The notes beneath the pieces are model-generated. The model did not search any database, had not been told where the DNA came from, and worked only from the letters and a program-made list of their open reading frames with translations. A DNA stretch of 64,000 nucleotides. It comes from a virus. Below are positions 1 to 64,000 of this stretch, piece by piece (position 1 is the first letter of the stretch; each line of letters begins with the position of its first letter). A program made the translations under genes and the position numbers. Where the stretch lies: IMG/VR virus record IMGVR_UViG_3300024346_000010. One strand, given 5' to 3'.

Positions 1-1320
1 TCGTCGTTTATTCCGTTTATGCAGTTACCAGCACAACATCGTCGTGATGTTATCGAAGATCTTCTGGATATTAATGTGTTTTCTAAAATGAATACACTTA
101 TCAAAGAGAAGAATTCTGTCCTCAAAGATCGGCTTAAAGATATTGCATATCAACTTGATTTGAAAAAGAATTCTGTTGAATCTCAGAAGAAGTATATTCG
201 TGATATCACTCAGATGAATGAAGAAGAAATCAATTCTAAGCATACGCAAATCAAAGCTATCGAAGAAGAGATTTCTCAAATCCAATCTGAAAATGGTATT
301 GCTAGTGCCTTTATTGAAGCACAAAGCGAAAAAACGCAAGCTGGACTAAATGCGGCACTTGATAAACGTCAAGCGTTGCTTCAGTATAAAGCACAATTTA
401 ATGCTCAGATTAAAGGTGTAGTAGGTGATGCTAAGTTCTATGAAGAGAATGACAATTGCCCTACATGCACGCAATCGATTGAAGAAGATCTCAGAGCTAC
501 TAAACTTCAAGCTGCAAAGTCTAAAGCATCTGAACTTCAAAGTGCATTGAATAAGATTGCGGACGAAGCTTCAGGTATTGAAGAATCTATTGCTAAATTT
601 ACAGATGCATATGAACTTATTCGTCAGCGTCAATCTGAAATTAATAGCAATAACCAGACTATCAATAGACTTCATAGCAGTATTTCTTCGTTGAATACCG
701 ACATTAGTAGATTGACTGCCCGTGAAGGCGATCTTGGTAGAGCTAATGAAGAATTATCTGAGATGAAATCTGAGCAAAATGCTTTGATGGAAAACAGACT
801 TATCCTAAATGAAGAAATGTCATATAATGCTGTTATGGGAGAGATGCTAAAAGATACCGGCATTAAAACTAAAGTTATTAAACAGTATATTCCTATTATC
901 AACAACCTTGTTAATCAGTATTTACAAATCCTTGACTTCTTTGTACACTTCAACTTGGATGAAGAGTTTAGAGAGACTATTCGTTCACGCCACCGTGATG
1001 CTTTCTCATATGACTCATTCTCTGAGGGTGAGAAGCAGCGCATTGACTTGGCGCTTCTATTCACATGGCGTCAAATTGCTAAGATGAAAAATAGCGTTGC
1101 GACTAATCTTTTGGTTCTTGATGAAACGTTTGATTCATCTCTTGATCACGATGGTGTTGATAACCTTATGAAAATCCTTTATACACTAGGCGATGATACT
1201 AATGTATTTGTTATCAGTCATAAGGGTGAAATTCTTGAAGGCAAATTCAAAAACAAGATTGAATTCTACAAAGATAAAAACTTTTCAAAGATGAAAGATT
1301 TTAGTTTACAATCTGCTTAA
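1..1320 (+). CDS. 46: Recombination endonuclease subunit gp46 (Rad50/SbcC-like), 5'-truncated
   Basis: CPTC zinc hook, coiled coil, FSEGEKQRIDLALLF signature, LVLDETFDSSLD Walker B. Confidence 0.95.
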   Translation, partial: SSFIPFMQLPAQHRRDVIEDLLDINVFSKMNTLIKEKNSVLKDRLKDIAYQLDLKKNSVESQKKYIRDITQMNEEEINSKHTQIKAIEEEISQIQSENGIASAFIEAQSEKTQAGLNAALDKRQALLQYKAQFNAQIKGVVGDAKFYEENDNCPTCTQSIEEDLRATKLQAAKSKASELQSALNKIADEASGIEESIAKFTDAYELIRQRQSEINSNNQTINRLHSSISSLNTDISRLTAREGDLGRANEELSEMKSEQNALMENRLILNEEMSYNAVMGEMLKDTGIKTKVIKQYIPIINNLVNQYLQILDFFVHFNLDEEFRETIRSRHRDAFSYDSFSEGEKQRIDLALLFTWRQIAKMKNSVATNLLVLDETFDSSLDHDGVDNLMKILYTLGDDTNVFVISHKGEILEGKFKNKIEFYKDKNFSKMKDFSLQSA

Positions 1321-1333
1321 TATTATGTACAAT
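1305..1333 (+). promoter_or_regulatory. Sigma70-type early/middle promoter
   Basis: TTTACA-N17-TACAAT upstream of gp45. Confidence 0.7.
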
Positions 1334-1362
1334 ATACAAATGCGAAACGAAAGCGAGACATT

Positions 1363-2052
1363 ATGAAACTATCTGACTCAACCACACAAATCCTTAAGAA
1401 CTATGCTGGTATTAATTCCAACATCGTTTTCAATGCAGGTTCACGTATCTGCACCATCTCTGAAGCACGTAATATTCTATCTGCTGCTTCTGTTGACGCT
1501 GAATTTCCATCTACATTCGGCGTATATGACTTGAATGAATTCTTGGGTGTTCTTTCACTTGTTGATGAACCTCAAGTTAAATTTGAAGAAAAGTTTGCTG
1601 TTATTGCTGACTCAACTGGTCGTTCAAAGATTAAATACTTCTTCACTGATACTGATATGCTCACATCGCCTAATGGTACTATGCTAGATAAAGCTATGGA
1701 AATGAATAGCTTCCAAGTAGAGTTTGAGTTTGATCAGGATACACTAAACAAAATCAAACGTGCAGCATCAGCTCTTGGACATTCTCTTGTGTCAGTTACT
1801 GCGGCTAATGGATCATTGGTTCTTACCGTGTTTGACCCAGAAAATCCAACATCAAATACATTCAGCCTTGATATTGCTGGAACGTATGAGCATGAAAACT
1901 TCTCATTGGTATTTGGTATCCCAAACCTAAAAATCATTCCAGGCACGTACAAGGTCGGGCTTTCATCTAAACTCATGTCTCGCTTTACTCATACTGAGCA
2001 AGATATCGTTTACTGGATTGCACTAGAAAAATCCTCAACTTACGGAGCCTAA
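1363..2052 (+). CDS. 45: Sliding clamp gp45
   Basis: MKLS..T..ILKNYAGIN, FGVYDLNEFL, YWIALE; synteny. Confidence 0.95.
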   Translation: MKLSDSTTQILKNYAGINSNIVFNAGSRICTISEARNILSAASVDAEFPSTFGVYDLNEFLGVLSLVDEPQVKFEEKFAVIADSTGRSKIKYFFTDTDMLTSPNGTMLDKAMEMNSFQVEFEFDQDTLNKIKRAASALGHSLVSVTAANGSLVLTVFDPENPTSNTFSLDIAGTYEHENFSLVFGIPNLKIIPGTYKVGLSSKLMSRFTHTEQDIVYWIALEKSSTYGA

Positions 2053-2053
2053 A

Positions 2054-2242
2054 ATGGACAAACAAATTATTGAAATCTCTGCACGAGTAGCACGTAGCAC
2101 AATGGCAGTAATCGACACTGTTGTACAACGTGGCGGATTCCGCGGTGAAGAACTTACTACAATCGGCCAGCTCCGTGACCAATGTGTTCAACTCATTGCT
2201 ATGTCAGAAGCCTCCGCCCAAGAGGCTGCAGCACAGGAATAA
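2054..2242 (+). CDS. Small hypothetical protein
   Basis: ORF with GGAG RBS between 45 and 44. Confidence 0.75.
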   Translation: MDKQIIEISARVARSTMAVIDTVVQRGGFRGEELTTIGQLRDQCVQLIAMSEASAQEAAAQE

Positions 2243-2245
2243 TAG

Positions 2246-2274
2246 TTTACATTATACTCCTAATATATTATAAT
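2246..2274 (+). promoter_or_regulatory. Sigma70-type promoter
   Basis: TTTACA-N17-TATAAT. Confidence 0.75.
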
Positions 2275-2299
2275 GAACAAACCTTGAATTGGAGTTATT

Positions 2300-3238
2300 A
2301 TGTCTAAAGACTTTCTATGGGTAGAGAAATATCGCCCAAAAACAATCTCTGAAACTATTCTGCCTACGGCACTCAAGAAGACACTTCAGAATATGGTAGA
2401 TACCGGTGAATTGCAGAATATGCTTTTCACCGGTACTGCTGGATTAGGCAAGACCACGGCAGCTAAGGCTTTGTGTAATGAGTTGGGTCTTGACTATATC
2501 GTAATCAATGGATCTGAAGAAGGTAACATTGATACGCTTCGTGGTAAAATTAAACAGTTTGCTTCTACTGTCAGCTTTGCCGGTGGATATAAAGTTGTTA
2601 TTCTAGACGAAGCTGACTATATGAATGCTCAGTCCACACAACCTGCGTTGCGTGGTTTTATTGAGCAATTCTCTGATAACTGTCGCTTTATTCTCACTTG
2701 TAACTTTAAGAACCGTATTATTGAACCACTTCATTCACGTTGTGGTGTATACGAATTCAACACGACCAAAAAGGATACTGCGCCACTTGCTGCTCAGATG
2801 ATGAAGCGTCTTCAAACTATTCTTGATACTGAGAACGTTACATATCAGGATAAAGATCTTGCAGAAGTCATTATGAAATACACTCCAGACTGGCGTCGTG
2901 TTATTAATGAAATCCAACGTAATAGTAATGGCGGTGAACTTAATATTGCTACGGCTATGGCAGGAACTGCTGGACAATTTGATGAACTCTTTAATCACAT
3001 CAAAGCCAAAGACTTTAAGAATATGCGGCAATGGATCGTAAACAATATGGATCTTGATACAACAGCTATTATTCGTGGCGTATATGATCGCATTTACGAT
3101 AAAGTTGCCCCTGCTAGCATTCCACAAATCGTTCTTATCCTTGCTGACTATCAGTATAAAGCAGCATTCGTTGCAGACCATGAACTCAATCTTGTGGCTT
3201 GTATGACCGAAATTATGTCTGAGGTACAAATCCAATGA
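2300..3238 (+). CDS. 44: Clamp loader large subunit gp44
   Basis: LWVEKYRP, GTAGLGKTT Walker A, ILDEAD, SRC motif. Confidence 0.95.
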   Translation: MSKDFLWVEKYRPKTISETILPTALKKTLQNMVDTGELQNMLFTGTAGLGKTTAAKALCNELGLDYIVINGSEEGNIDTLRGKIKQFASTVSFAGGYKVVILDEADYMNAQSTQPALRGFIEQFSDNCRFILTCNFKNRIIEPLHSRCGVYEFNTTKKDTAPLAAQMMKRLQTILDTENVTYQDKDLAEVIMKYTPDWRRVINEIQRNSNGGELNIATAMAGTAGQFDELFNHIKAKDFKNMRQWIVNNMDLDTTAIIRGVYDRIYDKVAPASIPQIVLILADYQYKAAFVADHELNLVACMTEIMSEVQIQ

Positions 3239-3825
3239 ATACAATCTATGACTTTGAGACTATGTCACAGGATCCCGTTAACGGTGTAGTGGTATCCTTT
3301 GCTATGCTTAACTTTGACCCTAAACGTTTTACATCAAATCCGTATACATATAACGAGTTGGTTGATAATGCCAAGTTTATGAAGTTTGATGTTGTAGATC
3401 AGGTTAAAAATTACGGCCGTACAATTTGTAAAGATACCGTTGAGTGGTGGGGTAATCAGAGTAAAGAAGCCCAAAAGTCTATTGCTCCTAACCCATCACT
3501 TGACCGACCTATCTCTGAACTGTATTCGTTTTATAGAGAAAATATGCCGGATTATCCCGGATTAACATATACACGCCGAAATACATTTGATCCGGTGTTT
3601 ATGACTTCTCTTATGAAAGCAACTGGTAACCCAGAGCCATATGCGTGGTGGGATGTTCGTGATACAATCAGTTACATCGAAGGTCTAGCTATTACTGGCT
3701 ATATCAAAAACAACTTTGTTCCAGATGATTTGGCTGAACACTTTATTGCTCACGATCCTCGTCATGATATTGCTATGGACACTATGCGTCTTCAAATTCT
3801 GGTAGACGCAGTAACATCATTTTAG
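3235..3825 (+). CDS. dexA: DexA-like 3'-5' exonuclease (DEDDh)
   Basis: YDFET, NTFD, RDTIS, HDPRHD motifs. Confidence 0.75.
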   Translation: MNTIYDFETMSQDPVNGVVVSFAMLNFDPKRFTSNPYTYNELVDNAKFMKFDVVDQVKNYGRTICKDTVEWWGNQSKEAQKSIAPNPSLDRPISELYSFYRENMPDYPGLTYTRRNTFDPVFMTSLMKATGNPEPYAWWDVRDTISYIEGLAITGYIKNNFVPDDLAEHFIAHDPRHDIAMDTMRLQILVDAVTSF

Positions 3826-3833
3826 GAGATAAT

Positions 3834-4121
3834 ATGCTAACAATTTATACTAAAGATGAATGCTTTTACTGTAAGAACCTAAAGAAGAACCTTGAAAAGT
3901 GGGGTTTCTCTTATCAAGAGGTTAACATTTCTAATAGTGATACTGCTATGGAATGGTTTAAAAAACAAGGTTATAAAACAGTCCCTCAGCTTTACTTTGA
4001 TACCGTTAATGTTCAGAAGGGGGAATCTACAGCTCTTACTAAACAAAAACTTGAAGAGAGAATTGAACGCGTTATGTGGCCTTCTATTGATGGTGGTATC
4101 GAATGTGATGAAATGGGATAG
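3834..4121 (+). CDS. Glutaredoxin
   Basis: CFYC active site, TVPQ motif. Confidence 0.85.
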   Translation: MLTIYTKDECFYCKNLKKNLEKWGFSYQEVNISNSDTAMEWFKKQGYKTVPQLYFDTVNVQKGESTALTKQKLEERIERVMWPSIDGGIECDEMG

Positions 4122-4647
4122 GTTTGTACATCCGGATCCTAACATTGGAAGAGTTGCTTCGGTTTATTTAAGCGAAGACAGAAGATTTATAAAAAAATAC
4201 TATAATCCCGATAACATTACTGTTTCGGGAGAACAGACTATACAAACGCCTGAATATATAAATCAGAAATGGGAAGCTGAAGTCGCTAGTCAAATACAAT
4301 TGCATGGTTTGCCTTGGGTGCCAAAACTCGTTGAAATTAATGTGAATGAGAAATCCGTTACTCAAGAATATTACGGTCCGGATCTTTTAATTCAAGGTTA
4401 TGATGACATACCGGATATTGAAGATCAAATAGTTGAGATATATAAGTATTTCAAAGAGATTGATGTGTATAAATTGAATGGCGCGTTATCGAATATGACT
4501 AAGCTTGACGGTAAAGTTATTATGTTTGATTTTAAATATATGCGCCGCAGGACCGATGATCTTAAACCATATGCTTTATATGAAATTAACGAATGGCTTT
4601 CAAAGATTAGTCCTACACTTGCTCCTAGATTGAAAGAACTGATATGA
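4108..4647 (+). CDS. Protein-kinase-like fold protein
   Basis: FIKKYY, E helix, VPKL, QEYYG, N-x-x-x-x-N, MFDF; start at MKWDRF. Confidence 0.55.
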   Translation: MKWDRFVHPDPNIGRVASVYLSEDRRFIKKYYNPDNITVSGEQTIQTPEYINQKWEAEVASQIQLHGLPWVPKLVEINVNEKSVTQEYYGPDLLIQGYDDIPDIEDQIVEIYKYFKEIDVYKLNGALSNMTKLDGKVIMFDFKYMRRRTDDLKPYALYEINEWLSKISPTLAPRLKELI

Positions 4648-5480
4648 CGGTGTATAGTTTTTTACCATACCAAATCTCTGAGGTTTTGGCAAAAACACCT
4701 ATAAAAAATAAAGGCAATTTTGACGATTTAGTTGAGTGTAAAGAAGCTTGGGTTGAATGGATATCAAAGTTTTCAGGTGCTGAAAATAAAAAAGAGTGGG
4801 CAATTACTAATGGCATCCATGAGGCTTTAACGCACCAGTTAGCACATGTATATAACAAGTATGATAAAATATACTGGTTTGATACTGATTATAAATTTTA
4901 CAAAGTGCTCTGTATGTCGTATAATAACGTAGGTATCAGTAGCGCTAGATTGGATTTGATTGAGCCAAACAGTTATGTTATAGTTAGTCAACCTAATCAC
5001 GAAGGTGGTATTACTCCATGGCTAAAAGATCTTATTTCCATATGTCAAAATAATGGATCTAAGATCTTTTTAGATTGCGCTTTTTATGGAACTACATTCG
5101 ATACACTTGACACAAGCCTAGAAGTATTTGATGCTGTTGCATTCAGTATGAGTAAGAATTTTCTTTTAGGTGGTATCAGGTCGGGTATAGTGTTTTCGGA
5201 TAGTCTGCCGATGACATTAACTGTTCCTATATCAGAACATTTTGGATATAGTTATTACAATATATTTGCAACAGAAGTAGCCAAAAATATCCTTCCTCTT
5301 TTTGATTGCAACTATATAACTCGTCACGCGAAACCTATTCAGGCACAGTATTGCCTAGAGAATAATCTTAAACCTGCTGATATATGGATGTGGGCTTTTG
5401 ATAATGATGGAAACAAAATTTGTATAACTGATGAGATATCTCACCTTATACAAAAGGAATTAGATAATGAACCCATTTGA
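4644..5480 (+). CDS. PLP-dependent aminotransferase-like protein
   Basis: TNGIHEA, SQPN, FLDCAF, FSMSK..G.RSG fold type I motifs. Confidence 0.65.
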   Translation: MTVYSFLPYQISEVLAKTPIKNKGNFDDLVECKEAWVEWISKFSGAENKKEWAITNGIHEALTHQLAHVYNKYDKIYWFDTDYKFYKVLCMSYNNVGISSARLDLIEPNSYVIVSQPNHEGGITPWLKDLISICQNNGSKIFLDCAFYGTTFDTLDTSLEVFDAVAFSMSKNFLLGGIRSGIVFSDSLPMTLTVPISEHFGYSYYNIFATEVAKNILPLFDCNYITRHAKPIQAQYCLENNLKPADIWMWAFDNDGNKICITDEISHLIQKELDNEPI

Positions 5481-5850
5481 ATATGTGAACTCTATTAATA
5501 CCACTAAACAAGATTTAATGATAGATGATTTGGCAGAAAAGGCATACATTCCTTTTACTGTAAATCGTTCACTCTCATACTTTAATGATACCGTATTAAT
5601 GGTCAATGAGATGAATAAACATGCCAGTTTAGACAAAAAACTACAATATCATTTTCTCATAAATATTGTCAGAAAGCGAAAACGCTTTTCTAAATGGAAT
5701 AAACCTGAATTGGTTAATGATGTTGAAGTGGTAAAAGAATATTATGGCTATAGTAATGAAAAAGCCCGACAAGTTTTGCCCCTTCTCTCATCCGACCAAA
5801 TAATGAATTTGAGAGAAAAGGTGAACAAAGGTGGTAGAACAAAAAAATAA
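5467..5850 (+). CDS. 62: Clamp loader small subunit gp62
   Basis: PFEYVNSIN, NRSLS, YYGYSNEKA, KGG end; precedes regA. Confidence 0.9.
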   Translation: MNPFEYVNSINTTKQDLMIDDLAEKAYIPFTVNRSLSYFNDTVLMVNEMNKHASLDKKLQYHFLINIVRKRKRFSKWNKPELVNDVEVVKEYYGYSNEKARQVLPLLSSDQIMNLREKVNKGGRTKK

Positions 5851-6244
5851 TGTCCAATGGACACCATCTGACATGCTTGAAGTTACATTGAATGAACCCG
5901 ATGACTTCCTAAAGGTTAGAGAAACACTAACACGAATCGGTGTAGCATCCCGTAAAGATAAGAAATTGTATCAATCTTGCCATATCTTGCATAAGCAGGG
6001 TAGGTATTTTATTGTGCATTTTAAAGAGTTATTTCTTCTCGATGGTAAAAAATCCAATCTTGAAGTAAATGATATCCAACGTAGAAATAGTATTGCTATG
6101 CTTTTAAGTGACTGGGGGCTAATTCAGTTTGCTAAAAAGGGTGATACATTACAATTGGCGCCTCTTCGTCAAATTAAAATTATCCCATTCAAAGAAAAAG
6201 AGCAATGGGAACTCTGCCCGAAATATAACATCGGTAATAAATAA
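5831..6244 (+). CDS. regA: Translational repressor RegA
   Basis: DDFLKVRETLTRIGVAS, LYQSCHILHKQGRYFIVHFKELF. Confidence 0.95.
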   Translation: MVEQKNNVQWTPSDMLEVTLNEPDDFLKVRETLTRIGVASRKDKKLYQSCHILHKQGRYFIVHFKELFLLDGKKSNLEVNDIQRRNSIAMLLSDWGLIQFAKKGDTLQLAPLRQIKIIPFKEKEQWELCPKYNIGNK

Positions 6245-6317
6245 TTTTATCCTAAAAGGTAATACCAGGTATTCTGTAATGGTATAGCTTATTTTTGCCT
6301 TTTAGGATAAATACACT

Positions 6318-6373
6318 TGAGCGCAGGAGAACCTGGCTCTTAATATTCTTGCTTGAAAAAGGAGAACACAATG
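6318..6373 (+). promoter_or_regulatory. ROSE-like RNA thermometer in hsp20 5'UTR
   Basis: Hairpin GAGCGCAGG/CCTGGCTC, then TTCTTGCT pairing with the SD AGGAGAA (UYGCU motif). Confidence 0.6.
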
Positions 6374-6847
6374 ACAAGCAGACGAATCAACACAACTTCA
6401 TTTCCACCTGCAGCCTTTGTAGGATTTGATCACCTCTTTAAAGAACTTGATCACGTTACAAAGCATGCCTACGATAACTATCCTCCTCATAATATCCTTA
6501 AAACAGGTGAATCGGATTATCTAATTGAACTGGCAGTAGCTGGTTTCAGTAAAGATGGTATCGATATTGAGCTACACGATAGAACCCTTACCGTAACAGG
6601 TGATCATGTTTCCAAAGGTCGCGAGTATATTCACCGTGGTATTTCTACGAAGAAATTCAAACGCACCTTTAGATTGTCTGAACACGTGCAAGTGCACGGA
6701 GCAGATATTCAAGACGGCATACTAGCAATTGAGTTGAAGTATGTAGTCCCAGAAGATCAGCGTCCTCGTAAAATTTCAATTGGAAACAACGAGGTCTCAA
6801 ATGACACACTTAATACACAAACTAAACAGTTTCTTACAGAAGATTAA
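6371..6847 (+). CDS. hsp20: Small heat shock protein (Hsp20/IbpA-like)
   Basis: VGFD, NYPPHNI, IELAVAGF, YIHRGI, DGIL, PEDQRPRKI. Confidence 0.93.
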   Translation: MTSRRINTTSFPPAAFVGFDHLFKELDHVTKHAYDNYPPHNILKTGESDYLIELAVAGFSKDGIDIELHDRTLTVTGDHVSKGREYIHRGISTKKFKRTFRLSEHVQVHGADIQDGILAIELKYVVPEDQRPRKISIGNNEVSNDTLNTQTKQFLTED

Positions 6848-7019
6848 AGAACTAAAAGATATTAGAATTACCGAAAACTCGTTATACAAACTATCCGATA
6901 GAGAGTTAAACGATATTGGTATTTCTAGAGGTGATATTCACGCTTTAGCAAGAGGTGATAAAGATCATAAAAGATCCTATAAATTAGAGATTAACCCGAA
7001 CTTGAAAGGGTGGATCTGA
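6801..7019 (+). CDS. DUF1127 (YjiS-like) small protein
   Basis: L..LSDRELNDIGISRGDI motif. Confidence 0.8.
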   Translation: MTHLIHKLNSFLQKIKELKDIRITENSLYKLSDRELNDIGISRGDIHALARGDKDHKRSYKLEINPNLKGWI

Positions 7020-7195
7020 TGAATGTTATGGTGCTTAACACTACTACTAGTATTGGGTCTTGGTTTAATGATCTTTTTGCAAAAGTTAATCGTAGTTTCT
7101 ATAAAATCGGATATTACCGAGCTGCAACAGAACTTACGAGACTTGGGTACGTCGAAGAAGCCAGACAATGTTTAAAAGAGCTTAATCGCTCATAA
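7019..7195 (+). CDS. Small hypothetical protein
   Basis: ORF coupled to previous stop codon. Confidence 0.6.
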   Translation: MNVMVLNTTTSIGSWFNDLFAKVNRSFYKIGYYRAATELTRLGYVEEARQCLKELNRS

Positions 7196-7225
7196 AAAAG
7201 TCCTAGCCACAAGTGGCTAGGATTT
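7196..7225 (+). terminator. Hairpin, probable terminator
   Basis: TCCTAGCCAC-AA-GTGGCTAGGA inverted repeat. Confidence 0.55.
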
Positions 7226-7242
7226 ACATACTAGAAGATGAA

Positions 7243-7494
7243 ATGGTAAAGCCTAATACAAGTTTTAACTTAACTGTTAATGATGTTTATTTAATTGAAG
7301 AGGCTTTAAATCACTATATCGGTAGATTACAGGAACGTAGAAAAACACACGTTGAAAGTACTATTATTCCTGAAAGCCAATTGGAACCAGTTCGTCAAAT
7401 TGATAATGAAATTCGTAAGGTAATTAGTTTACTTGGTAGTTTACACAATCAGAAAAACTGGTATAGACCTAATGGAATATACATTTCTGGATAA
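7243..7494 (+). CDS. Hypothetical protein, paralog of 17450-17677
   Basis: KPNT.F.LTVND...IE.AL ... LLG..HNQK.WYRP shared. Confidence 0.75.
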   Translation: MVKPNTSFNLTVNDVYLIEEALNHYIGRLQERRKTHVESTIIPESQLEPVRQIDNEIRKVISLLGSLHNQKNWYRPNGIYISG

Positions 7495-7512
7495 CACACA
7501 CAGGAGAAGAAA

Positions 7513-7722
7513 ATGAATAACGATTATATGACAAACATGTTTATTGACACAATCCAAAACGCAAAGAAAACTTGGGTTGACACATGGGTTAAAGATGAGG
7601 CGATTAGCAAACCGCTTAATGACTTCATTAAAACACAAACAGAATATACAAAAGATGTAATGAAGCAAACCAACGCATTTGCCAATGCAGTAGGTGAAGC
7701 TATGGCAAAGGTGACAAAATGA
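7513..7722 (+). CDS. Phasin-like small helical protein
   Basis: FIDTIQNAKK..V...V......LNDFI..QT pattern; strong RBS. Confidence 0.5.
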   Translation: MNNDYMTNMFIDTIQNAKKTWVDTWVKDEAISKPLNDFIKTQTEYTKDVMKQTNAFANAVGEAMAKVTK

Positions 7723-7952
7723 GCAATAAGAATCCATTCGAAATCCGTGCAGATATGTTGCAACTAGCCAAAGAATATTTGGATCAGCAATATCATATGA
7801 ACATCCAGTTCTATGAAAACATGGTTGCTGAAGGCAACAAAGCTCGTACGGACATTGAAGATAAGTTGAAAGAAGCTTATAAGATGTATTCCACTGAAGA
7901 TCTAATGGCAAAAGCCAAAGAGATGTATTCATTCGTTTCTACAAAAGATTAA
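7719..7952 (+). CDS. Hypothetical protein
   Basis: NPFEIR.DMLQLAK...AKEMYSFV; overlapping start/stop. Confidence 0.7.
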   Translation: MSNKNPFEIRADMLQLAKEYLDQQYHMNIQFYENMVAEGNKARTDIEDKLKEAYKMYSTEDLMAKAKEMYSFVSTKD

Positions 7953-7961
7953 GTAAAATAT

Positions 7962-7997
7962 AATAAATACCTCTGTAGCAATACGGAGGTATTTTTT
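7962..7997 (+). promoter_or_regulatory. Terminator/RBS-sequestering hairpin overlapping a late-promoter-like box
   Basis: AATAAATA then AAATACCTCTGTA-GCAA-TACGGAGGTATTT-TTT; right arm contains the SD of the 7998 gene. Confidence 0.6.
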
Positions 7998-8234
7998 ATG
8001 GCTAAAGAGAACGAAGACGATCTTTACGGCGACCTAACCGAATTTGATTTCATGATGGCGGCAATGTCAATATATTGCATGACTTCTATGGATAAAGAAC
8101 AATTCTGGACAATTATTAATCACGTCAATGACGGTTTTGAGTTTGATACAGCAGTAGCAGCTCAAGAAGAACTCATGAATATTGTTGAGAGGCATAACGA
8201 TATGAATAGGTATTTTAATAATGGCAAACTTTGA
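7998..8234 (+). CDS. Hypothetical protein
   Basis: ORF with GGAGGT RBS. Confidence 0.7.
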   Translation: MAKENEDDLYGDLTEFDFMMAAMSIYCMTSMDKEQFWTIINHVNDGFEFDTAVAAQEELMNIVERHNDMNRYFNNGKL

Positions 8235-8751
8235 AGAATTATACGACCTTCCAGTATATGAAAATCTTCTAGAAGAATTAAAGTCCATATGTGAATATGA
8301 TAATGTGTGCTTAAATTATCCTGTTGGATATGAAGACAATTGTCAGATTGGCGTGGGAAGCATGGTATGGGATTGGGTATTATGTGATAATGGCGAAAAA
8401 ATTAAAACGCCAAAACCAAACAGGTTACACGAAAAAGATTTTACTGAATTATGTGCTATATTTAAAGGCACATCATTTGAGAAAATATATAATGCTCTTT
8501 CTGAAAAATATAGTTTAGGAAGGGTTAGAATTATGAAATCTAAACCTCATACATGTTTATCCTGGCATACCGACTTTAGTAAAAGAATACATTTTCCAAT
8601 AAAAACGCAAGAGGGGTGCTTTATGGTAATCGATGATGAGATTAAGCACCTAAAACAAAATCAATGGTATATGACAGATACATCTAAAATGCATACCGCA
8701 TTTAATGCATCCAGCGAAACTAGATACCATTTGGTAGGAGTGATTAGATGA
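8221..8751 (+). CDS. Asp/Asn beta-hydroxylase-like 2OG-Fe(II) oxygenase
   Basis: GRVRIM, WHTD (HxD), RIHFPI, HTAFN, RYHLV. Confidence 0.75.
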   Translation: MANFEELYDLPVYENLLEELKSICEYDNVCLNYPVGYEDNCQIGVGSMVWDWVLCDNGEKIKTPKPNRLHEKDFTELCAIFKGTSFEKIYNALSEKYSLGRVRIMKSKPHTCLSWHTDFSKRIHFPIKTQEGCFMVIDDEIKHLKQNQWYMTDTSKMHTAFNASSETRYHLVGVIR

Positions 8752-9422
8752 TTTTAGAATATGATGGGGTTGTAGTAGACTTCTTTGAAAAATTTCCAGC
8801 TCATTGGAAAAATATTGGAATTCACGTTTCAGGCGGAGCTGATTCCGCCTTAATTTTGTATTGTACGGCTCTTATGATACATAGTAGGGATCAATTGAAT
8901 GAAGTAAAAATTTGGCCAACTATATCATACGATGCAGCTGCGCCCAATTGCAAAGTTCACAATATCGGAAAGGATGTTGTAAAATATATCCAAGACTTGC
9001 CTATAGGAAAAAGTATTCAAAATCCGTACTTACATACCTATCACCAAACGGATATTGACACCGAAAGTAAAAACACTTATCTTAGAGAAGCCAGAAAATA
9101 CTTATTTAATATTATCGGTTGTGATACCGTTTTAGATGGAACTACTCGCGGCATGCCAGGACTTCCTCGACCTACCGGATCGTATGATCCAAATGAGGAA
9201 GAGCTAATTGCAATGACTAAACAACCTGGTATAGAATTTGTTTTTCCCTTTGCCACAGTTAATAAAAAATTCATAGCAGCTCAATATAACCATTTTGGTT
9301 TAAAAGACTTATCTAATATGACATCTAGTTGTGTTATAAGTTCAGCGTCTCCTTGTAAAGAATGCTGGTGGTGCAAAGAAAGATATTGGGCATTTGGCTC
9401 TTACGATGGGGGTGTACAATAA
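8748..9422 (+). CDS. QueC-like PP-loop ATPase
   Basis: VSGGADS PP-loop; TSSC...CKECWWCKER zinc motif. Confidence 0.65.
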   Translation: MILEYDGVVVDFFEKFPAHWKNIGIHVSGGADSALILYCTALMIHSRDQLNEVKIWPTISYDAAAPNCKVHNIGKDVVKYIQDLPIGKSIQNPYLHTYHQTDIDTESKNTYLREARKYLFNIIGCDTVLDGTTRGMPGLPRPTGSYDPNEEELIAMTKQPGIEFVFPFATVNKKFIAAQYNHFGLKDLSNMTSSCVISSASPCKECWWCKERYWAFGSYDGGVQ

Positions 9423-9441
9423 CCTCAAACTGTGATACTAT
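9413..9441 (+). promoter_or_regulatory. Sigma70-type promoter for gene 43
   Basis: TGTACA-N17-TACTAT. Confidence 0.6.
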
Positions 9442-9462
9442 ATTTTAGATTATGGAGGTAAT

Positions 9463-11967
9463 ATGAGCTTTTACACAAACGTTTCCCGTTATGGGAATAG
9501 TATCCTATATCGTGGATACACTGACAACGGCACTGCTGTTGAACACCGATACAAATTTAAACCCACAATGTATGTCACGTCTCAGATAGACACCGGCTGG
9601 AAAACCCTACAAGGTCGACCAGTTGCTCCTGTCAAGTTTGACTCTATGTCCGAAGCACTTGACTTTTGTAAGCGTTATGAAGAAATTGATAACGCTGAAG
9701 TATATGGCACGTCCAATTTCATTCATCAGTTTATTACTGATAAGTTTCCAGGTGATATTAAATTTGACCGCTCAATGGTCAATGTCGCTAATATCGATAT
9801 CGAAGTCCATTCTGAAGATGGTTTCCCTCTTCCTGATGAAGCTGCACATCCTATCACAGCTATTACGCATAAGTCAAGTAAGTCTGCCGTATATCACGTT
9901 TTCCACTTCGGTGACTGGGATAAAGATAAATCTATCCTGAAAGACGTGATTGTCCAAGAGCATCGTGGTAAAAGCGAAGTAGAAATGCTTGCGATGTATA
10001 TCAAGTTCTGGAAAGACAATTACCCAGACATTATTACAGGCTGGAATATCAGATTCTTCGACGTTCCTTATATTTTAAATCGCATTGCTCGACTCGGTGC
10101 TGAAGAAGCGGTTAAAGCTTTCTCTCCATGGAATATGGTAGATCGCCAAGAAATTACCGTAAATGGTTCACCACAGTGTGCTTTTGATATCAAAGGTATT
10201 ACTCAGATGGACTACATCGAGCTGTTTAAAAAGTTTGGTTATTCATACGGCGCTCAAGAGTCATATAAACTTGATCATATTGCATATGTAGTTCTTGGAG
10301 AACGTAAGCTATCATATGAAGAATATGGTAACCTACAAAACCTTTATAAAGAAAACTATCAGCTTTATATCGATTATAACATCAAAGACGTTATGCTTGT
10401 GGAACGTATTGACGAAAAGATGGATCTTATTACACTTGCTATGACTATGGCATATCGTGGAGGTGTTAACTATCAAGACACAATGGGAACCACTGCAATC
10501 TGGGACTCAATCATTTACCGTGAGTTGAGTAAATCCAAGATCGCAGTTCCGCCGAATGATCCAAAGGTTAAGAACCCCTATCCAGGCGGATACGTGAAAG
10601 AACCTCATGTTGGAGCACACGATTGGGTCGTATCATTTGACCTTAACTCGCTGTATCCTAACTTGATTGTTCAATATAATATGTCACCCGAGACTTTGGT
10701 CACATCTATGGAAGGTCGTTTCCAAGAAGGCGTTGAGCATTATATGAACACGCCAGTTGATCCTCGCGCTAGAGATATGAATGTCGCTGTTGCTATTAAC
10801 GGATCTTCATATCGTAAAGATAAGCAAGGATTCTTGCCTAAGCTTATTGTCGATTACTATAGTGAACGTAAAGCTGTCAAGAAAGAAATGCTTGCGCGTG
10901 AACAAGAGTATCAAAAGAATAAAACAGTAGAACTCGAACGGCAAATTAACCAGCTTGAAAACCGTCAGATGGCTATTAAAATTCTTCTTAACTCTTTGTA
11001 TGGAGCTTTGGGTAATAAGTATTTCCGTTACTTTGATATGCGTATGGCAGAAGGCATCACACTGTCAGGTCAGCTTACTATCCAATGGGCAGAACGTGCT
11101 ATCAATGCTGAGATGAACCGTATTCTTCAGACTAACGACCGTGATTATGTTATTGCTATCGATACTGACTCGGTTTATGTTAACTTTGGCGCGTTTGTTA
11201 AAAAGCTTAAACCTGAAGATCCGGTCAAAGCACTTGATAAGATTTGTGAAGAACATTTCATCCCATTGCTAGAGAAATCATATGACAACTTGTATGATCA
11301 CATGAACGCATTTGACAAACGTATGGTTATGGCACGTGAGGTTATTGCTGACCGTGGTATTTGGACTGCTAAGAAACGATACATTCTCAATGTTCATAAC
11401 TCTGAAGGTGTGCAATACGCAGAGCCTAAGATGAAGATTATGGGCATTGAAGCTATCAAGTCTTCTACTCCTGAGGTTGTTCGTGACAAGTTTAAGGCGG
11501 CGTTTAAGATGATGCTTACTGGCGATCGTCATGGTACTCAAGACTTTATTGCAAGGTTTAAGAAAGACTTTAAACAGCTTCCTCCCGAGAAAGTTGCCTT
11601 CCCTCGTGGAGTAAGTGATCTTAAGAAATGGGAACGTCGTAAAACCGTCTATGCAAAAGGCACGCCCATTCACGTACGTGGGAGTTTGCTTTATAATCAC
11701 CATCTAAAGATAAACGGGTTGTCTTCAACATATGAAACTATTAAGGCTGGTGAGAAAGTAAAATTCTGTTATCTTAAGATGCCTAATCCAGTCAAAGAGA
11801 ATGTCATTGCATTTCCAGAGTATTTGCCTGAAGAATTGAAGCTACATAAGCATGTCAATTATGACCTTCAGTTTCAAAAAACATTCCTAGATCCACTTGA
11901 GCCAATTCTGGATGCTATCGGCTGGAGTGCTGAAGAGAAAATTACAATGGATGATATTTTCGGATGA
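9463..11967 (+). CDS. 43: DNA polymerase gp43 (family B)
   Basis: DIEV Exo[27 protein letters not shown]; no intein or intron. Confidence 0.98.
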
Positions 11968-12626
11968 TACCAAAAAACATATTAATATATGCTAATCCTA
12001 GAACAGCATCATCAAATCTACAGAAATTGCTATCGCAGGACAGCAATTTCTTATTTGAAGAATTGTTTACATATATGAAACCAGAAGATACTGAAAAAAT
12101 AAACATGTATATTAATTATTGTAGAAAAAAAGCAAGATCTAATGATAATGTTGTTTTTAAAGTTCTGCATACCGATATAGCAAATAATTTAAATTTAGAC
12201 GATATTGAAAAATTTAAATGCATGTTAATAGAAGAAAATTTTTATGTTATTAGATTAAGTAGGAATAATTTCAAAGATCAATTATTTAGTACTGTTATAG
12301 CTGAAACTTCTAAGGAATACGGTGTCCAATCTAGCAAATCAATAACGATTGATTATAATAATTTTAAAGATCATTTTTATTACTGTTATGATAAAAATGC
12401 TGAACATAATAATAACATTTATGGATTCCCAATCCATCAGGATATAAAATTTGAAGATGTTATAAATGATGATGTTGTAATTTGCGGCCAAAAAATTCTC
12501 CGTGATACAAATAAAATAACAATAAATGTATCTGCTAACAAAACAGATAAGGTTATCAACTTGTTTGATATGAACGCGTGGTATGATGAATTAATACATT
12601 TACAAAATAAGAAATATGAAGTATAA
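11964..12626 (+). CDS. Sulfotransferase-like protein
   Basis: [13 protein letters not shown]-binding loop, [15 protein letters not shown]; very AT-rich. Confidence 0.55.
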
Positions 12627-12627
12627 T
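12599..12627 (+). promoter_or_regulatory. Sigma70-type promoter
   Basis: TTTACA-N17-TATAAT. Confidence 0.7.
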
Positions 12628-12653
12628 AATGAAGTTAACAATTGGAGTATAAT

Positions 12654-13067
12654 ATGAGCGACTGGCCTAATGATATCCGCATGATGCACCACAAGTTTGG
12701 TGTTACTGATTGGATGGAAAAGAATAAACACGATAAAGAACTTATGCAGAAGTATCTACGCTTCCGTCTTAAAATGTGTATGGAAGAAATGAATGAAACT
12801 ATTGATGCTGCACTCTTTGACCGTGATGCTGAAGAAGTTGTTGATGGCCTGATTGACCTTTGCGTCTTTGCGATTGGAACACTAGATGTATTCGGCGTAG
12901 ATCCTAATGAAGCATGGGATCGTGTATACGAAGCGAATATGACAAAATCGCCTGGTGTAAAGCCTGGCCGGCCAAACCCATTTGGACTTCCAGATCTTCT
13001 TAAGCCATCTGGATGGACACCACCAACACATAAGGATAATCACGGTGCTATCCCTAACGCTGTTTAA
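12654..13067 (+). CDS. MazG-like all-alpha NTP pyrophosphohydrolase (candidate dCTPase/dUTPase)
   Basis: EEMNE...EEVVDGLIDL...ANMTK...DLLKP.GW. Confidence 0.75.
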   Translation: MSDWPNDIRMMHHKFGVTDWMEKNKHDKELMQKYLRFRLKMCMEEMNETIDAALFDRDAEEVVDGLIDLCVFAIGTLDVFGVDPNEAWDRVYEANMTKSPGVKPGRPNPFGLPDLLKPSGWTPPTHKDNHGAIPNAV

Positions 13068-14004
13068 ACCACCTCGCTGGTGGGAAGAACAACAAAGATA
13101 TGCCTATGACAACAAAACTCATCGGCGAATGGATTTCTCTAGCTTTGACGAGCTAGAGAAACTCCTGTATGAATTGTCTAAGCAACCTAAGAAAGGAAAA
13201 GTAGATGCTGAATTATTTTCGCCAGCTATATATAAACCAGATACTACTCGAGCCAATAAGAATGTTGTTGCTTGGGCAGGTTGGGCAGCTGTTGACGTTG
13301 ATGACATTGAGATTGATGGAAACCTAAATGATTTTGTACGTAAACTTGCTGGTGATTGGCGCTTTGTTTGCTACAGCACTGCAAGCAGTCGCCCTACTAA
13401 GAAAAAGTTCCGACTCGTATTCGAACTTGATCGCCATATACCAGTGGCAGAAATCAAACACTTTTGGTTCGCACTCCAATCTCACCTTGACGAGTCAGGA
13501 GATAAACAATGTAAAGACCTCAGCCGAATGTATTACATCCCTGCAACATATGACGAGGCTGATAATTTTATATTCAGTGGGAGTGGCAATCCTATTGATG
13601 TTGACAATCTTCTTGCCCGTTACCCCTACGTAGATAGGGCTAAGAGTGGTAACACGTTTCTCGATCGACTACCTCCTGAACTCGTAGAACAAGTAGTCAA
13701 TCATCGTAAGTCGATGATGCAAAATACCAACATTATTTGGTCAAGTTATCATGATTGCCCGTTTTGGCCTAAGAAGCTTGCTGCTGAATATTCTACTATT
13801 ACCGAAACCGGTTGGTATCATAAGATGTATCAAATCATGGTAGCAATATCGGCTAGAGCAATTGATAAGGAATATCCTATTCAAGCTTCTCAAATCGCTG
13901 AACTATGTAAGCAATTTGATATGGAAAATGGTGGTTGGTATGAAAACCGACCAATTGAAATCGAGGCTGACAGAGCCTTGGAATATGCTTATAAAAAGGT
14001 ATGA
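13045..14004 (+). CDS. Primase-polymerase (AEP)-like protein
   Basis: AAVDVDD, YSTASS, KFRLV, D.QCKDLSRMYYIP; GTG start after AAGGA. Confidence 0.55.
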   Translation: MLSLTLFKPPRWWEEQQRYAYDNKTHRRMDFSSFDELEKLLYELSKQPKKGKVDAELFSPAIYKPDTTRANKNVVAWAGWAAVDVDDIEIDGNLNDFVRKLAGDWRFVCYSTASSRPTKKKFRLVFELDRHIPVAEIKHFWFALQSHLDESGDKQCKDLSRMYYIPATYDEADNFIFSGSGNPIDVDNLLARYPYVDRAKSGNTFLDRLPPELVEQVVNHRKSMMQNTNIIWSSYHDCPFWPKKLAAEYSTITETGWYHKMYQIMVAISARAIDKEYPIQASQIAELCKQFDMENGGWYENRPIEIEADRALEYAYKKV

Positions 14005-14126
14005 ACATGGCAAAACAATCTAGACTAGTAAAAACTAAATCTGGTGCAATTCGTGAAAACAAAAGCTTAAAGAAAAAAGCAAAGGCTCTTAAGCCGATCA
14101 AATATAAGGCAAGTGGAAAAAAATGA
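14001..14126 (+). CDS. Tiny Lys-rich protein (41 aa)
   Basis: Own translation MNMAKQSRLVKTKSGAIRENKSLKKKAKALKPIKYKASGKK; start overlaps previous stop. Confidence 0.5.
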   Translation: MNMAKQSRLVKTKSGAIRENKSLKKKAKALKPIKYKASGKK

Positions 14127-14233
14127 GACTTAATTTTAGACTAGGCTGGTTTAGAATTGAAATTCTTCCACTATTTAAAATAGTTTTTGATGTTCGTCGA
14201 ACAGTTAATAAAAAACGTAGACGTAAAAAATAG
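14123..14233 (+). CDS. Tiny basic protein (36 aa)
   Basis: Own translation MRLNFRLGWFRIEILPLFKIVFDVRRTVNKKRRRKK; ATGA overlap. Confidence 0.45.
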   Translation: MRLNFRLGWFRIEILPLFKIVFDVRRTVNKKRRRKK

Positions 14234-14240
14234 GATAAAC

Positions 14241-14660
14241 ATGAAAGTTGGATTTACTTGTAGCACATTTGACTTGCTTCACGCCGGGCATATTATGATG
14301 CTGCGCGAAGCCAAGGCTCAATGTGATTATCTTATTTGCGGACTACAGGTCGATCCGAGTTACGATAGACCTGAGAAGAATAAACCCGTTCAGACTATTG
14401 TAGAAAGATACGCACAACTATCGGCAGTGAAATATGTTGATGAGATTGTAGTATATCATTCTGAACAAGATCTCCTAGATATTCTAGAAATGTATCCAAT
14501 TAATATTCGTATTCTAGGAGAAGAATATAAAGAAAAAGAGTTTACAGGCAAAGATATTTGTCGTAAAATAGGTATTGAGTTCCACTTCAACAAACGGAAC
14601 CATAGATTTTCATCATCTGGACTTAGAAAGAGAGTAGCTGATAATGCTAAAAGTGACTGA
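14241..14660 (+). CDS. Glycerol-3-phosphate cytidylyltransferase-like (TagD-like)
   Basis: TFDLLHAGH, KPVQTIVER, YVDEI, RFSSS. Confidence 0.85.
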   Translation: MKVGFTCSTFDLLHAGHIMMLREAKAQCDYLICGLQVDPSYDRPEKNKPVQTIVERYAQLSAVKYVDEIVVYHSEQDLLDILEMYPINIRILGEEYKEKEFTGKDICRKIGIEFHFNKRNHRFSSSGLRKRVADNAKSD

Positions 14661-15318
14661 TATTCGTGACCACTTCTTTGACGAACTGGACGCCCAGCGA
14701 TATACCATTGATAAAACTGGTGCCAAGACTATTGAGATGCTAGGTGCATCATTCATCGCCGATGAACCATCCATCTTCGGCATTCCTAATCAAGAATACA
14801 TTGATAAAGAGATTGCTTGGTACGAGTCTCAGTCTACTAACATCTACGATATTAACACAGAGTCCGGTGCTGATGCTCCTGCTGCTTGGAAGTATTCAGC
14901 AGATAAGTATGGTAATATCAATTCAAACTACGGATATCTTGTAGACTCTCCAAAGTTTTATAATCAGTACTATAACGCCATTGCCGAGTTGATTGCGAAT
15001 CCAGATAGCCGGCGTGCTCAGATGATTTATAATCGTCCCTCTATTTGGGCTGAGTACAACGAAAATGGTAAATCTGATTTTATCTGTACTAATGCTCAAA
15101 CATTTTATATTCGTGATAATAAACTGCATATGGTATCGCAAATGCGTTCTAATGATGTAGTATTTGGCTATAAGAATGATTACGCTTGGGCACAACATCT
15201 TATGGATCGTGCTATTGATAATCTAAATGAAGAAGGTTATGAACTTACAAAAGGTGACCTGATCTGGCAAGTAATGAACTTGCATGTATATGAAAGACAT
15301 TTTAATTTAGTAGTTTAA
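14644..15318 (+). CDS. 42: dCMP hydroxymethylase (T4 gp42-type)
   Basis: Colinear with T4 gp42: DKTG.KTIE..GASF.ADEP, INSNYG, NPDSRR, DFICTN, MRSNDVVFGYKND (Asp = dCMP specificity), LHVY.RHF. Confidence 0.9.
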   Translation: MLKVTDIRDHFFDELDAQRYTIDKTGAKTIEMLGASFIADEPSIFGIPNQEYIDKEIAWYESQSTNIYDINTESGADAPAAWKYSADKYGNINSNYGYLVDSPKFYNQYYNAIAELIANPDSRRAQMIYNRPSIWAEYNENGKSDFICTNAQTFYIRDNKLHMVSQMRSNDVVFGYKNDYAWAQHLMDRAIDNLNEEGYELTKGDLIWQVMNLHVYERHFNLVV

Positions 15319-15331
15319 GGGGATTTATATT

Positions 15332-16279
15332 ATGGCAAGGATAGTTGGAACATTTGCTAAAATACCTAAAAAAGAAACGAGCCACAGCTTTGGCTATGCT
15401 CGTACGTGGTCAGAGAACCTTGAGATTGATTTAGACCATAAAAATTCATTTCATAAGGATATTTACGTATTACCTGGCGCTAACTTTGGTGGTACAATTA
15501 ATCTTATGGGTGGGTTTAATGACTTTCTGAAATCAAGCGTAGATAATTTTCTTAATGCAGAAAATATTACTTTTCTAGATGGTCCTCCTGTTGCTTATGG
15601 TGAACAGCTAAAAAAGAGAAAAGACGTAGAAGATAAGGGCTGGTGTGATGCCATTACTCAAAAACTGTCTGAAGCAAAAAGCATAGTAGGTTCTGATCTT
15701 AAGCATGAATGGTTAGCTATTGGTGATAGTCACACGTGTGCCTATGCACCTTTAAATAGTTCAACTGTCAAACAAGATGGAACTACTCTAAATAATCAAA
15801 TTAATACGGATTTTGAATATATTCGTTCTCATATTAAATCTTATCATAAAGGCTTAACTATATCACTTGGTAATATTGATATTCGCCATCATATTGTTCG
15901 TCTCAATGCTGATGTTGAGACCATGATAAGTAGCCTTAACGATTTTGGTAAAAGCACTGGTCTTGAAGTAGAGTATGGATTGCCATGGCCTATCGAGTTT
16001 GAAGGTCGCAAGTTGCCAAAGACTGGATACTATGACAAGCGCCCATTTACGGGTTCTAGAGAAGAACGTTCTGCTGTAGTCAAGCTTATGGAGCGATGCA
16101 TGACTGATCTTGGCATGAGCATTGTCAAATGTCCTAACCAATGGTACGATATGGATCCAGAAATCTATGCAACTGGAAACATGGAACGACCACAATCGGT
16201 TCACCTAAATCCTATGAAGTATCGTAGGAAGAATTGGGGTGAGCTAACACACGACCCACTGGAGATATTCATGTCATGA
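15332..16279 (+). CDS. SGNH/GDSL-like domain protein in DNA modification locus
   Basis: AIGDSH, LGNIDIRHH, SVHLNP motifs. Confidence 0.55.
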   Translation: MARIVGTFAKIPKKETSHSFGYARTWSENLEIDLDHKNSFHKDIYVLPGANFGGTINLMGGFNDFLKSSVDNFLNAENITFLDGPPVAYGEQLKKRKDVEDKGWCDAITQKLSEAKSIVGSDLKHEWLAIGDSHTCAYAPLNSSTVKQDGTTLNNQINTDFEYIRSHIKSYHKGLTISLGNIDIRHHIVRLNADVETMISSLNDFGKSTGLEVEYGLPWPIEFEGRKLPKTGYYDKRPFTGSREERSAVVKLMERCMTDLGMSIVKCPNQWYDMDPEIYATGNMERPQSVHLNPMKYRRKNWGELTHDPLEIFMS

Positions 16280-17358
16280 CAGCACTTGAAACAAGACCAA
16301 ACTATGATTGTTACGTAAATTACTTCTGGCCAAAGTCCGCTTGGCTAGAAGAGAACTGTCTAATCGGCGACCTAGATTATCTTGGCCCTGAGGCCAATAA
16401 GCATGTCAACGACCCGCTGATGCAAAACATTCCTGCTTACAATTGTGTATCTCGTACGTATGAAGGTTTCAATAATGTCAATCAGGATTTAAATTACGGC
16501 ACTGATCAGCGAGTATTTAAGAAGCGACCAGTAGCCGTGCAAGAACGCGTTAAAAAATATGTGACAGATAAGTGGTCTTTATTAGAACACGTTTATGCCT
16601 ACTACGTTCATCGTAGTACTGGTTCAGGGTTTTATGCTGGCAAGGATTGGCACGGTTATCACCATTCAGTGGTAACGCATTTTGGGTTATATGAGACTGC
16701 AGATGAAATGGCTAACCTTATGAAGGAATGGAAAGCCGCAGACCGCAAAATGTTTTCTACTATCGGAAACCAAAATCCTACACCGATAAAGGGCTTGAAT
16801 CTGACACAGCACATTACTACCTTTGGTCTAGAGTTGATGAAGGAATTGACTGGCTGGTTAGAAGAAAATCTTGCTATGAATAACGCCGCGCCTTTAGATC
16901 AAAAGAAATTGACTGACAGGCTTAATCAAAAGAATATTGATAGAGGTGTACGTCGCTGGAACTTTCCTTATGCACAAATGATTGCTGACATCGCTACGTA
17001 CCATCCACAGTATGTTGATCCAAATTCTAGTTTGTATTGTGGCAATAATGCAAGACAGGCAATCGAGCAAATGTTTCGCAGACCTAAGGGCATGAGCGAA
17101 CACGAATATCATGACGCGGCATTAGCAAATCTTACTGAACGCCTAGGTACTAATGCTGTTGCACATGAAGATACATTATGCATCTATGTTAGATTTTTGA
17201 ATAACCTTGACCGTTCAGGTCGTGGTCTTACTAATGCTTCTGGTTATTATATGATGAACGAAGATGATACGCCTATGTATCCAGATATTTGGAGGCCTGT
17301 TGCATATCAAAAGAAAGTAAATAATAGTACACACTCACTAACGGAGCTACTAGCATGA
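16276..17358 (+). CDS. aGPT-Pplase-like (HhH-glycosylase fold) DNA base-modifying protein
   Basis: FPYAQMIADIA, YCGNNARQAI, EDTLCIYVRF resemble the family C-terminal motifs. Confidence 0.55.
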   Translation: MTALETRPNYDCYVNYFWPKSAWLEENCLIGDLDYLGPEANKHVNDPLMQNIPAYNCVSRTYEGFNNVNQDLNYGTDQRVFKKRPVAVQERVKKYVTDKWSLLEHVYAYYVHRSTGSGFYAGKDWHGYHHSVVTHFGLYETADEMANLMKEWKAADRKMFSTIGNQNPTPIKGLNLTQHITTFGLELMKELTGWLEENLAMNNAAPLDQKKLTDRLNQKNIDRGVRRWNFPYAQMIADIATYHPQYVDPNSSLYCGNNARQAIEQMFRRPKGMSEHEYHDAALANLTERLGTNAVAHEDTLCIYVRFLNNLDRSGRGLTNASGYYMMNEDDTPMYPDIWRPVAYQKKVNNSTHSLTELLA

Positions 17359-17453
17359 CAAAGACATTCGCGCAAGTTGTACAAGAATACAGACAACATA
17401 GGCTTTATATTCTTGCGGCCTTAAGAGCACAAAAGGAAAAAGAAACCCGATGA
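17355..17453 (+). CDS. Tiny hypothetical protein (32 aa)
   Basis: GGAG RBS and ATGA overlaps at both ends. Confidence 0.45.
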   Translation: MTKTFAQVVQEYRQHRLYILAALRAQKEKETR

Positions 17454-17677
17454 AACCTAATACAAACTTCACTCTTACTGTAAATGATATCTCACATATT
17501 GAGAAGGCACTATATACTCGTCTTGCTGAACTATCGGGGCTGTGTCAGACTCCTAGCACTGCTAAAAAGATTCTAGAGCTATCAGAAGAAACATCGCAAA
17601 TTTATAACCTGCTTGGTCGTATTCATAATCAAAAAGTTTGGTATCGTCCAGAAATGGATGTTTACATTGGCGGATAA
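17450..17677 (+). CDS. Hypothetical protein, paralog of 7243-7494
   Basis: Shared KPNT/HNQK.WYRP motifs. Confidence 0.75.
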   Translation: MKPNTNFTLTVNDISHIEKALYTRLAELSGLCQTPSTAKKILELSEETSQIYNLLGRIHNQKVWYRPEMDVYIGG

Positions 17678-17689
17678 CTTTGTTATAAT
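17661..17689 (+). promoter_or_regulatory. Sigma70-type promoter
   Basis: TTTACA-N17-TATAAT. Confidence 0.7.
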
Positions 17690-17716
17690 TAATCATCCAC
17701 AACATTAGGAAAAGAT

Positions 17717-18154
17717 ATGTCTCGCAAATGGGATCTTCGCTATATTAAGATGGCACAACAGGTTAGTTCCTGGTCTAAAGATCCATCAACACAGGTAGGT
17801 GCAGTGGCGGTTAGCGATAAAGGCCAAGTCTTATGCACTGGTTATAATGGCTTTCCTCGTGGTATAGATGATGCTGATTATCGCTATAATAATCGTGAAC
17901 TTAAATATGAATTAATCGTTCATGCAGAAATGAATGCTATTTACAACGCTACATATAATGGAGTATCACTTGATGGTGCTACAATGTACGTATCGGGATT
18001 GCCTTGCTGCAACAGGTGTGCACTTGGTTTAATTCAAACTGGAATAAAACGTGTAGTCATGCAAGGTAATCCTGATGATCCACGTTGGGCTGACTCATGG
18101 AAAATGTCTATGGATCTGTTTAATGAAACAAATATCGAATGGGAATTTATTTAA
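17717..18154 (+). CDS. cd: dCMP deaminase
   Basis: SKDPSTQVGA, GYNGFPRG, HAEMNA, PCCNRC. Confidence 0.9.
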   Translation: MSRKWDLRYIKMAQQVSSWSKDPSTQVGAVAVSDKGQVLCTGYNGFPRGIDDADYRYNNRELKYELIVHAEMNAIYNATYNGVSLDGATMYVSGLPCCNRCALGLIQTGIKRVVMQGNPDDPRWADSWKMSMDLFNETNIEWEFI

Positions 18155-19212
18155 TGTCTTCAATTATGGACAGATTGAAAAAGAACTCTAAGCTTAAGAC
18201 GACTGAAGTATTGTCTGAGTCAAAGTTCTTCAATGAAAAAGATATGGTGCAAACTGACGTTCCGATGGTGAACGTTGCACTATCAGGTGATCCAGATGGA
18301 GGTCTTACTCCTGGACTTACTGTTCTCGCTGGCCCTTCAAAGCACTTTAAGACTTCATTTGCTCTTCTTATGGCAGGTGCATATCTAAAGAAATACGATG
18401 ATGCAGTGATTCTATTCTATGACTCAGAATTTGGCTCACCTCAGTCATACTTCAAGCAGTTTGGTATTGATCCTGCTCGGGTTCTTCATACTCCTATTAT
18501 GAATGTTGAAGAACTTAAGTTTGATCTTATTGGCCAGCTCGAGCAACTTGATCGTAAGGATAATGTAATTGTTGTTATTGACTCTATTGGTAACCTTGCA
18601 TCGAAGAAAGAAATGGAAGATGCTCTGAATGAAAAGTCAGTAGCAGATATGTCACGAGCCAAAGCATTGAAAGGTTTGTTCCGTATGGCAACACCATATC
18701 TTGCTATGAAGAATATTCCTATGTTGGCTATTAACCATACATATCAAGAAATTGGGCTGTTTCCTAAAGCTATTGTATCTGGTGGCACTGGGATTTATTA
18801 CTCTGCAGATAATATCTGGATCCTCGGTCGTCAACAAGATAAAGTTGGTACTGAGATTAAAGGTTATCACTTTGTTATCAATGTTGAGAAGTCTCGCTTT
18901 GTTAAAGAAAAGTCCAAGATCCCTATTTCGGTATCATGGGAAGGTGGCGTAGAGAAATGGTCAGGTCTTCTTGATGTTGCTCTTGCTGGTAACTATGCTG
19001 CTAAACCGTCGAATGGATGGTTCTGTCATGTAGATCAAGAAACAGGCGAATTGGTAGATACTAAATATCGTGCAAAGGATACACTAACAGAAGAATTCTG
19101 GAAACCTATCTTTGAGAACACCGACTTTAAAGAATTCTTGAAAAAACAATATCAAATTGGACATGAGTCTCTTGTTAATATGGATGATATTGTACTAGAA
19201 AGCGAGGAATAA
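18154..19212 (+). CDS. uvsX: RecA-like recombinase UvsX
   Basis: AGPSKHFKT, FYDSEFG, DSIGNLAS, SGGTG. Confidence 0.95.
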   Translation: MSSIMDRLKKNSKLKTTEVLSESKFFNEKDMVQTDVPMVNVALSGDPDGGLTPGLTVLAGPSKHFKTSFALLMAGAYLKKYDDAVILFYDSEFGSPQSYFKQFGIDPARVLHTPIMNVEELKFDLIGQLEQLDRKDNVIVVIDSIGNLASKKEMEDALNEKSVADMSRAKALKGLFRMATPYLAMKNIPMLAINHTYQEIGLFPKAIVSGGTGIYYSADNIWILGRQQDKVGTEIKGYHFVINVEKSRFVKEKSKIPISVSWEGGVEKWSGLLDVALAGNYAAKPSNGWFCHVDQETGELVDTKYRAKDTLTEEFWKPIFENTDFKEFLKKQYQIGHESLVNMDDIVLESEE

Positions 19213-19215
19213 CAA

Positions 19216-20136
19216 TTGGCATTAGAATATTCGTTTTTGGAAAATGGTTGGGTTGTTAGAATACATAACCGAATTCAGGATATGTCTTTAGAAGATAAGC
19301 TTGAAGCACTTGAATTGTTGCGCAAAAACGTTGTTGTTGTGTGGAAAAATCAAAAGCTAACTCCCAGAGAGGAGTTAGACTTTTGTGGATCATTTGGTAG
19401 TTATGATTTTGCAGATGTTGCCGAATATTGGGATAATCTACCGTCCGATCAACAGGATATCTTTATTAAAGAATATCCGGGAATTTTAAGAGTTACAGCA
19501 AAACCTGGTACAAATGGTGGACCTGGACATTTTAGTCATAAAACTGAATTAAAATGGCACAGTGATAGGATTGGGCATCCTGATAGAAGACCTTGTGTTT
19601 GGCTGTATGGCATTACTGATACTACTGGATCAGTAACAAATTTTACCAATAATTTTCTTGCATATAATGCCCTTTCTGAAGAAGAAAAGAATTTCTATGG
19701 CGGATTAAGGGTTTCCCATTATAATACACGATACCAACAAGATAGCGATAGGAGCACTCATGCATGGCGCATCGAAGAAAATCTTATCATAAAAAATATG
19801 GGTATATGGGACAATATTATCGTAGAAAACGATTTTGGGGATAAATCATTTTTCTTTTCCCCATTGCAAGTCGGTTGCATTGAAGGTATGAGCGAAGAAA
19901 AATCTTTAGAAATCGCTGATGAGCTTTTACAATATCTGACTCAACCACAATTCGTGTATTCTCACCAATGGGAAGATGGAGATGTGGTTATTAGTGAACA
20001 AACGTTTAGCATGCATTCTAGAGACGCTTTTAATGATATGGAAAAACGATATTTACACCATATACAATTTAACGTAGAAAAAATTCTGCCAGATTTAAAA
20101 TATCCTGGCTACAACGATAGAGGGCATTTAGTATGA
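19216..20136 (+). CDS. TauD/TfdA-family 2OG-Fe(II) dioxygenase
   Basis: WHSD, G.T.F, H.WEDGDVVI, MHSR, R.LH. Confidence 0.8.
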   Translation: MALEYSFLENGWVVRIHNRIQDMSLEDKLEALELLRKNVVVVWKNQKLTPREELDFCGSFGSYDFADVAEYWDNLPSDQQDIFIKEYPGILRVTAKPGTNGGPGHFSHKTELKWHSDRIGHPDRRPCVWLYGITDTTGSVTNFTNNFLAYNALSEEEKNFYGGLRVSHYNTRYQQDSDRSTHAWRIEENLIIKNMGIWDNIIVENDFGDKSFFFSPLQVGCIEGMSEEKSLEIADELLQYLTQPQFVYSHQWEDGDVVISEQTFSMHSRDAFNDMEKRYLHHIQFNVEKILPDLKYPGYNDRGHLV

Positions 20137-20435
20137 GCGCATTTGATTTAGAAGGTAAACCGTTGCTTAATGAAAACGTAGATTATGAACTTGTTCCCTC
20201 AGAAGGTGAAAATTGGGATATTCGTATTCTATCTGGAGCTTTTACTGAAACGATTCTCAAGTTCACTAAACTTAAAGTGTCAGATGATGAAGAATATATG
20301 ACATTTAACTTTGACGTCGTATCATCCCCTGACGATGAATTGAGTGATTCAAATACTGATTTACAAGACCATGCAAGTATGATATTAGATTCAATATTAG
20401 AGAATGCAGCGCGCGCGCTTGAAAATAAAAAATAA
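20133..20435 (+). CDS. Hypothetical protein (gp40-like position)
   Basis: Acidic 100 aa protein between uvsX and 41. Confidence 0.55.
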   Translation: MSAFDLEGKPLLNENVDYELVPSEGENWDIRILSGAFTETILKFTKLKVSDDEEYMTFNFDVVSSPDDELSDSNTDLQDHASMILDSILENAARALENKK

Positions 20436-20854
20436 TGAAAATCTTGATCTGCGGTCTACCAGGCAGTGGTAAGACCTATCTAGCCCAGCGACTACAGAAA
20501 CAGCTAGAGTGTGCGTGGTACAACGCAGACAGTATTCGTAACATGGCGAACGACTGGGACTTCAGTGGTCCTGGTCGCCGCCGGCAGGCGGAACGTATGA
20601 ACACCTTCGCTAACTTCGAACACAAGCGGGGGCGAACAGTTATCTGTGACTTCGTGTGCCCTACGTGTGAAACCCGTAAAGAGTTTGACGCGGATATTAC
20701 TATTTGGATGGACACTATTACCACCGGGCGATTTGAAGACACAAACAAGATCTTCGAGAATCCCAAGGACTGGGATATTCGCGTGGATAAGTTTGAAACA
20801 GAAGAAGCGATCGAAGAAATAGCAAGAGTGCTAAAGGAAGAATATAATGTTTGA
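20435..20854 (+). CDS. Adenylylsulfate kinase-like P-loop protein
   Basis: GLPGSGKT, NADSIR, DWDFS..GRRRQ, DFVCP, FENP. Confidence 0.75.
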   Translation: MKILICGLPGSGKTYLAQRLQKQLECAWYNADSIRNMANDWDFSGPGRRRQAERMNTFANFEHKRGRTVICDFVCPTCETRKEFDADITIWMDTITTGRFEDTNKIFENPKDWDIRVDKFETEEAIEEIARVLKEEYNV

Positions 20855-21257
20855 TTGGAAGAAGCCCACAGCAGAAATGCTTGGTCGTTGGCAGCCATGG
20901 CATGACGGGCACACCGAGCTATTTAAGAAAGCGCATGCAGATGTAGGCCAAGTGGTTATTATGGTACGTGACGTCGAAGGCATTGTTGGTGAAGATGCCG
21001 GAGGTGGACGTACTGCAACCCAAGATGATAATCCATTTTATTACGATTATGTTTGTGATGCTATTGAAGATGGATTGCGAGAAGAGGGGTTTACACCGGG
21101 CTCTGAATATGTTATTATGAAAGTACCAAACATCGTAGACATTAGCTACGGTCGAGGTGTTGGTTACACATTCACGCAACACGATCTTGGAGAAGAGACA
21201 CATAGTATCTCAGCAACTAAGATCCGTGCTGCAATGCGAGAAAAGGGTGAACTTTGA
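20847..21257 (+). CDS. HxGH nucleotidyltransferase (ATP-sulfurylase-like minimal domain)
   Basis: GRWQPWHDGH, ISATKIR. Confidence 0.7.
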   Translation: MFDWKKPTAEMLGRWQPWHDGHTELFKKAHADVGQVVIMVRDVEGIVGEDAGGGRTATQDDNPFYYDYVCDAIEDGLREEGFTPGSEYVIMKVPNIVDISYGRGVGYTFTQHDLGEETHSISATKIRAAMREKGEL

Positions 21258-22630
21258 TTAATGCAAACATAGAACAAACTGTTCTAAGAAACCTATTGGT
21301 GAATGATGAGTATATGAGGCGTGTACTCCCTTTCATCCAACCCGAATATTTTGAAGGAGTATATCAACAACTATTTCGTGAAGTAGCCAAGTTTGTTGCC
21401 AAGTATAATAAACTGCCTACAGCTGAAGCATTTAAGATTGAACTTGATGATAATCAAACTATGTCTGATGAGCACTATCGTCATGCAGTAGAAATCATCC
21501 CAGAAATCTTTAAGATTGAAGATATTGATGATGAATGGCTTTATAATAAAACAGAGAAGTGGTGTCAAGATCGTGCACTATTCAATGCTGTTATGGAGTC
21601 TATTAGCATTATTGATGGTAAGCATAAGACCCTCACAAAAAATGCTTTGCCTGATATCCTACAAAAAGCTTTGGCGGTTACATTTGATACAAATATTGGT
21701 CATGACTATCTTGAGAATGTTAATGAACGATATGAATTTTATCATTCACAGGAAGAAAAGATCCCATTTGATATCGAATATTTCAATCTAATTACTAAAG
21801 GCGGCCTTGCTAATAAATCACTGAACATTGCTCTTGCTGGCACTGGCGTAGGTAAGTCTCTGTTTATGTGCCATGTTGCAGCTGCAGCCTTGAATGAAGG
21901 CAGAAATGTTCTATATATATCCATGGAGATGAGTGAAGAACGTGTAGCTGAACGTATCGACGCCAACTTGCTTGACATTCCTATCGAACAAATTGATAGT
22001 ATGGATGAGCAGATGTTTAAAGATCGTGTAAACAGTCTTAAGACTAAAACTAATGGTAAACTTATTGTTAAAGAGTATCCAACCGGTTCGGCTAATGCTA
22101 ATCACTTCAGAGCATTGTTGAATGAATTGAAACTTAAAAAAGCCTTTGTTCCAGATATTATCTTTGTAGATTATCTTAATATCTGTGCATCAGCAAGAAT
22201 GAAAATGGGAGGATCAGTAAACAGCTATGCATACATTAAAGCCATTGCTGAAGAACTACGTGGCCTTGCCGTCGAATTCGACTTACCGATCGTCTCTGCA
22301 ACCCAAACGACTCGTACTGGTTATTCTAGTTCGGATCCTGGGCTTGAAGATACCTCCGAGTCTTTTGGACTACCCGCTACCGCAGACCTAATGTTCGCTT
22401 TGGTATCCAGCGAAGAGTTAGATGCACAAGGCCAGATTATGGTCAAACAATTGAAGAATAGATACAACGACCCAAATAAAAACAAACGCTTTGTTGTTGG
22501 TATTGATAGATCTAAGATGAGATTGTTTGATGCTGATGATACTAGCCAAAACTTAATGAAAGACACACCAATGTTTGATCGAACCAATCAGGGTGAAGAT
22601 CAGAAAAAATTTGAAGACTTTAAATTCTAG
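21254..22630 (+). CDS. 41: Replicative helicase gp41
   Basis: AGTGVGKS, SMEM, DYLNIC, SATQTTR, SESFGLPATAD, KQLKNRY. Confidence 0.97.
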   Translation: MINANIEQTVLRNLLVNDEYMRRVLPFIQPEYFEGVYQQLFREVAKFVAKYNKLPTAEAFKIELDDNQTMSDEHYRHAVEIIPEIFKIEDIDDEWLYNKTEKWCQDRALFNAVMESISIIDGKHKTLTKNALPDILQKALAVTFDTNIGHDYLENVNERYEFYHSQEEKIPFDIEYFNLITKGGLANKSLNIALAGTGVGKSLFMCHVAAAALNEGRNVLYISMEMSEERVAERIDANLLDIPIEQIDSMDEQMFKDRVNSLKTKTNGKLIVKEYPTGSANANHFRALLNELKLKKAFVPDIIFVDYLNICASARMKMGGSVNSYAYIKAIAEELRGLAVEFDLPIVSATQTTRTGYSSSDPGLEDTSESFGLPATADLMFALVSSEELDAQGQIMVKQLKNRYNDPNKNKRFVVGIDRSKMRLFDADDTSQNLMKDTPMFDRTNQGEDQKKFEDFKF

Positions 22631-22639
22631 GAGAATATT

Positions 22640-22924
22640 ATGGGAAAGAAAAGACAGAGCACTGGCAACGTATCAAAGGGTGAGCGTCGTTCATCCATTG
22701 GATACGGCAGTCAAGGCGTAACAAACGCAGACAAAATGCTTCGGAAGCTCGATGCACTTGCAAAGGGTAAAGATATTACTATTACCCTCGAAAATCCTAA
22801 CAAAGAGGAAACCAATCGTAGGTTTATTAAATATAAAGTTAGCGGTAAGGCCTATGTGAAATACATTCAAGGCGGGTCTGAAATGAAAGGCGCTCGTAAT
22901 CCTCTTCTTTCGCTGGGAGAATAA
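22640..22924 (+). CDS. Basic hypothetical protein
   Basis: AGGAG RBS; ENPNKEETNRRFI. Confidence 0.7.
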   Translation: MGKKRQSTGNVSKGERRSSIGYGSQGVTNADKMLRKLDALAKGKDITITLENPNKEETNRRFIKYKVSGKAYVKYIQGGSEMKGARNPLLSLGE

Positions 22925-22925
22925 T

Positions 22926-23618
22926 ATGAAATTTGCAAATGAGGCTATGAAAGCCTATTTGGTTGTGCAACCAGCACCAGCAGAAGAATTTAAGGAGCAC
23001 TTCAATGACGCACTCGAGCTTATTGCCTACTGTGCCAGAGTATCTAACCCAGCTAACCAGTTCAACAAAGACACCGGAGAAAGACTTGTCCGATATCTCG
23101 TCAAGCACAAACACTGGTCACCACTCGAAATGTGCAACGCCACAATCGGGATCGACACAACGCGGGACATCGCGCGGCAAATCCTCCGACACAGAAGCTT
23201 CTACTTTCAGGAATTTAGCCAGCGCTACGCCGATCCTAACGACCTTGATGTTTCCTTTGTTCTAAGAGAAGCGCGTCTACAAGATCCGAAGAATCGTCAG
23301 AATAGTATTGAAAGTGACGATCTTGAATTGCAAAAAGCTTGGGTAATGAAACAAACCCAGATTATTCATGAAGCAAAACTAGCGTATCAATGGGCAATTA
23401 TGAATGGTATTGCAAAAGAACAGGCACGTTGTGTTCTTCCTGAAGGCAATACTGTAAGCAAGGTGTATATGAATGGAACACTTCGTTCTTGGGTTCATTA
23501 CATTGAACTACGCTCAGGTAACGGAACACAGAAAGAACACATTGAAGTTGCGCGTGAAGTTGCTAAGGCAATCGCTAAGATCTTCCCAATGGTAGAGGAA
23601 TTTGTACATGATGAATAG
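22926..23618 (+). CDS. thyX: Flavin-dependent thymidylate synthase
   Basis: HWSPLE, RQILRHRSFYFQEFSQRY, EQARCVLP, TQKEH. Confidence 0.95.
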   Translation: MKFANEAMKAYLVVQPAPAEEFKEHFNDALELIAYCARVSNPANQFNKDTGERLVRYLVKHKHWSPLEMCNATIGIDTTRDIARQILRHRSFYFQEFSQRYADPNDLDVSFVLREARLQDPKNRQNSIESDDLELQKAWVMKQTQIIHEAKLAYQWAIMNGIAKEQARCVLPEGNTVSKVYMNGTLRSWVHYIELRSGNGTQKEHIEVAREVAKAIAKIFPMVEEFVHDE

Positions 23619-23820
23619 AAAAATCTCAACGTATTATGCTGATCCTCCTGGCCGAGGTCATTGTGAAGTCCATATGGATTTAAAAGAAGAAATGACCTAT
23701 ATCAAGTACTTTGATGATAACGGTAGAATGTTTTTTACAGAGGATTTCCCTAACAAATCTTTGCGGTATGTCGAGGATGCTGCAGAGAACTGGGCCCTTG
23801 GCATAAAAAAACTAGATTAA
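23611..23820 (+). CDS. Hypothetical protein
   Basis: KSLRYVEDAAENW. Confidence 0.65.
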   Translation: MNRKISTYYADPPGRGHCEVHMDLKEEMTYIKYFDDNGRMFFTEDFPNKSLRYVEDAAENWALGIKKLD

Positions 23821-23833
23821 GCGAAAATAGTTG

Positions 23834-23862
23834 TTTACACTCCTTTTCATATATGGTATAAC
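23834..23862 (+). promoter_or_regulatory. Sigma70-type promoter
   Basis: TTTACA-N17-TATAAC. Confidence 0.7.
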
Positions 23863-23897
23863 AGTTGTAATAATGTAATAATTAATGAGGCAGAACA

Positions 23898-24365
23898 ATG
23901 AAAATCACTAACGCACTATCATTTATGATGACAGTAGCTATAGTAGTTGGTTTTATTATAGGCTGTACATCAGAAGAAGCAAAGGCCAAGGCAGTAAAGG
24001 ATAAAACCTGCCTCGCGCTTAACATCTACCACGAAGCACGTGGTGAACCAATTGCTGGCCAAATCGCAGTTGCACAGGTTACGATGAACCGTGTAGCGCA
24101 TAAAAGCTGGCCAAATAATGTATGTAAAGTAGTATATCAGCGTAAGCAATTTAGCTGGACCCATACGATTAAAGACCATACTCCAAAAGAAACCGAGCAG
24201 TGGGAAATTGCCAAAGATATTGCTGAAAGGGTATATAAAAATGAAGAAGATGACTTTGTACACGGTGCAGTGTTTTACCACGCTGACTACGTAAATCCTT
24301 CGTGGGCAAATGCTTATACTGAAGTAACTAAAATTGGCGCTCACATTTTTTATAAGAAAGACTAA
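23898..24365 (+). CDS. SleB/Hydrolase_2 cell wall hydrolase with N-terminal anchor
   Basis: CLALNIYHEARGE, VAQVTMNR, QFSW, YHADYVNPSW, IGAHIFY. Confidence 0.9.
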   Translation: MKITNALSFMMTVAIVVGFIIGCTSEEAKAKAVKDKTCLALNIYHEARGEPIAGQIAVAQVTMNRVAHKSWPNNVCKVVYQRKQFSWTHTIKDHTPKETEQWEIAKDIAERVYKNEEDDFVHGAVFYHADYVNPSWANAYTEVTKIGAHIFYKKD

Positions 24366-24367
24366 TA

Positions 24368-24901
24368 ATGAAACTATTGATTGTCGGACATGCTCGACAC
24401 GGTAAAGATACTGTAGCAGAATACTTTGAATCAAAATACGGATTGCAGTTTGCATCTTCAAGTATGCATAATGCAGAGCATACTGTATTTCCTGTATTGG
24501 CACCACTATATGGTTATAAGACTGTACAAGAATGTTTTGAAGATCGTGGTAACCATAGATCAGAATGGTATGATCTTATTGCTGCACGCTGTAAAGACGA
24601 TCCTGCTACCATTGGCCGTGAGATCTTTGAGATTTCTGACATCTATGCAGGTCTTCGTAATAAACGTGAATTCCATGGTATCAAGAATGCTGGCTTGATT
24701 GATTGTGCTATTTGGGTAGATCGCTCAGACCATCTTCCACCTGAAGATAAGTCGTCTATGAGTCTAGAACCATGGATGACTGATTATGTTATTGATAATA
24801 ATGGCACTCTAGAACAATTGTATCAAGCCATTGATGCTTTGTATTACACTCTAGCCTATCGTTTTGACGGCTTAGGTCATGAATATGAAATGTATCCTTA
24901 A
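24368..24901 (+). CDS. dNMP kinase-like P-loop protein
   Basis: IVGHARHGKDTVA, IDNNGTL. Confidence 0.7.
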   Translation: MKLLIVGHARHGKDTVAEYFESKYGLQFASSSMHNAEHTVFPVLAPLYGYKTVQECFEDRGNHRSEWYDLIAARCKDDPATIGREIFEISDIYAGLRNKREFHGIKNAGLIDCAIWVDRSDHLPPEDKSSMSLEPWMTDYVIDNNGTLEQLYQAIDALYYTLAYRFDGLGHEYEMYP

Positions 24902-25133
24902 AAAAGCTATTAATTGGTGGCGGATGACTGACCACAAGAATAAGATGGAACAGCGTCAAAAAGAGGTAGAATCTATCTATGAAAAAACCAATAATATACG
25001 GAAAAGAATCTCCGCTCTTAGAAGCAGCCATGGATGGGATAAGAAACCCACTGAAGCTGTACCGGTACCGGAATCCAAACCGTACGTCAAACCCGGACTC
25101 GAGGATATCAAAGCAAAGCTTCGTAAAAAGTGA
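24879..25133 (+). CDS. Hypothetical protein
   Basis: ORF, basic coiled coil. Confidence 0.55.
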   Translation: MNMKCILKKAINWWRMTDHKNKMEQRQKEVESIYEKTNNIRKRISALRSSHGWDKKPTEAVPVPESKPYVKPGLEDIKAKLRKK

Positions 25134-25169
25134 TTTAAAAGTCACAGTATTAAAACTATAATATAGGGG

Positions 25170-25198
25170 TTTACTTAATCCATCCTTTATGTTAATAT
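25170..25198 (+). promoter_or_regulatory. Promoter for tmRNA
   Basis: TTTACT-N17-TAATAT. Confidence 0.6.
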
Positions 25199-25202
25199 AT
25201 AA

Positions 25203-25595
25203 CCTGTAAACGTTGAAGCAACGTGGACACATTCTGGACCTGGGGGCGGTACCCAGCGACTCCACCATAAGGATACACAATGAAACAATATTCAAAAGAA
25301 TATTTAGAGTTTGAACTGAAACACACTAAAGAGTTGGTAGAACTTCATCATAACACAAGAGATGAAGAATTGAGACTTCAAATTTTAGAAGTTAGAAAAA
25401 CTCTTGAGCGTATCTTTTTGATGGGGTCGAAATTAGGATCGACAGGTGTGAAAGTGAAAGTGGAGTTTACCGGATGACTGCGTTATTGGTCAATTAAACT
25501 AAATGCAAATGAAAATTTCGCACCTACAGGTTACGCCCTAGCGGCATAATGCTGGTGGGTATGAGCACCACCTAGAAACAGAACGGACTCGCAAC
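25203..25595 (+). ncRNA. ssrA: Circularly permuted two-piece tmRNA (alphaproteobacterial type)
   Basis: Acceptor piece ending CGACTCCACCA (25267); coding piece starting GGGGTCGAAATTAGGATCGAC (25423); G3:U70 pair; tag ANENFAPTGYALAA* at 25505-25549; outer ends approximate. Confidence 0.9.
25280..25477 (+). CDS. ORF within tmRNA intervening sequence
   Basis: TAAGGA RBS, 65 aa helical ORF running into the coding piece. Confidence 0.5.
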   Translation: MKQYSKEYLEFELKHTKELVELHHNTRDEELRLQILEVRKTLERIFLMGSKLGSTGVKVKVEFTG

Positions 25596-25619
25596 AACTT
25601 TAATTTTATAGGACTAAAA

Positions 25620-25955
25620 ATGAAAAATATTCTCTTGGCAACAGCCGCAACATTCGCTCTTACAACTTCTGCATTTGCAGCTGATCTAGGCTATGCCGGT
25701 GACGTTGAATATGATATTGAAACAGAAACAGCTGCACTTGAATTTGGACCAGCACTTTCAATGGCCGGTTTCCTAGTTGAACCAAAAATGCACGCAGGTG
25801 CTACATTTACAGACGGCGCAACAGTAAACTTTACTGGTGTATCTGCAAAAGCAACATACGGCGTAACTGCTAATGTTTCTGTATATGGTACAGTATCAGC
25901 TGACAAAGACTTTAAATACGACACAGCAACAGTTGGTGTTGGCTTTAACTTCTAA
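25620..25955 (+). CDS. Small outer-membrane beta-barrel protein
   Basis: Signal peptide (..SAFA), alternating beta strands, C-terminal GVGFNF. Confidence 0.75.
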   Translation: MKNILLATAATFALTTSAFAADLGYAGDVEYDIETETAALEFGPALSMAGFLVEPKMHAGATFTDGATVNFTGVSAKATYGVTANVSVYGTVSADKDFKYDTATVGVGFNF

Positions 25956-25998
25956 TAACTGCCTTTGGCACAGGGATAGGCTATACGCCATCCGAATT

Positions 25999-26028
25999 AA
26001 AAGAGCGTCCTTGTGGCGCTCTTTTTTT
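25999..26028 (+). terminator. Rho-independent terminator
   Basis: AAAAGAGCGTC-CTTGT-GGCGCTCTTTTTTT. Confidence 0.75.
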
Positions 26029-26029
26029 A

Positions 26030-26037
26030 CATAAATA
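26030..26037 (+). promoter_or_regulatory. T4-type late promoter variant
   Basis: CATAAATA; similar boxes at 5658, 6306, 7962, 39542, 43207, 57362. Confidence 0.55.
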
Positions 26038-26066
26038 TGAATGTTATTATATTATAGGACTATGCT

Positions 26067-26624
26067 ATGTTTAAAAAATTACTAATTGCAGTGCCATTGA
26101 TTCTTGCTTACTCTTTAGCAGTTGCTGAACCAATTGTTACTGAATCCACAACTGATAGTACTGTTACTTCGAATTCGAATTCAACTACAACTGTCAAAAC
26201 TGCACCACCATCAGCAATTTCACCTTCGATCAATACATCGAATAGTGACACATGTACGATCGGTGTTTCAGGCGCGGTTCAAACACAAATTCTTGGTATC
26301 TCTGCTGGTAAAACAGTTCGTGATATGAATTGTGAACGACTCAAAAATGCAAAAACTTTATATGACATGGGCATGAAAGTTGCTGCCGTGTCTGTTATGT
26401 GTCAAGATTCTAGAATCTTTGATGCTATGATGGATGCTGGCACACCTTGCCCATATGATGGAATGATTGGCGATGCTGCTAAGGAAGCTTGGAAACTAGA
26501 TGAGGGTAAACAACCATCAAATGTAAAACGAAGCACTATTCTGAAAGATATGGATGAAGATGATAAAAGCACTCTTAAAGGTGCCGCTGGTGTTGGTGGC
26601 CTCTTACTCTTATTGCTACTCTGA
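26067..26624 (+). CDS. Secreted Cys-containing protein with hydrophobic C-terminus
   Basis: Signal peptide, PPSAISP, C..GVSGAVQ, NCERLK, GTPCP, C-terminal LLLLLLL. Confidence 0.75.
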   Translation: MFKKLLIAVPLILAYSLAVAEPIVTESTTDSTVTSNSNSTTTVKTAPPSAISPSINTSNSDTCTIGVSGAVQTQILGISAGKTVRDMNCERLKNAKTLYDMGMKVAAVSVMCQDSRIFDAMMDAGTPCPYDGMIGDAAKEAWKLDEGKQPSNVKRSTILKDMDEDDKSTLKGAAGVGGLLLLLLL

Positions 26625-27447
26625 AGTCATAACCGGACAAACCAATAACGCTACTAGCAATGGTTACAGTTGGAATATGGCTGATATATTACCGCCCGAG
26701 GCTGGTATAGAGGTTAGTGGTGTATTTCATCGTTATACTATAACGAAAGATCCATCTACTGATGCCACTGTTGTTATTCGTAATGAAGACGCAATAAATG
26801 GTGGTTATGTATACGAGAGAAACGATAGCTGGGATCAGTTACCCGGAAATACTAAAGTTGGATTTGATCCGATGATTACTAACATTCCAGGTAATAGATG
26901 GGGGCCTGGGGAAATATTTGTGAATGGTGATGGCACAATTAGTGATGCCAATATATCATACACATATCAGTTTGATACTTGTTACAATCCTTTATTAGAT
27001 CCAAGCTGTGATGGATATTTTGATTCTATGTATCAATATTTGTTAGATAATGGGCTTTTAGGCACTATTGATTATGATGATCCATATTATGATGAATTCG
27101 TACAAAGATATTTAGAAGAAAATGCAGAAACCGACCTTGAAGAAACTGAAATTCAAGAAGAAGTGATTACCGAAGAAGAAGAAACTGAAGAAAGATCGTT
27201 GGAAGAGGTGTTAGCTATTACAGGCGCTGCAGAATCGATCGGCGATGCAGCTCAGCAACAAGCTGCTATGGCACAATTAACTAATAGTATTCAATTTACT
27301 CCTTATTATAGCGTCACTATTCAAGGAGGAAAATACGAAGATTCTTTATCATTTGAAGATAAAGATATTCCCGACAACAGAAAAGCATTGAGCAATTTGG
27401 CAAGTCAACAATTGCATAGGGATATGGTTCGTTTACAATATGATTAA
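26560..27447 (+). CDS. Secreted protein with acidic linker
   Basis: Signal-like N-terminus, beta-rich domain, C..P..DPSC, Glu-rich stalk. Confidence 0.7.
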   Translation: MIKALLKVPLVLVASYSYCYSEVITGQTNNATSNGYSWNMADILPPEAGIEVSGVFHRYTITKDPSTDATVVIRNEDAINGGYVYERNDSWDQLPGNTKVGFDPMITNIPGNRWGPGEIFVNGDGTISDANISYTYQFDTCYNPLLDPSCDGYFDSMYQYLLDNGLLGTIDYDDPYYDEFVQRYLEENAETDLEETEIQEEVITEEEETEERSLEEVLAITGAAESIGDAAQQQAAMAQLTNSIQFTPYYSVTIQGGKYEDSLSFEDKDIPDNRKALSNLASQQLHRDMVRLQYD

Positions 27448-27472
27448 TAAGATAAACAATCGGAGAACTAAA

Positions 27473-27970
27473 ATGTTCAATACAAAAACACTTACAGTGG
27501 CGTTTTCGCTATTAGCATCTGCAAGCTTTGCAAATGTTAATATTACGGGCACAGTTCAGTCTAAATGTTCTGTTCATACTGAAACTCAGGGCGTATATGG
27601 TAACCCTACCGCCGACAAACTAAGCACTGCATCTGCAGATGGCGGCGTTGTTCCTCGTATTCGCTACGATGTTTCATTAGCTGATAGCTATATCGCAAAA
27701 ATCTCGTACCCGACATCATTCTCATCATCACCAACTTTGAATGATGTTGTTAACTGGACTGGTACTGTTGCGGTAGATAAAGTTACAGATCCATTAATGT
27801 CAGCATATGAAACAAATAAAGTCGTATACGATAGCACAACCGAATACGATATGACAATTGCCGGTAGCACATGGTTCACTATTGAATCCTCTGCCGAATA
27901 CGGATATAATCAGGCTCTTCCAGGCGGTAACTATACTGCTATCGTAGAAGCCGAATGTATCGCAAAGTAA
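27473..27970 (+). CDS. Fimbrial major-subunit-like secreted protein
   Basis: Signal peptide, VNITGTVQSKCSV, C-terminal LPGGNYTAIVEAEC. Confidence 0.55.
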   Translation: MFNTKTLTVAFSLLASASFANVNITGTVQSKCSVHTETQGVYGNPTADKLSTASADGGVVPRIRYDVSLADSYIAKISYPTSFSSSPTLNDVVNWTGTVAVDKVTDPLMSAYETNKVVYDSTTEYDMTIAGSTWFTIESSAEYGYNQALPGGNYTAIVEAECIAK

Positions 27971-27971
27971 T

Positions 27972-28343
27972 ATGAAGTATGTGATAGGGATATTGTTGGG
28001 GCTGTCTGGTGCAGCAAATGCTCATGAGATGGTTCCAGCTTATCCTACTATGAAACCGTCTTATATATCAGGCGTGTCAGTAACAAGTATGAAATTATTT
28101 AATAGAAGAGATGATGTTAGATATTATGAGATTGGTGTGTTTACGAGTGAATGGAAGCCAATTGCGTTTGCTTCAGAAGAAAAGATTATAAAGTTAGAGT
28201 ATTTAGGAAAAAAGACCTTTGAGGTTTATATCCGCAATAGTGATTTAGATGATGCTACCTATATTTGCACCTTATCTAAATTAGAAAAGGACAATGTTCG
28301 AACTACAGGAGTATCCTCTAAAATATGTTCGAAAATAAAGTGA
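27972..28343 (+). CDS. PapD-like (Ig-fold) pilus chaperone-like protein
   Basis: Signal peptide, HEMVPAYP, MKLFNRR....YYEI, YICT, ICS. Confidence 0.5.
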   Translation: MKYVIGILLGLSGAANAHEMVPAYPTMKPSYISGVSVTSMKLFNRRDDVRYYEIGVFTSEWKPIAFASEEKIIKLEYLGKKTFEVYIRNSDLDDATYICTLSKLEKDNVRTTGVSSKICSKIK

Positions 28344-28352
28344 GGCAAAAAT

Positions 28353-28739
28353 GTGAGATATTTTATTATTTTTATGTTAATGGCAACATGCGCATATGGT
28401 GATTCAAGTTCAATAAGTTTAGGCTTACCTTCAATGCCACAAAACTATCAATCTGATAAGTTTAGGGCCGGAGAACTTGATTGCTCAAATGCTATTGGGT
28501 CAGCAACTAATATGGAATTTGGCGTGACTGGTACTGTTGAACAAGGCGGAGCCTTTGGAAATGATACGCCCGGTGATGTTGGAGTCTATGCCAGAATTGT
28601 CATACCTCTTGGCAAAAGAGTTAAGAGTAGAATTGATTGTAATAGACTATATGAATTAGAACTAAAAAAGAAACAACTCGAAGTTTTAAAACTCGAAGCA
28701 GAGTTAAAACAACTTAGAGAATTACAATTTGAAAATTAA
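28353..28739 (+). CDS. Secreted beta-hairpin plus coiled-coil protein
   Basis: Signal peptide, LDCS, GVYARIVIPLG, DCNRLYELEL coiled coil. Confidence 0.65.
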   Translation: MRYFIIFMLMATCAYGDSSSISLGLPSMPQNYQSDKFRAGELDCSNAIGSATNMEFGVTGTVEQGGAFGNDTPGDVGVYARIVIPLGKRVKSRIDCNRLYELELKKKQLEVLKLEAELKQLRELQFEN

Positions 28740-28787
28740 TTATTAAAATAGTGACATATATCATGGAAACCAAACAAAGGGTTAGAC

Positions 28788-29504
28788 ATGACTATAGATC
28801 GCTCAGCACACTTTGCCCATATGGCAGAGCTTGCGTATAAAGATGGTAAAGAAGCCAAACCTAATTTTAAAAAGTTAGGCTACACCTATCATAAGTTCAT
28901 CGACATTGACTGCGCACAGGTACATGTGTGCTGGAACAAAACTGAAATGGTTCTTGCTTTCCGTGGCACAGAACCGGGCGAGTTTTCTGATATTAAAGCA
29001 GATCTCAACGCATTCCCAGACCGAGCCCAAGTTGGTGGTTGGGTACACAACGGATTTCAAACTGAATTAGAAAAAGTATGGCAAGATGTTTTAAAAGTTA
29101 TGGGTGACAAACTTGGTTCCCGTAAACTATACATCTGTGGACATTCGTTAGGCGGCGCAATGGCAACTATTGCGGCTTCTCGACTAAATCCACATGCGTT
29201 GTACACATATGGATCACCTAGAGTGGGAACTAAAAAGTTCGTTAAGAATATTACATGCAAGCATTACAGGCATGTTAATAATAATGATATTGTTCCAAAG
29301 GTTCCATTTGCTTTTCTTGGTTATAGACATCATGGAGAGCTTCAATATATTAATTTCTACGGTAACATCCGTAAAATGACATCATGGCAGAGATTCAAAG
29401 ACGGTTTCAGAGGACGTCGCGCTGCTTGGAAAAATAAACAACCATTTGATGGCGCCCGTGATCACGGCATGTCCAATTATATAAAATACTTGGAGAAAGA
29501 ATAA
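28788..29504 (+). CDS. Class 3 lipase
   Basis: AFRGT, VHNGF, GHSLGGA, TYGSPRVG, DIVPKVP, final H. Confidence 0.9.
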   Translation: MTIDRSAHFAHMAELAYKDGKEAKPNFKKLGYTYHKFIDIDCAQVHVCWNKTEMVLAFRGTEPGEFSDIKADLNAFPDRAQVGGWVHNGFQTELEKVWQDVLKVMGDKLGSRKLYICGHSLGGAMATIAASRLNPHALYTYGSPRVGTKKFVKNITCKHYRHVNNNDIVPKVPFAFLGYRHHGELQYINFYGNIRKMTSWQRFKDGFRGRRAAWKNKQPFDGARDHGMSNYIKYLEKE

Positions 29505-29956
29505 TGCCTAACGAGTATAAAGTAAAAGTTTTAAAGATCGTCGACGGCGACACTGTAGACGTGGATATTGATCTTGGGTTCGGTATCGTGCTCACGGACG
29601 AGCGCGTACGAATAGTTGGCATCGACACCCCAGAATCACGTACGTCAAATAAAGTTGAGAAGATCTTTGGACTTGTATCAAAGAATAGATTGAAGCAGCT
29701 ATTAGAAAAAGAAGCAATCCTAATCACATTCGATGATAAGAATGGTGAAGACATGAAGGGTAAGTTTGGTCGTGTGCTCGGTGACTTTAAATGCGGTGAC
29801 ACTACTGTATCTAAAGTGCTGATTGAAGAAGGACACGCTGTTCCATATCACGGTCAAAACAAAGCAGATGTTGAAATTGCTCACCTTGCAAACCGTAACA
29901 GACTAATGCAAGAAGGTGTAGTTGATCCTGCGGAAGTACAGGCGGCTGACAAATGA
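29504..29956 (+). CDS. Thermonuclease (SNase-like)
   Basis: VDGDT, RIVGIDTPE, GKFGRVL. Confidence 0.85.
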   Translation: MPNEYKVKVLKIVDGDTVDVDIDLGFGIVLTDERVRIVGIDTPESRTSNKVEKIFGLVSKNRLKQLLEKEAILITFDDKNGEDMKGKFGRVLGDFKCGDTTVSKVLIEEGHAVPYHGQNKADVEIAHLANRNRLMQEGVVDPAEVQAADK

Positions 29957-30234
29957 TTTGGGATATGGTAGAAAGGATGGCTAGTGACAGATTATGGATC
30001 TATACAAGCATTGCTGGCAGTATTGCTGGTGCTATGGTATTGGCTTATCTTAGCACTACACGAATCGGGTTATGGGGATATGCTCAATTCGATAGAGCAG
30101 TGGATTATCTCGTGGATCGTTGGGGACTAACTTGGTTAGAACAACCTGAAGATGCATGGAGAAAGAAATACCCAAAGATAACAAAGAAAATAGATGAATT
30201 GGAGGCAAGAATCAATGAACTGGATAAAAAGTAG
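29953..30234 (+). CDS. Small membrane protein
   Basis: One TM segment, coiled C-terminus. Confidence 0.65.
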   Translation: MIWDMVERMASDRLWIYTSIAGSIAGAMVLAYLSTTRIGLWGYAQFDRAVDYLVDRWGLTWLEQPEDAWRKKYPKITKKIDELEARINELDKK

Positions 30235-30370
30235 ATTAGTAGAAAGAACGTCTCTGGATGGCGTAGTGTTGATCGGATGTGGTATCGCTATGATCCTAGC
30301 ACCCCTTAATCTTATCGCGTATGGCATGATCGCATACGGCGCTTGGACACTGTTGAAAGGTGAGAAGTAA
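30215..30370 (+). CDS. Small membrane protein (51 aa)
   Basis: GGAGG RBS; MNWIKSRLVERTSLDGVVLIGCGIAMILAPLNLIAYGMIAYGAWTLLKGEK. Confidence 0.6.
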   Translation: MNWIKSRLVERTSLDGVVLIGCGIAMILAPLNLIAYGMIAYGAWTLLKGEK

Positions 30371-30714
30371 TGACTGAGGAAACAAAGGTCGCAAAAGAAT
30401 ATCATCCGGCTGACACCAACGGAGACGGTCATGTGTCTGCTGAAGAAGAAGCAATGTATCTTGAGTTCAAACGAAAGGAACTTGAAGATGCTGATGCTAT
30501 GCGTGATGCCCAAAGAAACATGACATGGTTTGCTCTAGGCGGACTATTACTATATCCATTTGCTGTTGTTCTTGCTTACATGGTGGGACTTGACTCGGCT
30601 GGTCAAATATTAGGCAATATGGCAGCAACATACTTTGTTTCGGTTGCTGGTATCGTGGCAGCATTCTTTGGCTCACAAGCATATGCTAAAAGCTCAGCTT
30701 CAAAACCTAAGTAA
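30370..30714 (+). CDS. EF-hand plus 2-TM membrane protein (holin-like)
   Basis: DTNGDGHVSAEE EF-hand loop, two TM helices. Confidence 0.6.
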   Translation: MTEETKVAKEYHPADTNGDGHVSAEEEAMYLEFKRKELEDADAMRDAQRNMTWFALGGLLLYPFAVVLAYMVGLDSAGQILGNMAATYFVSVAGIVAAFFGSQAYAKSSASKPK

Positions 30715-30723
30715 GGAAAGAAC

Positions 30724-31278
30724 ATGGCAGAGTTTGAATTTGGCGGAATGACTTTTCGAGGTGGTAAGATGGCGGTTGTACTAACGGCGCTGTCTACTGC
30801 AGGTGGAGCTTTGTGGGGTGGTTTTGAGTTCTATAAAGACTATGTTGATATGAAAGAAGTCGTACAGAATATCGACATAGATAAAATTAAAGCAGAGAAT
30901 GCATTAGTGCAAACAAAACTTGACGGAGCAATTGACTATACTCGCGATATTAAAGATGGCTTGCGTGATGATTTACTTAAGCTTGAACAAGCAGTAGATC
31001 GCATGGAAGATAAAGTAGACGAATCTGAAAATCGCGTTAAAGATGCCCAAGATAATATTGAACAAACGCTTGAAGGTATTCGCACTGAAATGAATCAGGT
31101 ACAAAAAGATGTAACAGCATCTATACGAGAAGTAGAAAAGACTATTAGAGAGTCAGAAAAAGATGTTCGTGACACAATGCGTGAGACGGAAACTCGTATA
31201 GATACTGATATGAGACAGCTTGATAAAGATATAAAAGAAGTCTTACAGGAAGCATTAGATAACCCATTGAACAATTAA
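30724..31278 (+). CDS. Membrane-anchored coiled-coil protein
   Basis: N-terminal TM, 11-residue amphipathic repeats. Confidence 0.65.
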   Translation: MAEFEFGGMTFRGGKMAVVLTALSTAGGALWGGFEFYKDYVDMKEVVQNIDIDKIKAENALVQTKLDGAIDYTRDIKDGLRDDLLKLEQAVDRMEDKVDESENRVKDAQDNIEQTLEGIRTEMNQVQKDVTASIREVEKTIRESEKDVRDTMRETETRIDTDMRQLDKDIKEVLQEALDNPLNN

Positions 31279-31281
31279 CTG

Positions 31282-31309
31282 TTTACAAATGGGTATATAG
31301 TGGTATAAT
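31282..31309 (+). promoter_or_regulatory. Sigma70-type promoter
   Basis: TTTACA-N16-TATAAT. Confidence 0.6.
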
Positions 31310-31342
31310 ATAAAAGATTCTTTTATCAATGGGTAGTATACT

Positions 31343-32704
31343 ATGAGAATTTTGGGTGTTAGTGAAGGTTTCCATGATGCAGGTGTTGCATTAGTGGATA
31401 AAGGTGAGATCTTATATGCTGGTCATTCTGAGCGGTATTCTAAGATTAAGAATGACCCTAGGATTCATCCTGATCAGTATTTTGATCATGATCTATACGC
31501 ATATTATGAAAAGAATTGGCTTAAGAATACTCGAAGAGTTCTATTCGGACAAGAAGCCATAAAATCATATAAATGTGATTGGTGCTTTGATATGTGTAAA
31601 AAGAAAACATTCTATCACCATCAGTCACATGCTGCAGCTGGATTCCATACATCTCCGTTTGATAAAGCTAATGTATTAGTTATTGATTCCATTGGAGAAT
31701 GGGATACAATTTCTGTATGGGAAGCTTGGACGGATCATTATAATCACGCGCAGATGAGAAAGATCAAAAGCTGGAAGTATCCGTACTCTCTTGGTCTATT
31801 TTATTCTGCGGTCACACAACGTGTCGGATTAAAACCTAATGAAGACGAATATATTCTTATGGGCATGGCTGCGTATGGCGAACCTATCTATGATATGTCT
31901 GAACTACTACATCGCAATAATCATAAAGGCATTGGCGACTATTTGCCGAATGCAAAGAACGAAGACCTAGCTGCATCAGCCCAAGCTACGTTTGAAAAAG
32001 AATTACTTAAGATCATTGATAAGTACTGTAAACATCCTAACTTAGTGTATATGGGTGGATGCGCGCTTAACTGTGCAGCTAACAGTAAGATTAAAGGTAA
32101 GAACATTTGGATTATGCCAAACCCAGGTGATGCTGGTTCATCACTCGGTGCTGCAGCATTAGCTCTTGGTAAGAAATTGAAATGGAAAAATCCGTATCTT
32201 GGATACAATATCAAACGTAACATCAATTCTAAAGAGGTTGCTCAACATATTGTTGATAATTCTTATTGCGGGGTTGCTAATGGCCGTGCTGAGTTTGGCC
32301 CTCGCGCCCTTGGCAATCGTAGCTTGCTTGCTGACCCTCGAAGAGATATTAAAGACACTGTTAACCAGATTAAGCGCCGACAACTCTTTCGACCCTTTGC
32401 ACCTGCAATCTTGGAAGAATTTGCTTCTGAATATTTCGAAGGACCGATGAACGAATATATGCAGTTTGTAGCACAAGCAAAGCATGACTATAGTTCAGTT
32501 ACTCATGTTGATGGCAGCGCAAGGGTTCAGGTTGTAAAGAAAGATTGTGGATCTGTTATTCGTCCTATTATTGAAGAGTTTTATGAATTGACTGGTGTTC
32601 CTATGCTACTTAATACAAGTCTAAATATCAAAGGCAAACCTATGGTCAATGATGAAGCTGATGGCATAGAATTTCAAAGAAAATATAATGTAAAAGTATT
32701 TTGA
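31343..32704 (+). CDS. Carbamoyltransferase (NodU/CmcH/TobZ family)
   Basis: FHDAG, ERYSKIK, HHQSHAA, EFGPRALGNRS, RPFAP, THVDGSAR, LNTSLN. Confidence 0.92.
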   Translation: MRILGVSEGFHDAGVALVDKGEILYAGHSERYSKIKNDPRIHPDQYFDHDLYAYYEKNWLKNTRRVLFGQEAIKSYKCDWCFDMCKKKTFYHHQSHAAAGFHTSPFDKANVLVIDSIGEWDTISVWEAWTDHYNHAQMRKIKSWKYPYSLGLFYSAVTQRVGLKPNEDEYILMGMAAYGEPIYDMSELLHRNNHKGIGDYLPNAKNEDLAASAQATFEKELLKIIDKYCKHPNLVYMGGCALNCAANSKIKGKNIWIMPNPGDAGSSLGAAALALGKKLKWKNPYLGYNIKRNINSKEVAQHIVDNSYCGVANGRAEFGPRALGNRSLLADPRRDIKDTVNQIKRRQLFRPFAPAILEEFASEYFEGPMNEYMQFVAQAKHDYSSVTHVDGSARVQVVKKDCGSVIRPIIEEFYELTGVPMLLNTSLNIKGKPMVNDEADGIEFQRKYNVKVF

Positions 32705-32725
32705 TGAAAAGATACGAGAAAAATA

Positions 32726-33532
32726 ATGGCTAAAAAAATATTACTTGCGTCGGGTTGTTCATATACTGATACGCATTATAGATCAAACGACCCCACAATC
32801 AAAAGAGATTGGGAAATGTGGCCAGAGCTTATGGCAAAAGAATTGGGTTTAGAATGCGTGAATAAAGGCCAGTCCGGCGCCGGCGCGGATCATATATTCG
32901 ATACAATTTTAGAAGGATTAAGTACATACGGCGATAGGGTCGATACTGTAGCTATTTTATGGTCTACTTCTGATAGACTTCCATTTTTTAATTTTACGCT
33001 TAATCCTATTGTAGAGTGTAACACCATCAATGGAAACTACGATCCATTCCCGTGGATGGACGACATTGGGGTTGGTAAAATAAGCCAAAAATATTTTAAA
33101 AGTGATCATTTTTTAAGCACTAAGGCCTATAAATCTATGATTCTCAATCCAATTAGAAAAATGTTTGCTATTATGGAAATATGTGAAAAACGTAATATCA
33201 AATTTGTTATGTTCGGAGGTTTAATATATTTTGATTATTTTTCAATTAATAAACAGGTTGAAAATCAACAGTTGCCTGAAAAGTGTGCAATATCACCAGC
33301 AGAAGTGGTTAAAATTTTAACTAACAATTCCATATTTTCCGAAGTCGACAAAAGGAAAAAACACTTTATCGGTTGGCCAATGATGAAAGAAATCGGTGGA
33401 TATTCATTTGATGATATGAGATATAATAAAGAAGAATATTATATTTCTATTCGTGATAGACACCCTAATGCTGCTGGACAAATATTAATTTCAAAAGAAT
33501 TTATTAAGAGATATAAGGATCTTTATTTATGA
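32726..33532 (+). CDS. SGNH-like protein
   Basis: SGCSYT, WP, N.GQSGAG, DRHPN. Confidence 0.6.
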   Translation: MAKKILLASGCSYTDTHYRSNDPTIKRDWEMWPELMAKELGLECVNKGQSGAGADHIFDTILEGLSTYGDRVDTVAILWSTSDRLPFFNFTLNPIVECNTINGNYDPFPWMDDIGVGKISQKYFKSDHFLSTKAYKSMILNPIRKMFAIMEICEKRNIKFVMFGGLIYFDYFSINKQVENQQLPEKCAISPAEVVKILTNNSIFSEVDKRKKHFIGWPMMKEIGGYSFDDMRYNKEEYYISIRDRHPNAAGQILISKEFIKRYKDLYL

Positions 33533-34344
33533 AAAAAGATATACTGCTGGTATCAGGGTGTTCTTATACTGATCCAAACTTTGTTAGTTATGACAAATCT
33601 TTGCCTGATGAAAAAGCTAAAGGTTGGAAGATGTGGCCCGAAATTATTGCAGATCGGCATAATTTATCCGTCATTAATAAAGCTATTAGTGGTATAGGTA
33701 ATAAGCAAATATTCGATTCTATAGTAGACGAGCTTCATGTTAATAAAAATGTTAAAAAAGTTGTGGTAGTCTGGAGTGGTTGGGATAGATTTCAGACAAT
33801 GGCCCACATACAACATTTTCCCTTAGCTTCTGCTGTAGATCTTTTACGTGATGATCATTCCATGTATAAAGAAATTTATCAGTATGAAGTAGACTATAGA
33901 GATTTTTTCTATAATCCAAAATATACTATAGATTTATGGGTAAAAAGCGTAGTTAATGATACATTTAGGTATATGTTTTTGCTGGCAAATATATTAAAAG
34001 ATAAAAAAATACCATACGCGTTTTATCAAGGTGTTGCCGGATTTCCTATAGGACTTCTCACTAATTTGGATTTTTTACCTAATATAAAAAATCCGATTAA
34101 TTACAAACTAGATAGCTTTTTTTCAGATATTATGCTTAATCCATATTTCAAAGATATTAAAAATAATAAAAATATTATAGGATTCCCATTCCATAAGATG
34201 ATCGGTGGATTTAACTTGGATCATATATTAGGGGATGGCGACGATGTTAGGATATCAAAATCAGACCGCCATCCTAACGCACTTGGTCAAATTGGGTTTG
34301 CAAATTATATAGAAAGCAATTGCAATGGTTTATTTGATAAGTAG
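33529..34344 (+). CDS. SGNH-like protein (tandem paralog)
   Basis: SGCSYT, MWPE, N.AISGIGN, DRHPN. Confidence 0.6.
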   Translation: MKKDILLVSGCSYTDPNFVSYDKSLPDEKAKGWKMWPEIIADRHNLSVINKAISGIGNKQIFDSIVDELHVNKNVKKVVVVWSGWDRFQTMAHIQHFPLASAVDLLRDDHSMYKEIYQYEVDYRDFFYNPKYTIDLWVKSVVNDTFRYMFLLANILKDKKIPYAFYQGVAGFPIGLLTNLDFLPNIKNPINYKLDSFFSDIMLNPYFKDIKNNKNIIGFPFHKMIGGFNLDHILGDGDDVRISKSDRHPNALGQIGFANYIESNCNGLFDK

Positions 34345-34960
34345 TTTTATTTGGTGGTTCTTTTTATCTTCAGCGGTAATTTCAGCTGGATATCATAGAT
34401 ACTTTTCGCACAGATCGTTTAAAGCTCCTGTCTGGTATGAATATCTAGTTCTTTCTTTAGGGCCATTATCAGGCTCTGGCTCGGTACTTGGTTGGGTTGG
34501 TGTACATAGGCTGCATCATAATCACTCGGATACTGAAAAAGACCCTCACTCGCCCAAGTATCAACCCGTTTGGAGAGTATTGACTTCTACGTTTAAAGTT
34601 CCGGCTATTCGTCCAAGACACGTAACTGACTTACTCAAAAACAAACGAGTAATGTGGTTTCATAAAAATCATAGAGATATTCGTTTCTGCACATTCTTAT
34701 TTGGCCTCACCTTTCTGCCATTTGAATGGTTTCTAGTGTTATTAATTGCACCTATGGTTTATGGTTATATAGGATTTGGATTGCTAAATACATTGTGCCA
34801 CCGACATGAAAATGTTTCTAATTCTTGGATAGCTAACATTTTGACTGGCGGTGAAGGATGGCACGCTAATCATCATGCAAAGCCAATGGATTGGCAAATT
34901 GGAAAGAGGTGGTACGAATGGGACCCAGCGGCTTGGTTTATTCGATTGATCCGAAAGTAA
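34325..34960 (+). CDS. Fatty acid (delta-9-like) desaturase
   Basis: His boxes HRYFSH, HRLHH, GEGWHANHH; DPHSP. Confidence 0.9.
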   Translation: MVYLISSFIWWFFLSSAVISAGYHRYFSHRSFKAPVWYEYLVLSLGPLSGSGSVLGWVGVHRLHHNHSDTEKDPHSPKYQPVWRVLTSTFKVPAIRPRHVTDLLKNKRVMWFHKNHRDIRFCTFLFGLTFLPFEWFLVLLIAPMVYGYIGFGLLNTLCHRHENVSNSWIANILTGGEGWHANHHAKPMDWQIGKRWYEWDPAAWFIRLIRK

Positions 34961-35523
34961 TAACACTTAAGGAATACGGAGAAGATAACTTTATAAAAGA
35001 GTTAGCTCGTTTAAAGAACGAGTCTTACATATATGATAAGAAAAACTCTGATTGGTTCGATAACCTTCCAAATACTTATAAAGATAATAAGTTTTTAGAT
35101 TGGTTTTTCTTATATGATGAAGATAGACCCGTTGCATTTGCTACTATTCAAAAATACTACGAAGGTTGCTATAGGATCTGCACTAGAACTTATATTTACA
35201 GGGATTATCGCAGATTCACTCATCCTAAAAACGATATGGTATTTAGCCCATCACAGCACCTAGCACTTGCTCAAATGGATTATCTTAAACAATGGGATAC
35301 AGTTTTTGTCTCTATGCAAGGATTAAAGAGAAAAAACAGTATACAAAGGTTCAAAAACAAGATAGAATATAGGAGTGGCTTAAGATGGGTTGTGCCTGAT
35401 GGTATGTTCCAAACATGTGAACCGGTTTGCGATCCGGATTGTTATCAAAATATAGTATATAATGGTAAGCAGCCAAAGCTGAGTAAAATGGAAATTGAAA
35501 CGTATAGGATTTTACATGGATAA
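34918..35523 (+). CDS. Hypothetical protein, possible GNAT-like fold
   Basis: PVAFATI...RICTRTYI..DYR pattern. Confidence 0.45.
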   Translation: MGPSGLVYSIDPKVITLKEYGEDNFIKELARLKNESYIYDKKNSDWFDNLPNTYKDNKFLDWFFLYDEDRPVAFATIQKYYEGCYRICTRTYIYRDYRRFTHPKNDMVFSPSQHLALAQMDYLKQWDTVFVSMQGLKRKNSIQRFKNKIEYRSGLRWVVPDGMFQTCEPVCDPDCYQNIVYNGKQPKLSKMEIETYRILHG

Positions 35524-36160
35524 GAAATACCTCATCGAAACTACCAAAAGAATGAGGGTAGGTGGAACTGGGCCAAAACGTCACCAACTCAAATTCTTTG
35601 AGAAGCTCGGTAAAGTTCCTCAGTTCATGGTCGATGAACTTAACGAAATTCTAGATGCAGAACCCCAAAACGATATCGGTGGGGATGTATATGGAATTAG
35701 TCAAGCTATCGACTATAAGCAAGTTTTTGATACGAGCGGATATCGTCAGCTGTTAGTTCAAACAAAACCTCCTGAAGAGATTGGAGTCGATGTTGATGAA
35801 TATCGTTATACATATTGGACTAAAGAAGTAAAAGCTAAACAATTTCTAGAATCATATTTCACAAACATTTATCGTTTCAGAATGAGTGAAATGAGTAATG
35901 CGCATCAACTAAATTGGCATATCGATAGCTGTACAAGCTATATGTGTAGAGCCCAAATTTGCTTGAATGAAAACGATTCAGTATTTGAGTTTAGAGGACG
36001 AGATGGAACTATTCATAGTTTTCAAATGGAAATAGGCGATCTTTGGTTTATTAATACCGGTTGGAACCATCGCGTAGTGACCGGTGAAATTCCACGTAGA
36101 GTAGCTATTTTTGGTTATCATTTTGATAACGTAATCGATCAAAGCAAATTTTATATCTGA
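35516..36160 (+). CDS. Asp/Asn hydroxylase-like 2OG-Fe(II) oxygenase
   Basis: RFR, WHID, GDLWFINTGWNHRV. Confidence 0.7.
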   Translation: MDKKYLIETTKRMRVGGTGPKRHQLKFFEKLGKVPQFMVDELNEILDAEPQNDIGGDVYGISQAIDYKQVFDTSGYRQLLVQTKPPEEIGVDVDEYRYTYWTKEVKAKQFLESYFTNIYRFRMSEMSNAHQLNWHIDSCTSYMCRAQICLNENDSVFEFRGRDGTIHSFQMEIGDLWFINTGWNHRVVTGEIPRRVAIFGYHFDNVIDQSKFYI

Positions 36161-36170
36161 GGAATATATT

Positions 36171-36305
36171 ATGACAACTAAAGACGCTATCGAATTGATC
36201 TATGAATCTGTTTCTAAAAAATATGGAATTTCAGTTAATGAAGTAAAACGTCGAGCCGTGTCTGGTGATAGACTTGTAAGTAATTTTAGCGAAGGCAAAC
36301 ATTAA
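36171..36305 (+). CDS. Tiny hypothetical protein (44 aa)
   Basis: GAGGA RBS; MTTKDAIELIYESVSKKYG... Confidence 0.5.
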   Translation: MTTKDAIELIYESVSKKYGISVNEVKRRAVSGDRLVSNFSEGKH

Positions 36306-37147
36306 TGAATAAGCTAACTAAGATTGCAATTATTGGTTATGGGTTTGTAGGTAAAGCTGTAGAGTTTGGGTTTAAAAACACATCTAACGATATTATGATC
36401 GTGGATCCTTATAAAGGCTTTCACGATATGGATGATTTGGAAGCATATGTCCCAGATGTTACTTTTGTATGTGTGCCTACCCCAATGGGGAATGATTCCT
36501 CCGGGATTGATGCCAACATCATTAGGGAAGTAATTCTAAAGCTTGAACAATTTCCAAGTGGTATGGTAGTAATTAAATCGACTATTACGCCTGATCTGGC
36601 TGAAGAGTTTACCAGATATAAGCGTTTTGTATATAACCCAGAATTTTTGACTGAACGTAATTCCTATGATGAGTTTTTGAATCCTGAATTCCATATTCTG
36701 GGTGGAGATATTGAAGTATGTAAGAAAGTTGAAAACCTTTATAATTATAACTCAAATTGTAATCCCGCTAAAGCATATTTCATGACACCTGCAGAAGCAA
36801 GTCTCGTAAAATATGGCATTAACTCATTTCTAGCTTCTAAAGTTGTATGGTTCAATCAATGGAAAGATATGGTAGAATCAATCGGTGGAAGATACAATGT
36901 AGTGGCTAGTGCTATAGCTAAAGACCCGCGGATTGGCCCTTCACATACTAAAGTACCTGGATTTGATGGGAAAAAAGGTTACGGTGGAAGTTGTTTCCCA
37001 AAAGACACATATGCAATCTGGGATTTTGGGTTTGATAACCTCAGCATTTTAGGTGAAGTCATCAGGGCAAACAACCAATATAGAAGTCATTATGAACTGG
37101 ATGATCGTGAAAAAGAACAAAATATTTTTTACAAAAAGCACATTTAA
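36305..37147 (+). CDS. UDP-glucose/GDP-mannose dehydrogenase family (short form)
   Basis: GYGFVG, CVPTP, IKST, NPEFL, GYGGSCFPKD. Confidence 0.88.
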   Translation: MNKLTKIAIIGYGFVGKAVEFGFKNTSNDIMIVDPYKGFHDMDDLEAYVPDVTFVCVPTPMGNDSSGIDANIIREVILKLEQFPSGMVVIKSTITPDLAEEFTRYKRFVYNPEFLTERNSYDEFLNPEFHILGGDIEVCKKVENLYNYNSNCNPAKAYFMTPAEASLVKYGINSFLASKVVWFNQWKDMVESIGGRYNVVASAIAKDPRIGPSHTKVPGFDGKKGYGGSCFPKDTYAIWDFGFDNLSILGEVIRANNQYRSHYELDDREKEQNIFYKKHI

Positions 37148-37150
37148 CTG

Positions 37151-37179
37151 TTTACAAATGATTTCATATGGCGTATTGT
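37151..37179 (+). promoter_or_regulatory. Early promoter
   Basis: TTTACA-N17-TATTGT. Confidence 0.6.
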
Positions 37180-37205
37180 AATCATATGAAATGGAGACAA
37201 ACACT

Positions 37206-37364
37206 ATGAACATGTACACTCGTCAAATCGCAGAACTTCTTAAGATTGACCTTGAAACTGCTGCAAAAGTTCAGTACGAAATGGAATGCTGGGGTTTGGA
37301 CTTTTCGGAATGCTCCAAGCGTGAATTCAATATGGTGGCACGTGAGTGCTTCGAACTGGTATAA
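37206..37364 (+). CDS. Small early protein (52 aa)
   Basis: GGAG RBS; MNMYTRQIAELLKIDLETAAKVQYEMECWGLDFSECSKREF... Confidence 0.65.
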   Translation: MNMYTRQIAELLKIDLETAAKVQYEMECWGLDFSECSKREFNMVARECFELV

Positions 37365-37376
37365 GGAGAATATATT

Positions 37377-38348
37377 ATGGCACATGAACTTGAATTTGTT
37401 GACGGTAAAGCTCAAATGGCTTATGTTGGTGATGTACCTTGGCACGGTCTTGGTACTTTGGTTTCGAATGATCTGACTCCAGGTCAGATGATGAAAGCTG
37501 CCGGTGTTGACTGGCGCGTTCAGGAAGTTGAGTCTTTCATCGAGTATAATGGTGAAAAGCGTAAAACTGGTCAGAAGTCGCTTGTGCGTGAAACTGACGG
37601 TAAAATCCTGACCAACGTCGGTGAAAACTGGAACCCTGTTCAAAATGAACAAGCTTTTGAATTTTTCAATGAGTACGTTCTTGCGGGTGATATGGAAATG
37701 CATACCGCAGGATCGCTTAAAGGCGGTAACTATGTTTGGGCTCTTGCTAAAGTAAAAGAATCATTTGACCTCTTTGGTGGAGATCAAGTTGACTCATATA
37801 TGCTTTTTAGCAATCCACATGTTTATGGCAAGTCAATCGATATCCGTTTTACGCCAATTCGAGTAGTATGCAACAATACTCTGACATTTGCTCTTAACTC
37901 ACAAGCACAACGTGCCGTAAAAGTTGGTCACCGCACTGCGTTTGATGCTGATACTGTCAAGGCTACTATGGGTATTGCTCATGAGAAATTTGCTAAGTAC
38001 AAAGAACTGGCTCAGTTCCTCGGACAAAAGCGATTTTCTGTTGACTCTCTGATGCAGTATTACAATGAAGTGTTCCCACTTACATCTGGTCAAACAAAGC
38101 AAGAGGAAGTAAACGCTGATACTATCTCTCGCATGGCAAAGCAGGCATATAGCGTTCTCGAAACACAGCCAGGTGCAGAGTTTGCCGAAGGTTCATGGTG
38201 GCAAGCATTTAACTCGGTTACATATGTAACTGATCACCTTCAAGGTCGTAATGCTGATAACCGCCTCCATAGCCAGTGGTTTGGGTCTAACCAACTCCGC
38301 AAAATCAAAGCTGCAGAAAAGGCTGTAGAATACGCTCTAGCGGCTTAA
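37377..38348 (+). CDS. DUF932/DUF945 family phage protein
   Basis: PWHGLG, PVQN..AF.FF, TAGSLKGG, TPIRVVCNNTL, W.AFNSVT..TDH. Confidence 0.85.
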   Translation: MAHELEFVDGKAQMAYVGDVPWHGLGTLVSNDLTPGQMMKAAGVDWRVQEVESFIEYNGEKRKTGQKSLVRETDGKILTNVGENWNPVQNEQAFEFFNEYVLAGDMEMHTAGSLKGGNYVWALAKVKESFDLFGGDQVDSYMLFSNPHVYGKSIDIRFTPIRVVCNNTLTFALNSQAQRAVKVGHRTAFDADTVKATMGIAHEKFAKYKELAQFLGQKRFSVDSLMQYYNEVFPLTSGQTKQEEVNADTISRMAKQAYSVLETQPGAEFAEGSWWQAFNSVTYVTDHLQGRNADNRLHSQWFGSNQLRKIKAAEKAVEYALAA

Positions 38349-38354
38349 AACTTA

Positions 38355-38391
38355 GAGGGGAGTTTACAGCTCCCCTCCTTTATGATACTAT
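38355..38391 (+). promoter_or_regulatory. Stem-loop early promoter
   Basis: GAGGGGAG-TTTACAG-CTCCCCTC with -10 TACTAT. Confidence 0.7.
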
Positions 38392-38400
38392 GGATATATT

Positions 38401-38586
38401 ATGAAATATACACACCCAAATCAAGATCATGTCTACTATGTATCGAAACATATGTACGGCGGCCGAGTTCAGGAATATTCAAATGGAACTATTCCTGGTA
38501 AGAAACTAGAGCTTAACGAAGATCAATTCGAAAGCTTTTTGAATATGCTAGAAAGGAATGGTTGGAATGAATCAGCGTACAGGTAA
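38401..38586 (+). CDS. Hypothetical protein
   Basis: ORF downstream of promoter. Confidence 0.6.
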   Translation: MKYTHPNQDHVYYVSKHMYGGRVQEYSNGTIPGKKLELNEDQFESFLNMLERNGWNESAYR

Positions 38587-38785
38587 ATCTCACCGAGCAG
38601 CTCTTGGTGATGGCATGGCAGATATGAAGCTCAAGCTGTTCTTTAGAGATTGTGCCGCTGTCTTGGATGAAAATGGCCATGGAGATGCTGCATTTTACTT
38701 TGAACAAATTGTAGAGCATATTATGTCAGGCAAATCACTTCCAAATGATAACAAACATGAAGTAGCAAGAATTCTAGGTGTATAA
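38567..38785 (+). CDS. Hypothetical protein
   Basis: ORF overlapping previous gene. Confidence 0.6.
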   Translation: MNQRTGKSHRAALGDGMADMKLKLFFRDCAAVLDENGHGDAAFYFEQIVEHIMSGKSLPNDNKHEVARILGV

Positions 38786-38799
38786 TTCTTTTAATAAAG

Positions 38800-39190
38800 A
38801 TGAAAAAGGGGAGTTTACAGCTCCTCTTTTTTAGTATATGAGGTTGTGTTGATAAGGAGATACATCCGCTACCAATATCTCCAAAAAATTTAAATAAAAT
38901 GAAAAAGGGGGTTTACAACCCCTTTTTTTAGCGTATAAAGGTTAAGTAACAAAGGAGACTACATCATGACTTACACCTTCGATTGCGCTTGGGACTGCCC
39001 TATTCAAGACTTCTTCAAACTTCTCGACGAACACAATCTGAAACTTGAATCTTACATTACCTTTGGACCCGGCGGCGGAAATCCAGAAATCACCGTCTCC
39101 GGATCTCCCGAATCCATCGAAAAAATTCAAGAATTCCTCTAAAAAAATCATCCGAGGGGGTTTACATTCCTCCTCGGATACATTATATTA
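38800..39190 (+). repeat. Three repeated stem-loop promoter cassettes
   Basis: AAAAAGGGGAG-TTTACAG-CTCCTCTTTTT; AAAAAGGGGG-TTTACAA-CCCCTTTTT; TCCGAGGGGG-TTTACATT-CCTCCTCGGA. Confidence 0.75.
38966..39142 (+). CDS. Small early protein (58 aa)
   Basis: AAGGAG RBS; MTYTFDCAWDCPIQDFFKLLDEHNL...GPGGGNPEITVSG. Confidence 0.7.
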   Translation: MTYTFDCAWDCPIQDFFKLLDEHNLKLESYITFGPGGGNPEITVSGSPESIEKIQEFL

Positions 39191-39214
39191 GATATATCAA
39201 ACGGAGGACACCAC

Positions 39215-39487
39215 ATGATCATCAACGAAAACCGCACCGATTCGTACATCGCTACTGTTAACCTGAAAGATCCTGGCGACCAAGAGTGGATCAAAGCTAT
39301 CCGCAAAGCCGTTCGTGAAGCTAACGCTTTCTATAAAGAGCGTGGTCAGACTACTCGTAAGTACGTCAAGCTTCAAGGGCGTGGGCATCGCATGGGTGTC
39401 TACCGTTACCATCAATCTCTTCCTCTTAAGTTTTCCGAAACAGCAGACGTATATGTCTATAACCGGAACGCATCCTTAGACTATTAA
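39215..39487 (+). CDS. Small early protein
   Basis: GGAGG RBS; YVKLQGRG, ADVYVY. Confidence 0.7.
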   Translation: MIINENRTDSYIATVNLKDPGDQEWIKAIRKAVREANAFYKERGQTTRKYVKLQGRGHRMGVYRYHQSLPLKFSETADVYVYNRNASLDY

Positions 39488-39510
39488 AAAATTCATTAGT
39501 TGTCTCCAAC

Positions 39511-39540
39511 TGGGCCGGGCAAAAGCTCGGCCATTTTTTT
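39511..39540 (+). terminator. Rho-independent terminator
   Basis: GGCCGGGC-AAAA-GCTCGGCC-ATTTTTTT. Confidence 0.75.
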
Positions 39541-39541
39541 A

Positions 39542-39549
39542 TATAAATA
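39542..39549 (+). promoter_or_regulatory. T4 late promoter
   Basis: Exact TATAAATA. Confidence 0.75.
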
Positions 39550-39570
39550 GAAGAAACGAACGAGAGACTT

Positions 39571-40848
39571 ATGCTAAAAACTGTACGTGATATTAATACA
39601 AAAAACCAAAGGGAATTTAAATCCTATCTTAAGAGAACCTTAAGTGGTGTTAAGATGGGGGAATCTTCCCGTAAGGGTTATCATATTCGGTTTGCTCTAG
39701 ATCCATCACAGTTCGATACATATTTTAAGAAATATAATTTAGAAATTGTAGACTATCCAGGGCCTTCTATTTCCGATAAGTTTGAGACTTATGTGTTGAT
39801 CGCCACTGCTGATCTAGGCTCTAACGTACCATATGGAACTATGATACCATACGTAAATAATTACATTGGTGCAGCAAAAGGCGGACCTTTACTTTTTAAT
39901 AATAAAGATCTCAGCCCTGACAATTTAGGATTTGCCGGTAAGACATTGGCTGAAGGCGAAATGATCCGTCAGCTCAAGGAGGTTTTATATAAGAGATATG
40001 ATGCAGAAATTGCTGATCAACTAATGGATCTTGCATATGCAGCTATGAAAGGTGATGACAATCCTTCTGTAAAAGTCACATTTTCTGCGAAAGATCTTGC
40101 TAAAGTATCTGCAGACTATGGCGAACTTCTAAGTGCTCTTTGGGCTATGAAGAAGTTAAACTTTAAAAAGTCCTTTTTTCCGACTGCTAGTAATGAGCCT
40201 CTGATCGACATATACGGGATTCGCTTTGGCGTACACTACCCAATTTCTGTTAAGTCTGGCGGCGGCGGTAAGGTAACTATTCAGAATATTATTAACGCTA
40301 TTGAAAATAGGGCCAAAAAAGCTAATACGGTAGACTTAGATAAAGAACCATCCTTACAGATCTTTAAGATGGTCAATGAGCTACCGATGAAAGAGCAGAT
40401 GATCCAGCTGCATAAGTACCGTGAAACAGATGCTATACAAAAACTTAGTGAGATTACCGGTATCAAAGTTAAGGATATGGATCTAGCTTCTCTTAAAAAG
40501 TTTACGGATGATAAAACTAACGATGAGCTGATCCAACTACTGGGTCCTTTCTGGAAGGTCCTAAATATGAATCTAACAGAAGGTGTGAAGCAGGGTCAAG
40601 ATAAGCTCCGCTTGATTATATCACCGCTGGGAGAATCAATCTGGAAAATTTTAAATAGTGATAAAGAAATAAAAGAATCGTTAATCCGTATTGCCAGACA
40701 AGTTACTTTGATCCAGGTAAATGTTGATGTTCGTAAAACAGGCATCACATTTCAAAGTAATTACTTTAGAGACGCAGAGTTTGAGTTTGCCTGGGCAGGA
40801 TATACCGCTGGTAACAAACTAGGATTCAAGATGAAGGTAAAACAATAA
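39571..40848 (+). CDS. Late hypothetical protein, possible PD-(D/E)xK nuclease fold
   Basis: YGE, FP..SNEPLID, ISVKSGGG. Confidence 0.5.
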   Translation: MLKTVRDINTKNQREFKSYLKRTLSGVKMGESSRKGYHIRFALDPSQFDTYFKKYNLEIVDYPGPSISDKFETYVLIATADLGSNVPYGTMIPYVNNYIGAAKGGPLLFNNKDLSPDNLGFAGKTLAEGEMIRQLKEVLYKRYDAEIADQLMDLAYAAMKGDDNPSVKVTFSAKDLAKVSADYGELLSALWAMKKLNFKKSFFPTASNEPLIDIYGIRFGVHYPISVKSGGGGKVTIQNIINAIENRAKKANTVDLDKEPSLQIFKMVNELPMKEQMIQLHKYRETDAIQKLSEITGIKVKDMDLASLKKFTDDKTNDELIQLLGPFWKVLNMNLTEGVKQGQDKLRLIISPLGESIWKILNSDKEIKESLIRIARQVTLIQVNVDVRKTGITFQSNYFRDAEFEFAWAGYTAGNKLGFKMKVKQ

Positions 40849-42182
40849 TGGCACAGTATAGCAAAAGTCGAGACAGTAAACAAAGGCCCCAGAAAAACGA
40901 TGACATTTATGAGGTTAATCTTCTGGCTCATAGTGATGGGGAGTTTGTTACAACAGTAAATCCATGGGGTAAGCAGGTTGTTACTGTAGATGATGATACT
41001 GTCCAGCACACTTCTAAAAACCGCCGTAAAGTTTCCACGTTTGAAGTTACAGACTATGGCACATTTAAAACAGGCAAAGATACTCGTATTTGGGATGAAA
41101 AGGTAACTGGAACTGCATCATCAACTCATGAACCATATCTTGGTATGGTTAGATTAGAAGTCGGTTCTGATGCGGGTGATGAAGTTATTCGCCAAACCAA
41201 ACGTGTTCAGAGATACATACCTGGTCGCCAAAGCGAAGTTTCGATAACAGCTATTTTTGGGACACCAACTACGGGTGTTCGTCGTCGTTTTGGTCTCTTT
41301 GATGAAAATGATGGAGCATATTTCGAAGATGGTGGTGATGGTACATATTATGTTGTGTGCCGTAGAAATACTGCTGGCGGTGTGGTTGAAGCCCGCGTGG
41401 CTCGTGAAAACTGGAACGTAGATAAACTGGACGGAACAGGACCAACTGGTATCGTAGCTGACCCTAACAACATTCAACTGATGGTTATTGAATATGAATG
41501 GTATGGTGCAGGTCAGGTTGAATTTAACTTTGTGATTGGAAACAATAAGATTCCAGTTCATCAATTTAATCATGCAAACGTTATTGGTACTACATGGGCT
41601 TCAACAGCCACACTTCCTATAAGAATTGAGTTGACAAATGTAACAGGGGCAGCTGGAACCCACACCTTCTACCAAGGGTCACACTCATTTTCGACAGAAG
41701 GAACTACAACTCTTTTAGGACGTCAAAGAAGTATTTCTAGTGCTATAACAGGTAAGACTCTTATTAACTCTAATACATTCTATCCTATTGTTGCTATTCG
41801 TTTAAAGTCAGACAGTCTAAATTCAGTTATCATTCCAGACGTTTTTTCAGGCGCTACGTTAGATAACACCAGCGTATTCATTAGAGTTTTAGAAGATGTA
41901 ACTTTAACAGGTGGGACATGGGTAAGTTATTCCGCAGAATCCCCAATAGAATACAACATTACAGCAACAAGTTTTACGGGCGGCGAAATCGTAGACACTA
42001 AATTTATTAGTTCTGGTAATATGGGAGAATCTACACTTTTTCCTGAAAGAAGTATTACACAGATTCAACGAAAAACTACTACAACTCTTGGTGATACTTC
42101 AACAGTATTTCTTATTGCCATTGCATCAACCGGTTCAAATAAATCTGGATGGGCATCACTTGGCTGGATCGAGGTAAGATAA
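40848..42182 (+). CDS. Beta-rich putative virion protein
   Basis: Thr/Gly-rich, YIPG, WNVDKLDGTG, YEWYGAG; late region. Confidence 0.55.
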   Translation: MAQYSKSRDSKQRPQKNDDIYEVNLLAHSDGEFVTTVNPWGKQVVTVDDDTVQHTSKNRRKVSTFEVTDYGTFKTGKDTRIWDEKVTGTASSTHEPYLGMVRLEVGSDAGDEVIRQTKRVQRYIPGRQSEVSITAIFGTPTTGVRRRFGLFDENDGAYFEDGGDGTYYVVCRRNTAGGVVEARVARENWNVDKLDGTGPTGIVADPNNIQLMVIEYEWYGAGQVEFNFVIGNNKIPVHQFNHANVIGTTWASTATLPIRIELTNVTGAAGTHTFYQGSHSFSTEGTTTLLGRQRSISSAITGKTLINSNTFYPIVAIRLKSDSLNSVIIPDVFSGATLDNTSVFIRVLEDVTLTGGTWVSYSAESPIEYNITATSFTGGEIVDTKFISSGNMGESTLFPERSITQIQRKTTTTLGDTSTVFLIAIASTGSNKSGWASLGWIEVR

Positions 42183-43405
42183 TGGAAAATTTTAGCTCAT
42201 ATATAACCGAACAAAAGAATACACATATGACTCACATCGAGGACAAAGTCCTGTACGGTGGGGTTAAAGGAACTAGAGAGGCAATCTTAGCATTACGTTC
42301 TCTCAGAGATATGCTGAAAGGAACTCATGCTGGAAACGTCAGTGTTAAATGGGACGGCGCTCCTGCTATTTTTGCTGGTATTGATCCGAGTGACGATAAA
42401 TTTTTCGTTGCCAAAAAAGGCATTTTCAACAAAAACCCTAAAGTCTATAAATCTGCAGCTGATGTTGATGCTGATACTTCTGGTGATCTTGCAGATAAGC
42501 TCAAACTGGCATTACGCTACTTGCCAGAGCTGGGAATCAGGGGTGTGGTTCAAGGAGACTTTCTTTTTGGTCCCGGAGATCTGTCCACAAACACCATAGA
42601 AGGAGACAAATATGTTACCTTTCACCCCAATACAATTGTATATGCTATCCCTGCCGATTCACCTAGCGCTCGTGACGTTCTATCTGCAAAAATCGGTATT
42701 GTCTGGCACACCACTTACACTGGCTCAAGCTTCGAATCTATGCGCGCCTCGTATGGGGTAGATATAAGTAGATTTAAAAAATCCAAAGCCGTATGGTCGC
42801 AAGATGCGATGTTACGCGATATGACTAATTTAACAATGACTTCACAAGAAACGGAGGAAGTAAATGAATATCTTTCAACAGCTGGCAGTATATTTAACCA
42901 AATTGCTGGGAACACATTACGAGCACTCGAAGCCAACCGAGACCTCGCCCAAACCATCGAAACCTACAACAACAGTTTTGTCAGAGCCGGAACCATCCCC
43001 GATCCCAGAACCCACACCGATGGGCTTATCCGTTGGATCAGAGGAAGATACCAAAAAGAAATCGACGCCCTCAAAACCGAGAAAGGCAAGATCGGCAAAG
43101 CCAAAAAGCGTGACGACTTCCTTGCCTTCTTCAGCGCCGAAAACAAAAAGTCGCTCGAAAAAGTCTTTGAACTCCAAAGAGTAATAGTTTTAGCGAAATT
43201 AAAACTCATAAATATACTTAATAGATTATCAAAAACTAAACATTTTGTTAAGACTCGTAATGGTTATAAGACAACTGGCCCTGAGGGTTATGTAGCGATT
43301 GATAAACTTGGTGGTGACGCGGTAAAGATTGTTGATAGAATGGAATTTTCATACAACAACTTTTCGCCTGAAATTTTAAAAGGTTGGGATAAGCCCAGCC
43401 GTTAA
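42182..43405 (+). CDS. DUF6267-like protein with ligase-type nucleotidyltransferase motifs
   Basis: VKWDGAPA (KxDG), QGDFLF, PEGYVA, AVKIVDR. Confidence 0.65.
   Translation: MENFSSYITEQKNTHMTHIEDKVLYGGVKGTREAILALRSLRDMLKGTHAGNVSVKWDGAPAIFAGIDPSDDKFFVAKKGIFNKNPKVYKSAADVDADTSGDLADKLKLALRYLPELGIRGVVQGDFLFGPGDLSTNTIEGDKYVTFHPNTIVYAIPADSPSARDVLSAKIGIVWHTTYTGSSFESMRASYGVDISRFKKSKAVWSQDAMLRDMTNLTMTSQETEEVNEYLSTAGSIFNQIAGNTLRALEANRDLAQTIETYNNSFVRAGTIPDPRTHTDGLIRWIRGRYQKEIDALKTEKGKIGKAKKRDDFLAFFSAENKKSLEKVFELQRVIVLAKLKLINILNRLSKTKHFVKTRNGYKTTGPEGYVAIDKLGGDAVKIVDRMEFSYNNFSPEILKGWDKPSR
42864..43184 (+). CDS. Overprinted Pro/Ser/Lys-rich protein (+1 frame)
   Basis: GGAGG SD before ATG; C3-rich tract ends at its stop codon. 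Confidence 0.5.
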   Translation: MNIFQQLAVYLTKLLGTHYEHSKPTETSPKPSKPTTTVLSEPEPSPIPEPTPMGLSVGSEEDTKKKSTPSKPRKARSAKPKSVTTSLPSSAPKTKSRSKKSLNSKE

Positions 43406-43417
43406 TGGGATAAACCG

Positions 43418-44038
43418 ATGCTAAGATTTAAAGACATGTTCCCTATGGGAATAGAATACCGTCCAGGAGAGGACGAACTTACAAACTATAGAGCCCTTCG
43501 CCGTAAACGCACAATTGGTGTTGGTGAAGGTGGTCCAATTGGTGAGGCAAATGATCCCTCACATGAAAATCCGGTCAGTGATTATATTGACAAAGGTAAA
43601 CATTCTAAGAATGTTGGCCCGGGTTATAAAACTAAAAATGTTAAAATAAAAAATCAAGATGGAACGCACACCATCATGGTACATCAGCTTGCTTCTGAAT
43701 CAACTGAAGTTGATGAAGCTCTATCAGTTCAGTCGCGTCTTAAAAAAGGCCGTGATATGCGCCGCAATAAGGCGAAGATTGCTCTTGGAAGAAGCCGCGC
43801 AGCTCGTAGATTTGCGAGTAACGACACGCTCAAGAAGCGTGCAAGACGTTCGGCATATCTGGCGACATACAAAAGATTAATTAAAAATATTTCAAAAGAT
43901 GACTTGACTCCGCAACGAAAAGCTGAGATCGAGAAGCGCTTAAATAGTCCAGCTTTTAAGACTCGAATTGATCGTATGTCTAAGAAAATGATTAAAGACG
44001 TTCGTAAAAAAGAAATGGAAAGAAAGCGCGCAAAATGA
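43418..44038 (+). CDS. Basic late protein
   Basis: Arg/Lys-rich C-terminus after VDEALS. Confidence 0.7.
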   Translation: MLRFKDMFPMGIEYRPGEDELTNYRALRRKRTIGVGEGGPIGEANDPSHENPVSDYIDKGKHSKNVGPGYKTKNVKIKNQDGTHTIMVHQLASESTEVDEALSVQSRLKKGRDMRRNKAKIALGRSRAARRFASNDTLKKRARRSAYLATYKRLIKNISKDDLTPQRKAEIEKRLNSPAFKTRIDRMSKKMIKDVRKKEMERKRAK

Positions 44039-45171
44039 TTGGATCATTTAAGCAGTACTTAGTTGAAGAAGAAAAAACGGTTTTCTTCTCCTTCGGGAGA
44101 ATGAATCCACCTACTATTGGTCATGAAAAACTGCTAGACAAATTGGCTTCATCTGCAGGCAAAAATCCATATAGAATGTATTTGTCTCAATCGATCGATT
44201 CTAAAAAGAACCCACTGACATACAAAGAAAAAGTTAAAGCAGCGCGTAAGATGTTTCCACGTCATGCGCGTAATATCCTTATGAACAACAAAATTAAAAA
44301 CATAATGGATATTACAACTTCACTTTACGATGAAGGATTTAGAAAAGTTGTTATGGTTGTTGGATCAGATCGAGTCAATGAATTTGATGCTCTTCTGAAC
44401 ACGTATAACGGCAAAAAGGGTCGTCATGGTCTATATAACTTTATGGATATTAAAGTTATTTCGGCTGGCGAGCGTGATCCAGATGCTGACGGCGCAGAAG
44501 GTATGAGTGCTTCTAAAATGCGCAGCGCAGCATCCGATAATGATTTTACATCATTTTCTCAAGGTCTACCTAAAGCGTTTTCGAACTCAGATTCGAAGGC
44601 GCTTTTTAATTCTGTCCGTAAGGGCTTGGGACTTAAAGAAGAAAAAAGTTTTAAACGACATGTTGAATTAGCCCCAGTATCTGACCTAAGAGAATCATAC
44701 ATTGATGGAAAGCTTTTCGATATTGGTGATCAAGTTGTTATTAAAGAAAACGGTGAACTTGGAATCGTAAAACAGCTAGGATCTAACTACGTTATTATTG
44801 AATCAAAGGCTAATAAGTATCGCAAATGGCTTGATGCTGTTGAAAAGGTAGATCAGCCTGCTGTAGAATACCAGGTCGCTCCATTCTCTGTAAATTTGAG
44901 CGAGGCCGTCGATAATACAAAAAGCATGTATGCTGATAAGCCTGATTGGGGTACGCCTGAATCTTCTGAAAAGGCTAAGGAAAAAACGCCTGGTGAAAAG
45001 AAAAAGAAAATTAGCTTCAAAGAGTTTGACGAAAGCGCTGCTATTGACCTAGCTAAAAAAAGAATAAATAGGGAAAAGAAGGCAGATGCAGTTCGCCATG
45101 ATAGAATGATGGATGCGGCCAGACTTAAAAGCGTTAAAATTAAAAATAAAGAGACCAAGCCAAATGAATGA
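44035..45171 (+). CDS. HxGH cytidyltransferase-like protein
   Basis: FGRMNPPTIGH, KNPL, VVGSDR, SAGERDPD, MSASKMR. Confidence 0.8.
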   Translation: MIGSFKQYLVEEEKTVFFSFGRMNPPTIGHEKLLDKLASSAGKNPYRMYLSQSIDSKKNPLTYKEKVKAARKMFPRHARNILMNNKIKNIMDITTSLYDEGFRKVVMVVGSDRVNEFDALLNTYNGKKGRHGLYNFMDIKVISAGERDPDADGAEGMSASKMRSAASDNDFTSFSQGLPKAFSNSDSKALFNSVRKGLGLKEEKSFKRHVELAPVSDLRESYIDGKLFDIGDQVVIKENGELGIVKQLGSNYVIIESKANKYRKWLDAVEKVDQPAVEYQVAPFSVNLSEAVDNTKSMYADKPDWGTPESSEKAKEKTPGEKKKKISFKEFDESAAIDLAKKRINREKKADAVRHDRMMDAARLKSVKIKNKETKPNE

Positions 45172-46615
45172 TTTTAAAAACTTTAAAGCAAAACTAGATG
45201 AGAAAAAAGGCTTGTGGGATAATATCCACGCCAAGCGCAAGCGCGGGGAAAAGCCTAATCCTCCTGGACACCCTGATCGACCAACAGCCCAAGACTTTAA
45301 AGATGCACAAAAGACATCTAAGAAAGAATCTGTTGAAGAAAAGAAACTTACTCCGGCTGAAATAAAAAAACGTGAAGAGATTGCTAAGGCAATGGAACGC
45401 GATAATCCAGGCATGGACATGGGTAAGAAGATGGCGATCGCTACTGCTACTGCTAAGAAGGTTGCTGAAGAAGTTAGACAGATCGACGAGCTTTCACCAA
45501 ATACTTTGAGTAGATATGTTAAAAAGGCTGATAAGCAAGCAGATAAAGCTTCTGATAGTTATTCTAGAGCAGCAGCAAGGCGTTCTGACTTTGCAAGTGA
45601 TACACCTGCTATGGCTAAAAATGCTAAAAAGTTTGCAAAACGCGATGCAGGAGCAGCTTTGGCTAGAAAAAAACTAGCAAATCAAAATGAAGCAGTCGAT
45701 CTTGACAAAGCATCTAAGAGCGATATGCTATGCAAAGAGTGTGGTGATCAGTTCGGTAAGCCTACTAATGAGAAATGCATGTACGATGCATACGATAAGT
45801 TGGGTGAGAACTGGGTTACAAAGGAAATGTACGAGGGTCTAGATATTACTGAAATCTCTCTTGATATGCTTACTAAAAAGATTTCTAATTCTGGTATGGC
45901 TACTACTAAAAAGGCCAATAAGATGGATAAAACAAAAAATGATCTTGCTGCACTGAAAGCAAGACTTGCTGGAAAGCCAGCTCTTGCGAAAGAAGCTAAA
46001 GAAGACGACGAACCAGCTTCACCTGATGAAGCGAGCATGGCACTTAAACAACTCGAGTTTATTGAATATGCTGCAGAAGAAATGATGGATCATATTAAAT
46101 CTGGTAAAGAATTTCCAGAGTGGTTCCAGAATAAACTTTCAAAAGCACACGGCGAGATTGAAGGCTTACATTCTTCTATGGGCGAGCACGGTGAAGATGA
46201 AGAAGATATGAAAGAAGCCGTTCGCCGTAAAGGTGCACCTAAAATGAAAGGTGACTTTTTTGCAATGCAACGCGCAAAAGACGCAGAACTTAACAAAGCC
46301 CTTGGTCGCACAAAGACTGGTCGTAAAAAACCAGTTCGCCAAATGACTTCTACTCAGCGTTCACTTGCTCAACTTCGTCGTGAAGAAACTGAACTCGATG
46401 AAGGTATTTCTAACAACATGCGCTTGATTAGTAAAATCAAAAACTCAGGTGTTGTTAAATCTGGTTCTATGTCCAAAGATACTAAACCGGCTCCTAAAAA
46501 AGAAGGTATAGATACTGCTGCTGATAAAAAACCAGAAAAGTTTATTAAGCCTGATGGTAAGATTGGCGTTCGTATGGTTCCAATGGACAAAAATATTGTA
46601 GATAAAGATAAGTAA
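45164..46615 (+). CDS. Modular charged protein (internal head protein-like)
   Basis: Basic modules separated by LDE/IDE/VEE motifs. Confidence 0.7.
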   Translation: MNDFKNFKAKLDEKKGLWDNIHAKRKRGEKPNPPGHPDRPTAQDFKDAQKTSKKESVEEKKLTPAEIKKREEIAKAMERDNPGMDMGKKMAIATATAKKVAEEVRQIDELSPNTLSRYVKKADKQADKASDSYSRAAARRSDFASDTPAMAKNAKKFAKRDAGAALARKKLANQNEAVDLDKASKSDMLCKECGDQFGKPTNEKCMYDAYDKLGENWVTKEMYEGLDITEISLDMLTKKISNSGMATTKKANKMDKTKNDLAALKARLAGKPALAKEAKEDDEPASPDEASMALKQLEFIEYAAEEMMDHIKSGKEFPEWFQNKLSKAHGEIEGLHSSMGEHGEDEEDMKEAVRRKGAPKMKGDFFAMQRAKDAELNKALGRTKTGRKKPVRQMTSTQRSLAQLRREETELDEGISNNMRLISKIKNSGVVKSGSMSKDTKPAPKKEGIDTAADKKPEKFIKPDGKIGVRMVPMDKNIVDKDK

Positions 46616-46616
46616 T

Positions 46617-46907
46617 ATGGAATCTTTCAAGCGATATATGGCAGAAAGAGGCGAAGACTCTAAAGGCCATTTTATCAGCACCGAAAAAGGTGCTGGTATG
46701 ACAGCCAAGGGAGTTAAAGCTTTTAGGAGTAAAAACCCCGGAAGCAAACTTCAAACTGCTGTTACTGGAAAAGTAAAACCTGGTAGTAAAGACGCAAAAC
46801 GACGTAAGAGCTTTTGTGCAAGGATGAGCGGGATGCCTGGGCCGATGAAGGACGAAAAGGGTAGACCGACACGTAAAGCAATGTCGTTAAAAAGATGGAA
46901 GTGTTAA
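46617..46907 (+). CDS. DUF6321-like basic protein
   Basis: GMTAKGVKA.R..NPGSKL, RRKSFCARM.G, WKC. Confidence 0.7.
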   Translation: MESFKRYMAERGEDSKGHFISTEKGAGMTAKGVKAFRSKNPGSKLQTAVTGKVKPGSKDAKRRKSFCARMSGMPGPMKDEKGRPTRKAMSLKRWKC

Positions 46908-47179
46908 TGTCTGACTACAGTAGATTGGATCGGATTGAAGAAAAGATCGACAAGTTGACTGATGCCATGGTTACTATTGCCAGAGCAGAGGAAAAACTTG
47001 TGAATATGGAGCAAAAATATTCTGCTCAATATGATCGTATGAACAAGTTTTCTGAAAAACTTGATGCTCTTGAAAAGATTACATCTGAAAATTCTCAGAC
47101 GGTATATACTATTAATAAACTCTTTTGGGTTGCACTAATTGCAGTGGTTGGTGCCATTGCCGCTAACCTCTTAATGTAA
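46907..47179 (+). CDS. Coiled-coil protein with C-terminal TM
   Basis: RLDRIEEKIDKL, C-terminal hydrophobic helix. Confidence 0.7.
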   Translation: MSDYSRLDRIEEKIDKLTDAMVTIARAEEKLVNMEQKYSAQYDRMNKFSEKLDALEKITSENSQTVYTINKLFWVALIAVVGAIAANLLM

Positions 47180-47189
47180 GGAAAAAAAA

Positions 47190-48170
47190 ATGAACTACAA
47201 AGATATCTTAGCAATGGGCGAGGCATATAAGAAAGTTGCTGAAGCCGGTTGCAAAACTCCTAAAAACGAAGCAATGGATCCAGTGGATGCCAAAGAACTT
47301 AAAGGTAAGCACAAAGACCGTAAAGACAAAGACATTGACAATGATGGTGATGTTGATAAGTCTGATGAGTATCTTCACAAGCGCCGCAAAGCTGTTTCTA
47401 AAGCCATGAAAGGTAAAGAAACCGAGACTGAAGTTCAAACTCAAGAATCAAAACTAATGACAAAAGCGCAGAAACGCGCTTTGCAGAATATTAAAGTGCA
47501 GCCAAAGGACAAAGTTTCTTTGAAGAAAGCTCCTTGGGATATGAAGAAAGAAGAAGCTGAAGAACTTGATGAGCTTTCACAAGATACTTTACGTAATTAT
47601 CATGGTGCTGCAGCTCTTGATCTTAGAAAGAAAAGAGAGAAACTTAATAAAGGTACTCTGACCTCTAAAGATTATAAGCAGGGGCAAAACCGCGTAACTG
47701 GTTTGAATAGAGCTGCTAATAAAATGGAAGAGGTAGAGATTGACGAAGCAACTGCCACAGTAAAACAACAAAAGACCCTCAAAGCTCTTATGACTAAAGC
47801 TCTTGATGGCAAACGCGCAAAGCCAGGAACAACATCTGCAATTGCCACTAATGGTGATTTTGTTGTTAAAGATAGCGGCAGCCGTATTATTGGTAGACTC
47901 AAAGCTGGTACTTACACTGATCCTTTGAAAGAAACAGTCGAAGAAGCTAAAGATCACGGTAATACAAACAACGGTTCTCCTGCAGGTGAAGGTCTTTCTC
48001 CTTCTGCAAAAAAAGAGCTTGAGCGTAAAACTCCTATGAATCCAGCAACAGATGCAGAAGCGGTAAACAATCTTAACTTTAAAACTTTTAAAGCTATGAT
48101 TAAAAAAGCGACGATGCGCTCAAAAGACAATGCGCAAGGTGACAAAACTCCACCAAAAACAGGAAAATAA
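47190..48170 (+). CDS. Modular charged protein (internal head protein-like) with EF-hand-like loop
   Basis: DIDNDGDVDKSDEYL; EELDELS, EVEIDEA. Confidence 0.7.
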   Translation: MNYKDILAMGEAYKKVAEAGCKTPKNEAMDPVDAKELKGKHKDRKDKDIDNDGDVDKSDEYLHKRRKAVSKAMKGKETETEVQTQESKLMTKAQKRALQNIKVQPKDKVSLKKAPWDMKKEEAEELDELSQDTLRNYHGAAALDLRKKREKLNKGTLTSKDYKQGQNRVTGLNRAANKMEEVEIDEATATVKQQKTLKALMTKALDGKRAKPGTTSAIATNGDFVVKDSGSRIIGRLKAGTYTDPLKETVEEAKDHGNTNNGSPAGEGLSPSAKKELERKTPMNPATDAEAVNNLNFKTFKAMIKKATMRSKDNAQGDKTPPKTGK

Positions 48171-48172
48171 TA

Positions 48173-48553
48173 ATGGCTATTACTCCTCCAGCATTTCAAA
48201 AAGACGCTGTCCCTTCATTGAAGGGATGGCATCATCCTAAGACGAATGAGCTTCTCAAGTCAACTCGTCACACCCAAGCTCAGATTGATGAGTTTAATGG
48301 TATTACAGCTGTCGAATCTCCAATTGCTATCGAAATTGCCGAAGTAGTTGAAGATGTAGTTACATTGCGCTGGGAGCAGCCTGTTGTTATTGCAGAAGGC
48401 ATCATAGATAGTACTAATGACATTCCTGATGATCTTGAAGCTATGACTAAAAGGCAACTTGAAGAATATGCCCGCGGCTTTGGCGTAGAACTTGACCTCA
48501 GTTTATCGAGAAAGGCACTATTAGACGAAGTACTCTCATTAGTAAAAAGATAA
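48173..48553 (+). CDS. Hypothetical protein with C-terminal HeH/Rho-N-like motif
   Basis: GWHHPKTNELL; MTKRQLEEYARGFGVELD. Confidence 0.65.
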   Translation: MAITPPAFQKDAVPSLKGWHHPKTNELLKSTRHTQAQIDEFNGITAVESPIAIEIAEVVEDVVTLRWEQPVVIAEGIIDSTNDIPDDLEAMTKRQLEEYARGFGVELDLSLSRKALLDEVLSLVKR

Positions 48554-48557
48554 TTAA

Positions 48558-48926
48558 ATGAATAATGATGATTTACTGGAAGAAGATCTAGTAATATTTG
48601 CAGCAAAACACTACTACTCACCTTTAGGTAAAATAGACCCTGAAGAGTTTTATGCAGATTTGAAAAGATTTAAATATATCAAGCGCCTTGTTAATAGGCA
48701 TTTGGAAACTGGTGCATTAGCAGAGCGCTTGATATTAAACCATCTTATAGTCATTTTCAATGTATTTGGAAACTATGGCGCTATTAGGATTTTAGGTTTA
48801 AAACTTACCGATGAGCAATGGACTGTAGTTAAGCCGTTTCTCCAGTTTTTGAAATATGTTCGTGATAACCAACTATCTGACATTGAATCAGATCAGATAG
48901 TAGTAGATAAACTTAAGAGGATATAA
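48558..48926 (+). CDS. Conserved T4-like hypothetical protein
   Basis: EEFYADLKRFKYIKRL, LILNHLI..FNVFG. Confidence 0.75.
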   Translation: MNNDDLLEEDLVIFAAKHYYSPLGKIDPEEFYADLKRFKYIKRLVNRHLETGALAERLILNHLIVIFNVFGNYGAIRILGLKLTDEQWTVVKPFLQFLKYVRDNQLSDIESDQIVVDKLKRI

Positions 48927-49522
48927 TGGGTATTATCAAACGCGCCGGTGATTTAGTCTATACATTTAGATTTCTCACATTGCTTACTACACCATTCGAT
49001 AAAACGAAAGCGTTTGAAGCTGGTATTATTGATGCTGATGGTAAACGCAACAAGCAATTTAATACAAATACTATTGAAGACCGCGACGCATATAAGAACT
49101 TTTATACTCCTTTCCATAGACTTGTATTTAATGTAAAACGTCTTATGGCCAAAGCGCCTGGTGGAAGCAGCAGTATTGCTTCATATGCTGCCGGCTTATA
49201 TCTTATTAAAGAAAACTATAGCGTATCAGAGAAGAAGATCCTTAAAGGTCTTGCCGATATTGGTATTGATTCAACAGATTTACTTGCAGAAGAAAATCAG
49301 TGGTTTGTATTAGAAAATAATCAGTTATCACCTGGCGTCTATATTTTAAAAAATGAAAAAATCATTGATAACGTTGATATAATGGTTGCCAAAGGATCTA
49401 AAGTTAAAGTCGCTGAAGATTCTTTCCCAGTTGGCGATATTTTTGGAATGAATATTTATGAAGCGACTCATATTAGGACAAATAAAAAAGTGTACATTAC
49501 TTCATCGGAGATTGTTAGATGA
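48926..49522 (+). CDS. Conserved T4-like hypothetical protein
   Basis: RFLTLLTTPF, GIIDADGK, TPFHRLVFNVKRL. Confidence 0.75.
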   Translation: MGIIKRAGDLVYTFRFLTLLTTPFDKTKAFEAGIIDADGKRNKQFNTNTIEDRDAYKNFYTPFHRLVFNVKRLMAKAPGGSSSIASYAAGLYLIKENYSVSEKKILKGLADIGIDSTDLLAEENQWFVLENNQLSPGVYILKNEKIIDNVDIMVAKGSKVKVAEDSFPVGDIFGMNIYEATHIRTNKKVYITSSEIVR

Positions 49523-50850
49523 AACCAGAATGTGAAAAATGCGCAGAATATGGCTCTGAGTTCTGTAAAGATTGCCTTAATGAAAAAGAAATAGAAAACG
49601 AGCATCCTAACTGCGGTACTCCTGATTGCTGCGGCGAATGTGAAACTGCTTTTTGTAATGATTGTTTAACTGAAAGCAAAATGACACAAGCGCAGCTAAG
49701 TTCACTAGAAAAAATTCTAGACAAAGCATTTGCCCGTCTTGGTATTGATATTAACTTCACTAAACACTTCTTTGATCGTGTAAACGATGTGCGTAACAAA
49801 GAGCAAATCACACCAAAAGAAATCGCTCTTTTGTTTAAAAAAGAATATGTGAAATACGGAAAGCCGATTTCAAAGTTGCCTCCTGGCTCGGAAGCTGTTA
49901 TGAAAGACCTTGAATCAGACATTAACATTCCATTCGTAATCAAATACGATGCAAAGAACAAAGAAATAGATTTGGTCGCAAAGACTATTATGCGTAAGAA
50001 AAACTTCACATCACCAGACAAAACATATCCCGTTGAGCAAGTCACACTTGATGAGGGTGTTAATGATCCAGCAATCTTTAAAGCAGTATTTCTTGCTGGT
50101 GGTCCAGGTTCTGGTAAGTCTTTTGTCGTGGGCAAAACAGCGCTCACTGCGCTTGGATTTAAAGTAGTTAACTCTGATGACGCATTTGAGCGTGGTCTTA
50201 AAAACGCAAATATGGATATGACTCCAGAGAATATCTACTCTCCAAAAGGTCAAGAGATTCGTAACAAAGCAAAAGCTCTTACAAAGAATAGACAGCAAGG
50301 TTATTTGAATGGTCGTCTCGGTCTTATCATTGATGGCACGGGCAAAGACTACGGAAAAATCACAAATCAAGCAGACGAACTCAAACGTCTAGGTTATGAA
50401 GTCGCTATGATTTTCGTTAACACAGATGAAGATACTGCACTCAAGCGCAATCAAACGCGCGGGCGTTCACTTCCAGACGCTACTGTATCAAAGATGTGGA
50501 AAGACGTTCAAAAGAACTTGGGTAAGTTTCAGAACTACTTTAGACAGAAAATATTTATTGTTGACAACTCAGAAGACTCGAATTTTGAGGGAGCTGTTAT
50601 GTCAACATACAAAGCTATATCTGCGTGGTCAAAAACAAAGCCAGCATCAAAAGCAGCGACTGGATGGATCAAAAGTCAACGTCCGGTAAAAGAAGAGCTT
50701 GGTATGACTACGGCATCTGCAGGCATTCCACAGGATACAAAAGACATGGGACCTCGTTTCAAAGCACACAATGTCACTGACAGACGCCGCAGAAAAGACA
50801 AGTCGCCAGTTGTTCTAAAAAGATTTAGGAAGTATATGGAAGAAAAATAA
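49519..50850 (+). CDS. Multidomain protein: Cys-rich N-terminus, middle domain, zeta-toxin/Pnk-like P-loop kinase
   Basis: CxxC repeats; LAGGPGSGKS; IIDGTG; ALKRN..R.R. Confidence 0.75.
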   Translation: MKPECEKCAEYGSEFCKDCLNEKEIENEHPNCGTPDCCGECETAFCNDCLTESKMTQAQLSSLEKILDKAFARLGIDINFTKHFFDRVNDVRNKEQITPKEIALLFKKEYVKYGKPISKLPPGSEAVMKDLESDINIPFVIKYDAKNKEIDLVAKTIMRKKNFTSPDKTYPVEQVTLDEGVNDPAIFKAVFLAGGPGSGKSFVVGKTALTALGFKVVNSDDAFERGLKNANMDMTPENIYSPKGQEIRNKAKALTKNRQQGYLNGRLGLIIDGTGKDYGKITNQADELKRLGYEVAMIFVNTDEDTALKRNQTRGRSLPDATVSKMWKDVQKNLGKFQNYFRQKIFIVDNSEDSNFEGAVMSTYKAISAWSKTKPASKAATGWIKSQRPVKEELGMTTASAGIPQDTKDMGPRFKAHNVTDRRRRKDKSPVVLKRFRKYMEEK

Positions 50851-51257
50851 TGCTTAAGATTTATATTTTTCTAGCAGTATTGGCAGTATTTGGTGGTATA
50901 GGTTACGGTGCATACGCATACTATACTAGCACTCAGGCAACTATTGCATTATTAAGAGAAAACAACACAAAGCTTGTTATTGCTGCAGAAACACTACAAG
51001 ATACTATTGATCAAATGGAAGCGAACCAAGCTCGAAATGAAGAACTTAATAAAGAGTTATCTTCTGCTCTTCAGAAAGCTGAAGGTAAACTTGACGGACT
51101 TCGTAAACGTTTTAGTCAAATTGATATTGTTCGTGAAGCTCAAGCTGAACCAGACAAAATGGCAGAGAGAATCAATCGTGCCGTTGATAGACTTAGAGAG
51201 GAATTGATGAATGAAACATCTACTGTGGATAGTTCCAGCAACACTGATTCTGAGTAG
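50850..51257 (+). CDS. i-spanin (Rz-like)
   Basis: N-terminal TM, coiled coil, overlaps lipoprotein gene. Confidence 0.7.
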   Translation: MLKIYIFLAVLAVFGGIGYGAYAYYTSTQATIALLRENNTKLVIAAETLQDTIDQMEANQARNEELNKELSSALQKAEGKLDGLRKRFSQIDIVREAQAEPDKMAERINRAVDRLREELMNETSTVDSSSNTDSE

Positions 51258-51573
51258 TTGCGGTGCGGGGTCTATTGACGAAAAGATCGTAACGCAAACA
51301 AAATACACAAAGCAAAATATTCAGATTCAAGAGAGACCTAAACCTGTTGACTTTCCTGATACTGAATGGTTTGTGGTATCAGAAGAAAACTTTGATGAAG
51401 CCATAAAGAAAATTGAAGAACATGGTGGATCAGTTACCTTTATGGCTATTACGCCTAAGGGTTATGAAAACCTATCTATCGGTGTGGCCGAACTCCGTAG
51501 ATATATCCTTCAACAGAAGGAAATTATTGCTTACTATGAAAAAGCAATAGAAGGCCCTACCCCTAAAAAATAA
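51211..51573 (+). CDS. o-spanin (Rz1-like lipoprotein)
   Basis: Lipobox LSSC, RYILQQKEII.YY. Confidence 0.7.
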   Translation: MKHLLWIVPATLILSSCGAGSIDEKIVTQTKYTKQNIQIQERPKPVDFPDTEWFVVSEENFDEAIKKIEEHGGSVTFMAITPKGYENLSIGVAELRRYILQQKEIIAYYEKAIEGPTPKK

Positions 51574-51650
51574 TACAATATGTAGTAACATTTTATCTGG
51601 TTTCTGTAATAAACGCGGTTTACGGAAACCATAAAGCAATATATAATACT
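51573..51650 (+). promoter_or_regulatory. nrd promoter with inverted repeat and NrdR-box-like sites
   Basis: TTTACG-N17-TATAAT; TGGTTTCTGTAA/TTACGGAAACCA; ATACAATATGTAGT. Confidence 0.5.
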
Positions 51651-51730
51651 ACCATAGACAATTTAAAATGTTTCAGAATAGCAATATTCTGAGGGGCCGC
51701 CTTATTCGCTTTTTGCTGCAGGAGAAATAG

Positions 51731-52699
51731 ATGCTATTCGAAGAACAAATTTCCAGAAAACCAAATCACTATCCATGGACTAATGACTTTATTGAGGCCA
51801 TTTGGAGTGGCTTTTGGACGCCTGAAGAGTTTAATTTTACGTCAGACTATTCTAATTTTAAGACAGATATGAATGCTCAAGAGAGACAAATTCTAATCCG
51901 TACACTTTCTGCCATTGGCCAAATTGAAGTAGCTGTTAAGACTTTTTGGTCTAACCTAGGCGATAACTTGCCACATCCCGCGTTGCGCGATCTCGGTTAT
52001 GCGATGGGCAACTCAGAAGTTATTCACAATATGGCATATGAGAAACTCCTAGAAGTTCTACAGCTAAATGATATCTTTGAAGAAAATCTAAAAGATCCGG
52101 TTGTATCTGGACGTGTGGATTATTTGCGTAAGTACCTATCAAAGGTTTACAAAGATGATAAAAAGCAGTATATTTACGCTATCACACTATTCACTTTGTT
52201 TGTTGAAAATGTATCACTATTCTCACAGTTCTATATCATTCTTCATATGAATAAGAATAAAGGTATTCTCAAAGATACAGCACAGCAAGTAAAGTATACG
52301 CGTAACGAAGAAATGTTGCATGCTCAAGTTGGTATTAAACTGATCAATACAATGCGTCAAGAATACCCAGAGCTTTTTGACGCTGAAATGGAAGAGCGTA
52401 TTGCTCATGAGTGTGAAGAGTCTATTCGTTGCGAATCAGAAGTAATCCGTTGGATTATGGGCGATTACGAAGAAAAGGGTTTGAACTCAGATATTCTTGT
52501 CGAGTTCATTAAAAAACGTATGGTTGAGTCACTAGAGCAAATTGGCTTTAACCACAATATTACATATGACGAACATCTGATTAAGGAAACCAAGTGGTTT
52601 GACGAGGGTTTATACGGAACCAACATGGTTGACTTTTTCAATGGCAGACCAGTAGACTATGCCCGTGGTCAAGGCATCTCAGCAGACGATTTATTTTAA
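51731..52699 (+). CDS. nrdB: Class I ribonucleotide reductase beta subunit
   Basis: FWTPEE, EVIHNMAY, ENVSLFSQF, EEMLH, DFF..RPVDY. Confidence 0.93.
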   Translation: MLFEEQISRKPNHYPWTNDFIEAIWSGFWTPEEFNFTSDYSNFKTDMNAQERQILIRTLSAIGQIEVAVKTFWSNLGDNLPHPALRDLGYAMGNSEVIHNMAYEKLLEVLQLNDIFEENLKDPVVSGRVDYLRKYLSKVYKDDKKQYIYAITLFTLFVENVSLFSQFYIILHMNKNKGILKDTAQQVKYTRNEEMLHAQVGIKLINTMRQEYPELFDAEMEERIAHECEESIRCESEVIRWIMGDYEEKGLNSDILVEFIKKRMVESLEQIGFNHNITYDEHLIKETKWFDEGLYGTNMVDFFNGRPVDYARGQGISADDLF

Positions 52700-52709
52700 G
52701 GAAACATAA

Positions 52710-54353
52710 ATGGCATTTAAATGGCTAAACAATGACTCACGGACATTCCTCAGCCGTGGGTATCTACAACCAGGCGTGACTCCTGAAAACCGCATCCGTA
52801 AAATTGCTGAAGCGGCTGAAGAAATTCTAGATCAACCTGGCTTTGCCAAAAAGTTCTATGACTATATGAGTATGGGGTTTTATAGCCTATCCTCTCCAGT
52901 ATGGTCAAACTTCGGGGAAGAAACAGGACTTCCGATTTCGTGTAATGGCGTTTTGGTTGAAGACTCTATTGAAGAGATCCTACAAAAAACAGCAGAAGTA
53001 GGTGTACAGACAAAGCTTGGAGCTGGAACATCTGGGTTCTTTGGCAACATTCGACCTCGTGGAAGTCACATTAAAGGAGGAGGAAAAGCTGATGGACCTG
53101 TTCATTACCTACGCATGTTTGACGTTGGCACTGACGTTATTTCTCAAGGTACCACTCGCCGTGGGGCTTTTGCTGGTTATCTTAACATTGATCACCCTGA
53201 TATCATGGAATTCCTAGAGATCCGTGAACCTGGTGCAGAAATTCAAAATATCAGTCTAGGCATAACCATTCCCGATGAGTGGATGCAATCTATGATTGAT
53301 GGAGATACAGACAAGCGTAATATTTGGGCAGCAGTGCTTCGTAAACGTAAAGAAACTGGCTACCCATATCTGTTCTTCTCTGATACGGTTAATGATAACA
53401 AACCTCAGGTTCTTAAAGACAAAAACCTTCCCATTTGGGCATCAAACCTTTGTTCAGAAATTGCACTTCCATCAAGTGTAGAATGGACATTTGTATGTAA
53501 CCTATCATCTATGAACCTTGCTACATGGGATAAGTGGAAGTATACTGATGCGGTTGAAACGCTGACTTATTTCCTTGATGCTGTTATGGAAGAATATATC
53601 CGTAAGACAGATGGGCTACGTTTCATGGAATCAGCTAACTTGTTTGCAAAGACTTGGCGAGCACTCGGTATTGGTCAGCTTGGTTGGCATACACTTCTAC
53701 AAAAGAAACGTATCCCGTTTGAGTCATTCCGTGCCCTTGAACTTACTGAAGAAATTAGTAAGTTTATTGACGAGAAATCTCTTGAAGCTTCTAAAGAGAT
53801 GGCAGAGGAATATGGCGTTCCTTCAGGCCTTATGGGATATGGTATTCGTAACCTTACACGTTGTGCTATTGCTCCTACAACATCTTCTAGCTTTATTCTT
53901 GGACAAGTATCACCATCAATTGAACCACTTGCATCAAACTATTTTGTAAAAGATCTTGCTAAAGGTTCATTCACTTATAAGAACCCGCATCTTATGGCAG
54001 TTCTAGAAGGATATTCTAAGAACAATGATGAAACGTGGGATAGCATTTTGATGAAGAAAGGTTCTGTACAACACTTGGACTTCTTGACGCAGAACGAACG
54101 TGATGTGTTTAAAACTTTCTCTGAGATTAGTCCTATTAACGTAGTACAACAAGCCGCTGCAAGACAGACATATATAGATCAGAGCCAGTCTTTGAACTTG
54201 ATGATTCCGCCTTCAGCTTCTGCTAAAGATGTTAACGCGTTGATTATTGAGGGATGGCGGCTTGGCATTAAAACATTTTATTACCAGCGGTCGTCAAATC
54301 CTGCACAGGAACTTGTTAGGGATATTTTGACATGCGTCAGTTGCGAGGCATAA
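52710..54353 (+). CDS. nrdA: Class I ribonucleotide reductase alpha subunit (no ATP cone)
   Basis: PISC, SNLCSEI, VCNLSS, APTTSSS, DQSQSLN, KTFYY, C-terminal CVSCE. Confidence 0.95.
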   Translation: MAFKWLNNDSRTFLSRGYLQPGVTPENRIRKIAEAAEEILDQPGFAKKFYDYMSMGFYSLSSPVWSNFGEETGLPISCNGVLVEDSIEEILQKTAEVGVQTKLGAGTSGFFGNIRPRGSHIKGGGKADGPVHYLRMFDVGTDVISQGTTRRGAFAGYLNIDHPDIMEFLEIREPGAEIQNISLGITIPDEWMQSMIDGDTDKRNIWAAVLRKRKETGYPYLFFSDTVNDNKPQVLKDKNLPIWASNLCSEIALPSSVEWTFVCNLSSMNLATWDKWKYTDAVETLTYFLDAVMEEYIRKTDGLRFMESANLFAKTWRALGIGQLGWHTLLQKKRIPFESFRALELTEEISKFIDEKSLEASKEMAEEYGVPSGLMGYGIRNLTRCAIAPTTSSSFILGQVSPSIEPLASNYFVKDLAKGSFTYKNPHLMAVLEGYSKNNDETWDSILMKKGSVQHLDFLTQNERDVFKTFSEISPINVVQQAAARQTYIDQSQSLNLMIPPSASAKDVNALIIEGWRLGIKTFYYQRSSNPAQELVRDILTCVSCEA

Positions 54354-54354
54354 A

Positions 54355-54510
54355 TTGAAAATAGCAGAATATATTTGCGAATGTGATTACTGCGGCTCGG
54401 AAACCCGAGTCGTGGTAATTAACGAAAGAGAAGAACCATTGTTTTGTTCTATGTGTGGCCAAGAATCTGGCCATGCTTTCCTTGATGGAGAAGAAGATAG
54501 CGATGACTAA
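54355..54510 (+). CDS. Small zinc-ribbon protein (51 aa)
   Basis: Own translation: CDYCG...FCSMCG, acidic tail. Confidence 0.6.
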   Translation: MKIAEYICECDYCGSETRVVVINEREEPLFCSMCGQESGHAFLDGEEDSDD

Positions 54511-55072
54511 CTATCACATACTGAAAAACTTACCTCAAGAATTTTTAGATTTAATAAAAGAAGAATGGCTAATTGCCAAACCAAATCTTAAAAATTCTGC
54601 TGATTTTCGCTATGTAGTTGCTGATAAAAATCAGGATTATGTGCTTATTAATAAATCTCATAAAATTTATGACATTGTAAATAAATTTATTAGTGTTCCA
54701 CATGAAGGTTTGTCATTCCTCATTAATAATCCAAATACCGGGTTGGGTCCAGTCCATATTGATGCTTCAAGAATGTGTGCAATTAATATTCCGCTTGAAG
54801 TAGACTTTATTAACTCGTGTTTTTTTATTGAAAATCAGGAATGCACTGAAAGACCATTCCATAACCAAGATGGACAATTGCATCCCGGAACTAAGCGATT
54901 TTTATATGAACCTCAAAAATATGATTATTATAACTCTAGAGAACCAGTGTTAATGAATACTAAAAAGACTCATGGTTTTTTTAATTATTCAAATAATTCG
55001 CGTGTACTGTTTAGTATCTCATTTACACGACCATACGAGGAAGTATTATCGGAGATAATTAGCAATGACTGA
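54503..55072 (+). CDS. Cupin/2OG-oxygenase-like protein
   Basis: PVHID, AINIP, THGFFN, RVLFSISF. Confidence 0.6.
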   Translation: MTNYHILKNLPQEFLDLIKEEWLIAKPNLKNSADFRYVVADKNQDYVLINKSHKIYDIVNKFISVPHEGLSFLINNPNTGLGPVHIDASRMCAINIPLEVDFINSCFFIENQECTERPFHNQDGQLHPGTKRFLYEPQKYDYYNSREPVLMNTKKTHGFFNYSNNSRVLFSISFTRPYEEVLSEIISND

Positions 55073-55664
55073 ATATAACAAATATCCAAATATGAAAATC
55101 CTACATAATATGCCGCAAGATTTTATTGATCTTTGCGTCAATTTATGGGAAACAACTAAAGATGACGCTGTAAATGGACTTAATGGCAACAGAATTTACG
55201 TCGACGATCACGTGGAAAAGTTTATTGAGTTTAATTCTGAAGAATTAAACAGCCGCTTTGAAGAAATATTTGGTCTTAAAGTTTGGGGAACTATGTGGCT
55301 TATAAGTCATGCTAATATAGGAATGGTGCCTATTCATATTGATAGCAATAGGCCTGTTGGAATTAATATCCCCATATCAGTAGATTTAAATAATAGCTGC
55401 TTTTTTATTGCAAATCAGGAATGCACGCGACGAGCCCTATATCCCGGAGAAGTTCCAGAAGATAGAGTTGAACATGCTGTAAGATACGAATATGAGCCTG
55501 AGAAATACGATTGGTATAATGTAGAAAAACCTTTAATACTTAATGCATGGGCCGCGCATGGATATTTTAATCGAGCGAAAGAACGGCGAGTAATGCTAAG
55601 TATTTCCGTTGAAGGATTGTATGAGGAAATTTTACCTAAGATCCCGCTTGAGTTATACACCTAG
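55065..55664 (+). CDS. Cupin/2OG-oxygenase-like protein (tandem paralog)
   Basis: PIHID, GINIP, NSCFFI.NQECT.R shared, AHGYFN. Confidence 0.6.
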   Translation: MTEYNKYPNMKILHNMPQDFIDLCVNLWETTKDDAVNGLNGNRIYVDDHVEKFIEFNSEELNSRFEEIFGLKVWGTMWLISHANIGMVPIHIDSNRPVGINIPISVDLNNSCFFIANQECTRRALYPGEVPEDRVEHAVRYEYEPEKYDWYNVEKPLILNAWAAHGYFNRAKERRVMLSISVEGLYEEILPKIPLELYT

Positions 55665-55718
55665 TTTAGCGTTCCATATATAGTACGTAATGACACTTAA
55701 TGGATTGTTGACGAACAT

Positions 55719-56135
55719 ATGTGGTACTATAATAATGAGGCCTACGAGCCGTCTGAAGGAGACCTAAAAGAGTGGGTGGGATTTGTTTATGTTATTACCG
55801 ATAAATCCAATAATAAGATGTATGTTGGAAAGAAGACGTTTTGGTCTAAACGAACATTACCGCCGCTCAAAGGCAAAACCCGTAAAAGAAGAAGCGTTGT
55901 TGAATCAGATTGGAAATCCTATTATGGATCCTCCGATCTGGTTAAGCAATTGTTACTTGAGGCCGGGGAACAGAACTTCCATCGTGAAATATTATACTTT
56001 TGTAAATCGAAGGGAGAGATGGGATATCTCGAAGCCAAAGAGCAGTTTGATAGAAATGTATTGTTAGATGATAACTATTACAATGGCATCATTAACTGCA
56101 AAATACACAGAAGCCATGTAAAAAGTTTAAAATAA
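55719..56135 (+). CDS. GIY-YIG nuclease-like protein
   Basis: GFVY...YVGKK, YYGSS, FHREIL, YYN. Confidence 0.75.
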   Translation: MWYYNNEAYEPSEGDLKEWVGFVYVITDKSNNKMYVGKKTFWSKRTLPPLKGKTRKRRSVVESDWKSYYGSSDLVKQLLLEAGEQNFHREILYFCKSKGEMGYLEAKEQFDRNVLLDDNYYNGIINCKIHRSHVKSLK

Positions 56136-56140
56136 AAATT

Positions 56141-56180
56141 ATATTTAGGTGTTTACAACTAAATATTCCTATGGTATAAC
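56141..56180 (+). promoter_or_regulatory. Stem-loop early promoter
   Basis: ATATTTAG..TTTACA.CTAAATAT; -10 TATAAC. Confidence 0.65.
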
Positions 56181-56204
56181 AGTTATATCAAAAGGAGACA
56201 TACA

Positions 56205-56552
56205 ATGATCACCATCCACCAAATCAAACTTACCGAAGATCAAATTGCGGCAGTAAATCACGGAACAGTAGTTCCTGCCTTTGAAGCAAAAATGAGTGTT
56301 CAACTTGACGCCAAGAAATTTAAGACTGAAAATTTTAAATTCTATACAGAAACAGTCTCGGTGGATACTGATGATCTTGAAGTTGCCTTTGAAGCTACAA
56401 ACTTGTGGAATATGCCACAGATTACAAAAAAATTCAGTGATGCTGTCTACTCATCTTCAGTAGGTGATATTTTCCAGAAAGGTGATAGATACTTTATGGT
56501 TGATACCTTTGGATTTAAAGAGCTTTACTTCTTCGCAGATGAGCTTATCTAA
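56205..56552 (+). CDS. Early hypothetical protein
   Basis: AAGGAG RBS; SSSVGDI...FMVDTFGF. Confidence 0.7.
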   Translation: MITIHQIKLTEDQIAAVNHGTVVPAFEAKMSVQLDAKKFKTENFKFYTETVSVDTDDLEVAFEATNLWNMPQITKKFSDAVYSSSVGDIFQKGDRYFMVDTFGFKELYFFADELI

Positions 56553-56555
56553 ATT

Positions 56556-56594
56556 ATAGGCAGGGTTTACATTCCCTGCCTATTTTAGTATAAT
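56556..56594 (+). promoter_or_regulatory. Stem-loop promoter
   Basis: ATAGGCAGGG-TTTACATT-CCCTGCCTAT; -10 TATAAT at 17 bp. Confidence 0.75.
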
Positions 56595-56621
56595 GTATAG
56601 ATTAAACAAAGGAAGTATATA

Positions 56622-57473
56622 ATGATCTTGATTGACTATTCAGGTATCTCTATTGCCCCTATTGCTATGGGTGCAGTAAAGTGGGATGATGAAAACCTTA
56701 TTCGCCACATGATTTTGAACAGTATTCGCTTATATCGCAAGAAGTTTAAATCATATGGCGATGTAATTATCGTGGGAGATAACGGCGGCAACTGGCGCAA
56801 AGATGTTTATCCTGAGTATAAAGGTAAACGGAATAAAACCCGTGATGAGTCTAAAATCGACTGGGACGTTGCATTTAAAAGCATTAATCTAGTCTTAGAT
56901 GAAATTCGTGATAACTTCCCATATAAAGTTATTAAACAATATGGTTGCGAAGCGGATGACACTATTGCCGAAATCGTAAAATGGACTCAAGAGTTTGGTA
57001 ACTATGAGGAAGTTATGATCGTATCTGCTGATAAAGACTTCAAGCAGCTTCATAAATATGGAAACGTGTCGCAGTATTCGACTATTACTAAAAAGCTGGT
57101 AAAGGTTGAAAACCCACAACTAGAACTTATGGAGCATATCCTTAAGGGCGATCAAGGTGACGGTGTGCCTAACGTTCTTTCTGATGATAGAGTATTTGTT
57201 GAAGAACGACGTCAAAACGTCCTATCAGCCAAGAAAAAAGCAGCTCTTATGGAAGACCCTAAATCTTTGGGTGAAGAAGTCTATCGCAATTATCTTAGAA
57301 ATAAAAAGATGATTGATTTAACAGAAGACTCGGCATGTCCTGAGTCTGTAAAACAAGAAATCATAAATAGTTTTGTAAGCCAAGATCCGTCTGGCAATAG
57401 TAAAAAAGTTATGAATTATTTAATTATGAAGCGTTGTAGGCTTCTATTGGAATGTGTGGGAGACTTTATTTAA
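56622..57473 (+). CDS. rnh: T4-type RNase H (5'-3' exonuclease)
   Basis: WRK..YPEYK..R, EADD, SADKDF.QL, GD.GDGVPN. Confidence 0.93.
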   Translation: MILIDYSGISIAPIAMGAVKWDDENLIRHMILNSIRLYRKKFKSYGDVIIVGDNGGNWRKDVYPEYKGKRNKTRDESKIDWDVAFKSINLVLDEIRDNFPYKVIKQYGCEADDTIAEIVKWTQEFGNYEEVMIVSADKDFKQLHKYGNVSQYSTITKKLVKVENPQLELMEHILKGDQGDGVPNVLSDDRVFVEERRQNVLSAKKKAALMEDPKSLGEEVYRNYLRNKKMIDLTEDSACPESVKQEIINSFVSQDPSGNSKKVMNYLIMKRCRLLLECVGDFI

Positions 57474-57886
57474 TGGCACTAATGGTATATGAAGTTTTGG
57501 AAAAATTTGCCAAAGCTGAAACACGTAATGAAAAGATTAAAATTCTACAGGATAATAATAGTCAAGCTCTGCGTGACATTATTCAAGGTTCGTTGGATCC
57601 TCGTATCGTATGGTTGTTGCCTAAGGGCGATGTTCCATATACTGCGTGTGACCCACATAACGCGCCGACGACCCTACTAAAAAAACATAAAGACTTCTTA
57701 TATTGTGCTAAAGGTGGCAAGGGCGATAATATGCCTTCCGTCAAGCGTGAAAAGATTTTCCTTGGGATTGTTGAGTCCATCCATCCTAAGGACGCAGAAT
57801 TGGTGTGCAAAATGATTAACAAAAAGCCGCCAGTAAAAGGTCTAACTGTAAAACTAGCACAGGAGGCATTCCCTGGCTTGTTATAG
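57473..57886 (+). CDS. Conserved T4-like hypothetical protein (DUF6433-like)
   Basis: LPKGDVPY, KREKIF, HPKDAE, AFPGL. Confidence 0.75.
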   Translation: MALMVYEVLEKFAKAETRNEKIKILQDNNSQALRDIIQGSLDPRIVWLLPKGDVPYTACDPHNAPTTLLKKHKDFLYCAKGGKGDNMPSVKREKIFLGIVESIHPKDAELVCKMINKKPPVKGLTVKLAQEAFPGLL

Positions 57887-57964
57887 TTTAGACGTTAATT
57901 TTAAACCTTAATCAGAAGTGTGTTCGTTTATGCGATCACACTTTTTTTATTTGGAGACAAACTT

Positions 57965-58144
57965 ATGGTTTCAGCAACAATCGACCGCTTAAAGAAAGAT
58001 TCACGAAATCTCGGATGGGCCGCGGCAAGATATAGAAAACAAGGAAGAACAGATAGAATGTATAAAGTATTAAACAAAAAAGCTTATCTAGACGACCAAA
58101 TTGCTGAAATAGAAGAAACGCTCCTAGTACTAGTATCTGCATAG
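57965..58144 (+). CDS. Small hypothetical protein
   Basis: GGAG RBS. Confidence 0.6.
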   Translation: MVSATIDRLKKDSRNLGWAAARYRKQGRTDRMYKVLNKKAYLDDQIAEIEETLLVLVSA

Positions 58145-58150
58145 TTATAC

Positions 58151-58196
58151 AATAGCCTCGGTTGCAAAAATAAATGCAATCGGGGCTATTTTTTTA
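58151..58196 (+). terminator. Rho-independent terminator
   Basis: AATAGCCTCGGTTGCA/TGCAATCGGGGCTATT followed by T run. Confidence 0.7.
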
Positions 58197-58249
58197 TGTA
58201 CAGCACCGATATTGTAGTGTAGAAATTATATAACATAAGGAGATACACA

Positions 58250-58435
58250 ATGACAAACATCACATTCACTCAAACAATCGCCAACCAAATTCCTCAAGGC
58301 CTTGACCGCTACGATCAAATCTTCGCAGCTAAGGAACTGATCCTTAAAACCGATTCTCATATCCTAGCTACATGCAGAGAGACTCTAGAAGAAATTGAAG
58401 AAATTATCTTACAAAGGGATGTATTACAAAAATAA
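58250..58435 (+). CDS. Small early protein
   Basis: AAGGAG RBS. Confidence 0.65.
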   Translation: MTNITFTQTIANQIPQGLDRYDQIFAAKELILKTDSHILATCRETLEEIEEIILQRDVLQK

Positions 58436-58499
58436 GGGTGTACAAACCCTTCAAACTCTGTATAATAAAGTTAACAACTTTAAGGTGGGACAGTATACC

Positions 58500-59057
58500 A
58501 TGAATATTTTCATACTTGACAAAAATCCAGTTAAAGCAGCACAGCTTCAGTGCGATAAACATGTGGTTAAAATGGTATTAGAGTCAGCACAAATGCTCTC
58601 TACAGTACATCGTGTGTTAGATGGTAAGCTTACTAAGATTCCCTCTAAGTCTGGTAAGACTATGGTTAAGCATTGGAAATTGGACCATCACGATGATATT
58701 ATCTATAAGGCTGTACACGTAGGCCATCCGTGCACTGTTTGGTCTATGGAATCCAATAACAACTACAATTGGCACTACGTACACTTTGTAGCTCTGCATG
58801 ACGAGTTTATGTATCGTTATGGTAAGACGCACAAATCGTTCGACGATCTTGGCGAAATCCTTAAGTCACCTCCTCGTAACATCCCAGTCGGTCCGCTTAC
58901 ACCATTTAAGCTTGCAATGGGTGCAGCACCAGAGTGCATCAATCCCCATGATCCAGTTGGTTCCTATCGTGCATTCTATCAAACCAAGCAAGATCGCTTC
59001 TCTATGGATTGGACTAAGCGGGATATTCCAGAATGGTTTGAAAAAAAGTGTGCATAG
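58500..59057 (+). CDS. Pyrimidine-dimer DNA glycosylase (DenV-like family)
   Basis: MNIF.LD......A...CDKHVVKM.LESAQML, HPCTVW, RYGKTH. Confidence 0.75.
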   Translation: MNIFILDKNPVKAAQLQCDKHVVKMVLESAQMLSTVHRVLDGKLTKIPSKSGKTMVKHWKLDHHDDIIYKAVHVGHPCTVWSMESNNNYNWHYVHFVALHDEFMYRYGKTHKSFDDLGEILKSPPRNIPVGPLTPFKLAMGAAPECINPHDPVGSYRAFYQTKQDRFSMDWTKRDIPEWFEKKCA

Positions 59058-59060
59058 GGG

Positions 59061-59089
59061 TTTACATTTAATTTGAAATAGTGTAGTAT
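59061..59089 (+). promoter_or_regulatory. Early promoter
   Basis: TTTACA-N17-TAGTAT. Confidence 0.6.
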
Positions 59090-59114
59090 AGTTATATCAA
59101 CAAGGAGATATCTT

Positions 59115-59504
59115 ATGCATACCTACTCTGAAGAACTCTTCTCGGACTTCCACAAAGACACCTACGGTTTCCGTCCTCGTGCACATGAATTCTACGATGC
59201 CACCCCCGAGCGTAAGCAGGAAATCTGGGATGCTATGGGTGTGGATTTCGACATCGAGCAAGAGCGTGAGCGTTTTCAGAAGACGGAAGACCTTGCTGCT
59301 TTCTACCGTGAGATTGAAATGCACATTGCCTTTGGCGCAAAGGATCGGGTTGATGCTCTTCGCTGGATGACTCAGGGTGAAAAGTTCTACCATCAACAGG
59401 ATGTTGAGCATTGGGTTTGGAATCAAGGGATCCTTTTCACCGATGAAGGTCGTGCTCTTGTGAAAGAGCTTATGGGAATCGTTAAATTTGAGGAGTGGAA
59501 CTAA
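59115..59504 (+). CDS. Early hypothetical protein
   Basis: AAGGAG RBS; SDFHKDTYGFRPR. Confidence 0.75.
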   Translation: MHTYSEELFSDFHKDTYGFRPRAHEFYDATPERKQEIWDAMGVDFDIEQERERFQKTEDLAAFYREIEMHIAFGAKDRVDALRWMTQGEKFYHQQDVEHWVWNQGILFTDEGRALVKELMGIVKFEEWN

Positions 59505-59710
59505 TGTGGGCAATTGAAGCACGTAACTTTGGTCCTGATGCAGACTATTTCTATCTTTCTGGTTTGGCCGAAGCAGAGTCTAAGAAAATGCACAAAAACT
59601 TTGCTAACTCTGGTGAATGGGCTATGGTTCGTTCATGGGATAAACGAGCAGAGTGGGAGCAGGAAAAAGCCAACGAACGTATTCGCAACTGGAAGAAAAA
59701 TGTTTCTTGA
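59504..59710 (+). CDS. Hypothetical protein
   Basis: GAGGAG RBS, coupled start. Confidence 0.6.
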   Translation: MWAIEARNFGPDADYFYLSGLAEAESKKMHKNFANSGEWAMVRSWDKRAEWEQEKANERIRNWKKNVS

Positions 59711-60227
59711 CTTTTGTGGATACAAACTCTCTAAGCTACAAGAGGATATGATCCAAAGCGCTGCTAGTCACGCTCTGAATTTACTTGTATCGAAGCGTAT
59801 GAAAAATACACTTGAGATTACCATTACAATCGAAAAGAATCTGCTACATGAGCGTAACATTTGGGGTGACATGGATGTTGATGATGATGATCGTTCTCCT
59901 AAACTCTTCGAGATCCGTCTCAACTATTCCGGTGTACGCTCGTTCAAACAACTGATAAGAACACTTGGTCATGAACTTGTTCACGTTAGCCAGTTTGCTA
60001 CTCGTCGTTTGCGCAACTTATCCGGCCCATGTAGAGTGGGATTTCTTACTGAACACTACAACACTATAGAAACAGAATATTATTCCAGACCATGGGAAAT
60101 AGAAGCACATGAACTCGAAGAAGAAATCTACAACTACATCCTCGAAAAAGACCCGAAAATCGAAGACTACATCAAATCTAAGAATTGCCGGGGATGGGCA
60201 ATCTCTGTTCGCAGCGGTAACATATGA
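59700..60227 (+). CDS. Zinc metallopeptidase-like protein
   Basis: TLGHELVHVSQ, PWEIEA. Confidence 0.75.
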   Translation: MFLDFCGYKLSKLQEDMIQSAASHALNLLVSKRMKNTLEITITIEKNLLHERNIWGDMDVDDDDRSPKLFEIRLNYSGVRSFKQLIRTLGHELVHVSQFATRRLRNLSGPCRVGFLTEHYNTIETEYYSRPWEIEAHELEEEIYNYILEKDPKIEDYIKSKNCRGWAISVRSGNI

Positions 60228-60591
60228 CATATTAGAAGAAATACAGTTTGGGAAAGAGGGTACACATTTACGATTAGTGGAGTCCCATATCGGTAAAAAA
60301 AGATATATACAATGTTGGTCCACTTTATCCAACCAATGGAACAATATGTATTTGTATAACGTGAATGAACAATGGGCGAAATGGAAACATACACATGCCA
60401 GTATACACTCTCGAAGATCTAAAAACGAAACAGAGACACGATGTAACGTGCAGCTGGGACGAACTACAGACAATGCTAAACGAACAACCAGATGTAAAGC
60501 AAGTGCTGTCAGCCCCAAAGATAGTAAGCAGCCGAATGGGAAACAACGATCTAAAAGTACCGGACGGATTCAAGGATCTGCTAAAAAATAA
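60109..60591 (+). CDS. Hypothetical protein overlapping both neighbours
   Basis: Only ORF covering the 60228-60394 gap; basic tails overprinted on the flanking genes. Confidence 0.55.
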   Translation: MNSKKKSTTTSSKKTRKSKTTSNLRIAGDGQSLFAAVTYDILEEIQFGKEGTHLRLVESHIGKKRYIQCWSTLSNQWNNMYLYNVNEQWAKWKHTHASIHSRRSKNETETRCNVQLGRTTDNAKRTTRCKASAVSPKDSKQPNGKQRSKSTGRIQGSAKK

Positions 60592-60634
60592 AGTTAAAAA
60601 AGGCTCAGGAAAGGGCAACACCATTAATGTCTAG
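60395..60634 (+). CDS. FmdB-like small protein
   Basis: MPVYT, SAPKIV, KVPDGFKD. Confidence 0.65.
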   Translation: MPVYTLEDLKTKQRHDVTCSWDELQTMLNEQPDVKQVLSAPKIVSSRMGNNDLKVPDGFKDLLKNKVKKGSGKGNTINV

Positions 60635-61316
60635 ATCATATTCTTCTAATGCTATTCGCATAGAGCATCTTCCATCATTTAACCCTTTAACTGAAAATCA
60701 GAAAAAAGCATATGATGATTGGAAAGATAATAAAAGCCATCTAGTACTTTCTGGTTCTGCCGGTACTGGTAAAACATACATGGGCATTCGCTTTGCTATG
60801 GAAGCCGTTCTCGATAAAGAAAGCCCATATGAGCAACTTGTAATCGTACGCTCAATTGTGCCATCACGTAATATCGGTTTCTTGCCTGGAATGGAAGAAA
60901 AACTTGATCCATACAAGAAGCCATACCAACAACTCCTGACTGAGATTTTTAATAACAAAGAAGCGTGGTCTAAGCTTGAAGCAACTGGTCGTGTTGTATT
61001 TGAACCTACATCATTCTTACGTGGTACATCATATCATAATGCAATTATCCTTGTTGATGAGATGCAGAACCTAAACTTCCATGAACTTGACACTGTAGCC
61101 ACTCGTGTGGGTTATAATTGCCGTATGATTATGTCTGGGGATTACTATCAGTCAGACTTTGATAAAGAAGATGAGAAGAATGGTATTCTTACATTTATGC
61201 GTATTGTAGAAGACATGGCTAAATTTGAGATTACCGAATTTACATGGAAAGATATTGTCCGTTCAGACTTTGTTCGTGATTATATTATGACAAAGGAAAT
61301 GTTAGGTATTAAATGA
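60627..61316 (+). CDS. phoH: PhoH-like ATPase
   Basis: GSAGTGKT, IGFLPG, SFLRG, DEMQN, GD..QSD, DIVRS. Confidence 0.92.
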   Translation: MSRSYSSNAIRIEHLPSFNPLTENQKKAYDDWKDNKSHLVLSGSAGTGKTYMGIRFAMEAVLDKESPYEQLVIVRSIVPSRNIGFLPGMEEKLDPYKKPYQQLLTEIFNNKEAWSKLEATGRVVFEPTSFLRGTSYHNAIILVDEMQNLNFHELDTVATRVGYNCRMIMSGDYYQSDFDKEDEKNGILTFMRIVEDMAKFEITEFTWKDIVRSDFVRDYIMTKEMLGIK

Positions 61317-61957
61317 GCCAGTTTGATCCAACTCGTCCTGGTTACTTGACCACTATTGATAAAGGTGTTGCTGACAAAATTTATCAATACTATTTGTCTA
61401 AAAAAGATGATGAAGAATTTGTCCATCAGTGTGCTTCTCATAGTCTAATAGATACGGCAATAAATCCTAAGTGGCAATCCGACTTATCTAATGAAATGGA
61501 ATATCTTAAAAATTATACGTATCCATTCGGCGGAGATGTGTATTGCCATTGGTTAAAGGTATATAATGAAAATCAACATCATCTAGGAGGTTTTCTAGGA
61601 TTGCATCAAGATTATGGCGAATTTCCCGAGTTAAAAAATCAGGGAAAAATGATGATAACAAATTCCATATTATTACATCAAAGTGATGATTTAGAAGGTG
61701 GTGAGCTGATCTTTGCTGGTGATTCATTTGATAACACTAAAGACAAAATTAAAGCGCCAGATAGACCTTATAATACTCAACACATAATGCACCGAATGGA
61801 AATTGATAAACAAAAAAATGTTGGAGACGTTATGTGGTGGCATGGTTATACCGTTCATGGGGTATCCAGAATAAAAAAGGGTAATAGAGTTACCTTTATG
61901 ATTATTAAAACAACCGATATCAATGATAGATATTTTAAGAAAGAAAGAAATGGCTAA
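61313..61957 (+). CDS. 2OG-Fe(II) oxygenase (P4H-like)
   Basis: HQD, EGGEL, HGVSRIKKGNR. Confidence 0.75.
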   Translation: MSQFDPTRPGYLTTIDKGVADKIYQYYLSKKDDEEFVHQCASHSLIDTAINPKWQSDLSNEMEYLKNYTYPFGGDVYCHWLKVYNENQHHLGGFLGLHQDYGEFPELKNQGKMMITNSILLHQSDDLEGGELIFAGDSFDNTKDKIKAPDRPYNTQHIMHRMEIDKQKNVGDVMWWHGYTVHGVSRIKKGNRVTFMIIKTTDINDRYFKKERNG

Positions 61958-62123
61958 GTATACGCGTTTTGACCCTCGTAATAGAAAATATGGTCGTAAC
62001 AAAGATCGATCTTTGAAAAAAGATTTTAGGATTCGCGAAGCTGAAGATAATAAAGCTAACAAATATTACGGTAAGAAAATAGAATGGGTGAATGTTGATG
62101 AGACCGAAGATCAGAGTACTTAG
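61950..62123 (+). CDS. Small basic protein
   Basis: MAKYTRFDPRNRK. Confidence 0.55.
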   Translation: MAKYTRFDPRNRKYGRNKDRSLKKDFRIREAEDNKANKYYGKKIEWVNVDETEDQST

Positions 62124-62379
62124 ATATATCCGAAGAGTCTTGATTGCTACATCAATTTTAGTTAATGTTGTTTTAGGAGGTCATTCTAACCAAACGTTCT
62201 CGGCACGTAACCACGACCGGAAGAAAAATAACAAATATAATTTAGTGTGGTTAATTGATTTCTTGATATTCTGGGACGCCGATCATTGCATGATGAGTTG
62301 GCTATACTGGAAAACTCGAAAAGATATCCGAAAAGGCGGGGCAAGGTATTTACAAAACAAAGCTAACGTGATAAAATAA
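62098..62379 (+). CDS. Hypothetical protein
   Basis: N..LGG...QTFSAR...ID.LIFW..DHC. Confidence 0.6.
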   Translation: MRPKIRVLRYIRRVLIATSILVNVVLGGHSNQTFSARNHDRKKNNKYNLVWLIDFLIFWDADHCMMSWLYWKTRKDIRKGGARYLQNKANVIK

Positions 62380-62402
62380 CTTCATAATTGATAGGATATA
62401 AT

Positions 62403-62978
62403 ATGCGAATTTTGACTGATGTAGATGGCGTGCTCTTGAACTGGGAATACGCCTTTAATGTATGGATGAAAAGCCACGGCTATGAAGAAGATCTTTCTTT
62501 GGTCTCCAGTGAATATGATATGGGCATTCGCTATGGAATTTCATCCAAAAAGAAACGTAAGCTAATTAAAATGTTTAACGAGTCTGCTGCAATTGGTTTT
62601 CTTCCTCCATTGCGCGATGCTATTCATTATGTTCGTAAGCTACACGAAGAACATGGCTATGTGTTTCACGTGATCACTTCCCTTTCACTTGATCGTAATG
62701 CACAAATGCTTCGTGAGCAAAATCTAAAGAAATTGTTTGGGGAAACCGTATTTGAAAAGTTTGTTTATTGTGATACAGGAGCGGATAAAGATGAAGCTCT
62801 TGTGCCATATATTAACTCATTCGATGTTTGGATCGAAGACAAAATTGAGAATGCCGAACTCGGGCTTGATTATAATTTAGATTCTATCCTTATTGAACAT
62901 GGGCATAATATGCACTATGATGGTGTTCCACTCATGAGGAACTGGAAAGAAGTTTATGAATATGTCACAGGAGAATAA
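62403..62978 (+). CDS. HAD-family 5'(3')-deoxyribonucleotidase-like
   Basis: TDVDGVL, ITS, WIEDK, N..W.EVY; promoter TTTACA-N17-TAAAAT at 62349. Confidence 0.8.
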   Translation: MRILTDVDGVLLNWEYAFNVWMKSHGYEEDLSLVSSEYDMGIRYGISSKKKRKLIKMFNESAAIGFLPPLRDAIHYVRKLHEEHGYVFHVITSLSLDRNAQMLREQNLKKLFGETVFEKFVYCDTGADKDEALVPYINSFDVWIEDKIENAELGLDYNLDSILIEHGHNMHYDGVPLMRNWKEVYEYVTGE

Positions 62979-62980
62979 CT

Positions 62981-63175
62981 ATGAGTGTATTTGAAATTCT
63001 AAATCTTCGTAGTCAATGGGAAGAATTGGCACGGAATCTAAATACTGATATAGATAGTTCTATCTCGGGCCTTAAAACATTTGTTGAGCATAGCTATAAG
63101 AGTAACCGATTTAAAGAAGGTTGGGCTGAAGCTATGGAAATTGCTGAAACTATTATAAAGGAATGCGCGAAGTGA
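62981..63175 (+). CDS. Hypothetical protein
   Basis: AGGAG RBS. Confidence 0.6.
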   Translation: MSVFEILNLRSQWEELARNLNTDIDSSISGLKTFVEHSYKSNRFKEGWAEAMEIAETIIKECAK

Positions 63176-63819
63176 AGCCATTTAAATATGAATACGAAAA
63201 TAGACTATATGAAGTAAATTATGATCACTCTGCTGAGAAGCAAAGGTTGAACGATTTCTTTGATGAGAGAATTGATAATGATTATTACTCAGACGTCAAT
63301 GGTGGAACTGTTGAGCTTAGAACATATCATGTCGATTATGGTATCCCTAAGCAATACCAAGATTGGATGTTTTTAGCAAATTATACTTCTGACCTATTGA
63401 AATCTATGGGGTCTAAAGTGGACATAATGGAATTTAAACATACACTTAAATTTGATTTTATTAGAATGCCTGCGCATGATATCCTTCCTCCGCATACAGC
63501 ATCATTTGTTAGAGCATGTTGCTCTATTAATGTGCCAATGAGGGGTCGCTGTAAAATTGATATTTACGAAGATAATAAAGAAAACCCCCATACATATGGA
63601 GATAAGCTGGATCGCCATGAGTATACAAGTCCAATCCTATTAAACGTAAATCAATTTCATGGTGTTCATAACGATGAACCTGAGGAACGTATGGTTCTTA
63701 AAATTCATATGATGACTTTGCCTTACGACCGCATGGTAAAAAGCTTTTATGAACCAGTCAAATGCTTTGATTGGGAAGTTCCTTGGAGCTATAATCGCGG
63801 AACAAAACAAAGAATTTAA
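63163..63819 (+). CDS. Cupin/2OG-oxygenase-like protein
   Basis: PPHTA, SINVP, LLNVNQFHGV, ERMVLKI. Confidence 0.55.
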   Translation: MREVKPFKYEYENRLYEVNYDHSAEKQRLNDFFDERIDNDYYSDVNGGTVELRTYHVDYGIPKQYQDWMFLANYTSDLLKSMGSKVDIMEFKHTLKFDFIRMPAHDILPPHTASFVRACCSINVPMRGRCKIDIYEDNKENPHTYGDKLDRHEYTSPILLNVNQFHGVHNDEPEERMVLKIHMMTLPYDRMVKSFYEPVKCFDWEVPWSYNRGTKQRI

Positions 63820-63820
63820 T

Positions 63821-64000
63821 ATGAAAAGGTTAATTTATCAAGTATATCTTGGAAAGAAATCTAAACTATACGATCACTGTGTTGAAAGTGTAGCAAAGTA
63901 CGCAAAAAGAATCGGCGCTGAACATGTTGTTCAGCGCACGCCGCTTCTTATGATCGCTCCGGATCCATTTACATCAAACCGTAGTAAAGAGTCATATCAA
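63821..64000 (+). CDS. Partial ORF, possibly glycosyltransferase-like
   Basis: MKRLIYQVYLG...CVESVAKYAKRIGAEH; runs off the window. Confidence 0.45.
   Translation, partial: MKRLIYQVYLGKKSKLYDHCVESVAKYAKRIGAEHVVQRTPLLMIAPDPFTSNRSKESYQ

Follow-up and report, generated by a model that had tools for sequence, protein, structure and literature searches.

A conserved gene module of uncultured marine T4-like phages that probably encodes an envelope-spanning complex in infected cells

The window analysed here is a stretch of 64,000 nucleotides from the IMG/VR virus record IMGVR_UViG_3300024346_000010. Five plus-strand open reading frames (ORFs), g1 to g5, are confirmed at 26067-28739 of this window, and a sixth conserved gene, g11, lies further downstream (Table 1). 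The g1 and g2 ORFs overlap by 71 nt, the last 23 codons there being dual-coded for the g1 tail and the g2 signal peptide. The gaps between g2 and g3, g3 and g4, and g4 and g5 are 25, 1 and 9 nt, and a GGAG stands 9 nt before the ATG of g3. Signal peptides were called by a crude heuristic (a hydrophobic stretch of nine residues within residues 1-35, with small residues at -3 and -1), which was passed by most homologues of each protein (g1 32/35, g2 54/56, g3 45/47, g4 50/51, g5 42/47) and failed by the cytoplasmic controls DNA polymerase, helicase and RNR. Alignments of homologues reveal four conserved cysteines in the mature part of g1 and two each in g2, g3, g4 and g5. No lipobox cysteine is conserved in the signal-peptide region of the g1-g5 family alignments. 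Coordinates, heuristic and even cysteine numbers all agree with the original prediction of five tightly packed ORFs with signal peptides and paired cysteines.

Table 1. Features of the module and its surroundings (positions in the window)
Feature	Position	Strand	Description
Mini-barrel gene	25620-25955		small exported protein, upstream of the module
CATAAATA	26030-26037	+	T4-type late-promoter-like box, 29 nt before the g1 start
g1	26067-26624	+	185 aa
g2	26554-27447	+	297 aa
g3	27473-27970	+	165 aa
g4	27972-28343	+	123 aa
g5	28353-28739	+	128 aa
Insertion between g5 and g11	28788-30714	+	class-3 lipase, SNase-like nuclease (Pfam), three small membrane proteins
Last gene of the insertion	30370-30714		EF-hand-like loop and two TM helices
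g11	30724-31278	+	sixth conserved member of the module

Of 127 fetched loci, more than 100 have g1-g5 in the identical order; these are IMG/VR phage contigs with 30-77% identity, so the synteny in other phages that had been put forward as a check is there, and the five-gene cassette is conserved far beyond chance. Moreover, g11 is the gene directly after g5 in all 82 relatives with enough downstream DNA, its start lying a median of 76 nt after g5. The conserved unit in the relatives therefore comprises six genes, g1-g5 and g11. The proposed operon of five genes does look co-transcribed and is conserved together, but the sixth gene had been overlooked. An insertion separates g5 and g11 in the present genome. 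According to co-occurrence counts its last gene is often found with the module elsewhere, and at one locus (L103) a similar gene directly precedes g11.

The late-promoter-like box directly follows a hairpin and T-run that terminate the upstream gene. As a motif enriched across the window the octamer CATAAATA had to be rejected (7 occurrences seen versus 5.7 expected). Among 89 distinct relatives, however, 44 (49%) carry NATAAATA, mostly as TATAAATA, within 120 nt upstream of g1, compared with 2.3% of background windows. The claim of a late box is thus borne out by enrichment upstream of g1 across relatives, although not by the frequency of the octamer in the window. The module is located in a hypervariable island with surface-modifying genes, and its neighbours encode envelope-remodelling functions (lipase, carbamoyltransferase, desaturase, UDP-glucose dehydrogenase). 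The small exported mini-barrel protein encoded upstream ends in a C-terminal Phe; its gene is found with the module in only 9-12 loci.

The g1 protein consists of a signal peptide, a Thr/Ser-rich stretch, the sequence PPPSAISP, a highly conserved four-cysteine domain, an acidic linker and an uncharged tail. This tail comprises the last 14-20 residues, is Gly-rich and then Leu-rich, and has no basic residues at its end; such a hydrophobic C-terminus is in keeping with the C-terminally anchored protein that had been predicted. GlyGly-CTERM signals are composed of Gly-Gly, a hydrophobic helix and a C-terminal basic cluster, and comparison of the g1 tail with GlyGly-CTERM/rhombosortase-type sorting signals gave no NCBIfam match. 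At least 600 IMG/VR stretches match g1, and 592 of those listed were confirmed. The GTDB matches lie only in MAG contigs of scattered taxonomy, as would be expected of a family confined to phages, and a bacterial origin of g1 is not supported.

In g2, a signal peptide is followed by a conserved beta-rich N-domain with one cysteine pair, an acidic linker with about 30% D+E, and a conserved C-terminus with the motif LAQQxLHxxMVxSQY. The same motif also ends proteins of 526 aa and 914 aa in variant loci. With family members of 262-914 aa and a variable head, g2 is the most divergent member of the module. Its ESM Atlas model is poor (pLDDT 0.48) and the neighbours of this model are uninformative. 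Of the adhesin-like protein with an acidic stalk that had been proposed, the acidic linker is present.

The mature N-terminus of g3 is conserved as V-P-I-x-G-x-V-x-S-K-C, its cysteine pair C32/C162 is invariant and its C-terminus is fixed as CIAx. The AF2 model, which was also compared with VIA-align, is an Ig-like beta-sandwich (pLDDT 92.9), and the conserved N-terminal stretch falls outside the modelled strands. The best Foldseek matches are CfaB, a type 1 pilus subunit chain of a FimD-tip complex (9fy9_F), the PapG pilin domain, Caf1, CsuA/B and archaeal donor-strand fibres. None of the 2214 clusters of g3 relatives (at 90% identity) has a Pfam domain or an informative name. A pilin-like subunit, as originally suggested, is thus supported by fold, the best matches being chaperone-usher pilins, but not by sequence membership in fimbrial families.

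The g4 protein is exported and consists of a single domain (homologues 108-145 aa, mature about 105 aa), which two independent aligners place with PapD-like (MSP-fold) Ig domains; chaperone-usher chaperones top both fold searches. The single Ig-fold chaperone-like protein of the original prediction is hereby corroborated at the level of the model. The model aligns to chaperone residues 1 to about 114-129 only: g4 lacks the second chaperone domain, and a search for relatives of 236-2000 aa found none, which is weak evidence. PapD_N (PF00345) matches neither g4 nor any of 51 g4 homologues, and the genome searched in six frames at E<=10 has no match either. When g4 was compared by hhalign with the PapD_N domains of 11 E. 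coli K-12 proteins, the probability was 0.4%. The nearest Pfam-bearing ESM cluster is PapD_N (0.83), which is a lead only, and a BFVD search found no named viral relative. C99 and C119 form a conserved pair. The mature protein starts with an invariant His, which raised the idea of a copper 'histidine brace'; this idea is not supported, there being no second invariant His and the matches to LPMO/Cu-proteins being poor (rmsd 6.5-6.8 A).

The g5 protein starts, after its signal peptide, with a conserved SSS-L-N-L-x-L-P, continues as a beta-hairpin and ends in an amphipathic helix with FEN at the C-terminus. Hydropathy alternates in a membrane-strand-like manner at residues 54-62 and 76-86, Cys44 and Cys96 sit at the hairpin base, and the hairpin tip is hypervariable (12-36 residues). 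Of the beta-hairpin plus coiled-coil protein that had been predicted, an amphipathic hairpin and a helix are supported. The g11 sequence shows an N-terminal TM helix, in a region conserved across relatives, a charged coiled coil of about 140 aa and a C-terminal QxxLDNPL that is invariant in the alignment. The matches of this family are generic coiled-coil only; g11 is i-spanin-like in its architecture, which is a likeness of architecture only and not homology.

Database searches gave the module proteins no name. Against Pfam, NCBIfam and PHROGs they matched only PHROGs of unknown function (g1 phrog_20531, g5 phrog_37374). Nothing consistent came from per-member Pfam scans of the g3, g2 and g4 alignments, profile searches with the g1-g5 alignments against PDB sequences gave no matches, and profile-profile comparison of g2, g3 and g4 showed no relation among them. 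For g3 and g5, megablast and tblastn against GenBank phages found no match. Canonical spanin families matched no member of the module, and no description of this module was found in the literature. The Pfam families PapD_N, Fimbrial, SCPU, Usher, CsgG and CsgF are all absent from the 114-kb record. An usher is an outer-membrane barrel of about 800 aa; PF00577 was not found at E<=10 in this record, which is 67% complete, no ORF of usher size exists within the module at more than 100 loci, and the fetched flanks contain no usher. The idea of a minimal fimbrial/pilus assembly system is therefore not upheld at the sequence level, with no membership in fimbrial families and no usher.

Parts of the module do occur in cultured phages. 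The g1 domain is also present in pelagiphages, roseophages and RSP15, and g1, g11 and, more weakly, the C-terminal part of g2 occur in cultured SAR11 and Roseobacter phages. Genes similar to g11 lie near g1-like genes in HTVC115P (gp49, 128.8 bits), CRP-207 (45 bits), CRP-810 (34.7 bits) and Mosig (18.9 bits), and the g2 C-terminus weakly matches the C-terminus of HTVC115P gp53. A constant frame, made up of g1, g11 and more weakly of the C-terminal motif of g2, is shared with SAR11 and Roseobacter podophages; the stretch between g1 and g11 differs among phage lineages. Linkage to lysis genes is occasional. In HTVC023P a Peptidase_M15_3 gene directly follows the g1-like module, and at one myovirus locus (L006) a Peptidase_M15_4 gene is next after g11. 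The ORF directly after g11 has no lysis-enzyme domain in nine of ten relatives, and the endolysin families PF08291 and PF00959 are absent from the 67% complete record. CRP-810 gp51 and CRP-207 gp73 are labelled 'lysozyme', for which Pfam gives no support; both proteins are g11-like.

We conclude that the product of this conserved late module of uncultured marine T4-like phages is most likely a protein complex spanning the envelope of the infected host, which is probably alphaproteobacterial; the envelope-remodelling genes nearby speak for such a complex. The phage would place a set of disulfide-bonded proteins in the envelope, held at the inner membrane by the N-terminal TM helix of g11 and the C-terminal tail of g1. 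The g11 coiled coil would span the periplasm, and the amphipathic hairpin of g5 might reach the outer membrane while its C-terminal helix pairs with g11. By beta-strand complementation, g4 could bind g3 at its edge strands, and perhaps also g2 and g5 at their conserved N-terminal strands. The conserved C-terminal helix of g2 would dock, and the variable g2 head would be presented.

As to function, we tentatively favour a module whose task at the close of the infection is to breach or destabilise the outer membrane, as a lipoprotein-free, multi-protein equivalent of spanins. The i-spanin-like g11, together with a core common to podovirus modules beside endolysins, shifts the reading from a pilus to an envelope-spanning, possibly lysis-related device, and the M15 genes adjoining the module in HTVC023P and L006 argue in the same direction. 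The late motif upstream of g1, the PapD-like model of g4 as a domain that binds peptide strands, the g5 hairpin with its variable tip and basal disulfide, and the uncharged tail of g1 also count in favour. Several points run against a spanin-like role: the module has six proteins where spanins are one or two small proteins, the lack of a conserved lipobox cysteine means that no o-spanin-type lipoprotein is found among g1-g5, and lysis-enzyme domains and endolysin families are missing after g11 and from the record as described above. Moreover, the heads of g2, large and variable, and the hypervariable loop of g5 resemble surface-exposed or target-specific parts more than they do a generic lysis device.

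A close rival, possible if somewhat doubtful, is an usher-less phage-encoded fibre or adhesin. Here g4 would be a one-domain chaperone, and g3, perhaps with g2 as tip, would polymerise via N-terminal I-x-G-x-V/T strands by donor-strand complementation; an oligomer of g5 would serve as outer-membrane conduit and g1 with g11 as base. The outcome would be a sticky infected cell or sticky debris, for example 'sibling capture' as proposed for pelagiphage curli. The PapD-like model of g4 with its chaperone matches and ESM lead, the pilin and donor-strand fibre matches of g3, the free N-terminal stretch and strictly fixed C-terminus of the latter, and the divergent g2 with variable head and acidic stalk are all consistent with a fibre. 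The PapD-like fold also has non-pilus roles, e.g. in MSP/VAP domains. The absence of an usher, of a second chaperone domain in g4 and of the Pfam fimbrial families, and the low hhalign probability, weigh against a fibre, and no pilus system has a counterpart of the i-spanin-like g11. The module does lie in the same kind of hypervariable island in which pelagimyophages carry a curli secretion cluster (PMC7029224, PMC9599517). The most specific version is a donor-strand fibre system without an usher in abundant lytic myoviruses of the ocean, where g4 assembles g3 and a variable-headed tip on an inner-membrane scaffold and the fibre leaves through a new hairpin/coiled-coil outer-membrane pore; this version we regard as unlikely. 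If true, it would give infected SAR11-like cells an appendage that their genomes lack, for aggregation or 'sibling capture'.

We consider it improbable that the module acts in superinfection exclusion or receptor masking, i.e. that the complex blocks outer-membrane receptors or periplasmic entry so that competitors are excluded or progeny are spared loss on debris. The envelope location indicated by the signal-peptide heuristic and the island with surface-modifying genes would suit such a role, and the variability of the g2 heads and of the g5 loop hints at a target specific to host or competitor. The late promoter motif, however, implies the wrong timing, since imm and sp of T4 are early genes; six proteins anchored on both sides of the periplasm exceed the needs of known systems, and the core stands beside endolysins in two phages. 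Very improbable is an outer-membrane pore or uptake device in which g5, alone or with the upstream mini-barrel, imports nutrients or cofactors late and the other proteins are accessory: the membrane-strand-like hairpin of g5 and the C-terminal Phe of the mini-barrel would fit, and a similar uptake idea was raised for phage CsgG (PMC7029224), but the mini-barrel gene accompanies so few modules and g3, g4 and g11 are left unexplained.

The families of the module are very abundant in ocean metagenomes, and its proteins are without name, Pfam family or paper. We know of no explanation for the outer-membrane lysis step of cultured SAR11 and Roseobacter phages. If the module is a spanin equivalent, as we tentatively favour, the Gram-negative outer membrane would be breached in a new manner that needs no lipoprotein; a fibre system would be the first pilus machinery of chaperone type to be found in a lytic phage, with a new and minimal design lacking an usher. 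The module is directly testable, as cultured carriers of the core exist.

Among known systems, chaperone-usher pili (Pap, Fim, Saf, Caf, archaic Csu) likewise combine an exported Ig-like subunit, comparable to g3, with an exported PapD-fold protein, comparable to g4, and the termini of g3 resemble those of their pilins, with I-x-G-x-V before the first Cys and G-x-Y-x-A-x-V in the last strand. Unlike these pili, the module has no usher, its g4 has one domain instead of two (PapD_N and PapD_C), the disulfide of g3 links first and last strands, and no sequence or profile homology is detectable. Furthermore, it belongs to a lytic phage, stands behind a late promoter and includes the membrane-anchored g1 and g11, which are absent from pili. 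For donor-strand fibres that need no chaperone (archaeal cannulae CanA, bundling pili, TasA) the scores are weak, and there is no sequence similarity. With the curli cluster of pelagiphages the module shares a multi-gene exported set in marine SAR11-type phages, an island between replication and structural genes, and potentially a fibre or secretion function not provided by the host (PMC7029224, PMC9599517). Identity with that cluster was rejected because CsgG (PF03783) and CsgF (PF10614) are absent from the genome, and PF03783 is also missing from five related contigs of large size. The six proteins have no matches to curli families, and the folds are Ig-like, not amyloid repeat or CsgG. From spanins the module differs in having no lipoprotein partner and no family-level match, and in its six proteins including Ig-like and PapD-like domains. 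It resembles two-component spanins (lambda Rz/Rz1, T4 PseT.3/PseT.2) in the TM helix, charged coiled coil and conserved C-terminal motif of g11, the unimolecular spanin T1 gp11 in the C-terminal hydrophobic segment of g1 as putative anchor, and spanins in general in its late timing and in the M15 endolysins that are occasional direct neighbours.

The region is, with good confidence, a conserved, phage-only envelope module of six late, exported proteins, one with a PapD-like domain and another an Ig-like subunit. The original prediction was of a minimal fimbrial or pilus assembly operon of five genes. These ORFs (g1 to g5) were confirmed at their coordinates, but a sixth conserved gene, g11, had been overlooked. 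Homologues of g11 (E<=1.6e-14) are present in 82/82 loci with at least 3 kb after g5 and start at a median of 76 nt behind it. The g11 product combines a TM helix with a charged ~140-aa coiled coil and carries LDNPL at its C-terminus, where Q, N, P and L are invariant. A lipase/nuclease pair interrupts the otherwise contiguous module in this genome and follows g5 in a few relatives (e.g. L073, L075). The gene for a 114-aa protein, for which a family match was sought and none found, lies directly 5' of g11 here and in locus L103, and near the module in 54/127 loci.

Features of the module, its surroundings and two related phage genes (window coordinates unless a locus is named)
Feature	Position	Strand	Description
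tmRNA	25167-25593		Permuted (two-piece), alphaproteobacterial type, just upstream of module; Rfam RF01849 93.4 bits, RF04321 97.8 bits
g1	26067-26624	+	
g1/g2 overlap	26554-26624	+	Last 23 g1 codons and g2 signal peptide share bases in two frames
g2	26554-27447	+	
g3	27473-27970	+	GGAG in front of start
g4	27972-28343	+	
g5	28353-28739	+	
Insert between g5 and g11			2 kb; lipase, SNase, three small membrane proteins
Lipase/nuclease pair	28788-29956		Class-3 lipase (Pfam 2.5e-22) and staphylococcal-nuclease-like gene (1.5e-11), both without signal peptide
114-aa protein	30370-30714		EF-hand-like loop (DTNGDGHVSAEE), two TM helices
g11	30724-31278	+	
CRP-810 gp51	L128:4204-4626		GenBank 'lysozyme' or 'putative lysozyme'; g11 family match 34.7 bits
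CRP-207 gp73	L169:3292-3873		GenBank 'lysozyme' or 'putative lysozyme'; g11 family match 45 bits

Searching with the window proteins by tblastn, we found the order and orientation of g1 to g5 kept in more than 100 of 127 fetched loci, with identities of 30-77% and variable flanks. Among 90% clusters g3 has 2214 relatives, all lacking both a Pfam domain and an informative name, and a scan of IMG/VR confirmed at least 592 stretches with the g1 family. Among GTDB genomes the g1 family occurs only on contigs from taxonomically scattered MAGs, which looks like binned phage DNA.

The source contig is a viral IMG/VR sequence of 114 kb (CheckV completeness 67%) with ~38% GC and all large ORFs on the + strand. 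Its T4-type DNA polymerase is 55% identical to that of Phage C48C1 and 47-49% to those of cyanomyoviruses. The type of the tmRNA points to an alphaproteobacterial host; its tag according to ARAGORN is ANENFAPTGYALAA. Envelope-remodelling genes neighbour the module (class-3 lipase, Nol-like carbamoyltransferase, fatty-acid desaturase, UDP-glucose dehydrogenase). The gene at 25620-25955, followed by a hairpin and T-run, encodes an exported 111-aa protein of ~90 mature residues that shows a strand-like alternating pattern and has Phe as its last residue. This protein resembles a miniature outer-membrane barrel subunit; it occurs together with the module in just 9-12 fetched loci. The octamer TATAAATA is strongly under-represented in the 64-kb window (one seen, 7.4 expected); its only exact copy, at 39542-39549, lies 22 nt upstream of the ORF at 39571, where the structural-gene block starts.

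Both the signal peptides and the paired cysteines that had been predicted were borne out. By a heuristic (not SignalP), all five N-termini are signal-peptide-like and conserved family-wide, with cytoplasmic controls negative, and family alignments give 4, 2, 2, 2 and 2 conserved Cys in mature g1 to g5. The proposed late box CATAAATA is present at 26030 but not enriched within the window; what is enriched across relatives is the T4-type motif NATAAATA, found at most 120 nt upstream of g1 in 44/89 distinct relatives versus 2.3% of background windows. Ahead of g3 it occurs in 8/87 relatives and ahead of g2, g4 and g5 almost never, which makes a single late transcription unit plausible. In the g1/g2 overlap, the g1 frame reads a Gly-rich stretch, LLLLLLL and a stop, and the g2 frame ends in SYSYCYS ahead of the cleavage site; both frames are conserved among homologues (median overlap 71 nt, 108 loci).

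In loci of cultured phages, local profile searches found g11-like genes near g1-like genes in HTVC115P (128.8 bits), CRP-207, CRP-810 and, weakly, Mosig. The C-terminal third of g2 weakly matches (19.5 bits) the C-terminus of a 466-aa protein after the g1-like gene of HTVC115P. Variant IMG/VR loci without g3 to g5 have, after g1, a protein of 526 or 914 aa ending in the LAQQxLHxxMVxxQY-type motif of g2, with g11 as the last gene of the set. The constant frame thus consists of g1, g11 and the C-terminal motif of g2; its content is exchangeable, g3-g4-g5 being one widespread insert.

The mature N-termini are conserved in g2 (E-x-[VI]-[YF]-G-x-T), g3 (V-P-I-x-G-x-V, outside the modelled strands), g4 (H-E-x-T-P-T-Y-P) and g5 (SSS-L-N-L-x-L-P). 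The C-terminal end of g1 holds 14-20 uncharged residues, and Asp plus Glu make up ~30% of the g2 linker. In g5, two strands of alternating hydropathy flank a loop of 12-36 variable residues, with a conserved Cys pair at the hairpin base and then an amphipathic helix. These features would fit a complex that bridges the two membranes, with g11 and g1 at the inner and g5 at the outer one, held together by putative edge-strand and helix contacts.

There is a strong prior that such phages need an outer-membrane-breaching function. This prior, the architecture of g11, the late timing and a core in common with podophage modules that lie next to lysis genes lead us to favour, tentatively, a spanin-like role. 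A Peptidase_M15_3 gene directly follows the g1-like module of HTVC023P and a Peptidase_M15_4 gene follows g11 in a myovirus locus (L006), but nine other ORFs downstream of g11 have no lysis-enzyme domain and the 114-kb contig has no M15_3 or T4-lysozyme family gene; a connection with lysis is thus suggested but not established. The 'lysozyme' labels of CRP-810 gp51 and CRP-207 gp73, which carry no lysozyme Pfam domain, look wrong, both proteins matching the g11 TM-plus-coiled-coil family.

An usher-less fibre or adhesin is only slightly less likely; it is suggested by the modelled PapD-like fold of g4, the pilin-like termini of g3, the variability of the g2 heads and of the g5 loop, and the precedent of curli in pelagiphages. 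The g4 model (pLDDT 90.2, 51-sequence alignment) has 45 Foldseek matches in the PDB at E<=1e-3, nearly all in the PapD-like superfamily (chaperones DraB, FaeE, PapD, SafB, Caf1M, FimC and SfaE; MSP/VAP/ASH domains), so that g4 is predicted to be a one-domain PapD-like protein. The proposed single-domain chaperone thus stands as a modelled fold but not as a sequence or profile relative of PapD_N: hhalign against 11 E. coli K-12 PapD_N domains gave a probability of 0.4%, and six-frame searches of the genome for PapD_N, Usher, Fimbrial and SCPU were empty at E<=10. Likewise g3, predicted as a pilin-like subunit, is modelled as an Ig-like sandwich (pLDDT 92.9). Its best Foldseek matches, to chaperone-usher pilins and archaeal donor-strand fibres, have E ~1e-3 and TM 0.40-0.49, so that the pilin assignment is a lead rather than a finding; Pfam gave nothing for g1 to g5 or for their homologues scanned singly. 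The remaining probability lies with a pore or other roles, and superinfection exclusion or receptor masking is improbable.

The first mature residue of g4, residue 18, is His in 51/51 homologues (A|HE[MWF]TPTYP) and recalls copper 'histidine brace' sites, but a second invariant His is absent and the fold is PapD-like. With CsgG and CsgF absent from this genome and five large related contigs, the module is ruled out as a pelagiphage curli cluster, the closest published example of fibre machinery carried by phages (PMC7029224, PMC9599517).
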